From a virus (lineage: Duplodnaviria > Caudoviricetes): a stretch of 36,252 bases of DNA. Under the pieces are notes generated by a model that saw only the letters and a program-made list of their open reading frames with translations, was not told where the DNA came from and did no database searches. Below are positions 1 to 36,252 of the stretch, piece after piece (position 1 is the first letter of the stretch; each line of letters starts with the position of its first letter). The translations under genes were made by a program, and so were the position numbers. The DNA lies in the IMG/VR virus record IMGVR_UViG_3300038379_000967, positions 1 through 36,252 of that record. One strand, written 5' to 3'.

Positions 1-1131
1 TCAGCCGGAGCGTTGCCCTTCCGTTGCCGTGGCCGGGTCCGCCAGGGTCGCCAGGATGGCCCGACCGCCGGCCGCATCAGCATCAATCCAGGCTGCGTAG
101 GATCGCCTCAGGACGTGCCAGTCCCGGTGGCCGAGCTGGGACGCCACCCACATGGGGTTCTCGCCAGCGGAGAGGAGCTGGGAGGCGTAGGTGTCACGGG
201 TGGAGTACGGCCGCCGGTAGCGGATGCCCGCCCGGCGCAGGAGCGGAATCCACCGTTTCCGGATCGAACTGTCGCTGACCCACGGCTTCCCGGTGAGGGG
301 GTCGTGGAAGATCGCGCCGCCCGCGAGGAACGAAAGGGCCTTCTGGCGCTGCAGGGCGGCCCGGGCCGGCGGCAGCAGGATCACGTCCCGGACGCCCGCG
401 GCGGTCTTCGGGCCCTTCCGGACCCCGCCGGCCACGTTCTCCCGCACCGCCACGATGCCCCGGCGCCAGTCCACGTCCGCCCAGGCGAGGGCGATGAGCT
501 CGCCGGTCCGCAGCCCCGACCAGCAGGCGAACTCGATCAGGTTGCCGAAGCCGGGCGCCGCGGCCGCGACCAGGGCGGCGATCTCCTCCCGGGTGAACGG
601 GTCCGGCTGGTGCTGGCTGACGGTGCCCTCGATCTTCTGGCCCTGGAAAGGCGAGGCGGCGATCTGCTCGTCCTCGACGGCCCGGTCGCACACCTGGCGG
701 AGCGGGATCAGCAGGTTGTGCAGGCGCTTTCGGGAGACCCGGCGCTTCTCGACGAAGTCGCGGATGTGGCGCCAGCGGAGCGCCTGGATGTGCAGGGTGC
801 CGAAGGCGGGCACGAGCTGGGTGGTGACGGTGTTGTAGTAATCCCGGTAGGTCGAGGGCGCCGCCGTGGGCTGGATCCGCTCCAGCCAGTCCGTCAGCAG
901 GGCGCCGATGGTGTGCCCGACGTGGTACTTCGACTCGGGGTAGTGCTTCTCGTAGACCCGGAACAGGTCTAGGTCGCTGGTGCACTCGTCGAGCGCGGCC
1001 TTAAGGAGCTCAGCCTTTGCGCGATTGAGCGGGGTGTCTCGCCACTTGAGGACTTCCCGGCGACGTTCCCCGTGGAACGTGTAGCCGACCTGGAGCCGGC
1101 CGTTGACGATGCGGATTCCCCGCGTGCCCAT
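1..1131 (-). CDS. int: Tyrosine recombinase (phage integrase) with N-terminal arm-binding domain
   Basis: SGLRTGE (R), GPKT (K), YSTR (H/YxxR), LGH, SYAAW (catalytic Y); terminal position in the prophage. Confidence 0.96.
   Translation of the reverse strand: MGTRGIRIVNGRLQVGYTFHGERRREVLKWRDTPLNRAKAELLKAALDECTSDLDLFRVYEKHYPESKYHVGHTIGALLTDWLERIQPTAAPSTYRDYYNTVTTQLVPAFGTLHIQALRWRHIRDFVEKRRVSRKRLHNLLIPLRQVCDRAVEDEQIAASPFQGQKIEGTVSQHQPDPFTREEIAALVAAAAPGFGNLIEFACWSGLRTGELIALAWADVDWRRGIVAVRENVAGGVRKGPKTAAGVRDVILLPPARAALQRQKALSFLAGGAIFHDPLTGKPWVSDSSIRKRWIPLLRRAGIRYRRPYSTRDTYASQLLSAGENPMWVASQLGHRDWHVLRRSYAAWIDADAAGGRAILATLADPATATEGQRSG
11..30. promoter_or_regulatory. Putative integrase arm-type sites (two CGTTGCC, 11-bp period) inside the int 3' end
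   Basis: CGTTGCC at 11 and 22; same pair and spacing at 35459 and 35470. Confidence 0.7.
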
Positions 1132-1286
1132 GCTTCATACCCCTCGAGATCGACGAGCACGTCCCGGCCGCGCTTCACGAAGAATGTCCACTTGCCGGAC
1201 GCGCGGTTCTCTCGGACGGCCCGCTCAGTGTAGCCGGTCAGCTCGGCGAACCGGCGGATGCGGACGTGGCGGACGGCGTCGGTCAC
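969..1286 (-). CDS. xis: Excisionase-like winged-helix protein overlapping the int start
   Basis: GTG at 1286 coupled to upstream stop (GTGA); VRIRRFAELTGYTERAV...GRDVLVDLEGYEAW resembles phage Xis; directly upstream of int. Confidence 0.75.
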   Translation of the reverse strand: MTDAVRHVRIRRFAELTGYTERAVRENRASGKWTFFVKRGRDVLVDLEGYEAWARGESASSTAGSRSATRSTGNVAGKSSSGETPRSIAQRLSSLRPRSTSAPAT

Positions 1287-1780
1287 GGCTTGTCCCGGAG
1301 GTTGAGCGAGGGGCGGAACTTGCGAATATGCGCAAGTTCGGCATCTTCCAGCCGGCGCGGGCTGCAATGCCGGACACGGGCGCCGTCCCAGTCCTTCGAG
1401 GATCGCAGGTGCTGCGCGAGGCGCTCCCGGACGTGCACGGAGCGGCCCACGTAGACCAGCTCCCCGCCGCGGAACAGGAAGTACAGGCCCGGGTCATTCC
1501 TCGCCTGGCTCCACTGGGGCAGACGCAGGATGTCGGCCATGGACAGCGGCTCCACGGGCGCCTCGGGCAGCGTGAGCCCGGACTCGGCGACGAAGGGCTC
1601 CCACTTGGCCACCATCGGTCGCGGGTCGGTCGAGCCCACCTGGTCCGCTGGCACCGCCGGCCGGCCGTCGGCGCGGACGAAGAAGCGCAGGCCATTGCGG
1701 GCGAGCCAGCGGCGCTGCGCGGCCGGCTGCTTGCGGCCCGTCAGCGTCGCGACGTCGGCGTCTGAGAGAAACGTGCTCAC
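1283..1780 (-). CDS. DUF4224 (Xis-like) domain fused to a GIY-YIG nuclease domain
   Basis: N-term FLSDADVATLTGRKQPAAQRRWL..NG..F..RADGRPAV; C-term GLYFLF...VYVGRS..VRERLAQH...E..I....PSLN. Confidence 0.75.
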   Translation of the reverse strand: MSTFLSDADVATLTGRKQPAAQRRWLARNGLRFFVRADGRPAVPADQVGSTDPRPMVAKWEPFVAESGLTLPEAPVEPLSMADILRLPQWSQARNDPGLYFLFRGGELVYVGRSVHVRERLAQHLRSSKDWDGARVRHCSPRRLEDAELAHIRKFRPSLNLRDKP

Positions 1781-2025
1781 GGCCGAGCTATCCGCCGCAC
1801 GTTGCCGGTCGAGGCCTCGGCCTTCGACTCCACCGGGATGAAGCCGGACCCGGTGCCGTTCGTGTGCTTGATCAGGTCGGCCTCGACCTTCGCCGAGTTG
1901 ACGATCACCTGGGCCACGTCCGCGATGGCCTTCGCCCGGTCGAGTGGCATGGGGTTGTCCTTGTCCGCGAGCCCTTCGAGGGCCGAAAACAGGTGGTTAC
2001 GCAGGTCCTCGATCTTGTTCTTCAC
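1777..2025 (-). CDS. Conserved phage hypothetical protein
   Basis: DLRNHLF..LE.L...RAKAIADVAQVIVNSAKVE motif, which I recognise as usually following an HNH gene; coupled overlaps. Confidence 0.8.
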   Translation of the reverse strand: MKNKIEDLRNHLFSALEGLADKDNPMPLDRAKAIADVAQVIVNSAKVEADLIKHTNGTGSGFIPVESKAEASTGNVRRIARP

Positions 2026-2677
2026 GTCGCTCCTTTCGGTTGATCTTGCGGATGAGGGCGCCGCGCAGCTGGACCACCTGGGCCAGCTCCTTCGGCAGGT
2101 TGTGAACGCTATTCCGGCGCATCAGGGCGCCGCGCGGCACGAGCTCGAGGTTGGCGAGGGCGATGTGCTCCCGGTTGCCGTCGCGGAACACGACAGCGTG
2201 CCCCTTCGGCACCGGACCGTGCGCCTCCTCCCAGACCAGGATGTGCACGAACTTCCAGTTGAACCGGGACATGCCCTTGGGCGCGTCGTCTCGGATCTTC
2301 CTCTTCCGGTAGCCGTCGCCATCCACCACTTCCGTGCCCACCGGGACCCAGGTGACCGGCCTGTTGCCGGCCTTGTAACGGGTCTCCGCCGAGCGACCGC
2401 CAGCGGTGTAGTGCAGGCCCTTGTTCCAGGACGTCTGCCCCTTCCGGAACCGGGTGGATGACCCGCGGGTCCCGTCCAGGCGGCCGCTGTCGCCCGTGTC
2501 GAAGAAGGCCGCCGACTTGCGCAGGCCCAGCTTGTAGGCCCGCTGGTAGACGGACAGCGGCTGGCGGCCGAGGTCGTGGGCGATGTCTGCGGTGCGCTCG
2601 CTCGGGTATCGGCGGCGCAGGACGCGGTCCTCTGCGGGCGTCCATCGCTGCCTGGGTCGGCGCTCAGTACGTGCCAT
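1997..2677 (-). CDS. HNH endonuclease (HNH_3 type) with N-terminal helix-turn-helix-like region
   Basis: HILVWEEAHGPVPKGHAVVFRDGNREHIALANLELV; WT..EDRVLRRRYP N-terminus; start reassigned to ATG 2677. Confidence 0.85.
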   Translation of the reverse strand: MARTERRPRQRWTPAEDRVLRRRYPSERTADIAHDLGRQPLSVYQRAYKLGLRKSAAFFDTGDSGRLDGTRGSSTRFRKGQTSWNKGLHYTAGGRSAETRYKAGNRPVTWVPVGTEVVDGDGYRKRKIRDDAPKGMSRFNWKFVHILVWEEAHGPVPKGHAVVFRDGNREHIALANLELVPRGALMRRNSVHNLPKELAQVVQLRGALIRKINRKERREEQDRGPA

Positions 2678-3014
2678 AGTCCGCCCCCTGCTTCTCCTGC
2701 CAGCTCGCCTCGGTGGCCGCCGACCTGGTTGCCTCCCGCCGCTCACGCTCGTCCTGGGCCCGCAGCCGGTTCAGCGTGGCGACCTGCTTTTCGAGCCGGT
2801 TGACCTGGTCACGGAGATCCGCGAGCCGCCGGTCGGCATCCCTGACGGCCTGGGCGTGGCGCCGGAGTTCGCCGATCTGCCAGCGGAGCTCGGCTTCGAC
2901 CGCGAGTGAGCAGTCCCGGCCCATGGCCCGACCCAGGGAGCCTTCGCGCTTCACGGCGGAGCGCTCCAGGGCCCGGACCACGTCCTCGAGGGGCGACACG
3001 GTCGGGGCGGTCAT
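2664..3014 (-). CDS. Hypothetical coiled-coil protein
   Basis: Heptad-like charged C-terminal half; overlaps both neighbours in the operon. Confidence 0.6.
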   Translation of the reverse strand: MTAPTVSPLEDVVRALERSAVKREGSLGRAMGRDCSLAVEAELRWQIGELRRHAQAVRDADRRLADLRDQVNRLEKQVATLNRLRAQDERERREATRSAATEASWQEKQGADYGTY

Positions 3015-3232
3015 CGGGATCTCCGGTGCTGGTCAGCGTTGGGGCACGTGCTCCAGTGGGGCACGTGACGGCCCTGTTCGAACTCGTCGTCATCGGGCTG
3101 CACCGAGTGGGCGTCGCAGGGCATGTTCTTCCCCTTGGCCGTGGGCAGCCAGATGATCTGCGCCCGGCAGGAGCGGCAGCGGGTGATGCGGCGCTCGTGG
3201 GTCTCGTTGGTTTCGTCGGCGTCGAAGCTCAC
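3011..3232 (-). CDS. Small putative Zn-binding phage protein
   Basis: GTG 3232 coupled to ATPase stop; CRSC...IIW..T.KGKNMPCD...HWSTCP. Confidence 0.75.
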   Translation of the reverse strand: MSFDADETNETHERRITRCRSCRAQIIWLPTAKGKNMPCDAHSVQPDDDEFEQGRHVPHWSTCPNADQHRRSR

Positions 3233-4887
3233 TGGAACAGCTCCTCGCTGGCGCGCAGCTCCCCGCGGCCGGTAACCAGCTTCAGGCTCCGCAGCCGGCC
3301 CAGGTACTTGGTCCACGTCCCACTGCCCAGCACCAGGCGCGAGCGGGCGGCGCACTGGTGCGTGCTCATCGACTTCGGATAGACCGCGAGCAGCGTCTCG
3401 AAGATGCGGCGCTCGCCACCGCCGCCCAGCCAGTCGGCCCAATAGCGGCGCAGGGCCTCGCCCGTGGGCAGCGGCTCGAACGGTCCGACCGCCTTGAGTC
3501 CCGCCGGGGTGATCCGGAGCGTCTCGCCGCCCTCGACCAGTCCGGCGGACCGGAGCGCGCCCAGGTACTTCGTCCAGGTGCCGCTGCCGCGGATGAGCTG
3601 GGCGAGGAGGGCCAGGCGCTGCTGGGACAGGCCAGCCGGGAATTGGGCCAGGGCGATCAGGATGCGGCGCTTGCCGTCCTTGCTGGCCGGGCCGGGGGCC
3701 GGGCTACCAGCGTGCCCGTTCATCCTGATGGGCGGTTTCGGCCTGTCATCCTGATAGGTGGCGTGCGCCGGCGGGATGTTGGGCGCCGGGGTCTCGTCCG
3801 GTCCCATGCCGGTCCGCTCGGCCAGCTGGGCCTTGATGGCCTCCGGGAGAATCTTCAGCCAGTCGGCCGCCTGCTCCGTGGCGCTGTTGCGCCCCTTGAA
3901 GTGCCCTTCGCGGTAGCCCTGCTCGTACCCGGCAGTGAAGCCGGCGTCATAGGCCGACTGGATCGCGGCCGGATCAGGGGCAGAACTATGGCGTTCTTGT
4001 GCCACATTTATGCCAGAGTTCTCGGGCTCGTCGGCAGCCAGCAGCGCCCGGAGCTCGCCCACGTCGAGAGAGGCGGCGGCCCGCGGCTCCTCGATGACCT
4101 CGCCATCCTCCGGGGCCCGGGACGAGTCGAAGGTGCGGATCGCCGGGAACGTCCGGCGCTCGAGCAGCCCGGCGTCAGGGGCCCAGAGCCAGCCCTCGCC
4201 GCGCTTCAGGCGCGCCAGCGTGTTCAGGACCTCCCGGCCGGCCGTCTCGTCGCCCTGGCCCTGTATCCATGCCTCGATGGCCTTCCGGTCCTGGGGTGCC
4301 ATCAGCTTCATGGCGATCAGGGTGTTCGCCTGGGTGAGGACGTTCTTGCTGAGCACCGCCGGCCGCTGGGTGATGAGCGTGACCCGGAAGCCCTTGATGC
4401 GACCCCGGCGCACGATGCGGTCCATGTTGCCCAGCATCCGCCGGCACTCCGGCAGCGGGTTCTGCGGCATGAACTCGTCGGCCTCGTCCACGACCAGGTG
4501 CAGCGGCGCCTTGTTGATCCGGTAGACCGCCTCGGCGAAGCGCTCCACGAAGCGGTGCCGCTCGGAGAGGAGCAGTTCGGACAGGTCGATGACGGCCGAG
4601 GCGCCCTTGCCGATCAGCCACTCGGCGACCTTCCCCGCGTCGCCCTCGGCCAGCGGCACGTCGCCGTGCTCGCCGCCGATGACCGCGATGGGGAAGCCCG
4701 GCGTGTCATCGGCCATGGAGCGCAGGCCCCACCACGCGCCGGTGGGGTCCAGGACGATGACTCGGCGGTTCGCCTCGAGGAGCCGCTCGACCAGCCCCTT
4801 CGCGGCGTAGGTCTTGCCGCTCCCTGTGCGCCCGACGATGGCCAGGTGCGTGCTCATGATCTCCAGCGGCACTGCTGCCTTGCTCAT
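3229..4887 (-). CDS. HerA/FtsK-superfamily (DUF87-like) ATPase with two tandem C-terminal winged-helix repeats
   Basis: Walker A GRTGSGKT, LDPTG, Walker B LVVDEAD, RRGR..G, ITQRP; GSGTWTKYLG.LRS occurs twice. Confidence 0.9.
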   Translation of the reverse strand: MSKAAVPLEIMSTHLAIVGRTGSGKTYAAKGLVERLLEANRRVIVLDPTGAWWGLRSMADDTPGFPIAVIGGEHGDVPLAEGDAGKVAEWLIGKGASAVIDLSELLLSERHRFVERFAEAVYRINKAPLHLVVDEADEFMPQNPLPECRRMLGNMDRIVRRGRIKGFRVTLITQRPAVLSKNVLTQANTLIAMKLMAPQDRKAIEAWIQGQGDETAGREVLNTLARLKRGEGWLWAPDAGLLERRTFPAIRTFDSSRAPEDGEVIEEPRAAASLDVGELRALLAADEPENSGINVAQERHSSAPDPAAIQSAYDAGFTAGYEQGYREGHFKGRNSATEQAADWLKILPEAIKAQLAERTGMGPDETPAPNIPPAHATYQDDRPKPPIRMNGHAGSPAPGPASKDGKRRILIALAQFPAGLSQQRLALLAQLIRGSGTWTKYLGALRSAGLVEGGETLRITPAGLKAVGPFEPLPTGEALRRYWADWLGGGGERRIFETLLAVYPKSMSTHQCAARSRLVLGSGTWTKYLGRLRSLKLVTGRGELRASEELFQ

Positions 4888-5417
4888 GCTCCGACGCTCC
4901 GGTTGCGGCGGACGGATTCGCGAATCTTGCGGACGTGGTCCGCCGTGAACTTCTTCCCGGTGAAGTGGTGGCGGGCATGCTCCGCCTGGCTGGGTAGCAC
5001 TTGCAGGTTCGCCGGGTCGTTGTTCCGCTTGTCCCCATCCAGGTGATGCACGACCTCGCCGGGCAGCAGCTTCCGACCCAGCGCCCGTTCGGCGATGACC
5101 CGATGGGCATGCCTACCACCGAGCTTGATGTACGACTTCCCGGCGCCTCGCCCACGGAGCCGATCGGCGCGCGCGGCGACGGTTGCCCTTGCGACGGTGG
5201 CGTTGTGGTCCGGCGGGTTCTTCGCCATGAACCCACAGCGCCGCGAGCAGTACACCTGGCCCGGGTACTTCCGGGCAACGGCGAACTCCGCCCCGCACTG
5301 GGCGCATTGGCGCAGGCAGAGAAGCCGGCGGGGATCGCGCTTGTACCCGGGCACGTGGCCCGTCTTGCCCACGATCGCGACGTGAGTCGCCATGATGTCG
5401 AGGGGGATGGGCTTCAC
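4884..5417 (-). CDS. HNH (homing-type) endonuclease with CxxC/CxxxC Zn finger, fused to a stub of the ATPase N-terminus
   Basis: HRVIAERALGRKL.PGEVVHHLDGDKRNNDPANLQV...H..HH; CAQC and YCSRRC. Confidence 0.9.
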   Translation of the reverse strand: MKPIPLDIMATHVAIVGKTGHVPGYKRDPRRLLCLRQCAQCGAEFAVARKYPGQVYCSRRCGFMAKNPPDHNATVARATVAARADRLRGRGAGKSYIKLGGRHAHRVIAERALGRKLLPGEVVHHLDGDKRNNDPANLQVLPSQAEHARHHFTGKKFTADHVRKIRESVRRNRSVGA

Positions 5418-5418
5418 G

Positions 5419-6225
5419 TCACGCCGCCTGCTCGCCGGCCGCGTCGCTCGTCACTTCGCCCGTCTCCGGGTCGACGGTCTCGCCGTCCAGGAGGGGCGTC
5501 TCGAGGAGGCCGAGCGCGGCCTTCGCCGCATCGACGCCGCTCGCGGCCGCGGCCCGGGCGCCGCCCATCTCGTAGTGCTCGTTGTCGTGATCGAGCGTCT
5601 GGACCAGGTCGGTCGACATCGGCAGCCGCTTCGCCAGGCGGCGGAGCACGGTCTTCCGGGCCATCTCGTCGTACCAGCCCTTCCAGGGGCCGCTGTCCTT
5701 CGCCCGGCTCACGTTCCTGACCTGCTCGATCTGGCCGCGGCTCATGACCTCGGTGTAGACGCCGCCGTCCTTGGTCTTCGCGATGGCGTAGGCGGCGATC
5801 GTGTCGCCCCGGTCCTCGGCCAGCACGTTCGGCTCGTGGGTGATGTGCTCGCCGGCGTCGTCGATCCAGTAGCGGAACACATCCTGCTTCTTCACGACGT
5901 TGGTCGACAGGGACAGGAGCTCGCCGGAGTTCCGGACCTTCTTCAGCACGCCGGCGGCCATCGGCATGTACTGGATCTGCTTGCCGTAGGCGACGAAGGC
6001 AGCCTCGCGGCCGTCCGGCAGCAAGCCGTCCTGGGCGCACTTCATGGCGGCCGAGAAGAGGGAGCGGCGGTCGCCGTCCAGCAGGCTCGGGTTCTGCTGG
6101 AGCGCGGTCATGGTGATCCGCATGAACTTGTCCGGCGAGACGTGGGGCGGCAGCACCATCTGGAACTGTGGCTTCATCTGGTCCAGCTGGGTGCGGACTT
6201 CGGCGATGGCGGTGGTCTTGGACAT
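5419..6225 (-). CDS. recT: RecT-family single-strand annealing protein
   Basis: LPPHVSPDKFMR, AQDGLLPDG, W..WYDEMARKTVLRRLAKRLPMS. Confidence 0.93.
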   Translation of the reverse strand: MSKTTAIAEVRTQLDQMKPQFQMVLPPHVSPDKFMRITMTALQQNPSLLDGDRRSLFSAAMKCAQDGLLPDGREAAFVAYGKQIQYMPMAAGVLKKVRNSGELLSLSTNVVKKQDVFRYWIDDAGEHITHEPNVLAEDRGDTIAAYAIAKTKDGGVYTEVMSRGQIEQVRNVSRAKDSGPWKGWYDEMARKTVLRRLAKRLPMSTDLVQTLDHDNEHYEMGGARAAAASGVDAAKAALGLLETPLLDGETVDPETGEVTSDAAGEQAA

Positions 6226-6237
6226 GGGGATACCTCG

Positions 6238-7134
6238 CTATTTCAGGAGAAAACGACGGCTGGAAGACTCGACGCGGAAGGCCGCGGCGATGTCGGGGTG
6301 GGCGGCGGCGAGCGCCTTGGTATCTAGCCGGCTCGACGTGCAGGCCTTCCAGGTGGCGAGGGCCTTGCCGTCCGGGCCGAGCAGCGCAGAGCGGTCCGCC
6401 ATGAAGAGTTGCAGCTGTGTCTGCAGGCGTTCCTCGTCCGCCTCGGCGGCCTTGCGTCGACTGCGGGCGGCGTGGAGCTCCAACCAGGCGTCCAGGATGT
6501 CGTCGGTCGCGACCACCGTCGCGCCGGTATCCGTCGGCCAGCGCAGGCGGACGTCCGTGCTGTTGATGATCTCGGGCGGCTGGTCGGCGACGACCCGGTC
6601 CCAGAAGGCGACTTCCTTCTCGGTGAGGGCCTCGATCACGGACGGGCTCCTCGGGATCCGGTAGACCCGCAGGTCCCGTGCCGCGAACAGCACCGGCATC
6701 CAGAGGATCTCGACGCCCTCCTCCAGGCATGCCAGCTGGTGCTGGGCTTGCAGCATGTAGTGCAGCGGGACCTGGTCGGAGCCGTCGTCGCCCCAGCCCT
6801 CGGCGCTGCCGGAAGTCTTCGCCTCGACGGGGACGCCGTCGGCCATGCCGTCCAGGGTCGCCCACCGCCAGGGCAGACGGGGGTCCACAATCCGGCGCTG
6901 CTGGTCGGTGACCTTCACCCCCTCCCGGTCCTCGAACGCGCGCAGCACCACGGGTTCAAGAGCCTTGCCGACGCGCATCGGCAACGTCTCCTCGACGGCG
7001 GGCGCCCGGCCGGTCTTCTGCAGGAACAGCTCGAGCGGCGACATCCACGGCGACAGCCCGCAGGCCGCGGCCGCCTCACTGGCGCCGAGGCCCTGGCGGC
7101 GATCGTGATCAGGGAGCGGTGCGACAGCGTTCAT
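6238..7134 (-). CDS. YqaJ-like viral recombinase exonuclease
   Basis: RRQGLGASEAAA..GLSPW.SP..L...K, G..LEP, ATLDG, EAKT, Y..Q.QHQL; start reassigned to ATG 7134; adjacent to recT. Confidence 0.92.
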   Translation of the reverse strand: MNAVAPLPDHDRRQGLGASEAAAACGLSPWMSPLELFLQKTGRAPAVEETLPMRVGKALEPVVLRAFEDREGVKVTDQQRRIVDPRLPWRWATLDGMADGVPVEAKTSGSAEGWGDDGSDQVPLHYMLQAQHQLACLEEGVEILWMPVLFAARDLRVYRIPRSPSVIEALTEKEVAFWDRVVADQPPEIINSTDVRLRWPTDTGATVVATDDILDAWLELHAARSRRKAAEADEERLQTQLQLFMADRSALLGPDGKALATWKACTSSRLDTKALAAAHPDIAAAFRVESSSRRFLLK

Positions 7135-7136
7135 GC

Positions 7137-7214
7137 TCAATCTCCGAGCCAGATGCAGACGAGCGGCAGGATCACCGCCAGGAAAAGGAACGCGGGAAGC
7201 GCCTCGCGCGTCAT
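7137..7214 (-). CDS. 25-aa single-transmembrane peptide MTREALPAFLFLAVILPLVCIWLGD (not in the ORF track)
   Basis: ATG overlaps upstream stop (ATGA); fills the gap to yqaJ; hydrophobic core. Confidence 0.55.
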   Translation of the reverse strand: MTREALPAFLFLAVILPLVCIWLGD

Positions 7215-7540
7215 GCCGCGATCCGGGCCATCGCCCGGTTCCAGGTGTAGGCCGCATCTGCCGGCGTCCGGCACGACGGGCCGCAGATGTCCCAGTCACT
7301 GTTGCCCGCGGCCTCGATGGCGACGAACCAGAGCAGCCGGTCGAAGGCGCCGCGCACGAAGTTCAGTTCCGGGACCAGGTGCGGCGCGAGCGGACAGGGC
7401 CGGATGTCGAGGCCTTCTGCGGCGCCGCGCCGGAACTGCTCCCGGTCGGCCTCGGAGTCGAAGTAGCGGACGTTCCAGGCCTGAGAGAAGTCCGAGAGCG
7501 TCACGCAGTGGACGGTGACGGGGGTGTTGATGTCAGCCAT
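7211..7540 (-). CDS. First gene of the pL operon; Lar (restriction alleviation)-like C-terminal domain
   Basis: SD AAGGGAG before ATG 7540; RPCP...WFV...CGP...T..DA...WNR resembles the Lar family pattern but lacks some Cys. Confidence 0.55.
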   Translation of the reverse strand: MADINTPVTVHCVTLSDFSQAWNVRYFDSEADREQFRRGAAEGLDIRPCPLAPHLVPELNFVRGAFDRLLWFVAIEAAGNSDWDICGPSCRTPADAAYTWNRAMARIAA

Positions 7541-7584
7541 GTTGGCGGTCTCCCTTAGCGCCCGGCCAATCCGTGCATGGGAGA

Positions 7585-7625
7585 ACTGTAAGGTGGGCCT
7601 AACCCGTCTGTCAAGCCAACCTAAC
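7585..7625 (-). promoter_or_regulatory. pL promoter and two OL operators
   Basis: Minus strand TTGACA-18-TACAGT; 16-bp imperfect palindromes GTTAGGCCCACCTTAC (7588-7603) and GTTAGGTTGGCTTGAC (7610-7625). Confidence 0.85.
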
Positions 7626-7688
7626 ACGCTGGCCGCGACAAAACCGGAAGAGCCGGTCGTCAGGCGGCCCCAGGGGCGTCTGGGCGGG

Positions 7689-7955
7689 TTATGGGCGGGC
7701 GACCTGAACCGGAACGCAGGTCAGGCGATAACCCACTGGCGGGGATGCCAGCTTATCGGTGTAGGGATCTAACGAGCAGATCGCAACCTCGCCCGTCCTG
7801 GTGTCGATTCGCAGGAGTGCCTGGTCTTTCTGCGGCGGTTCACCGGGCAGCGCCGAGTCGAAGGTTGCGGACAGAAACTGCCATCGCCCTACCTCCTGGG
7901 CGAGCGCCAAGCAGGGGAGAAGTGCGACCGGTAGCAACAGAAAGCGGATACGCAC
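7689..7955 (-). CDS. Small exported protein immediately downstream of the repressor
   Basis: Sec signal MRIRFLLLPVALLPCLALA|QE; two Cys in the mature part; starts 5 nt after the cI stop. Confidence 0.7.
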   Translation of the reverse strand: MRIRFLLLPVALLPCLALAQEVGRWQFLSATFDSALPGEPPQKDQALLRIDTRTGEVAICSLDPYTDKLASPPVGYRLTCVPVQVARP

Positions 7956-7960
7956 GATGA

Positions 7961-8356
7961 CTACCGCAGGCGCGTTGCTCGCCCCGGGAGGTCCGGCGCT
8001 GGAGGAATGTTCGGCTCTATCGGGTGAGAGATCATGCGGCCCAGCGATGCAACGCCCATGGTGGCGACTTTCTGCTTGTCATCCATTTTCCGCCACAGGG
8101 CCAACAACTCCTTCTCGTCGGCCTTCAGGGTTTCCGCTCGCATCGGCGCTTCCCCCCACAGCAACCACTCAGGCCGCACCTCGAGGAACCGCGCCGCGCG
8201 GACGAGGCTATCGGCCTTGAGTTCCTTGATGTCGCCATTCAGCCAGTCGGTGACGCTGGACCGGCTGACGTGACAGGCGCGCGCTAGGTCCGCTTGGGTG
8301 GCGCCGTCCTTCTTCGACAGCGCTGTTTGTAGCCGTTCCGCGAGGGTCGTTGCCAT
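7961..8356 (-). CDS. cI: CI-like XRE helix-turn-helix repressor, 131 aa, without a peptidase S24 domain
   Basis: TLAERL...TQADLARACHVSRSSVTDWLNG...L.VRPEWLLWGE; divergent from cro; start reassigned to ATG 8356. Confidence 0.9.
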   Translation of the reverse strand: MATTLAERLQTALSKKDGATQADLARACHVSRSSVTDWLNGDIKELKADSLVRAARFLEVRPEWLLWGEAPMRAETLKADEKELLALWRKMDDKQKVATMGVASLGRMISHPIEPNIPPAPDLPGRATRLR

Positions 8357-8363
8357 CCATCGC

Positions 8364-8421
8364 AGCGTAGGGCGTTGATTGTTGGTTGGGCTTGACACGG
8401 GCGTTAGGTAGACCTTACATT
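8364..8421. promoter_or_regulatory. OR region: pR (plus strand), putative pRM -10 (minus strand) and two operators
   Basis: TTGACA(8392)-18-TACATT(8416); operators GTTGGTTGGGCTTGAC (8381-8396) and GTTAGGTAGACCTTAC (8403-8418); minus-strand TACGCT 7 nt before the cI ATG. Confidence 0.85.
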
Positions 8422-8429
8422 CCGGGCGC

Positions 8430-8627
8430 ATGAAAACAGCGGAAGCGATTAAGCATTTCGGGACTGCCGCTGAGTTGGCCCGGGCGCTAGGGATCCAGCG
8501 CCAGTCGATTAGTGGCTGGGGGGAAACCGTGCCGCTCGCACGGCAGTACCAGATCGAGCAGCTGACAGAAGGAAAGCTCGCGGCTCCCAGAGTTCGGCCG
8601 TATCGGGGCGACAGCGCTGCGGCCTGA
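8430..8627 (+). CDS. cro: Cro-like repressor
   Basis: MKTAEAIKHFG..AELARALGI.RQSIS.WGE.VP..RQYQIE.LTEGKL. Confidence 0.93.
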   Translation: MKTAEAIKHFGTAAELARALGIQRQSISGWGETVPLARQYQIEQLTEGKLAAPRVRPYRGDSAAA

Positions 8628-8746
8628 TTGTCCGGGTCGGTCCACGCGGCCGGCCTTTGGTTTTTGTGCGGCAGACCCGGGCAAAGGTCTGCCATTGAGG
8701 GCCACGGGACCACGTTCTGGGCGGGAAAACTAGGGGAATTAGACAT

Positions 8747-8944
8747 ATGTGGGCAAAAAGTAACCAACTCGCGGCGGAGTCCTACACCGGGACCTGCCGT
8801 CGAAGCCCCGCCCGCCCCCACAAAGGGGGCTCGGCGGGTGATTTGCCGTGCGTGTCGGCAGTTGCTGCCTCGGACCGCCGAGCCCCCACCTTCGCGCCTT
8901 TCCAGGAGCGCCCGGACGACGGCAAGGGGAGAACGGCGCAGTGA
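8747..8944 (+). CDS. Hypothetical protein
   Basis: SD-like AGGGGA upstream; stop overlaps next GTG; no recognisable motif. Confidence 0.35.
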   Translation: MWAKSNQLAAESYTGTCRRSPARPHKGGSAGDLPCVSAVAASDRRAPTFAPFQERPDDGKGRTAQ

Positions 8945-9246
8945 ACAATATCCGCGAGATTTCACCCGGTTATGTCGCGCCCGCGCTGCGCGAGCGGCCG
9001 GATGGAACGCTGGTCATCGGGCCGCTGGTGCGGCTGAACCAGGAAGCTCCCTTTGCCGAAGCCGCCGTCAGCCTTCGCGATGAACCGCATGTCCCCCTGC
9101 GCTCATCGCCCCCGATCCCCGGGGCCCCTGGGGCTGGCGGCGGGCGAGGCGCCTACGAGGGCCTCCGGCCGCTGTTCCTGTACGTGGCGGCCGTCCTGGC
9201 GATCGCGCTCGCCGGGCTGGTGCTGTGGGCGGGGGTGGGGCGGTGA
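8941..9246 (+). CDS. Hypothetical protein with C-terminal transmembrane helix
   Basis: SD GGGGAG; LFLYVAAVLAIALAGLVLWAGV. Confidence 0.6.
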   Translation: MNNIREISPGYVAPALRERPDGTLVIGPLVRLNQEAPFAEAAVSLRDEPHVPLRSSPPIPGAPGAGGGRGAYEGLRPLFLYVAAVLAIALAGLVLWAGVGR

Positions 9247-9497
9247 AGCGGCTCCCGATCTTCGCCGCCCTCGCCGCGGCCCTGACCGCTGGCGGCGTGT
9301 CCATCGCCCACGGTCGCGGCCCCGTCCGGCGCCGGAAGTGGTACGGCACGAAGTCCCACCGCCGGATCGCCGCCGGCCCTGGGTCGCTCGCCGAGTACGA
9401 CCGGGAGATGAGCGACTACTTGTTGCTGCGGGCCCTGGACCAGCCCTGTAGGCGGCCGGTTCGGCGCGTCGAGCCGCGCACGGAGCGGCAGGCGTGA
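9243..9497 (+). CDS. Hypothetical basic protein with hydrophobic N-terminus
   Basis: GTGA coupling at both ends. Confidence 0.55.
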   Translation: MKRLPIFAALAAALTAGGVSIAHGRGPVRRRKWYGTKSHRRIAAGPGSLAEYDREMSDYLLLRALDQPCRRPVRRVEPRTERQA

Positions 9498-9667
9498 AGT
9501 CCGACCTCACCAGAGCCGCCGAGATCCTCGAGGAGGAGGCCACCACCATCCGCGAGTGCGAGCAGGTCAACGGCGAATGGCCGGACGGCGACGAGTGGAG
9601 CATTGCTGCCCACCGCCGGCATGACGAGTACCTCGCGCTCGCCAACCGGCTGAGGAAGCGGGGATGA
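9494..9667 (+). CDS. 57-aa hypothetical protein (not in the ORF track)
   Basis: MKSDLTRAAEILEEEATTIRECEQ...ALANRLRKRG; coupled overlaps at both ends. Confidence 0.6.
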   Translation: MKSDLTRAAEILEEEATTIRECEQVNGEWPDGDEWSIAAHRRHDEYLALANRLRKRG

Positions 9668-9990
9668 CCGAAGCCCCCGTCAGCTACCACGCCACCGTCG
9701 CCCTGTCGCGGCCCGAGCGCGAGCAGCGCAACCGCCAGGCCCGTACCCAGGACGACCAGGTGCTCGACTGGTTCCGCATGCACCCGAGCGCGGAGCTCTC
9801 CGCCGAGGACGTGCACGCCGAGCTGGCCCCGACCTGGCCGCTGGGCTCCACCCGGCGGGCCCTGAGCAACCTGAAGAACCGCGGCGTCATGGAGCGCACC
9901 GACCACCTGGTCGAGGGCTCCCAGGGCCACAGCGTGCACTGCTACCGGCTGGCGCGGCCGTGCCCGCAGCACCAGGAGCGGCTGTTCTGA
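9664..9990 (+). CDS. Winged-helix DNA-binding protein
   Basis: QVLDWF...LSAEDV...STRRALSNLKNRGVMERT...YRL. Confidence 0.7.
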   Translation: MTEAPVSYHATVALSRPEREQRNRQARTQDDQVLDWFRMHPSAELSAEDVHAELAPTWPLGSTRRALSNLKNRGVMERTDHLVEGSQGHSVHCYRLARPCPQHQERLF

Positions 9991-9995
9991 ACAAC

Positions 9996-10063
9996 CACAT
10001 GGCTAGGCTCGCTACCGAAGAGGCGGTCATCCGGCCCGCCCTGCCATGTGTCCTTTCGCCGGG
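9996..10063 (+). ncRNA. Candidate cis-regulatory structured RNA (three-way junction, possible pseudoknot)
   Basis: CACATGGC/GCCATGTG closing stem, inner GGCGG/CCGCC stem, loop CCGGC complementary to GCCGG at 10058. Confidence 0.45.
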
Positions 10064-10080
10064 CTTTACGGAGAAGCACT

Positions 10081-10298
10081 GTGCCTAAAAACGACGCCTT
10101 CAACTGGAACGACGAGACCCTGGCTTTCCCGACCGTGCAGGCGGTAGCTGTCTACCTGAACGCGGCCGGCGAAGTCGTGATTCGCCAGCAGGACCCGATG
10201 GGCGATGAGGACGACGTCATCGTGTTCCCCGTGCGCCACATCGACGACGTGATCCTGTCGCTGGAGAACCTCAAGCAGAGCCGGGGAGGGGCGAAGTA

Positions 10299-10299
<1 letters not shown>
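10081..10299 (+). CDS. Hypothetical protein
   Basis: SD GGAG before GTG 10081; stop overlaps next start. Confidence 0.7.
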
Positions 10300-11286
<987 letters not shown>

Positions 11287-11294
<8 letters not shown>

Positions 11295-11799
11295 AATCCT
11301 CGACCGCGCCGAGCGCACCTGGTCGGCGCTCGCCGAAATCTTCGGGCAGACCCTGCTGACGAACTTTGGCCCGGAGCCTCCGCCGCTCTGGCGCGCGCGG
11401 ATCGACGAGCTCAGCGACGAGCAGCTAGCCACCGGCCTGCGCGAGCTGTCCCGGCGGGATGTGGCCTACGCGCCCACGCTCGGCCAGTTCGTGAGCGCGT
11501 GCCGCGGCGACGGACTGCGTCGCGCCCCGCAGCTGCCGTCGCCCTGGGAGACCGGCGTCGACCTCAGCCCCCTGCACGGCCAGCTGAACCTGGTGCTGCT
11601 GCGCAAGCTGATGCGCGACCACGACACCCGGCCAGAGCACCTCCGCGCCGCGGTCCGGTACAAGCGCGAAGTCGCCCGCCAGCTCGACGATGCCTACCCG
11701 CACGGGCCGCGGAGCGACCAGGACCGGGAGGACATCCGGGCGATGGCGCCGAAGATCGGCAGCAACCTCGACCGGCTGCTGGCAGGGCTCTCGACGTGA
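11287..11799 (+). CDS. Replication protein P-like (putative helicase loader)
   Basis: W..L.EIFG.....FG.EP...W...I..LSDEQL..GL...APTLGQF...C; follows the initiator. Confidence 0.6.
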
Positions 11800-12017
11800 G
11801 CAGCGCGATGGACTGGGGTAGACCGAAGCCCACGTACCCGGAGCGCGAGCCGGTCGCGTATCGGGATTACGCGGTGCTTCGGGAGGCTTCCGGTCATGCC
11901 GCCGAGTCGCTGCTCGAGCTGATCACCGCGCTGCGGTTCTACGAGCCGGCCGGCAAGGTCGTGGCCAAGGCCACCGAGCGCCTAGCGAACCTGCGGACGC
12001 TGGGGGTGACCCGGTGA
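11796..12017 (+). CDS. Hypothetical protein
   Basis: GTGA coupling at both ends. Confidence 0.55.
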   Translation: MSSAMDWGRPKPTYPEREPVAYRDYAVLREASGHAAESLLELITALRFYEPAGKVVAKATERLANLRTLGVTR

Positions 12018-12446
12018 GCGACCTGTCGGTCGGCAAGAACGGCATGCCGGTGACCGTGTCGCCGGTGCGGATTCTGCGGCCGGGCGATCCCGGCTTCCCG
12101 AAACAGGACGACCAGGAGCAGCCCGACATGGCCGAGAACGTACCCAAACCCTGCGGCGTTGCCGGCTGCGGCAAGCCGAAAGCACCCGGCATGGGCCGGC
12201 GCTACTGCGCCGAGCACAGCAACCCTGAGAGCCGGCAGAAGGCCGAGCACCGCCCCGCGGGCAAGAAGGCGAGCGCGGCGGCGGCCAAGGCCATCGCCAA
12301 GCTGCGCGGCAAGGCCGTACCCCCCCCCGGCGGCTGCGGCTCCGGCGCTGAAATCCAGTACCGACCTGCGGGCCCTCGCGGCGGGCTACCGGCGGGCCGC
12401 TGACCTGCTGGACCAGGCCGCCGACCTGCTCACTCCACCCGCCTGA
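12014..12446 (+). pseudogene. Cys/His-motif hypothetical protein apparently frameshifted at a C9 tract (12320-12328)
   Basis: CGVAGC...YCAEH; removing one C gives a helical C-terminus ending 16 nt before the next gene. Confidence 0.5.
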
Positions 12447-12462
12447 TCGCACGGAGGAACCC

Positions 12463-12945
12463 ATGAAGCTCACCACCACCGTCACCCTGTCGAAGTCGCT
12501 GAGCGTGAAGCGCGGGAAGGACGAGGAGGGCACCGAGGCCGTCATCGCGCACCTGAAGTTCAGCGATGCGTTCGTCACCCGCGAGGAGATCGACCCGCTG
12601 CTCGGCGTCGCGCTGGAGCAGGGTGTGCCGTGGGCGCGCAACGTGCTGTTCGACGAGCTGGGCGCGCCCCGTGCTCGGCTCGAAATCGCCGCGCCCAGGC
12701 GCGAGTTCACCGCCTCGATCCGTTTCTCTGGCACCGGCAAGGACGAGATGCACATCGCCGGCGGCACCCTGACCGGCATCACCATCGTGCTCGACAAGTC
12801 CGGCGGGCTGCTGTCCGGCTCGCTGTCCTGGCCCGTCGCTGGTGACGAGCTGGCCGACGTGGAGCCGCTGCTGGGGCAGATGGTCCGGGCGGAGATGAAC
12901 CTGACGGACGGCGAGCAGGGGGACCTGCTGCGGCAGGCGGCGTAA
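12463..12945 (+). CDS. Hypothetical phage protein
   Basis: Strong SD GGAGG; high-GC3 codon usage. Confidence 0.8.
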   Translation: MKLTTTVTLSKSLSVKRGKDEEGTEAVIAHLKFSDAFVTREEIDPLLGVALEQGVPWARNVLFDELGAPRARLEIAAPRREFTASIRFSGTGKDEMHIAGGTLTGITIVLDKSGGLLSGSLSWPVAGDELADVEPLLGQMVRAEMNLTDGEQGDLLRQAA

Positions 12946-13059
12946 CGAATACCTCACCGGCAAGTAGCTGGTCCGGCCGGACGGTGGTCATTCCATCCGA
13001 CAACCAGCACGCGCACCGCAAAGGCCGGATAGCGGGCGCCGAAGGAACAGGAGACGACA

Positions 13060-13419
13060 ATGACTCTCGACGACATTGCGAAGGCCTGCCACGAGATCAA
13101 CCGGGCGTACTGCCAGGCGATCGGCGACTACAGCCAGCCCACCTGGGGGGACGCGCCCGATTGGCAGAAGGACAGCGCTCGCGCCGGCGTCCGCCTCCAC
13201 CTCGAGGATCCCCTGGCTGGCCCGGCTGCCAGTCACGAAAGCTGGATGCGCCAGAAGGCGGCGGAGGGCTGGATCTACGGGCCAATCAAGAGTCCGGAGG
13301 CCCGGACCCACCCGTGCATCCGGCCGTTCGACCAGCTGCCCCGCGAGCAGCAGGCGAAAGACTTCATCTTCACCGCCGTCGTGCACCAGCTCGCGGACCT
13401 GTACACGCCGGCCGGCTGA
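13060..13419 (+). CDS. Stand-alone RyR-domain phage protein
   Basis: HE.NRAYC..IGD.SQP.W..AP.WQK; SHESW...K...GW.YG......THPC..PFDQLP.EQ..KD; SD AGGAG. Confidence 0.85.
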   Translation: MTLDDIAKACHEINRAYCQAIGDYSQPTWGDAPDWQKDSARAGVRLHLEDPLAGPAASHESWMRQKAAEGWIYGPIKSPEARTHPCIRPFDQLPREQQAKDFIFTAVVHQLADLYTPAG

Positions 13420-13452
13420 TTCACCGCACCGACCAACCCAAGGAGACCGAAA

Positions 13453-13764
13453 GTGACCGAAGACACACCGACCGCCGCAGCCGAGCCCACGCCGACCGGG
13501 CTGACCATCACCCCGCAGCACGTGGAGAACCAGATCTGCGAGGAGCACTACCACCAGTGGCCGGGCAGCACGTTGACGACGTGCCGCCTAGTCCTCCGCA
13601 ATGGTTTCAGCGTCACGGGCGAGAGCGCCTGCGTGAGCCCGGAGAACTTCAACGTCGAGCTCGGGCAGCAGATCGCCCGGCGCAAGGCGGCAGAGAAGAT
13701 CTGGGAACTCGAGGGCTACCTGCTGGCCGACCGCATCGCCAACGCGAAGGCTGGCAAGGCCTGA
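13453..13764 (+). CDS. N4 Gp49 / Sf6 gp66 family protein
   Basis: T.C.LVL.NGFSVTGESACVSPENF..ELG..IA...A..KIW.LEGYLL; SD AAGGAG. Confidence 0.88.
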   Translation: MTEDTPTAAAEPTPTGLTITPQHVENQICEEHYHQWPGSTLTTCRLVLRNGFSVTGESACVSPENFNVELGQQIARRKAAEKIWELEGYLLADRIANAKAGKA

Positions 13765-13765
13765 C

Positions 13766-14161
13766 GTGCTGACCCTCGCCCTCCCTTGGCCCCCGAGCGT
13801 GAACGCCTACTGGCGCAGCTTCGTGCCCAGGGGAGGGCAGAGGGCCTTCGTGCACGTCTCTGATCAGGGCAAGGCCTACCAGAAGGCTGTCGCTCGCGTC
13901 GTCGCGGCGCTGCCGCGCTATCCCATCGAAGCCAGTGACCGGCTGGCCATGCACGTCATCGCGAATCCACCGGACCGGCGCCGTCGCGATCTCGACAATC
14001 TCGGAAAGGCCCTGTGGGACTCGTTGCAGAAGGCGGGCGTCTACGCCGACGACAACCAGATCGACAAGTTCACCATCGAGCGCGGCGAAGTGGTCGACCT
14101 CGGCCGGCTGCTGGTGACCGTCGAGGTGCTGCCGGTGGTCATCTGCGGCGTGGCCGCGTAA
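13766..14161 (+). CDS. rusA: RusA Holliday junction resolvase
   Basis: LPWPPSVN.YWR; PPDRRRRDLDNLGKALWDSL..AGV..DD.QID. Confidence 0.95.
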   Translation: MLTLALPWPPSVNAYWRSFVPRGGQRAFVHVSDQGKAYQKAVARVVAALPRYPIEASDRLAMHVIANPPDRRRRDLDNLGKALWDSLQKAGVYADDNQIDKFTIERGEVVDLGRLLVTVEVLPVVICGVAA

Positions 14162-14194
14162 GCAGCCTGGAAGCAATGCAAGGAGGCAAATGAC

Positions 14195-14767
14195 ATGACG
14201 AAAGTACTGAGCGCGATCACTCTGGTGCTGGCCCTGGCCGCGACCGCATGGATCTCCGGCGCGCTGGCCCAGACGACACCGACGACCTACACCGCGCAGG
14301 CCGGCGACGGACGGATCCTGTACGAGGGACCGAGCACCGTGGAGGCAATCACCCGCTGCCAGATCTACGTCAACATCGACCCGAAGCGTAGTTGCCAGTG
14401 GGTCCACCGCGGCACGGCGAACGGGACGCCCTTCACGAAGCGGTGGCGAATGCACGTCGGCACCGAGACCGGTGTCTGGACGTGGGTCGCGCCGACCCAT
14501 CTTGCGAATACCCAAGGGCAGCCCATGCCACTGACCGACCTGTCGCATTACCTGATCTATCGCCAGCCGCCCGGCCAGCCGGCGGTGCCGTGGACCCAGA
14601 TCGACGGCAAGGTGACGAGGGCGGTGATGCCAATGGGGCCGGAGCACTACGGGGCCTGCTTCTGGGTGGTCGCCGTGCGGAAGCCGGCCACGTCGCCGGC
14701 GGTCGCCAGCGACCGGTCGAACAAGGTCTGCATGGACGCGCGCGGGCAACCGCTGCCGGCGACCTGA
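14195..14767 (+). CDS. Exported protein with fibronectin type III-like C-terminal domain
   Basis: Signal peptide ...GALA|Q; TWVAPT..NT.G.P..LTDL..Y.IY...F.VVAV......SD.SN. Confidence 0.7.
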   Translation: MTKVLSAITLVLALAATAWISGALAQTTPTTYTAQAGDGRILYEGPSTVEAITRCQIYVNIDPKRSCQWVHRGTANGTPFTKRWRMHVGTETGVWTWVAPTHLANTQGQPMPLTDLSHYLIYRQPPGQPAVPWTQIDGKVTRAVMPMGPEHYGACFWVVAVRKPATSPAVASDRSNKVCMDARGQPLPAT

Positions 14768-14958
14768 TGAGCGGGGGATGGCAAGGCCAGACCGGCGCCA
14801 ATCACCCGGCGTGCGCGCTCAAGGGCTACCAGGTCGACGAGATGCGCCGGCTGCGGGCGCAGGGCCTGAAGCTGCGCGAGCTGGAGAAGATCTTCGGCTA
14901 CAGCATCAGCGGCATCAGCCGGATCCTGCGCGGGCAGCGCCATGGCCAAGCGAACTGA
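14767..14958 (+). CDS. Small helix-turn-helix DNA-binding protein
   Basis: G.NHP...L....V.EMR.L...G...RELEKIFG.S.S.ISRILRG; coupled start. Confidence 0.7.
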   Translation: MSGGWQGQTGANHPACALKGYQVDEMRRLRAQGLKLRELEKIFGYSISGISRILRGQRHGQAN

Positions 14959-15048
14959 GGCGGCGGTGGTCGGATGGCGGCAAGTTGGGCCCCGCACGGA
15001 GCACCCGGACGGCCTTAGCCGGCCGCCGCCTCAGACGGGGAGGGAGGA

Positions 15049-15426
15049 GTGATGACAACGTACGTGACCAACGTCCGGCTCTGGCTGCGGGGCTTCGGCC
15101 GCTTCGACGAGATTGCCTTCAAGGCGGGCTGGTCCGGAAACCAGCTGCGCTGGCGGCTGCTCTACGCGCTCAACTACGGCACCCGGGTGCTGACCGGTGG
15201 CGCCTGCGTGTCCTGGTCGCGGTGGTGGTACGAGCGGCGGCGGAAGTACGGCCATGCCGGCTTCATGACCCGGCTGCTGAATCACCTGGAGGAGAACCAC
15301 GGCGCGCGGGCTGGCGGCGCGCTCTGGGGCACGACGGACACCCGGGGCGCGGTAGCTGTTGGGCTGGTGTTCTGGGTCCTCGTCCTGGTCCTGGTGGTCC
15401 GCCTGGCCTGGCGGGTGCTGACGTAA
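15049..15426 (+). CDS. Hypothetical protein with C-terminal transmembrane helix
   Basis: SD GGAGG; AVAVGLVFWVLVLVLVV; stop overlaps the terS start. Confidence 0.7.
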   Translation: MMTTYVTNVRLWLRGFGRFDEIAFKAGWSGNQLRWRLLYALNYGTRVLTGGACVSWSRWWYERRRKYGHAGFMTRLLNHLEENHGARAGGALWGTTDTRGAVAVGLVFWVLVLVLVVRLAWRVLT

Positions 15427-15917
15427 TGGCAACCCCGCGCAACGGTCTCACCGATAGCCAGCGGCTGTTCGTCGCGCGCTACTGCGTGCACCTGGAGGCG
15501 AAGCGCGCCGCCGAGGAAGCCGGCTACAGCGCGCGCAACGCGAAGCGGGTGGGCTACCGGCTGCTGCACAGCCCGAAGATCGCCGCGGCCATCCAGGAGC
15601 ACCAACGCACCCTGGCGCAGCGCGCGGAGATGGACGAGAAGTGGGTACTCGGCAAGCTGCGGGAGAACGTCGAGCGCTGCATGCAGGCGGAGCCGGTCCT
15701 CGATCGGGACGGCCAGGAGACTGGCCAGTACCGCTATGACTCCGGCGGAGCCATCCGGGCCCTGGAACTCATCGGCAAGCACTTTGCCATGTGGGTGGAC
15801 CGGGTCCGGGTGGACGAGCTGGAGCAGCTGAGCGACGAGGAGCTGGATGAGCGGATCGCCGATCTCGATCGACGAGCGGCAGCGGCTGCAACGCGTTCGC
15901 CTACGCCTACGCATTGA
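15426..15917 (+). CDS. terS: Terminase small subunit
   Basis: LT..QRLFV..Y.....AK.AA..AGYS...A...G.RLL..P.I; RALELIGKH; start ATG 15426. Confidence 0.92.
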   Translation: MATPRNGLTDSQRLFVARYCVHLEAKRAAEEAGYSARNAKRVGYRLLHSPKIAAAIQEHQRTLAQRAEMDEKWVLGKLRENVERCMQAEPVLDRDGQETGQYRYDSGGAIRALELIGKHFAMWVDRVRVDELEQLSDEELDERIADLDRRAAAAATRSPTPTH

Positions 15918-16605
15918 GCGCGAACGCCGTGGTCGCCGCCGCAAGCTCTGGACGTACTTCCCCGACGCGGGGCCGTTGCGCCGTGAGCTCTACCCGAAGC
16001 ACCTGGAGTTCTTCCGACTCGGCGCGAGCCACGAAGAGCGGTGCTTCATGGCCGGTAACCGAATCGGCAAGACCGAGTCGGTGGGCTGCTACGAGCTGGT
16101 GCTCCATCTCACCGGCCAGTATCCAGCCTGGTGGGAGGGCTTCCGGTTCACGCGGCCGATCAAGGCCTGGGCCTGCGGGCAGACCTCCGAGACCGTTCGC
16201 GACATCCTCCAGGCGAAGCTCCTGGGACCGGCTGAGGACCGAGGCACGGGAGTCATCCCCGGCGACACCATCATCCGGATGCGTGCCCGCTCCGGTCTGT
16301 CCGACATGGTCGACGTGGTCAGCATCCGGCACGTCACCGGCGGCACCAGCAAGCTCGGCTTCCGGTCCTACGACCAGGGCCGCAAGGCCTTCGAGGGCAC
16401 CGAGCAGGACGTCATCCTCCTGGACGAGGAGCCGCCGTTCGACATCTACGGCGAATGCCTCATCCGCACGGCCAGCACGGTCCCTGGCCAGCGCGGCGGC
16501 ATGATCATGGCGACCTTCACCCCCCTGCAGGGGCTGTCCGAGACGGCCCTGTACTTCCTGCCGCACCTGGCTCCGCCGGATCTCGCGGCCACCCCCACGA
16601 TGTAA
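15847..16605 (+). CDS. terL: Terminase large subunit, N-terminal ATPase part (P22 gp2-like)
   Basis: ERCFMAGNRIGKT (Walker A), HLTG.YP, ILLDEEPP (Walker B), TFTPLQG (motif III); stops before the nuclease domain. Confidence 0.92.
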   Translation: MSGSPISIDERQRLQRVRLRLRIERERRGRRRKLWTYFPDAGPLRRELYPKHLEFFRLGASHEERCFMAGNRIGKTESVGCYELVLHLTGQYPAWWEGFRFTRPIKAWACGQTSETVRDILQAKLLGPAEDRGTGVIPGDTIIRMRARSGLSDMVDVVSIRHVTGGTSKLGFRSYDQGRKAFEGTEQDVILLDEEPPFDIYGECLIRTASTVPGQRGGMIMATFTPLQGLSETALYFLPHLAPPDLAATPTM

Positions 16606-16617
16606 CTGGAGAACCCG

Positions 16618-17031
16618 ATGCGCTACGAAGGTGACGTGATTCGTGCCCCGAAGCTCGAGGCGGATGTGGACGGCGACCGGCTGGTCCTGCTCGGCAAACC
16701 CCGGGTGGGCTTCGGCGTGTGGGCGGTGCTGCTACCGCCCGACCTGGTCCTGCAGGCGGCGCGCCTCGACGAGCAGCTGATCATCGAGGGCTTCGACCTG
16801 CCCGCCGGCGCGCAGACCTACGGGCGGACGCTGTACTTGCGCAACACCACGCCGGTGGTCCACGCCCTCCATGCGATCGCCACGGTGGCCTATCAGCGGG
16901 TGGGCCAGGAGGCGCCGCCGGCTCCCGCTGCTCCTACCACGCCGCCAGAGAGTCCCCCGGAGAGTCCGCCGGAGGCCGGCAGGGCCGGCAGGGCCGGCAG
17001 GGCAGGCAGGGCCGCCACCCGCCGCGAATGA
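16618..17031 (+). CDS. Hypothetical protein inserted between the two terL halves
   Basis: Own SD GGAG; stop overlaps the ATG of the terL C-terminal part; low-complexity tail. Confidence 0.7.
   Translation: MRYEGDVIRAPKLEADVDGDRLVLLGKPRVGFGVWAVLLPPDLVLQAARLDEQLIIEGFDLPAGAQTYGRTLYLRNTTPVVHALHAIATVAYQRVGQEAPPAPAAPTTPPESPPESPPEAGRAGRAGRAGRAATRRE
16942..17010 (+). repeat. Tandem 12-bp (PPES, ~x3) and 9-bp (AGR, x4) coding repeats
   Basis: CCGCCAGAGAGT-like units, then GCCGGCAGG x3 and GCAGGCAGG. Confidence 0.85.
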
Positions 17032-17750
17032 GCAAGGTCGTTGTCACCGCCGGCTGGGACGATGTCCCGCACCTCGCGGCCGAGGAGAAGGCGCGATTGC
17101 TGGCGGGCACGCCCCCGTACCTCCGGGACGCCCGGTCCAAGGGCATCCCGACGGTCGGGGCGGGGGCCATCTACCCGCTGCCCGAGGAGGACATCGTGGT
17201 CGACGACTTCGTCCTCCCGCGCCACTGGCCCAAGGGCTACGGCCTCGACGTGGGCTGGAAGGCCACGGCGGCTGTGTGGGGCGCCTGGGACCAGTCCCAG
17301 GGCGTCGACTGCATCTACCTGTACTCGGAGTACAAGCGCGGCGTCGCGGAGCCCCCCGTCCACGTCCAGGCGATCCGCGCACGCGGTGAGCCGCTGCTCG
17401 GGGCCATCGACCCCGCCTCTCGTGGGCGCGGCCAGCGCGACGGTGAGCGCCTGTTCCAGGACTACCAGGACCTCGGCCTGCAGATCTTCAAGGCGCCGAA
17501 CGCCGTGGAAGCCGGGCTCTTCGAGGTGTGGGAGCGGCTCACCACCGGCCGCCTGAAGATCTTCCGGTCGATGGTCCAGACGCTTCAGGAGCTCCGGCTG
17601 TACCGGCGCGACGAGCGGGGCCACCTGGTCAAGGAGAACGACCACCTCATGGATGCCATGCGCTACCTGGTGATGATGGCGCCGCAGGTGATCAGCTGGC
17701 ACCCGGATCGCGAACCGACGCGGGTCGTCGGCACTGTCAACCCACGATGA
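17028..17750 (+). CDS. terL: Terminase large subunit, C-terminal part (linker/lid plus RNase H-like nuclease)
   Basis: MSKVVVTAGWDDVPHL...RDARSKGIPT.G.G.IY; GLDVGW; IDPAS; DHLMDAMRY. Confidence 0.9.
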   Translation: MSKVVVTAGWDDVPHLAAEEKARLLAGTPPYLRDARSKGIPTVGAGAIYPLPEEDIVVDDFVLPRHWPKGYGLDVGWKATAAVWGAWDQSQGVDCIYLYSEYKRGVAEPPVHVQAIRARGEPLLGAIDPASRGRGQRDGERLFQDYQDLGLQIFKAPNAVEAGLFEVWERLTTGRLKIFRSMVQTLQELRLYRRDERGHLVKENDHLMDAMRYLVMMAPQVISWHPDREPTRVVGTVNPR

Positions 17751-17766
17751 TCGAAAGGAAGCGGCC

Positions 17767-19428
17767 ATGAAGCGCATGACGACGGAGCAACTGATCGGGC
17801 TGCACACCCGTGGCGAGGGGCTCCAGGCGCCCATGCTGTCCCTGTGGGACGAGCTCGCGGAGTACATCCACCCGGCCAAGGTCGGTTTCACCGGCCCGAA
17901 GACCGACGGCGAGAAGCGGACCACGAAGCTGTGGGACTCCACCGGCCCGCAGGCCAACGACGACCTGGCCCACTACCTGGCCGCCGCACTCACCCCCGCC
18001 TTCAGCCCCTGGCTCGACATCACGTTCCGGTCCGAGGACCTCGCGTCCAGCGATGCGTTCAAGGAGTGGCTGGAGGCCTGCGCCGAGATCCAGCGGAAGG
18101 AACTCTCTCGGTGCAACTTCTACGAAGCGATGGGGGAGGTCTACTCGGACCTGCCATCTTTCGGTGTGGGCACCCTGCAGTGCGACGAGCGCAAGGACCG
18201 CCTGGGCAAGTTCGATGGGTTGAACTTCGAGTCCGTCTGGCTGCGCGAGCTCGTCCTGCTGCCGGACGAGTATGGGGACCTGACCCTGTCGTTCCGGGCC
18301 TACGAGATGTCGGCCATGCAGTGGGTCTCCATGTTCGGCGCCGAGGTCGGGCCGAAGGTGCAGGAGATCGCCAACACCAAGCCCGAGAGCAAGGTCAAGT
18401 TCCTGCACGCGGTCTACCCGCGCGACCTGGAGGACATCGACGTCAAGGGCATCGAAGCCGGCGCGGCGGACCCGAAGAAGATGCCGTTCGCCTCGGTGTG
18501 GATCAACCTGGTCGACAAGCTCACGGTCCGCGAGTCGGGCTACCTGGAGATGCCCCGCTACACCGCCCGGTGGGCGCGGACCAGCGGCAGCATCTGGGCG
18601 AACTGCCCCGGGCTCATGGCCCTGCCCGACATCCGCACGATCAACGAGGCCAAGCGCCTCGAGCTCAACGCGTGGGAGAAGTCCATCGACCGGCCCATGA
18701 AGACCGGCCTGAACAACATCCAGGGCAAGCTGGACATGGGGGCAGGCGGCCTCACTACGTGCCGCGACCCGAATGCCCTCATGCCCCTCTACGACGGCAC
18801 GGACTTCAACCTCACGGCGGTGAAGGTGGAGGACCTCCGGGCGTCGATCCTCCGCACGTTCTTCGCCGACCTGATCCGGGAGCCCAGCGATGTGCGCAGC
18901 GGGACGACCGCCTACGAGGTCGCGAAGCGCCTGGAGCGCGCGCAGCGGATCCTGGGCGAGTCCGTCGGCCACCTCCGCCGGCTGCTCCGCTGGGCCGTGG
19001 AGCGGTCGTTCATGATCCTGTACCGGAACGGCGCCTTCCCGCCGATGCCGCCGGGCCTCATGGAGGCGAAGGGCAAGCTGGACGTGCGCTACACGTCGCC
19101 CCTGCAGGTCGCCCAGCAGTCGCAGGGGATCGAGCAGACCCTGCTGTTCCTCGGCGACCTGAGCCAGGCGGCGCAGTTCAACCCCGAGGTCTTCGACTGG
19201 GTGGACTGGGACGGGTGGACCCTGGACGCGGCCAAGCGCCGCTCGGTGCCAGCGGTTGCCCTCCGGGACCAGGCCGCTGTCGACGAGATCAGGGACGAGC
19301 GCAAGGCCCGCCAGGAGCAGGAGCGCCAGGCCGGTCTCGCCGTGGCGGGCGGCCAGGTGGTGCGCGACGTCGGGGCTGGCGCCGGACCCCAGGCCGCGGG
19401 GGCCCTGATGGGGCAGGGGGCGGCCTGA
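17767..19428 (+). CDS. Portal protein (T7-type head-tail connector family)
   Basis: W.EL..YI.P, WDST...A...LA..L...LTP...PW, SNFY-like CNFY, RW....S......PG..ALPD, TAYEV, Y.SPL..AQ. Confidence 0.93.
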   Translation: MKRMTTEQLIGLHTRGEGLQAPMLSLWDELAEYIHPAKVGFTGPKTDGEKRTTKLWDSTGPQANDDLAHYLAAALTPAFSPWLDITFRSEDLASSDAFKEWLEACAEIQRKELSRCNFYEAMGEVYSDLPSFGVGTLQCDERKDRLGKFDGLNFESVWLRELVLLPDEYGDLTLSFRAYEMSAMQWVSMFGAEVGPKVQEIANTKPESKVKFLHAVYPRDLEDIDVKGIEAGAADPKKMPFASVWINLVDKLTVRESGYLEMPRYTARWARTSGSIWANCPGLMALPDIRTINEAKRLELNAWEKSIDRPMKTGLNNIQGKLDMGAGGLTTCRDPNALMPLYDGTDFNLTAVKVEDLRASILRTFFADLIREPSDVRSGTTAYEVAKRLERAQRILGESVGHLRRLLRWAVERSFMILYRNGAFPPMPPGLMEAKGKLDVRYTSPLQVAQQSQGIEQTLLFLGDLSQAAQFNPEVFDWVDWDGWTLDAAKRRSVPAVALRDQAAVDEIRDERKARQEQERQAGLAVAGGQVVRDVGAGAGPQAAGALMGQGAA

Positions 19429-19429
19429 G

Positions 19430-19639
19430 GTGGAGGAGGCGGGGTTCAAGTACCTGGTGCACCGGCTCCTGGCGGCCGACGACCGCGTCCGCGCCATGAT
19501 CGAGCGGGAGGCCATCGGCACCATCGCCCCGCCCCGGACCGAGCTGGAATTGGCGTGGCGAGAGGGCCGACGGTCCATCGCCGCGGAGTTGATGTCGTTG
19601 TTTCACGAGGTGGAAGATGAGCGTACCCGAGTGGGCTAA
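19430..19639 (+). CDS. Small conserved post-portal protein (Bbp19-like)
   Basis: AWREGRRSI motif; position between portal and scaffold. Confidence 0.65.
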   Translation: MEEAGFKYLVHRLLAADDRVRAMIEREAIGTIAPPRTELELAWREGRRSIAAELMSLFHEVEDERTRVG

Positions 19640-20375
19640 GGGACTGCCTGCGGAACTGCAGGAGGTCGAGAGCGTCAGGAACACCCCGGACCTGGCGACC
19701 GCGGTGAAGCGGATGATCGATCTGGACCGGTACAAGGGCTCCAGCATCGCGTTGCCAAGGGACGGCGACGAGGCGAGCGCCAAGGCCTTTGCTGAAGCGG
19801 TGGCGAAGCGGGGCTTTATCCCGGGCGAGATCCCAGCGGACCCGACCGGCTACGACGTGGCCGATGTCGACCTGTCCACCGTGGGCCTGGACGACGCCTG
19901 GAAGGCCGGCCGGCTGAAGGACTACCACGCCATGGGCCTGACCAAGACCCAGGCCAAGGCGGCCCTGAAGCGGGAGGTGTCCACCATGGAAACCGCCCTC
20001 AAGGCCATCACCGAGAAGAGCGGCCCAGGGGGTCTCGAGGCCATCCGCCGGGCCTCGGCCAAGTACAACCTGAACGGGGATCCGGGCGGGATCCTGAACG
20101 TCCTGATGGAGATCGGCATGAGCATGACGGAAGACGGCACGAAGCCCCCGGCTGGCGCGGGATCAGGCGGCGGCATGAGCCTGCAGGAGGTCGACGCCAA
20201 GCTCGCCGAGCTGGACGACAAGATCCTGAAGGTCCCGGAGTACGACGCGCGGAGCAAGCCGCTGCTCGACGAGCGGTACGACCTGCTGCGCCGGCGGGCC
20301 GCCCTGGTCTCAGGGGACAACAGCGTCCTCAACGTGCCGTTCGAGACCTTCGCCAAGAACGTCGGTCGGCGGTAG
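19617..20375 (+). CDS. Putative capsid scaffolding protein
   Basis: W...LP.EL..., P.DP.GY, H.MGLTK.QA; position before the capsid gene. Confidence 0.75.
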   Translation: MSVPEWAKGLPAELQEVESVRNTPDLATAVKRMIDLDRYKGSSIALPRDGDEASAKAFAEAVAKRGFIPGEIPADPTGYDVADVDLSTVGLDDAWKAGRLKDYHAMGLTKTQAKAALKREVSTMETALKAITEKSGPGGLEAIRRASAKYNLNGDPGGILNVLMEIGMSMTEDGTKPPAGAGSGGGMSLQEVDAKLAELDDKILKVPEYDARSKPLLDERYDLLRRRAALVSGDNSVLNVPFETFAKNVGRR

Positions 20376-20559
20376 TTGACTCTCGCTGTCGGGTGGGAGT
20401 AGTTTCCCGCCCGACAGCAGACCCTCCCTTTGCGGACCTGCCGTCTGGTTCCCGGGCAATCCGGGCGCACAGGCGGCGACACGCCCAGTCGGCCCCTGAC
20501 GGGATCCCCGACGCCCACACGGCAGTCCGCAATCGCACCGACCCAGGGAGGGTCCCGTC
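20376..20559 (+). promoter_or_regulatory. Structured intergenic leader of the capsid gene with candidate sigma70 promoter
   Basis: TTGACT-18-TAGTTT; hairpin 20385-20418; long-range pairings closing over the SD. Confidence 0.6.
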
Positions 20560-21423
20560 ATGTCCAGTTCCATTGATCAAGCATTCACCTACGCCTTCGA
20601 GCGTAACGTCCATCACCGCGGCCAGCAGATGGAGTCGCGGATCCGCCCGCTGCTGAAGCGGATCAAGTACGACAACGCCGCGCGGGTGCACTTCGAGACC
20701 CAGCTGGCCGCCAACATGGCCGCGAAGTCCCCGGTGCGTGTCCAGGCCACCCCGGTGCTCAACGTCACGCACCAGAAGCGCTACACCGAGGGCAGCCCGT
20801 ACTCCTGGGGCGAGGCGCTCGACCACACGGATGCCGCGCGCATCCTGATCGACCCGCGCTCCTCGTACCTCCAGGCGGCCTCCTACGCCTACGGCCGGCA
20901 GATCGACTCCGTCGTGCTCGCCGCCCTGGTGGGCGCGGCCGGCACGGGCCTCGGCGGCTCCAGCACCACGGCGTTCGACAGCGCGAACCAGCTGCTGAAC
21001 TCCGGCGGCGCGACCGGCCTCACCCTGGACCTCCTGCGCCAGGCGAAGAAGAAGTTCGACGCCAACGAGGTGGCGGGCAACCGCATCTGCGCCCTGGCCT
21101 CGAACGGCCTCGAGGACCTCCTGCAGGTCACCGAGGTCACGAGCTCCGACTACAACACGGTCAAGGCGCTGGTGAACGGCGAGATCGACACCTACCTCGG
21201 ATTCAAGTTCGTCCGCACGGAGCAGGTGCCGCAGATCTCGGGCCGGAAGAGCGTGGTGTGCTTCACCGACCAGGGCGTCGGCCTGCACCTCCCGCTGGAC
21301 GGCTTCACCCGCGTCGGCGAGGATCCGAGCAACAGCTTCATGCTGCGGATCTACATGGAGGCCATCATCGGGGCCGTCCGCCTCGAGGAGACCGCCGTCG
21401 TCCAGATCGACATCGCGGCCTGA
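20560..21423 (+). CDS. Major capsid protein
   Basis: IDQAF...F...V....QQ.ESR.R; DP.S.Y......A.GR.ID; TSSDYN.VKALV.GEIDT.LGFKF; GA.R.EE..VV.I. Confidence 0.93.
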   Translation: MSSSIDQAFTYAFERNVHHRGQQMESRIRPLLKRIKYDNAARVHFETQLAANMAAKSPVRVQATPVLNVTHQKRYTEGSPYSWGEALDHTDAARILIDPRSSYLQAASYAYGRQIDSVVLAALVGAAGTGLGGSSTTAFDSANQLLNSGGATGLTLDLLRQAKKKFDANEVAGNRICALASNGLEDLLQVTEVTSSDYNTVKALVNGEIDTYLGFKFVRTEQVPQISGRKSVVCFTDQGVGLHLPLDGFTRVGEDPSNSFMLRIYMEAIIGAVRLEETAVVQIDIAA

Positions 21424-21432
21424 TCCGCCGCC

Positions 21433-22065
21433 GTGGCGACCGAGCTGGAGATCGCCAATCAGGCCCTCCTCCTTCTGGGGGAGGGCCTGATCACCTCGGG
21501 GCAGCTGGCCACGCCCGACGACGCCAAGTCCCGGCTGGTGGCGAACCTGCTGACGATGTCCCGCAAGGCCGCGCTGCGGGACTGCAAGCCCAACTGCGCC
21601 CGGGCCTACGCGGATCTCACCACCGCCGGCGTCCAGGTCCACCCGGACCACGCCTACACGTTCGTCCTGCCGACCGACTGCCTGCGGGTCCTGACGGTGT
21701 TCCCGGGCCTGTCCACCGACGTGTCCCGGCTCACCCAGGGGCGCCAGGTGGTCACCCGCTGGCGCATCGTCACCGGCAGCGAGATCGCCCTGGACGAGCC
21801 GCAGGCCTGTGTCGAGTACGTGAAGAACATCGCGACCACGGCCTTCGATCCCATGATGGACGACGCCATGGCGCACTACCTGGCCTGGAAGATGGCCGTG
21901 CCGCTGACCGAATCGCGGACGAAGCGGACCGAGATGGCCCAGGCCTACGCGGCCGCCCGGGAGCTGCTCCGGCAGACCGATGAGCAGGAGGGCATCACCG
22001 ACCAGTTCGACGACGCCACCCGGCTGCAGACCGCCCGCCACGGGTCCAACTACGGAGCCTGGTGA
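21433..22065 (+). CDS. Tail adaptor / tubular protein A-like
   Basis: EI.NQAL..LG...I; Y.F.LP.DCLRV; FDP....A.A..LA...A.PLT. Confidence 0.85.
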   Translation: MATELEIANQALLLLGEGLITSGQLATPDDAKSRLVANLLTMSRKAALRDCKPNCARAYADLTTAGVQVHPDHAYTFVLPTDCLRVLTVFPGLSTDVSRLTQGRQVVTRWRIVTGSEIALDEPQACVEYVKNIATTAFDPMMDDAMAHYLAWKMAVPLTESRTKRTEMAQAYAAARELLRQTDEQEGITDQFDDATRLQTARHGSNYGAW

Positions 22066-24908
22066 TGCCGCGGGCTCGCGTCCTGATCAGCGACCTCACC
22101 GGGGGCGAGGTCTCGCCCCGGGTCCTGGCACGGGCTGACCTGCAGCGGTACGCGTCCTCGAGCAAGTACTCCCGCAACTGGGTGGTGACTCAGCAGGGCG
22201 GGATCCTGCTGCGCCGTGGGCTGCAGCACCTGGGGCTGTCGGCCGCCTCCCAGGTCACGCCCCTGCCGGCCGTCGAGATGATCCCCTGGACGTCGTCCAA
22301 CGACGCCGAGCCGGACATCACCTTCGAGATCGTCGGCAACACGCTGCGCGGCTGGACCACGAGTGGCCTGATTACCTCGGGCGGGTCCGCGTACACCGTC
22401 GCCCTGCCCATCGCCAACTTCGCCAGCGCGCCCATTCAGTACGCCCAGCAGGGGCGGCTCCTGGTCCTGACCAACGGCCGGGACGCGCCGCTCTTCGTGA
22501 CCGTGAATGGCACGACCAGCTGGACCGTCACCAGCCCGCCGCCGACGCTGTTCCCGAAGCGGAACTTCAACGACTCGCGCTCGCCGCCCCGGCAGAACGC
22601 CATCAACGACGTGACCTTCGTGGGCTTCGCCGCGGGCAACAGCTACCTGGTCTACGTCGGCGGCAAGGTCATCAAGGAGCGGGTGAGCCGCCTGACGGGG
22701 CTGCCGATCAGAGGTGTCCAAGGCATCCTCAACTCGGAAAATGCGCCGCGCCGGTTCGTCTACTCCGCGGCCTCCACGGTCACCAACGAGCAGCGGATCA
22801 AGGACGCCATCCTCGAGTCCCCCCTGGTGGAGAACGAGGCGGACGTCACCGTGGCCTTCCAGGCCGGCACGACCTACCGGATCACCATGTCCGGGGCCGC
22901 TGGTGGCGTCGAGGTCAGCCTGGTGGCCGCTGCTGAGTCCGCGACCCTCCGCATCGAGCAGGCCACCAACGCGGCGGGCCGCGGTGGCGAGGAGGCCGCC
23001 TGGTCGTACCCGACGGTGGTCACCAACCTCGGGGTGTACTACCAGTGCATCCTGGCGCACGTCTCGACGGCGACCGCGCCGGCGGCGGCACCGACCCTCT
23101 GGACCCCGCTGCCCGGCCCACCGGCCTGGGAGGCCGTCCAGCCGAGCGCCGCCTGGAGCGCCACCAGCATCTCCTACGGGCCCGGCGACCGGGGCTTCCC
23201 GCGGTGCGCGCTGTTCCACGACCAGCGGCTGATTCTGGCCCGCTCCCGGGACTGCCCCCGAACCATCTGGGGCTCCCAGATCGGCGGCCCCACCAACTTC
23301 GTCCTGGGCGTCGAGGACGACGAGGCCTGGTCCCGGGACCTGGACAGCTTCGAGTCCCCGGACATTGCCTGGCTCGCCAGCCAGCAGGGCCTGGTGGTGG
23401 GCACCAGCCGGGGCATTCACGTGGTGGACGCCGAGGTCTCCCTGACCCCGACCGACGGCGCGGTGGTCGCCCAGAGCAACGACCGGTGCGAGCCCCTCAT
23501 GCCGGCCGTCGTGGGCGACGAGATCGTCTTCGTGGCCCGTGGGCGCCGCCAGATCCGCTCCATGCGCTGGAACCGGCAGTCCGGGCCATTCGAGACCCAG
23601 GAGATGTCCGCCCTGGCCGAGCACCTGGCCCGGTACCGGATCGCGCGCCTGGTCTACGCGCACACCCCGCAGCCAGTCCTGTACGCCCACACCGAGCATC
23701 CCGGCATGGTTCTGGCGGTGCCCTACGCCAGGGCCACCGGCCTGCTGGCGTTCTGTCCCCTGACCCTGGACGGGACGGTGCTGGCCATCACCGTCCGCGA
23801 GGACGGCGACGGCAGCGACGAGCTCTGGGCCGTCATCAACCGGGGCGGCTACGTCAGCATCGAGCGCCTGCCTTACCCGGTCACCGACGCCCCGGTGGAC
23901 TCCCCATCGGCCACGGCCACGAAGCACCTGGACGGGTGGGTGGTGCGGTCGGACACCGCCGGGACGGTCTCCGGGCTGAACCACCTGATGGGCAAGACGG
24001 TCACGATCCTGAACAGCGCGGGCGCGGTCCAGGGCAGCGCCACGGTGGTCGACTCCGGCAGTATCCCGCCTTCGACTCCGGTGACGATTTCCGAGCCCAG
24101 CTTCGAGCTCGCCGGCACCTGGACCTACACGTCCGCGTCACGGACGGCCGGCGCGGCGCGCACCGGCGGCTTTGGCGCCAACCTGGCCCCGCCGGCTGTG
24201 TCGTATGCCTCCGGCTCGGTGCTGTCGGCCAACGTCACCGTCACGCCCGGCAAACGGTACACGGTGTCGAACTGGTACCGGCGCGGCAACGCCAATGCCC
24301 ACTCCTACGCTTATCCGGTCATCGTCTACGTCTACAACGGCAGCGGGGTCCTGATTGCGACCCATTCTTTCGCCCACGTCGATGCGGGTGACCTGTTGCC
24401 GGTGAGCTTTACGGCGGCCTCGGTCACCTTCACCGCGCCGCCGACGGCGGCCTACATCCGGATCTCGAGCGAACTGATCAGCTCCGGGGCCACCAACGTG
24501 ATGCACGTGGATGACTGGCTGGTCCTCGAGGGCACGGCCGGTGACGGAGTCATCACGGCCAGCGGCTCGAACCTGGTCATCGGAGTGCCGTTCCTCGGCA
24601 AGGCCGTCCTGGTGGAGCCGGTGGTCGGCAACCCGACCGGGCCATCGATGGGCAACCCGAAGCGGTGGTCGGGCGTGTTCGCCCGGCTGTTCCAGTCAGC
24701 CCTGCCGAAGATCAACGGCGAGCGGCCGTCCGACTACGCGCAGGCGGGCGGCGCCTATCGCGCCAATCCGGGCGCGCTGCGCTCGGGCGACTTCAAGGTG
24801 AACACCCAGGGCTGGGCCGACGGCGGGCTGACGATCGAGCAGGACTTGCCGCATGCGACCCAGATCGTGGGCCTGTTCGGCGACCTGGGCGTCGGCGTAG
24901 GAGAGTGA
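22062..24908 (+). CDS. Tail nozzle / tubular protein B-like with inserted CBM5/12-like and CBM4/9-like modules
   Basis: TGGEVSP....R.DL..Y; N......GG...R.G; GFP....FH.QRL; IW.S..G...NF; LD.W; inserted modules visible. Confidence 0.85.
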   Translation: MMPRARVLISDLTGGEVSPRVLARADLQRYASSSKYSRNWVVTQQGGILLRRGLQHLGLSAASQVTPLPAVEMIPWTSSNDAEPDITFEIVGNTLRGWTTSGLITSGGSAYTVALPIANFASAPIQYAQQGRLLVLTNGRDAPLFVTVNGTTSWTVTSPPPTLFPKRNFNDSRSPPRQNAINDVTFVGFAAGNSYLVYVGGKVIKERVSRLTGLPIRGVQGILNSENAPRRFVYSAASTVTNEQRIKDAILESPLVENEADVTVAFQAGTTYRITMSGAAGGVEVSLVAAAESATLRIEQATNAAGRGGEEAAWSYPTVVTNLGVYYQCILAHVSTATAPAAAPTLWTPLPGPPAWEAVQPSAAWSATSISYGPGDRGFPRCALFHDQRLILARSRDCPRTIWGSQIGGPTNFVLGVEDDEAWSRDLDSFESPDIAWLASQQGLVVGTSRGIHVVDAEVSLTPTDGAVVAQSNDRCEPLMPAVVGDEIVFVARGRRQIRSMRWNRQSGPFETQEMSALAEHLARYRIARLVYAHTPQPVLYAHTEHPGMVLAVPYARATGLLAFCPLTLDGTVLAITVREDGDGSDELWAVINRGGYVSIERLPYPVTDAPVDSPSATATKHLDGWVVRSDTAGTVSGLNHLMGKTVTILNSAGAVQGSATVVDSGSIPPSTPVTISEPSFELAGTWTYTSASRTAGAARTGGFGANLAPPAVSYASGSVLSANVTVTPGKRYTVSNWYRRGNANAHSYAYPVIVYVYNGSGVLIATHSFAHVDAGDLLPVSFTAASVTFTAPPTAAYIRISSELISSGATNVMHVDDWLVLEGTAGDGVITASGSNLVIGVPFLGKAVLVEPVVGNPTGPSMGNPKRWSGVFARLFQSALPKINGERPSDYAQAGGAYRANPGALRSGDFKVNTQGWADGGLTIEQDLPHATQIVGLFGDLGVGVGE

Positions 24909-24909
24909 C

Positions 24910-25353
24910 GTGGCGGTAGCAGCAGTCATCGGGGCGGTGGGCGCGGTGGCTGGCCTGATCGGCTCGAGCAAGGCCTCGAAGGCGGCCAAGCGGGCGGCCC
25001 GGATCGAGGCGGCAAACGAGAAGATCGCCACTGACGAGCGCATCAAGCAGATCTCGCAGGAGGAGCGCACCCTCGCCGGGGTCACCCGGGCCCGGGCTGC
25101 GGGCGCCGGCTTTGTCATCACTCAGGGTTCGGTGCTCAACCTCCTGGCCGAGCAGGCCCGGGAGTTCGAGCGGGAGCGGAAGATCACCGCCCGCGTCGGC
25201 GCCTCGAAGGTCGCGACCGCCCTGGCCGGCGGCAAGGCGGTCGCCCAGCAGTACAAGGCCCAGGGAGTCGGGAACCTGTTCGCGGGACTGTCCCAGGCTG
25301 CGCTGCTGGCCCAGCAGGCCGGGCTGTTCACGAAGAGCGGGGGCGGCGACTGA
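24910..25353 (+). CDS. Small ejection (internal virion) protein
   Basis: Ala/Gly-rich hydrophobic N-terminus; RA..AGAG.....GS.L motif; position after the nozzle. Confidence 0.75.
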   Translation: MAVAAVIGAVGAVAGLIGSSKASKAAKRAARIEAANEKIATDERIKQISQEERTLAGVTRARAAGAGFVITQGSVLNLLAEQAREFERERKITARVGASKVATALAGGKAVAQQYKAQGVGNLFAGLSQAALLAQQAGLFTKSGGGD

Positions 25354-26846
25354 TGGAACTCCCCCGGTACCGCTCCCAAGCCATCCCCCAGCTCGCCTCG
25401 CAGTCGCCCGAGCAGGCGGCGGCCGAGGCCGGCTCGATGGGCCTCGCGCTCGCCAAGGGGCTGGACGTGGTGGCCCAGGTCACCGCGAGGATTCAGAGCG
25501 CCGAGGCCGAGGCAGCGGCGTCGGCGGCCCTCACCGACGTGGAGCTGAAGACCAAGGCCTTCCTGGCCGACCCCCGCTGGAGCCAGGTCGAGCTGACCGA
25601 CGCCAAGGGCACCGCGGTGGCCACCAACGAGGTGCTGTCGGACGAGTGGAAGCGGTTCTCCGCCGACCTGCTGGCGCAGGCGCCGAAGATCCGCGACCGC
25701 AACGCCAAGTTCAAGTTCGAGCAGGGGCGGAAGCAGCTGCTGGCGGCGGCCGAGGTCGAGGTCACCGGCCAGGTGCGGAGCCTCATGGTCGAGCGGGGGA
25801 AGGCCCTGACGGACTACAACGCCGCCAACCGGGCCCAGATCGGCGACTTCGCGGGCGCCATGCAGGCCTACGAGGAGGGCATGGCGAGCGGCCTGTACTC
25901 GACCGCCGAGTACATCGATCGCGCTCAGCAGCTGCAGATCCTCCAGGTCGAGGACGAGTACCTCGGCCAGATCCGTCCAGGTGCCCAGGACGTGGACCTG
26001 CCGCAGCTGGCCACCGAGATCCTGGACGACGGGCGCCTGCCGGCCGCCAACCGCCGGGCCCTGTTCCGGTCGATCGTCGCCGAGACGGAGCGCCGGGACC
26101 GCGCCGAGAGCAAGGCCATGACCGAGCGGCAGCGGGGCAACGCTGTCGCCCTCTGGGAGAACCTGGACGCGCTCACGATCGCCGACATCACCGGCACCGA
26201 TCTCCGCCCCGAGGACAAGACCGCGCTGATCAAGGCGAAGCGCGCGCAGAACCTTGAGGGCGTCGACGACCCGACCGCCATTGCAGAAGTGAACCGGCTG
26301 ATGGTTGGTCTCGGCGACGGCAGCTCCACCCGTGACGACGTACAGGCCGCCATCACCCGGAACATGGAGCAGGGCAAGTTGTCCGCTCAGGGCGGCGCGA
26401 AGTTGCTCACGGGGCTCGCCCGCACGGACGACGCGTTCTGGCAGGACGGCCGGTTTGATCGACTCCTGCGCGAGGGCGAGCTCGCGATCAACAAGGGCGT
26501 CGCCTCCGAGCAGCTGATCACCATGTTCGCCAGGGAGGAAGCCCAGCAGCGCGCCGCCCTGGCGGTCGAATGGCGACAGGCCTTCCTCACCGCGAAGATG
26601 GACGGCGGCATCGGCTTCAACGCCGAGCAGTGGTACCGCGAGAACCTCCCGAAGTACCTGGAGCGGTCCAAGGCGATCTCCGCCGCGCCGGCCAGCGGCC
26701 GGTACTACGGGTATGGCGTGTTCGACAAGGAGCAGCGGCTAGATCGGCTGGCGACGAAGAAGAAGCTCGACGAGGCCCTCGCGGCCGGCACGTTGACGAA
26801 GCTCCAGCACCAGGACGCCTACCGGGAATTTCAACTGGACCAGTAG
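25353..26846 (+). CDS. Ejection (internal virion) protein, helical
   Basis: M.LPRY N-terminus; Ala/Gln-rich helical composition; position. Confidence 0.7.
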   Translation: MELPRYRSQAIPQLASQSPEQAAAEAGSMGLALAKGLDVVAQVTARIQSAEAEAAASAALTDVELKTKAFLADPRWSQVELTDAKGTAVATNEVLSDEWKRFSADLLAQAPKIRDRNAKFKFEQGRKQLLAAAEVEVTGQVRSLMVERGKALTDYNAANRAQIGDFAGAMQAYEEGMASGLYSTAEYIDRAQQLQILQVEDEYLGQIRPGAQDVDLPQLATEILDDGRLPAANRRALFRSIVAETERRDRAESKAMTERQRGNAVALWENLDALTIADITGTDLRPEDKTALIKAKRAQNLEGVDDPTAIAEVNRLMVGLGDGSSTRDDVQAAITRNMEQGKLSAQGGAKLLTGLARTDDAFWQDGRFDRLLREGELAINKGVASEQLITMFAREEAQQRAALAVEWRQAFLTAKMDGGIGFNAEQWYRENLPKYLERSKAISAAPASGRYYGYGVFDKEQRLDRLATKKKLDEALAAGTLTKLQHQDAYREFQLDQ

Positions 26847-28361
26847 ATGGCAGGCCAGGACAACTATTTCGAGCGCATCCGATCACGGCCTTACGACCAG
26901 GCCGCCGAGCGCGCGCGCAACACGCTGGTGCCGGCCGGCGTCGCCGGCGCCCCGGGTGCGTTCGACCCGAAGGCCACCGTGCCCGCCCTGAAGCAGGTCG
27001 GGGAGTGGAGCAAGCAGGTTGCCCTCGGCGCCGTGCAGGGGCCGCTCGACGCCGTGAACGCGATGGCGAAGAAGGTCAACACGCCACTGAACGAGGCCTA
27101 CAAGGCCGTCACCGGCGCCGCGCGCGGGCCGCTGATCGACGTGAACGACGAGGGCCAGCGCATCACCCCGGAGCTCCCCGGCCAGGACCCCGAGTCGCTC
27201 GCCGGCGGCCTGTCCCGCGGGATCTCGACCTTCATGACGCTGTACGGCCCGCTCTCGGCCCAGCTCGCCGTGGCGGGGGCGGGCGGTGCCCTGGGCAGCA
27301 TGGCCGCCGGCGCCTTCGCCGACATGATGGCCTTCGAGAACAAGACGGGCACGCTGGCCGACGTGGCCCGGTCTCTGGGCTTCGATAACGAGCTCACCCA
27401 GGCCCTGTCCGGGGAGCTGTCCGACAGCGAGTGGGAGGCCTCCCTGAAGGCCGCCCTGGAGGGGGCAGGCCTCGGCCTCCTGGGACCCGCTTATGGCGCC
27501 CTCAGGTCCGGCCTGCGGCGATGGCCAGAGTACGCACCGGCCTTTCGTAAGCGACTGGCGACTGGTCCGATAGTCCCTGGGTCCCCAGCGGCCCAACGGG
27601 GCAGCGTCGGTGGTGGCGACCAGGGCCAGGGTGCGGCCGACCAGGCGCTCCCGGTCTCCGCCGAGTTTCAACCGTACGAGGCGAAGCTGACGCCGGAAGC
27701 ACGGACCAACCTGCGTGCGATGCGTGCCGATGCCGAGGCGTACCTCCCCAAGTACAAGACCATCCTGCAGGAGATCGCCAAGACGGCCACCGGCGATGCC
27801 GGCAACGCCCTGGTCGCCGACGTGAAGGGCTGGGATCGCGTCACGCAGAAGGTTGTCATGGAGGAGGGCGGCGACGCTGCCGGGATCCGCGACTTCGTGC
27901 GCGGGACGATCCTGGTGAGGAGCCGGGCCGAGGCCGAGCAGGTGTGGAAGGACCTGCAGGCGAAGTTCAAGCCGGCGGCGAACGCGCCTCGCACCAGCCT
28001 ACTCGACGGCCGGCCCGACACACTCGGCTATGCCGACCTGAAGATGAACATCATCGGCCCGAATGGGCGGCAGTACGAGGTTCAGGTCACCACGCCAGAG
28101 CTCTGGGCGGCGAAGGAGGGCGAGGGGCACAAGCTCTACGAGAGGTGGCGCGACATCGTCGGCCGGGTCCAAGCCGAGCAGCGCCCGCTTAACTCTGAGG
28201 AGCTGGCAGAGAAAGCCTCAATCGAGAACCAGAGCCGTGAGTTCTACGCGGCAGCCTTCGACTTGGCGGCCTTCTCGGGCGGGAAGCCCTTGAGCAATAC
28301 CGCGCCCAAGTCAAAGCGCTTGAACGAACCGTCCGCCAGTTCCTCGAAGCAATCCGAATGA
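26847..28361 (+). CDS. Putative ejection protein with C-terminal RelA/SpoT-like (toxSAS-like) domain
   Basis: Gly/Ala-rich N-half; VKGWDRVTQK, IRDFVRGTI, GYADLKMNI, YEVQV, GHKLYE. Confidence 0.85.
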   Translation: MAGQDNYFERIRSRPYDQAAERARNTLVPAGVAGAPGAFDPKATVPALKQVGEWSKQVALGAVQGPLDAVNAMAKKVNTPLNEAYKAVTGAARGPLIDVNDEGQRITPELPGQDPESLAGGLSRGISTFMTLYGPLSAQLAVAGAGGALGSMAAGAFADMMAFENKTGTLADVARSLGFDNELTQALSGELSDSEWEASLKAALEGAGLGLLGPAYGALRSGLRRWPEYAPAFRKRLATGPIVPGSPAAQRGSVGGGDQGQGAADQALPVSAEFQPYEAKLTPEARTNLRAMRADAEAYLPKYKTILQEIAKTATGDAGNALVADVKGWDRVTQKVVMEEGGDAAGIRDFVRGTILVRSRAEAEQVWKDLQAKFKPAANAPRTSLLDGRPDTLGYADLKMNIIGPNGRQYEVQVTTPELWAAKEGEGHKLYERWRDIVGRVQAEQRPLNSEELAEKASIENQSREFYAAAFDLAAFSGGKPLSNTAPKSKRLNEPSASSSKQSE

Positions 28362-28459
28362 TCCGGCGCCACCCAGAACTTGCGCTTGCGGTCCGTCCAG
28401 CCCCACTGCTCCCAGTCGGCACCGGGCTTTGTCGGGTAGCTGTTGGTTTGCTTGTCCAC
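28244..28459 (-). CDS. 71-aa antisense ORF, candidate immunity protein or antitoxin
   Basis: Overlaps the 3' 118 nt of the RelA-like gene; TAGAAT 6 nt before its GTG; aromatic and charged composition. Confidence 0.65.
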   Translation of the reverse strand: MDKQTNSYPTKPGADWEQWGWTDRKRKFWVAPDHSDCFEELADGSFKRFDLGAVLLKGFPPEKAAKSKAAA

Positions 28460-28535
28460 GTCGCAATTCTACACCCAGGGGTGTCCCCATGACGGGGCGA
28501 TTTCGCATAACGGGCGTGCCCGGAGGCAACCCCCT

Positions 28536-31379
28536 GTGAGCCGAATCAAGGGCTTAAAGCCCCCGAAGCGCGTCCCGCCTGCGCCGCCTGGACCGCAGGG
28601 CGCCGGCCTGCCGCCGCCCGCCGGGGGTGCCACCGTGGTGACGCCGCCCGGAGCACCACCCGGCGGCCTTCCACCCGGGTCTCCGCCTGGCGCGCCGCCG
28701 CCCGCCACGGGCACGGAGAACCTCATCCGCCGGGCCCAGGAGCCGCCCGCCGATCCCCTGCGGCTCACGTCCGACAGCGATCCGGTCCTCGACCGTGCGG
28801 CGAATCCGCAGCCCATGGAGCGCCCACGCAGCGAGTTCCGGAACATCAACCTGGAGCGGCTCGACACCGAGGAGGGCGTCAACCAGGTGCTGGACGCGGT
28901 GTCGGTGTCGACCGAGAACGCCGGGTACAACCCGCGGCCGCTGACGGAGACCGCCGAGAACGCCGGCGCCCTCGACGAGCGAGCCATGCTTGGCACCCTG
29001 ATGCGCCGGAAGCCCGGCCAGACCCTGAACGACGCCCAGCTCACCCGGGCCCGGCAGCTGATGGTGGCGAGCGCCGAGCAGCTCCAGGACTGGGGCCGGG
29101 CGCTCCAGGTGAAAGGTCGGGCCAACGTCACCGACCTCGAGCTCATCGAGTACCAGCGGGCACTCCAGCGGCACACGGTGCTGCAGACGTCCGTCCAGGG
29201 CGCGATTCGCGAGACCGCGCGGGCGCTCAGTGCCTTGCGCCTGGTCCCCGACCGGCTGGATCCCCAGGCCATCGAGGCGGCCCTCCAGGGCGGTGGTGGC
29301 CCGGACGCGATCTTCCAGAAGGCCCTGCTCATCGCCGACGCCCCCACCGTGGAGGAGGCCTCGAAGAAGGCCGGCGCCGTCAGCTGGCTGGGCCGGGCCG
29401 CCGAGAACCTCGTCTACTACCGGACCATGAGCCTGCTCTCGGGCCCGCGTACGCACGTGGTCAACGCCGTGAGCAACTCCCTGGTAAACCTGCTGGCGCT
29501 CCCGGAGCGGGCCCTGGCCGGCGCCATCAGCCAGACCCTGGGCTCCGGCCAGGTGTACGCGGCCGAGGCCGGGCAGATGTTCTACGGCGACGTGAACAAC
29601 CTGCTGGACGCCTTCCGGCTGGCCGGGAAGGCCTGGAAGACTGGCGACAGCGTCTTCGGCCAGACGAAGATCGAGACCGATACCACCATCCACTCGGCCA
29701 GCGAGTACGGACTCGAGCACGGCGACCCGATGGCCATGGCTTACGACTGGGCGGCGTCCGCGGTGAGCGCGCCGGGCCGGGCCCTGACGGCAGCGGACGA
29801 GTTCTACAAGACCCTGGCCTTCAACCAGCAGGCCCGGGCGCTGGCGTACCGGGTGGCCCGCGGGGAGGGGAAGACCGGGCAGGAGCTCGCCGAGCGCATC
29901 GAGGAGATCCTCGCCGGGCCCAACCAGGAGAAGATCCTCGAGGGGCTGAACGCCCAGGGGCTGACCGGCGACGAGCGGGACCTGGCCTTCATGGCCAAGC
30001 TCTCGGCCGAGGAGCGGCAGTTCCAGCAGCTGTACCGGGAGTCGGTGCAGTTCTCGCGCTACCAGACCTTCTCGGACAGCATGGAGAGCGGGATCGGCAA
30101 GGGCCTCGCCCAGGTGCACCGGTCGAGCCCGGCGGTGCGCCTGATCGTCCCCTTCTACCGGACCCCGGCCAACATCCTGAGCTATGCCGTCGAGCGGTCG
30201 CCGATGTTCGCGGCGGCGCCGAACTTCTGGCGCAGCATCCAGAAGGGCGGGGCGGCCCGGGACGAGGCCATGGCCCGGGCGGTCATGGGCTCGGCCATCG
30301 CCGCCTGGGCGATCTCCGCGTCCACGGACGGCACCCTCAGCGGCGCCGGCCCGTCGAACCCGCAGCTGCGGAAGGTGTACGAGGCCGCGGGGTGGAAGCC
30401 CTACACCCTCACCGTGGGCGACGAGGCCATCAACTACGACCGCCTCGAGCCCGTCACCACCCCGCTCGCGGTGATCGCGGACATGGCCGAGGCCTACCGC
30501 TACGCCACCAGCGACAAGCAGCGCGAGCACATCCTGGTCGTGATGACCGCGAGCCTCGCGGAGGCCATGAACGACAAGGCCATGCTGACCGGCCTGTCGG
30601 ACCTGGTGGACGCCCTCGCGGCGGCGCAGTCCGGCGGTAAGTCCGGGTTCACGGATCGCCTGGTGCAGAGCTTCCTGCCCTATTCGAGCTTCCAGCGTTC
30701 GGCGCGCAACGCCCTGGATCCCGAGCGGAAGCAGACTGAGGCCGGCGGTCCCCTGGAAAGCGCCCTCAACTACGTCCGCAACAGCATCCCGATCCCGGTG
30801 CTGTACGAGGACCTCCCGCCGATGGTGGACTTCTGGGGCGCGCCCATGGACTCCCAGGACTTCATCGGCCCGGACATGCTCTCGCCGTTCTACATGGCGA
30901 AGTACCAGGACGACGACGCCACCTACGCCCTGGCCCAGAACGGGGTGGCGCCGAGCGCCGTGCCCTGCGAGATGAGCGTCCAGGGGGTGCGGGTGGACCT
31001 GCACGAGCTCGACATCGGCAAGGGCACCGGACAGGCCTGCTACGAGTACCGCCAGCTGGTCGGCCAGGAGCGCCGGTCAGCCGTGCAGCAGGTAATCGGG
31101 TCCAAGGGCTACAGCGATCCCCGGGTGCGCGTGGGCGGCCCACAGGACGAGACGGCGACCGTCGTCACCCGCGGCGACCTCCTACAACTGGCCCTCTCCC
31201 AGGGCAAGCAGGCCGGCACCGCCAAGTTCGTGCAGAGGTACCAGGCCGCCGTGGAGCGCGTGATGGTCGGCGAGATGAGCAAGGTCCGCCCCGTCTCGCC
31301 CCCGCCGGCCTTCATCGAAAAGGGCCGCGACCGGGCCCGGATGTCCAAACCGGCCCCGGCCGGCGAGCCCAAGTTCTGA
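28536..31379 (+). CDS. Large ejection (internal virion) protein
   Basis: SD GGAGG before GTG 28536; NINL.R, SLLSGP.TH..N..SN, P.R.L.A.DEF.K, PF.RTP.NI, G.GP.....R......GW.PY. Confidence 0.85.
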   Translation: MSRIKGLKPPKRVPPAPPGPQGAGLPPPAGGATVVTPPGAPPGGLPPGSPPGAPPPATGTENLIRRAQEPPADPLRLTSDSDPVLDRAANPQPMERPRSEFRNINLERLDTEEGVNQVLDAVSVSTENAGYNPRPLTETAENAGALDERAMLGTLMRRKPGQTLNDAQLTRARQLMVASAEQLQDWGRALQVKGRANVTDLELIEYQRALQRHTVLQTSVQGAIRETARALSALRLVPDRLDPQAIEAALQGGGGPDAIFQKALLIADAPTVEEASKKAGAVSWLGRAAENLVYYRTMSLLSGPRTHVVNAVSNSLVNLLALPERALAGAISQTLGSGQVYAAEAGQMFYGDVNNLLDAFRLAGKAWKTGDSVFGQTKIETDTTIHSASEYGLEHGDPMAMAYDWAASAVSAPGRALTAADEFYKTLAFNQQARALAYRVARGEGKTGQELAERIEEILAGPNQEKILEGLNAQGLTGDERDLAFMAKLSAEERQFQQLYRESVQFSRYQTFSDSMESGIGKGLAQVHRSSPAVRLIVPFYRTPANILSYAVERSPMFAAAPNFWRSIQKGGAARDEAMARAVMGSAIAAWAISASTDGTLSGAGPSNPQLRKVYEAAGWKPYTLTVGDEAINYDRLEPVTTPLAVIADMAEAYRYATSDKQREHILVVMTASLAEAMNDKAMLTGLSDLVDALAAAQSGGKSGFTDRLVQSFLPYSSFQRSARNALDPERKQTEAGGPLESALNYVRNSIPIPVLYEDLPPMVDFWGAPMDSQDFIGPDMLSPFYMAKYQDDDATYALAQNGVAPSAVPCEMSVQGVRVDLHELDIGKGTGQACYEYRQLVGQERRSAVQQVIGSKGYSDPRVRVGGPQDETATVVTRGDLLQLALSQGKQAGTAKFVQRYQAAVERVMVGEMSKVRPVSPPPAFIEKGRDRARMSKPAPAGEPKF

Positions 31380-31399
31380 ACTTCAACGAGGAGACTCCC

Positions 31400-32092
31400 A
31401 TGCCGTACCCCCCGCAAAAGACCTACCAGCAGACCACCCCGGAGACCGCACTGGATCCGCAGCGCAACGCGATCGCGGGCGGCACCGGCAACGCCCACAC
31501 CATCCCGGGCACCACGCCCGGCCAGTTGGCCGCCCTCGCCATGAAGCCCTACAACACCGGCAGCGGCTACGACCTCACCCTGACTGGCACCACGCCATTC
31601 GGCAGGGAGATCGTCGGGACGTCATGGAGCGCAACGGCGTCACCGGTCATCAACGACGCCAACGGTAACGGCACGGGATTCGACACCGGCGACACGCTGG
31701 TGTCCTGGTACTTCACGAACGTCGTGATCAACGGCCCAGGCCCGATTTCGAGCGCGACGTTGTACGTCCCGGTGGCAAGCGTCAGTGTCCCCTCTGTCCT
31801 GAAAATTCACGGGGAGAGCAATGCTTCTGCGCCAACGACCGCGAACTTCGACAACGCTTCTCGGCGCCCGTCTCTGGTCACGAGGCTCGGCACGACGGCG
31901 TCGAGCGCCTTGATCTCTGGCGCTGGAAACGTGTCTGTCGATGTCACCGCTGTCGTCAATGCCATCATCGCTGGTGCGCAATGGGCTGCCGGCAACAGCA
32001 TCAACCTGATTGGCGAGTGCGCAACGGCCAACGGCAATGTCACGTTCTCGAACGAGGCCGGCGGTACACACCGGCTGGTGATCGTCCAGTAA
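31400..32092 (+). CDS. Putative virion surface or adsorption protein with beta-sandwich (DNRLRE-like) domain
   Basis: SD GAGGAG; F.NV.I.....ISSATL...VDVTAVV..I.....W..GN.I.L; Thr/Gly/Asn-rich; codon usage drifts in the 3' half. Confidence 0.6.
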   Translation: MPYPPQKTYQQTTPETALDPQRNAIAGGTGNAHTIPGTTPGQLAALAMKPYNTGSGYDLTLTGTTPFGREIVGTSWSATASPVINDANGNGTGFDTGDTLVSWYFTNVVINGPGPISSATLYVPVASVSVPSVLKIHGESNASAPTTANFDNASRRPSLVTRLGTTASSALISGAGNVSVDVTAVVNAIIAGAQWAAGNSINLIGECATANGNVTFSNEAGGTHRLVIVQ

Positions 32093-32095
32093 GCC

Positions 32096-33559
32096 ATGGC
32101 GAACCTGCCGACCGTTGCCCCGTGGACGATCCCGTTCACGCGGATGATCCGATCGCGGCTGCTGGTGGTAGCCAACAGCTCGGTGACCTGGTCGGTCACC
32201 GAGACCGAGTACTACTGCCAGCGGCGCGGGATCCCGCTGTCGAACATCGTCTACCTCGCGCTCGGCAACGGCGGGTCGCCAACGACCTACGATTCGATCT
32301 ACGAGGCTGGCACCTGGGCAAACGTTTTGGCGACGATCGTCACGCCGGTCGCGACGAAGGCCCGCCAGCTGTTCGCGCAGGGCATCATTCTGGGGCCTGG
32401 CGTACCGGTGGGGTGCCAGTTCCCGTCGTACGCGGGACCACTCCAGGTGGCGCCGATGACGGACGTCGTGCGCCTCATCGGGTACCCAGGCCCGCCCAAC
32501 GAACCCTTCGGCACCCTGTACGCAGACGACCGTGGTGGTGGGCGGGTTGCCGTCACCAACGGCGGCTTCATTCCGCTCGAAATGGGGGTCGGGCCGAACG
32601 GGGCTTGGGAAAATCCCACGTCTGTGGTTGATACGGCCACCACTTACAGCCTTCCGTTGTCTCCTAGCGCCGGCAACGTCGATCTGCCCATTGGAGGTAC
32701 CCAGAGTCTCGATGCGGTGACCGACACCAAGCTGGGGCACCCCGTCGACTGGTATGCCCTCGACAACAACACGGTCGATGGCAACCTGGCGCTTAAGTTC
32801 GCGGGCCCCTGTCCGCCGATTGGGCGCGTCGGAGCCTCATCACTCGGCGGCGGCTACCTGGGCAACCCGCCCTATGCCGAGACGCAGGCCTTCGTGCGCG
32901 ACCTGATCGACCGGGCGACAGCCCAGATGGCGGCCCATAGCGTCGGTGAGGCGCGGCGCAAGCCCATCCTGTTCAACCTGACGACCGCCGACGGCGGGAC
33001 CGCTACCGGGGCGCGCTGGTCCTACTTCAGGACGTTATGCGAAGGGTGGGGGTTGAACACGAAGTACGCCTACTACAACCCGGCCGGGCACCGCAACGAC
33101 ACGAAGGCAATGAGCGCGCCAGGCAGCGCGGCGTACACGGCGCTGCAACTGGAGTTCGGGGAGGTCATCGACTTCGAGTACTACCTGATGGTCGGTGGGT
33201 GGGACAACGTGAACTTCTACGATGCCCCTTACGCCAACGCCTGGAAGCCGCAACCGGGCGCCGGCGTCCTGATGGGGCCGTCCAACGGCTTCCAGGTCAC
33301 GAACCGCGCGCTCGAGCGCGGGGCCTTGGCCGGTCGCGGCGACATGACCCATGCCACCACCGCAACGCTGACGGCGGACCTTTCCACGCTGCATAACCTG
33401 CTGCGTGGGATGACCTGGATGGAGGCCATGTTCTTCAGCCAGCCCATGGGCCACGCCCCGATTGGTGACCCTCTATGGGCGCCGTTCGGCTTCGACAACC
33501 AAGTCTTTTCGACCAACAACCGCAACCGGAAGATCAGCATTCCGAGGCTTCGCAAATGA
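32096..33559 (+). CDS. TIGR03790-like protein without signal peptide
   Basis: LLVVANSS...S....EYY.QRRGIP..NIV.L; IGR; L.RG.T..EA...S; IGDPL..PF. Confidence 0.7.
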   Translation: MANLPTVAPWTIPFTRMIRSRLLVVANSSVTWSVTETEYYCQRRGIPLSNIVYLALGNGGSPTTYDSIYEAGTWANVLATIVTPVATKARQLFAQGIILGPGVPVGCQFPSYAGPLQVAPMTDVVRLIGYPGPPNEPFGTLYADDRGGGRVAVTNGGFIPLEMGVGPNGAWENPTSVVDTATTYSLPLSPSAGNVDLPIGGTQSLDAVTDTKLGHPVDWYALDNNTVDGNLALKFAGPCPPIGRVGASSLGGGYLGNPPYAETQAFVRDLIDRATAQMAAHSVGEARRKPILFNLTTADGGTATGARWSYFRTLCEGWGLNTKYAYYNPAGHRNDTKAMSAPGSAAYTALQLEFGEVIDFEYYLMVGGWDNVNFYDAPYANAWKPQPGAGVLMGPSNGFQVTNRALERGALAGRGDMTHATTATLTADLSTLHNLLRGMTWMEAMFFSQPMGHAPIGDPLWAPFGFDNQVFSTNNRNRKISIPRLRK

Positions 33560-33639
33560 GCAAGCTCCTCCCCGCCCTGATGCTGGCCGCCGCTGCCCTG
33601 GTCTTGCTCTGGCTCTCAACCCAGGACCTGTTCCGATGA
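33556..33639 (+). CDS. 27-aa single-transmembrane peptide MSKLLPALMLAAAALVLLWLSTQDLFR (not in the ORF track)
   Basis: ATGA coupling at both ends; hydrophobic core. Confidence 0.55.
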   Translation: MSKLLPALMLAAAALVLLWLSTQDLFR

Positions 33640-34028
33640 TCGACCGACTGCTGGAGGCCGTGACCTCCATCGTTCCGCCGGTGGACGACAACCCGCTCAG
33701 GCAGCGGAAGTGGCGGTTGAGCATCGCGCTGTGGCAGATCGGGCTGACGGCCTTCGTCACGTTTCACGTCGCGTGGGCGTGCAACTGGCTGCCGGGGATC
33801 GGCGGCTTCGCCATGGCGGCGGATGTGGAGAAGCTCCAGCGGGACGTGCACACGATCATCGTGGCCCAAGTGCGCGGCGACCTGTTCGCGGTGCGCGTCA
33901 AGCAGTGCGAGGCCATGAAGGAGGGTCGGCCGACGGCGGTCTACGCCGAGAAGTTGCAGGACCTCCTCGCCATCTACGAGGACGCGACGGGCGGGACCTA
34001 CCGGCTGCCGCTCTGCCAGGAGATGTGA
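33636..34028 (+). CDS. Membrane protein of the lysis cassette (holin or antiholin candidate)
   Basis: Start ATG 33636; basic RQRKWR, one transmembrane segment, then a soluble C-domain with two Cys. Confidence 0.6.
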   Translation: MIDRLLEAVTSIVPPVDDNPLRQRKWRLSIALWQIGLTAFVTFHVAWACNWLPGIGGFAMAADVEKLQRDVHTIIVAQVRGDLFAVRVKQCEAMKEGRPTAVYAEKLQDLLAIYEDATGGTYRLPLCQEM

Positions 34029-34234
34029 CCGTGCTGGAGTCATTGAAGCGGACCAAACTGTTGCAGTCGGCCTTCGTGCAGATCACCGGGGCGGTGGCCC
34101 TGTTCACCGGGAAGATCGACGGTGCCACGTATGTGGCCCTGTCCACCATTGCCCTCGGCATCTACGCCACGGCGGACGTCATCGAGAAGCGGCACGCGGC
34201 CGTGGACGACCCCAACGAGGGCGGGGTCCGGTGA
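34025..34234 (+). CDS. Putative holin with two transmembrane segments
   Basis: KRTKLL, two hydrophobic segments, charged tail; GTGA coupling. Confidence 0.65.
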   Translation: MTVLESLKRTKLLQSAFVQITGAVALFTGKIDGATYVALSTIALGIYATADVIEKRHAAVDDPNEGGVR

Positions 34235-34773
34235 TGTGGGGCCTCACGCCTGTCCGGCTGTCCATCCTTGCCGGCGTTGTGCTCGCTGCATTCGTTGCCG
34301 GCGGGATCGCGACCTGGTGGGGCCTGGCGGCGCCGCGGATCCTGGCGGCGAACGAGCGCGGACAGGCGGCGCTGAACAATCTCCGGGCGGATTACTCGAC
34401 GAAGCTGGCGGCCGGCGAGCGGGCAGCGCGGAACGCTCTGGAGGCGGAAGTCACGAAGGCGGAGGAAGCTGACCGTGCATACCAGGCTGAACTCGAACGG
34501 ATCCGGGCCGAGGCTGCTGCTCGGCCTCCTCGCATTGTCCGCGTGTGGGTGCCATGCGCCGCCCCCAACCCCGGACCCACCCCCGGTGATGATCCGGCCG
34601 GTGGTCCCGGCGTCGCTGCTGGCGCCCCCGCCGACGGACCTGGAATGGGACCTGATGGGCCGGGCGGCTATCGAACGCTTGACGTCTCCGGCATCGACGC
34701 CATCACCGACCGCGGCAAGGCCGTGAGCGCGCAGCTTCGGGCCCTGCAGGAGAGGTGCGATGCGTCTCACTGA
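34231..34773 (+). CDS. Rz: Rz-like inner-membrane spanin
   Basis: N-terminal transmembrane helix, coiled coil, RVWV.C, terminal QLRALQ helix. Confidence 0.85.
   Translation: MMWGLTPVRLSILAGVVLAAFVAGGIATWWGLAAPRILAANERGQAALNNLRADYSTKLAAGERAARNALEAEVTKAEEADRAYQAELERIRAEAAARPPRIVRVWVPCAAPNPGPTPGDDPAGGPGVAAGAPADGPGMGPDGPGGYRTLDVSGIDAITDRGKAVSAQLRALQERCDASH
34475..34726 (+). CDS. Rz1: Rz1-like outer-membrane lipoprotein spanin embedded in Rz (+1 frame)
   Basis: SD GGAGG at 34461; LLLGLLALSA|C lipobox; Pro-rich mature part. Confidence 0.75.
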   Translation: MHTRLNSNGSGPRLLLGLLALSACGCHAPPPTPDPPPVMIRPVVPASLLAPPPTDLEWDLMGRAAIERLTSPASTPSPTAARP

Positions 34774-35095
34774 CCTCGACCCTCAGTGGCTCCGGCACGA
34801 GCCGCAGAACCCCGAGATCCACCGGTTTGTCGAGCGCCCGGAGGCCAACGGCATCCGGTTCCTCTGTCCGAAGTGCTTCGAGGCCAACGGCGGGCCCGTC
34901 CGCACCCACGGGATCATCTGCTGGGATCCGACGGTTCCGCCGGACGTCGCGCCGAAGCCCGGCCGCTGGAACCTGGTGGGGACGAGCTACGAGGATCTCA
35001 GCTTGGTAGCCGGCTCATCCTCCGTCCTGCTCACGGGGAACGGCTGCCAGGCGCACTTCTTCGTCGAGCACGGGTCGATCAGGATGTGCCCGTGA
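34760..35095 (+). CDS. DUF6527-like Cys/His putative Zn-binding protein
   Basis: FLCPKC...H; W...G....LSL...SV....C..HFFV.HG.I. Confidence 0.7.
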   Translation: MRLTDLDPQWLRHEPQNPEIHRFVERPEANGIRFLCPKCFEANGGPVRTHGIICWDPTVPPDVAPKPGRWNLVGTSYEDLSLVAGSSSVLLTGNGCQAHFFVEHGSIRMCP

Positions 35096-35457
35096 GCGAG
35101 CTCCTCCAGCGCCGAATGCTCTTCACCCGGCTCGTCGCCCGCCTGATCGACCGGGCCATCGCCATGGGCTACCAGGCGACGCTGGGCGAGGTCCTGAGGG
35201 GCAAGGCCCAGGCCCAAGCCAACGCAGCCAGCGGCGCCGGGATCAGCAACAGCCTGCACCTGGACGGCCTGGCCGTGGATCTCAACCTCTACCTCAACGG
35301 GCGGTGGCTCCAGAACTCGGAGGACCACGCGGACCTGGGCCGGTGGTGGAAAGCCCAGCACCCGGATTGCCGGTGGGGCGGTGACTTCAAGGACTCGAAG
35401 GGCCGGCCGAAGCCGGACGGCAACCACTACTCGATCACGTTCCAGGGGCGCGCCTGA
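35092..35457 (+). CDS. Endolysin, M15-family Zn peptidase
   Basis: GE..R, SLH..GLAVD, WGGDF, DGNHYS; GTG 35092 coupled to upstream stop. Confidence 0.9.
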   Translation: MSELLQRRMLFTRLVARLIDRAIAMGYQATLGEVLRGKAQAQANAASGAGISNSLHLDGLAVDLNLYLNGRWLQNSEDHADLGRWWKAQHPDCRWGGDFKDSKGRPKPDGNHYSITFQGRA

Positions 35458-35458
35458 C

Positions 35459-35478
35459 CGTTGCCGTTTCGTTGCCGT
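35459..35478. promoter_or_regulatory. Putative integrase arm-type sites near the right att
   Basis: CGTTGCCGT at 35459 and 35470, matching 11-30. Confidence 0.7.
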
Positions 35479-35509
35479 CAGGACAGTCGCCGACCGGTAT
35501 CCAGCCGGC

Positions 35510-35539
35510 AAAAACGAAAAAGCGCCTCTGTAAGGCGCT
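35510..35539 (-). terminator. Intrinsic terminator for tmRNA, on the phage side of att
   Basis: AGCGCCT-5-AGGCGCT stem followed by TTTTCGTTTTT on the minus strand. Confidence 0.75.
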
Positions 35540-35555
35540 GATTCGCAAGGGGTGG

Positions 35556-35921
35556 TGGTGGAGGCGGCGGGAATCGAACCCGCGTCCGCAAGTCCTCTGC
35601 CCTCAGATCTACATGCGTATTCCGCCAATTGTCTTACTGGCGGCTACCCGACGGACAGGGAAAACCGACAGCCAGTCCGGTTGATGGGCTTTAACGTGCA
35701 GACCCCGGACGGGCCCGCACGCGATCCTGTAATGGGTTACTCCGGGGTCCGTATCGCACAGGCTCGATGCCGGTCCGAAGGCTCTCAAGACTGGTTTTTA
35801 AGCAGCGAGAGCGTAGTTGTCGTCGTTGGCAACTAAGTGTTTGCAGATGGATTTACGAGGTGATCTGCACCTCGGCATGCACCAAGGGGTTCGCAACCCA
35901 CGTCGAAACCAGGTCGCCCCC
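35556..35921 (-). ncRNA. ssrA: tmRNA; tag frame 35798-35830 encodes (A)ANDDNYALAA; the 3' end holds the att core
   Basis: 5' GGGGGCGACCTGGTTTCGAC; 3' GCGGGTTCGATTCCCGCCGCCTCCACCA; G3-U alanine identity pair; tag ORF. Confidence 0.98.
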
Positions 35922-36002
35922 ATGGGAGGCATTGTTGGGGTCCCGGCCGGGGAAAACAACCCGCCCGGTCACGGCCGGTAACCGGGGGCGTGACCGGCGG
36001 GC

Positions 36003-36032
36003 TTGACATGTCATGACACGTCAGGCTAGGGT
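36003..36032 (+). promoter_or_regulatory. Sigma70-like promoter with overlapping TGACA/TGTCA palindromes (probable autoregulatory operator)
   Basis: TTGACA-18-TAGGGT; TGACATGTCATGACA. Confidence 0.6.
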
Positions 36033-36039
36033 TCCGGCC

Positions 36040-36252
36040 ATGCCTGCCATCAAGTTCAGTTCGAAGATCGACGCGGAGGTCTGGAAGGAGCTTCGCGAGC
36101 TCGCCAGCGAGACCCACCAGAACGTCTCCGGCCTGCTCACCGAAGCGGTGCGGGACTACCTGCGCCGCCGCCGGGTGCGGCCCGAGGTGCTGAGCCACCT
36201 GGAGGCGTCCATCCGGGACAACCGCCAGCTCGGGGAGCTGCTTGCCAAGTAG
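36040..36252 (+). CDS. Host CopG/ribbon-helix-helix protein, possible antitoxin
   Basis: KFSSKIDAEVWKELRELA......VSGLLTEAVRDYL. Confidence 0.75.
   Translation: MPAIKFSSKIDAEVWKELRELASETHQNVSGLLTEAVRDYLRRRRVRPEVLSHLEASIRDNRQLGELLAK

Follow-up and report, generated by a model that had tools for sequence, protein, structure and literature searches.

An HNH endonuclease gene inserted, together with a replacement gene start, into the HerA-like ATPase gene of a temperate phage: a likely case of splicing-free homing

Why should a nuclease gene and the ATPase gene directly downstream of it begin with related peptides? The question is raised by a provirus record from IMG/VR (IMGVR_UViG_3300038379_000967), of which a stretch of 36,252 nucleotides was analyzed (hereafter the window, to which all positions refer). 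A lambdoid early region lies on its minus strand and comprises a repressor, a YqaJ exonuclease, RecT, an HNH ORF, a HerA/DUF87-like ATPase, small ORFs, a second HNH gene and an integrase. The HNH ORF (4884–5417, minus strand) encodes 177 aa from a GTG start, matches Pfam HNH_3 (E = 2e-13) and the HNH families of PHROG, and has an N-terminus reading (M)KPIPLDIMATHVAIVGKTG, while the ATPase ORF behind it begins MSKAAVPLEIMSTHLAIVGRTG, followed by SGKT. An earlier note on this DNA had proposed that the HNH gene is an intron-less homing element which entered the ATPase gene at its Walker A codons, appropriated the start already present there and repaired its target with a recoded duplicate.

The first 60 nt of the HNH ORF (5358–5417, minus strand), here called the stub, are the 20 codons with which the ATPase gene originally began, ending at the second glycine of Walker A and now fused in frame to the nuclease. 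The present ATPase gene starts instead with a replacement 5′ end of 22 codons (4822–4887, minus strand), which may reach a few codons farther, and whose ATG overlaps the HNH stop in a shared ATGA (4884–4887); by ORF translation, the present Walker A codons (4810–4833, minus strand) lie across the right-hand junction of the insert. Over 16 shared codons the two starts agree in 12 residues and differ in 17 of 48 nt (65% DNA identity), and their leading residues are also unlike. The earlier description of the two as the same peptide is therefore right as to homology and wrong as to identity, since 4 of the 16 residues differ in addition to the leading ones. The longest exact DNA match between the two starts is only 6 nt, so that a duplication introduced by assembly is not the explanation. 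HNH translation presumably begins at 5417, and might instead begin at the GTG of codon 22.

Upstream, the stub is preceded by a RecT annealase gene (5419–6225, minus strand; Pfam RecT, E = 2e-44), whose stop codon lies 2 nt before the GTG of the stub; with the stub fused in frame at this position, the proposal that the nuclease took over the original start of the ATPase gene stands. Behind RecT lies a YqaJ/RecE-like exonuclease gene (6238–7137, minus strand; Pfam YqaJ, E = 2e-24; phrog_434), and the two products likely form a recombination machinery suited to short homology arms, a role suggested by their families. No promoter or terminator was found, there was no GC anomaly, and the RNA fold at the ATPase start was not unusual (z = 1.27). 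Elsewhere in the window, a gene next to the integrase (1283–1780, minus strand) combines an excisionase-like DUF4224 domain with a weakly matched GIY-YIG-like one (Pfam E = 0.007), and a replication protein (DUF1376; 10299–11294, plus strand) carries a long GQ repeat. The second HNH gene (1997–2719, minus strand; phrog_1891) resembles the stub-bearing one in its motif only.

Alleles of the same site that are free of the HNH gene were found in public metagenome contigs, compared over positions 3200–6400 of the window. One run (X1), identical over the whole stretch, was excluded from the independent ones because the window may derive from it. In both of the remaining runs, X2 and X3, which come from two other studies (read depths 24.5 and 2, respectively), position 4824 is joined to 5362 with one letter between; the contigs skip 4825–5361, giving a net insert of 536 nt that corresponds to 4822–5357 (minus strand) and consists of the HNH body and the replacement ATPase start, the latter being missing from these empty alleles. 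The X2 allele differs from the window at 2 of 56 nt in the stub and, in the ATPase body, at 98 of 846 nt with 8 further gaps; the X3 allele differs at 10 of 57 nt and at 103 of about 857 nt. Up to the junction the ATPase body of the window is ∼88% identical to the empty allele, with no listed difference over 4763–4794, in a listing that leaves out the 30 nt beside the junction. Upstream of the GTG, the X2 sequence is unlike the RecT end of the window, with a loose end at 5417; the stub is thus the sole left-hand homology between these alleles.

Intact ATPases point the same way. The nearest among the listed homologues (P0202; 85% identity over residues 1–260) is identical to the stub over its first 20 residues and runs on into an intact Walker A, while the next-best match to the stub, among 119 ATPase homologues and the window's own ATPase, is 15 of 20, so that the agreement is not due to chance. 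The ATPase of an IMG/VR locus without HNH (L048) also has a start almost identical to the stub. The empty alleles and the intact homologues support the view, on sequence grounds, that the stub is the original 5′ end and the downstream start a foreign replacement. Occupied and empty alleles of one site thus both occur, as is looked for in a homing endonuclease, and the insertion together with its replacement gene start is well supported as real. On these points the earlier note fared well: the span that it gave for the insert is exact to the base, the stub and the ATPase when rejoined do make the intact gene seen in X2 and X3, and HNH-free alleles carry the N-terminus that it expected. As to the ATPase of the window, its body is nearest to P0202; for the first 31 residues six other homologues give the higher scores, in a comparison of scores over a short 5′ part.

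A gene that is restored by deleting 536 nt invites comparison with an intron, an intein or a ribosomal hop, or else suspicion of the assembly. Any of these is hardly credible here. The insert codes for protein over its whole length and is out of frame, the ATPase has a start of its own, there were no Rfam matches at E = 1 and Pfam shows no Hint domain, which agrees with the earlier proposal that no intron is involved; the two copies of the gene start are, moreover, only 65% alike, and a second locus (L147, below) independently shows the same anatomy.

The interrupted gene (3229–4887, minus strand) encodes a HerA/DUF87-like ATPase of 552 aa with an intact reading frame (DUF87, 44.2 bits against a cut-off of 23.2). 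It is HerA-like only, scoring 61.6, 45.4 and 54.4 bits with the named HerA families NF040819, NF042943 and NF042944, whose cut-offs are 970, 800 and 850. Its nearest solved structural relatives are HerA proteins. In the C-terminal part (3229–3700, minus strand) a short motif occurs twice, and P0202 has weak ArsR/Sso10a matches; the repeats are possibly tandem winged-helix domains. As a host gene, the ATPase seems dispensable.

The nuclease itself has the order four-cysteine finger, helix, HNH_3 motif, and scores 50.1 bits with the HNH_3 profile (PF13392; cut-off 24.8). The predicted zinc finger (C38, C41, C57 and C61; 5235–5306, minus strand) is invariant in two alignments, weakly resembles the YacG/uS14 fingers and is likely the DNA-binding part. 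The catalytic region (Pfam residues 102–145; 4983–5114, minus strand) is intact, with H124, H125, D127, N132 and N137, and is directly followed by H147 and H151; in the alignment of homologues H124, D127, N132 and N137 are invariant and H125, H147 and H151 nearly so. A structure model was of moderate quality (mean pLDDT 77.7, pTM 0.39; 49–58 in the stub region), and a fold search with it gave no match at E = 0.001. The best structural match is I-HmuI (PDB 1u3e), an HNH_3 homing nickase, which is matched weakly and over the HNH motif (profile E = 0.13, fold E = 0.13); unlike I-HmuI, the present enzyme has a zinc finger and a helix in front of that motif. I-HmuI is intron-encoded. Judged by its family, our enzyme would be expected to nick DNA. 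The protein also holds an internal GxGK[ST]Y stretch (at about 5130–5150, minus strand) that looks like half a Walker A; since distant HNH genes have it too, the likeness is probably a coincidence.

The HNH clade was located in other genomes with a clade-specific pattern, which gave seven loci: one viral, five metagenomic and one in Bradyrhizobium oropedii. The ATPase lies directly behind the HNH gene in five of the seven, compared with none of the 87 distant HNH loci listed (Fisher p = 4e-7, the loci being not fully independent). Scans of IMG/VR with the single HNH protein and with the alignment returned distant HNH genes only (at least 87 loci), and this ATPase was at none of those listed. 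One locus, L147, repeats the full anatomy of the window. At L148 the same stub peptide as in L147 is followed by a distant ATPase whose start mismatches it; at L145 an unfused stub with its own stop precedes the HNH gene and, again, a distant ATPase with a mismatched start. Stub and HNH are followed by unrelated genes, with no ATPase behind, at L149 and L150, and at most three residues of a stub are left at L146 (where HNH is frameshifted) and L151. Sequences from L147, L148 and L149 can be aligned well only from inside the stub onward. The ATPases of the clade loci are 24–48% identical to one another, except those of L146 and L151 (69%). Repair of the target, which the earlier note regarded as part of the process, is therefore not universal, given L145, L148, L149 and L150.

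Several further observations were made at these and related loci. In L149 (2818) the upstream gene, stub and HNH are near those of L147, and an unrelated gene replaces the ATPase at the same ATGA overlap. An orphan ATPase start that ends a few codons after Walker A was seen in L170 (about 1470–1580, plus strand); over the next 1.5 kb it is followed by neither an ATPase gene nor an HNH gene of the clade, and it is possibly a remnant. Two ATPase starts in L178 (1400–2400, minus strand) proved to be a tandem duplication of ∼690 nt without an HNH gene between them, one copy being truncated and the other longer, with different Walker A codons. In L092 (2848–4415, plus strand) a distant HNH gene overlaps the start of another P-loop ATPase behind a phage exonuclease, and no stub was seen.

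Other HNH proteins also carry stubs, as a survey of the kind proposed in the earlier note revealed. Based on a profile of 119 intact ATPase starts, an ATPase-type stub scores at least 20 bits in 22 of 301 HNH homologues with a leader (that of the window included). The first scoring had given, at the same threshold, 26 of 328 proteins, from which four were dropped: P0062, P0102 and P0396 were false matches caused by HNH's own internal GxGK[ST] stretch, and P0140 was without the early CxxC. Three proteins that look as if they had short stubs (P0036, P0143 and P0026) scored below 20 bits and were not counted, nor was the one extra weak stub from a search of 50% clusters (P0322; 19 bits). As many as 21 of the 22 are known as proteins, with genomic context for few (L148, L149 and L150, corresponding to P0004, the P0011 type and P0022). 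The stubs are concentrated among the closest HNH cores (21 of 73 in the top bin), and they end at profile columns 12–24, none extending beyond the Walker A lysine in the 22 homologues; we infer that the Walker A codons of the empty allele are the target region.

Within this family the identity of the stub shows no significant correlation with that of the core (rho = 0.09, Mantel p = 0.27, over 210 pairs of 21 proteins), as illustrated by P0010 and P0012, whose cores are 80% and stubs 33% identical. On the tree the stubs are dispersed (18 changes among 24 labelled rows, against a shuffled mean of 21), the tree being a quick one and poorly resolved, with 9 of 83 branches starred. Diversity and scatter are compatible with captures that took place repeatedly, from different ATPase alleles, and with some later erosion. 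The earlier note would have taken it as a refutation if HNH homologues carried this N-terminus regardless of their neighbours; in its strong form this is not the case, given that the stubs vary in sequence and length and that an ATPase lies behind five of seven.

HerA-family ATPases often partner with nucleases, and the nearest solved relatives of this one being HerA proteins, the HNH enzyme and the ATPase could form a functional nuclease-motor pair (of the HerA/NurA or anti-phage HerA type) with the stub as a binding or regulatory peptide; the translational coupling of the two genes would agree with this. We consider such a pair very improbable. The nearest relatives are without HNH, which was found at none of 56 ATPase loci (five of them with shortened upstream flanks), stub length ranges from about 12 to 24 profile columns, the stubs track the local ATPase rather than the nuclease, and the stub region is of low confidence in the structure model.

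The element is rare. Besides its absence from the 56 loci, HNH was present at only 1 of 26 pattern-found ATPase loci, which is L145's own contig. In a genus sample of 301 genomes the ATPase occurred in seven (E = 1e-40), with HNH at that locus in the centre genome only, and in the alphaproteobacterial class sample the element was found in 1 of 401 genomes, again the centre genome itself. Among cultured phages, no clade HNH was found in the 69 records with a match, and the ATPase was in one record. Such rarity is among the points in favor of passive mosaicism, in which one old illegitimate fusion of HNH to an ATPase start was followed by RecET recombination that swapped stubs and moved the cassette, without cutting or drive. 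Two crossovers alone give the same anatomy, RecE and RecT adjoin the element, the HNH gene of L146 is frameshifted, and L149 and L150 are without the ATPase. This account is nevertheless unlikely in our view: mean core identity in the HNH clade is about 59% and yet the catalytic and zinc-binding residues are conserved, the link to one target gene holds across ATPases that are only 24–48% identical, and the ends of the stubs halt at the Walker A lysine.

We favor homing, with a probability of roughly 0.6: the 536-nt element, HNH plus foreign start, would spread when its nuclease nicks or cuts empty alleles in or close to the Walker A codons and the element is copied in during repair. In a cell that harbors a phage together with a prophage, or with a second phage genome, HNH would cut the empty allele somewhere in its first 30 or so codons. 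On its left side the break would pair with the donor stub, as the gene upstream varies from phage to phage and offers no other homology, and on its right side with the donor ATPase; RecE and RecT would suit such short arms. The recipient's own start would then end up fused to HNH, which would inherit the translation start of the ATPase, and the ATPase would be restarted from the donor's copy via the ATGA overlap, both outcomes corresponding to the anatomy observed. The donor copy, a foreign allele and not a purpose-made one, would be so divergent that it is spared from cutting and that loop-out between the copies is hindered.

Homing might also proceed from a cut farther inside the ATPase gene, in the manner of T4 seg/mob, with the stub serving as the upstream arm only and the Walker A limit marking the end of homology. 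Distant cutting is the rule for free-standing T4 nucleases as described in PMC2988022, and the whole ATPase has apparently been replaced in L145 and L148. In the window, by comparison, the ∼88% ATPase match extends to the junction, so that a long foreign tract could hardly fit in unless a close relative was the donor, and we regard a distant cut as improbable, to much the same degree as passive mosaicism.

All eight degenerate codons common to the stub and the replacement differ (p = 0.03, for 8 of 12, by expectation from the codon usage of the window; p = 0.017 by expectation from 26 HNH-free alleles). Codon tests used these 26 loci, about half of the ATPase loci being omitted as they were without a GxxGxGK[ST] match at the expected place. 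Degenerate codons that are all different were also found in 10 of 193 pairs of HNH-free alleles, so that a foreign allele accounts for most of the divergence. Lower GC3 at occupied Walker A regions was not significant (p = 0.08); purposeful recoding as a strong claim was rejected on this result and on the equally divergent pairs. The start that the earlier note described as a recoded replacement is, accordingly, a foreign allele, and "recoded" overstated the matter. Synonymous divergence mildly above that of unrelated alleles (p = 0.017–0.05) weakly hints at selection against self-cutting or against RecET loop-out.

One unusual spelling of Walker A is common to L146, L147 and L151, though the ATPase body of L147 is only 33–37% identical to the other two. 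It occurs in 1 of the 26 HNH-free loci (L001), while HNH-free relatives of L146 and L151 (L154–L156; L154 at 74–75%) use the common spelling. An HNH-free close relative of L147 (L054) shares with it the first three codons of the unusual spelling. The downstream Walker A residues of L147 equal those of the intact P0202, and any resistance there would thus rest on synonymous changes. The L001 ATPase, with its occupied-type spelling at about 2530–2570, may descend from an occupied allele by loss of the nuclease, or may have been converted without gaining one.

Several known systems resemble parts of this arrangement. In the WHO elements of Torulaspora and Lachancea yeasts (PMC7282813; bioRxiv 10.64898/2026.08.13.744650) a nuclease gene has the complete host gene on one side and a fragment of that gene on the other, without splicing, as in the window. 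The fragment is the second homology arm, and each homing exchanges one end of the host gene for that of the donor (PMC7282813). The same source describes replacement of the 3′ half of FBA1, LAGLIDADG enzymes, independent transcription, non-coding fragments, clusters and experimentally demonstrated cleavage. In the present case, ∼20 codons at the 5′ end are replaced, the target is a HerA-like ATPase of a temperate phage, the fragment is usually fused in frame and supplies the start codon, no clusters were seen and cleavage is only predicted. The enzyme is of the zinc-finger/HNH type, in which Pfam finds only HNH_3 and no HO-related LAGLIDADG domain, and the element is thus not a WHO member. By analogy, it is likely a phage mirror of yeast WHO homing at the 5′ end, equally free of splicing.

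Among phages, MobA in the T4-type topoisomerase gene 39/60 is an HNH gene inside a coding sequence, without splicing, that carries a divergent copy (67–81% DNA identity) of the target codons replaced (bioRxiv 10.1101/2022.08.31.505936), and our element is like it in each of these respects. There the divergent copy alone failed to block nicking, and the gene is split into two working halves with added tails and ribosomal bypass (same source); here, the ATPase is restarted whole as one 552-aa ORF, and what lies to the left is a short stub that forms the front of the nuclease. Fungal mitochondrial endonuclease ORFs (Allomyces atp6, Ophiostoma rps3), as described in PMC4019555, bring replacement C-termini: they likewise supply a foreign homologous gene end while the host gene stays whole, at the 3′ end and with other nuclease families, in contrast to the 5′ end in phages. 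The "intronless homing" of free-standing T4 seg/mob nucleases involves genes between other genes, conserved flanks and cuts hundreds to thousands of bases away (PMC2988022); the window is similar in having an intron-less HNH gene beside its likely target with overlapping start and stop codons. No duplicated gene start is described for T4 free-standing nucleases in the accessible portion of PMC2988022, or at nuclease genes in those of PMC10448857, PMC12724721 and PMC5626475. The literature searched, which included few subscription journals, yielded no paper on this HNH clade, on its target or on a gene start captured in frame. What sets the element apart is that it has taken up the host start in frame; for the arrangement as a whole, WHO, MobA and the fungal mitochondrial elements are precedents.

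Whether the whole phage HNH clade forms a splicing-free, start-capturing class of homing elements seems to us evenly balanced. In such a class each invasion would take 12–24 ATPase codons as both homology arm and translation start, with no need for a conserved upstream gene in mosaic temperate phages, and a resistant start, a distant ATPase or none would be swapped in, amounting to an arms race over Walker A like that of the yeast WHO elements. With both natural alleles defined to the base, and with an enzyme of only 177 aa, the question of resistance is directly testable. If homing is confirmed, the element would be a bacterial-virus, 5′-end counterpart of the WHO elements, which the accessible parts of their descriptions place so far only in yeasts (PMC7282813; bioRxiv 10.64898/2026.08.13.744650). 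It would also mean that neither an intron nor an intein is required for a selfish nuclease to attack a conserved motif within a gene, even where the neighbour genes are not conserved, and the captured stubs would be a record of past hosts.

Follow-up and report, generated by a model that had tools for sequence, protein, structure and literature searches.

A gp16-like internal virion protein is, by homology, encoded in two pieces in the 36,252-nucleotide stretch of viral DNA analysed here (the window; IMG/VR record IMGVR_UViG_3300038379_000967), and its front half ends in a predicted RelA/SpoT-fold (RSH) synthetase domain whose gene is overlapped at its 3' end by a small antisense gene. From sequence comparison and modelling we consider it probable that this front half is packaged and injected, that its Tas1-like domain would convert ATP and ADP to (p)ppApp, and that the antisense gene encodes a Tis1/IapK-type inhibitor with its own host-polymerase promoter. 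Phage-borne (p)ppApp toxin-immunity systems are already known; no earlier description of an ejection-protein carrier with a nested antisense immunity gene came up in the literature searched. Two points go beyond the original prediction made for this DNA: the 504-aa gene is half of a split gp16, and antisense genes placed like this one are widespread among relatives, where most of them lie wholly inside the sense gene.

Source record and gene order

The record is classed as a provirus and as 61% complete. Its late and structural genes include terminase, T7-type portal, capsid, adaptor, nozzle and Rz-like spanin. From the integrase, excisionase, HTH regulator, T7-type portal, nozzle and Rz-like spanin we infer a temperate short-tailed phage of a Gram-negative host. 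Features are listed by window coordinates.

1..1131, minus strand: tyrosine integrase, in a record that also holds excisionase and HTH repressor-like genes
24910..25353, plus strand: small internal virion protein (T7 gp14 position; PHROG 418)
25353..26846, plus strand: 497-aa gene at the T7 gp15 position, without a family match and assigned by position only
26847..28361, plus strand: 504-aa gene, gp16-like N-terminal carrier with C-terminal RSH (Tas1-like) effector domain
26847..27611, plus strand: carrier half, aa 1-255, with QRGSVG at its end and homology to internal virion protein D (N-terminal part)
27447..27686, plus strand: low-GC3 stretch across the cassette junction
27648..28259, plus strand: predicted RelA/SpoT-fold nucleotide pyrophosphokinase domain, GYxD family
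28260..28361, plus strand: Ser/Lys/Pro-rich tail over the antisense gene, low-confidence in the model
28244..28459, minus strand: 71-aa antisense gene with GTG start, candidate immunity protein
28466..28471, minus strand: -10 hexamer TAGAAT, 6 nt before the GTG of the 71-aa gene
28536..31379, plus strand: gene for the C-terminal portion of the split gp16-like internal virion protein, its start put at 28536 on account of GGAGG at 28522-28526

The 504-aa gene lies within the late head-tail operon, flanked by PHROG internal-virion-protein genes, and no consensus promoter was found for it. It and the 71-aa antisense frame, with their 118-nt overlap, were present where they had originally been placed. 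No HD hydrolase (HD_4 or Aph1-type) was matched in this 61% complete record.

Elsewhere in the record, the terminase region (14778-17556) is unusual: the small-subunit domain occupies aa 224-297 in an ORF of 379 aa, and the ORF for the large-subunit ATPase has only 252 aa, is followed by short ORFs and is possibly split or interrupted. In the early region, a HerA/FtsK-like ATPase (3229-4887, minus strand) is accompanied by two HNH genes (1997-2746 and 4884-5417), and the nearby excisionase (1283-1780) gave a weak GIY-YIG match. The nozzle protein (22062-24908, 948 aa) exceeds its PHROG model in length; it matches CBM5/12 weakly at aa 318-347, and around aa 670-820 it has no annotation.

The RelA/SpoT-fold domain

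Five synthetase motifs were located in the predicted order: KGWDRVTQK (27825-27851), DFVRGTI (27891-27911), GYADLKMN (28026-28049), EVQV (28077-28088) and HKLYE (within 28113-28142). The expectation that profile and structure searches would recover the fold held for structures, whereas Pfam (including the PF04607 cut-off) and NCBIfam returned no match for the 504-aa protein or for its domain, aa 268-471. Some homologues of the domain do match PF04607. A PHROG 7625 match spans only aa 295-441, and no MuF or PAAR domain was matched in the 504-aa protein.

Tas1 was the top match of the domain in a PDB sequence search (E 1.6e-7). An AF2 model of the domain was built from 4 sequences (pLDDT 76.6, with the last 29 residues below 50), and Foldseek with this model again placed Tas1 first (E 1.4e-6, TM 0.56), followed by SaEAS at ranks 2-4, CapRel at 7 and 9, and Rel and SAS structures; the matches listed at E<=0.001 are RSH/SAS structures. 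CapRel, a tRNA pyrophosphokinase, is a weaker structural match than Tas1 and SaEAS. As judged from sequence and model, the domain is a RelA/SpoT homolog synthetase fold with Tas1 as its closest solved structure, in agreement with the original prediction of an RSH synthetase.

A profile search with the domain gave 2018 representatives at E<=0.001, of which the best 150 were listed. Among the matches listed (151 aligned domains), K327, R331, K335, D349, R352, G394, Y395, D397, E411, Q413, K423, H428 and Y431 occupy columns conserved at 95-100%; the catalytic Asp, the ExQ and the basic ATP-binding residues (D349, R352, E411, Q413, K327, R331 and K335) are all among them. The syn3 motif of the family is GYxD, with the Asp in 98% of the 151 aligned domains among the matches listed; the Arg of GYRD, found in 91% of the family among the same matches, is missing from the window clade, where A, S or V stands in its place. 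The window motif, GYxDxKxN (GYADLKMN), is neither SxH nor GxN. An unusual substrate had been proposed from its missing His; that argument fails, since GYxD is the family norm and Tas1 (GYSGVN) also lacks the His, and Apk enzymes have GxN where RSH enzymes have SxH (available text of PMC12226406). The same text gives Apk2 motif swaps that left product specificity unchanged, and the motifs are therefore poor predictors of product.

Pfam partners on 30 longer domain matches were ddrB-ParB, ART-PolyVal, LPD38, SLT, portal, MuF and eCIS. Separately, RelA/SpoT proteins weakly similar to the domain were seen in the Sinorhizobium phages phiM12, phiM19 and phiN3 and in a Paraglaciecola phage (KF381361.1, 146094-146492, and related records).

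Nested antisense genes in relatives

Many domain matches continue beyond the domain into a conserved Ser/Thr/Asn/Gly/Pro-rich stretch, and a nested Tis1/IapK-like antisense gene was predicted from this protein linker before DNA or fold was examined. Domain scans gave 65 viral loci and 80 of 85 metagenome loci; 148 records were examined, 49 were dropped with the domain end unaligned, and the 99 kept form 62 clusters at 90% identity. The antisense frame with shared third codon positions was open for at least 65 codons in 57 of the 62 clusters, against 279 of 1596 control positions taken elsewhere in the same genes; no long antisense frame was present in the other five. The clusters are related and are therefore not independent events. 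Open frames in three loci (L003, L063 and L066) are not members of the antisense family; these three, two ORFs with mis-picked starts and one without a start were excluded, and 51 ORFs were kept.

A Shine-Dalgarno match precedes 45 of the 51 ORFs, a count biased by its use in picking starts. TAnnnT, which was not used in picking, occurs exactly 19 nt upstream in 27 of the 51, where the next commonest spacing reaches 4. Forty of the 51 are fully nested in virion genes, 16 of them in genes that run more than 400 aa further; four overlap partly, like that of the window, and in seven the sense gene ends within 12 aa, which leaves the small gene almost free-standing. A linker profile at E<0.01 matched 72 of 99 long-tailed matches and 0 reversed sequences, some of the 72 perhaps being close to its seeds. 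When the small protein alone was used as query, all 36 viral loci found had a convergent domain (33 were already in the domain scan, and L192 appears to duplicate L088). No cultured phage in a 50,697-record set matched the family, and a search for other nested antisense genes in long carriers (176,757 nt) gave one unconvincing candidate besides the RSH slot.

In cellular genomes the small-protein search found six loci, two with the domain and four without. The orphan genes (L152:100-273, L153:1470-1664, L155:2322-2429 and L156:5995-6177), with no RSH domain nearby, come from Rhodospirillales, two Burkholderiales and a betaproteobacterium assembly; that in L152 adjoins tRNA-Glu, and that in L155 looks broken. 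Orphan copies are possibly host-kept immunity genes or prophage remnants. A recombinase was found in six of nine near-complete relatives and in none of the other three (three recombinase families, not each searched on every relative); a role in lysogens is thus common and may not be the only one.

Several layouts depart from the nested one. Two proteins (P0158 and P0188) each consist of two tandem copies of the small-protein family. In one clade (L035, L056, L091, L092, L094, L097, L098; P0046, P0047) the domain is C-terminal, portal-fused in P0046, with the small gene convergent and almost free-standing; in the tree this clade lies within otherwise overlapping clades, which may reflect un-nesting. 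In L051, L052 and P0020, the last portal-fused, the domain is followed by 653 aa without a long antisense frame.

Identity of the small-protein family

No NCBIfam annotation was obtained for the family, and Pfam and PHROGs gave only weak single-member matches; the ESM Atlas gave no match above 0.84, and a PDB sequence search with the family profile gave nothing significant. A family model from 42 sequences reached pLDDT 93. Foldseek with the small-protein model found no match. Compared with 48,161 chains, the family model ranked Tis1 (6ox6_B) first, a weak match (Z 3.8 and rmsd 4.2 over 59 aligned residues) that leads the next, unrelated chains by no more than 1 Z.

An unannotated Apk2-like module was seen in a cultured phage, Bordetella phage PHB04 (L003; MF663786.1, 7098-9363), in which a portal, a GYRD-type synthetase, a 69-aa gene and an annotated hydrolase stand in a row, the small gene in sense orientation. 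Against the antisense family, this small gene scored above 200 of 200 shuffles (z 3.4), with an hhalign probability of only 5.6%. Because Tis1 ranks first and the PHB04 small gene scores in this way, a Tis1/IapK-type role is likely for the antisense family of the relatives.

The fold comparisons bear also on the product of the window enzyme. With delivery and immunity as proposed, the chemistry could differ, the domain making (p)ppGpp or both alarmones, or pyrophosphorylating tRNA ends; we hold this to be unlikely, and it is the alternative that survives best. The SaEAS and CapRel ranks in the fold search speak for it, as do the difference of the window syn3 from the Apk GxN and the Apk2 motif swaps that switched no specificity (available text of PMC12226406), and SaEAS makes both alarmones while two other exported enzymes make only (p)ppGpp (available text of PMC12691689). 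Against it, Tas1 comes first by sequence and by fold, SxH is absent, the related GYRD enzyme of PHB04 has the small-gene-plus-hydrolase layout known for Apk2, and the small protein of the relatives ranks Tis1 first. We therefore retain (p)ppApp as the likely product.

The antisense gene of the window

The 71-aa ORF has 33 codons outside the sense gene. No TAnAAT other than its hexamer TAGAAT (28471-28466) occurs in the 36,252 bases, both strands counted, and the 6 bases between hexamer and start codon are the spacing of a leaderless transcript. A generic two-hexamer promoter scan found nothing, the -35 being poor. By a codon model trained on 15 window genes, the antisense frame scores best of the six, both in the window and in a related locus, L001, and these are the only two DNA copies found of the window-type small gene. 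The L001 counterpart is a 68-aa protein, 46% identical, with frame-keeping indels and a GTG start, preceded by TATAAT at the same 6-nt spacing. Over the non-overlapping part, codons with synonymous changes only number 3 in the antisense frame and 6 in the sense shadow frame. The 71-aa ORF thus looks like a real gene, and the separately expressible lysogen gene that had been proposed finds support in its codon frame, its -10 box, its L001 counterpart and the provirus class of the record. A short inverted repeat, GGGG-N3-CCCC, lies at 28477-28490, just upstream of the -10 box.

Homologues of the 71-aa protein were sought by protein search, and none were found; Pfam and NCBIfam gave no match and the PDB sequence search nothing significant. 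Compared with the antisense family of the relatives, it gave an hhalign probability of 0.06%, no HMM match, and a pairwise z of 1.3 with 17 of 200 shuffles reaching the score; a MAFFT alignment with the family was ambiguous. In the best pairwise alignments, which are not significant, the Cys and Asp/Phe of the window and L001 proteins fall in register with L030. What the ORF shares with the family is its frame, its size and its stop position relative to the domain (-19 nt). As no family alignment is significant, its role rests on position, frame, size and promoter, and it is by position a candidate immunity protein.

The gene could instead be real and yet not an inhibitor, either a lysogen-expressed moron (superinfection exclusion, for example) that has replaced the family gene, or the source of a transcript that silences the toxin gene by convergent transcription over the 118-nt overlap. 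The lack of significant family similarity and of homologues by protein search would fit such a gene, to which we give a low probability: frame, stop position and size are those of the family, no substitute HD hydrolase was found in the 61% complete record, and the Cys and Asp/Phe positions lie in register with L030, though not significantly. An inhibitor remains the preferred reading.

The split gp16-like carrier

Across 27447-27686, GC3 falls to 0.70-0.78 from 0.95-1.0 and codon adaptation is 0.46 against 0.79, which bears out a codon-usage shift reported near 27480-27600; homology places the junction somewhere from aa 255 (27611) to aa 268 (27648). In searches against small local databases, a profile comparison with 104 long proteins matched the N-terminal half to the front of internal virion protein D from CRP-114 (E 4.9e-13) and from ProddE (E 2.1e-10), and the product of the gene at 28536-31379 matched the back of the same two proteins (E 1e-23 and 2e-35). 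The latter gene also matches the back of six long proteins in which this RSH domain is internal. By FastTree, the window clade (support 0.996) joins four domain-holding long proteins, three of them among the six (0.97), and next two more of the six (0.88); a second tree is similar, and five of the six group beside the window clade in the trees. On this homology of both halves and this tree grouping, 26847-28361 and 28536-31379 are taken to encode one gp16-like protein in two parts, and the toxin domain and the antisense gene lie where it is divided. Homology to internal virion protein D together with the T7-like gene order identifies the carrier as gp16-like, as the expectation of an ejection protein had it.

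Carrier aa 1-255 recurs in five other proteins at 38-62% identity with varied C-terminal ends: ART-PolyVal (below its curated cut-off), GP88, two unnamed ends, or none, the N-half standing alone without effector in P0007. The same RSH domain sits on a more diverged N-half in P0001, P0003 and L001. The swapping of cassettes foreseen for related phages was thus observed, and a conserved carrier with variable effector domains in a late-gene context is what defines phage polyvalent or polymorphic virion effectors. DNA scans for the window-type domain or N-half matched only L001. Proteins of the gp16 type in T7-like phages are a class known to enter the cell, and packaging of the 504-aa front half is likely by this homology.

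A split-off front half might no longer be packaged, leaving the pair as a toxin-antitoxin or abortive-infection module of the lysogen. The stop codon and antisense promoter region do separate the gene from the gp16 core, and the N-half can stand alone without effector (P0007); we nonetheless judge this improbable, given that the toxin gene belongs to the late head-tail operon and a search showed no consensus promoter for it, that carrier halves at 38-62% identity persist alongside differing effectors, and that relatives fuse the same domain to gp16 cores, portals and MuF. A packaged front half is preferred. Sense read-through of the TGA at 28359 was rejected, because in each of the two sequences, window and L001, that frame meets another stop a short way on. 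That a 44-aa sense ORF (28358-28492) is the real small gene and the antisense ORF its shadow is very improbable: in the window and in L001 alike it is open and begins in an ATGA shared with the toxin stop, and it has more synonymous changes (6 against 3), but its codon score is -0.54 and its GC3 0.53 against +0.29 and 0.91 for the antisense frame, a frame lying opposite a true gene in the same register stays open for 44 codons in 120 of 139 control windows, the unique -10 box is oriented for the antisense gene, and an ATG beside the stop occurs only in L091 among the ten other short-tail loci listed.

Comparison with known systems

Apk2, a MuF-fused (p)ppApp synthetase accompanied by IapK/BcTis1 and Aph1, shares with the window a temperate-phage virion protein, a C-terminal Tas1-like synthetase and a small linked gene (available text of PMC10083569 and PMC12226406). 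Its carrier is MuF, whereas that of the window is a gp16-like ejection protein; iapK, often with aph1, follows the Apk2 toxin gene, whereas the small gene of the window is antisense, overlapping and under its own promoter; Apk2 is accompanied by an Aph1-type hydrolase, none being found in the 61% complete window record; and the syn3 signature of Apk1 and Apk2 is GxN, against GYxDxKxN. By carrier and gene layout the window gene falls outside Apk2, and by analogy it would work like MuF-Apk2 with IapK (available text of PMC10083569 and PMC5576092). Tas1/Apk1-Tis1 of the Pseudomonas aeruginosa T6SS (PDB 6OX6) supplies the closest solved structure for the window domain, and its Tis1 chain ranks first, if weakly, in the structural comparison of the antisense family of the relatives; Tas1 is delivered by PAAR and the T6SS, whereas the window gene stands in a phage late operon with no PAAR match and another gene layout.

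Phage polyvalent proteins with RelA/SpoT domains, as given in the available text of PMC5512222, have in common with the window a late-gene context and shuffling with ART-PolyVal, ddrB-ParB and LPD38. That text predicts that these domains alter host transcription and translation on entry, and names Spirochaete and epsilon-proteobacterial phages; the words 'antisense', 'opposite', 'overlap' and 'gp16' do not occur in its main text, nor 'antisense' and 'opposite' in the available text of PMC5576092. Unlike the polyvalent proteins described there, the carrier here is tied to gp16 and the post-domain linker encodes a second gene. CRP-114 and ProddE have the gene order of the window (adaptor, nozzle, small core, medium core, large core), and both halves of their internal virion protein D are homologous to the window genes; the window version is split in two, with toxin domain and antisense gene at the split. 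Among exported alarmone synthetases, SaEAS is the second-best structural match, and modular carrier and synthetase are alike; the carriers given in section 9 of PMC12691689 are WXG/LXG, XopAD, MuF, DUF4157 and Rhs/PAAR, plus Sec signals, with no ejection proteins among them.

Proposed mechanism and wider meaning

In the mechanism we favour, both gp16 halves would be made by late expression, and the front half would be loaded into the core and pass into the next cell, where (p)ppApp would be made and ATP and ADP drained. The inhibitor would come from a host-polymerase promoter facing against the late operon. Because this promoter is apparently independent of that operon, both the lysogen and the virion-producing cell would contain the inhibitor, which would appear, after a delay, soon after DNA entry in a newly infected cell. 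In that cell the nucleotide pulse would last until the phage DNA is transcribed, and sister lysogens would be immune. An inhibitor encoded antisense in the post-domain linker would keep toxin and antidote as one cassette, even midway in a virion protein of 1,000-3,000 aa, where no sense gene could follow the domain.

A wider reading, which we offer tentatively and regard as rather doubtful, is that many temperate phages inject a gp16-borne (p)ppApp toxin with its antidote nested antisense in the same virion gene, that a cell which destroys the infecting genome would stay poisoned, having received the toxin ready-made as protein but the antidote only in the form of DNA, that hosts keep orphan antidotes, and that some polyvalent-protein linkers are genes. 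If so, the system would be a dead-man's switch against DNA-targeting defence, released virions would be a weapon that spares lysogens, the answer of hosts would be the orphan antidote copies (four of six cellular-genome matches lack the toxin domain), and part of what passes for 'low-complexity Ser/Thr linkers' in phage polyvalent proteins would be genes so far overlooked.

Searches of the open full-text literature brought up no description of a phage virion gene with an immunity gene nested antisense within it. The role of toxins on phage virion proteins was stated to be unexplored in the Apk2 work (available text of PMC10083569). Since gp16-type carriers form part of a class that is known to enter cells, the injection hypothesis is open to direct test. 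The nested family would supply many naturally occurring pairs of protein-coding genes that overlap completely and have independent signals for promoter and ribosome site; free-standing relatives show that the small gene is real, and annotators would do well to check the opposite strand of polyvalent-protein linkers. Nesting would also explain how a toxin midway in a giant virion protein retains its cognate immunity gene.
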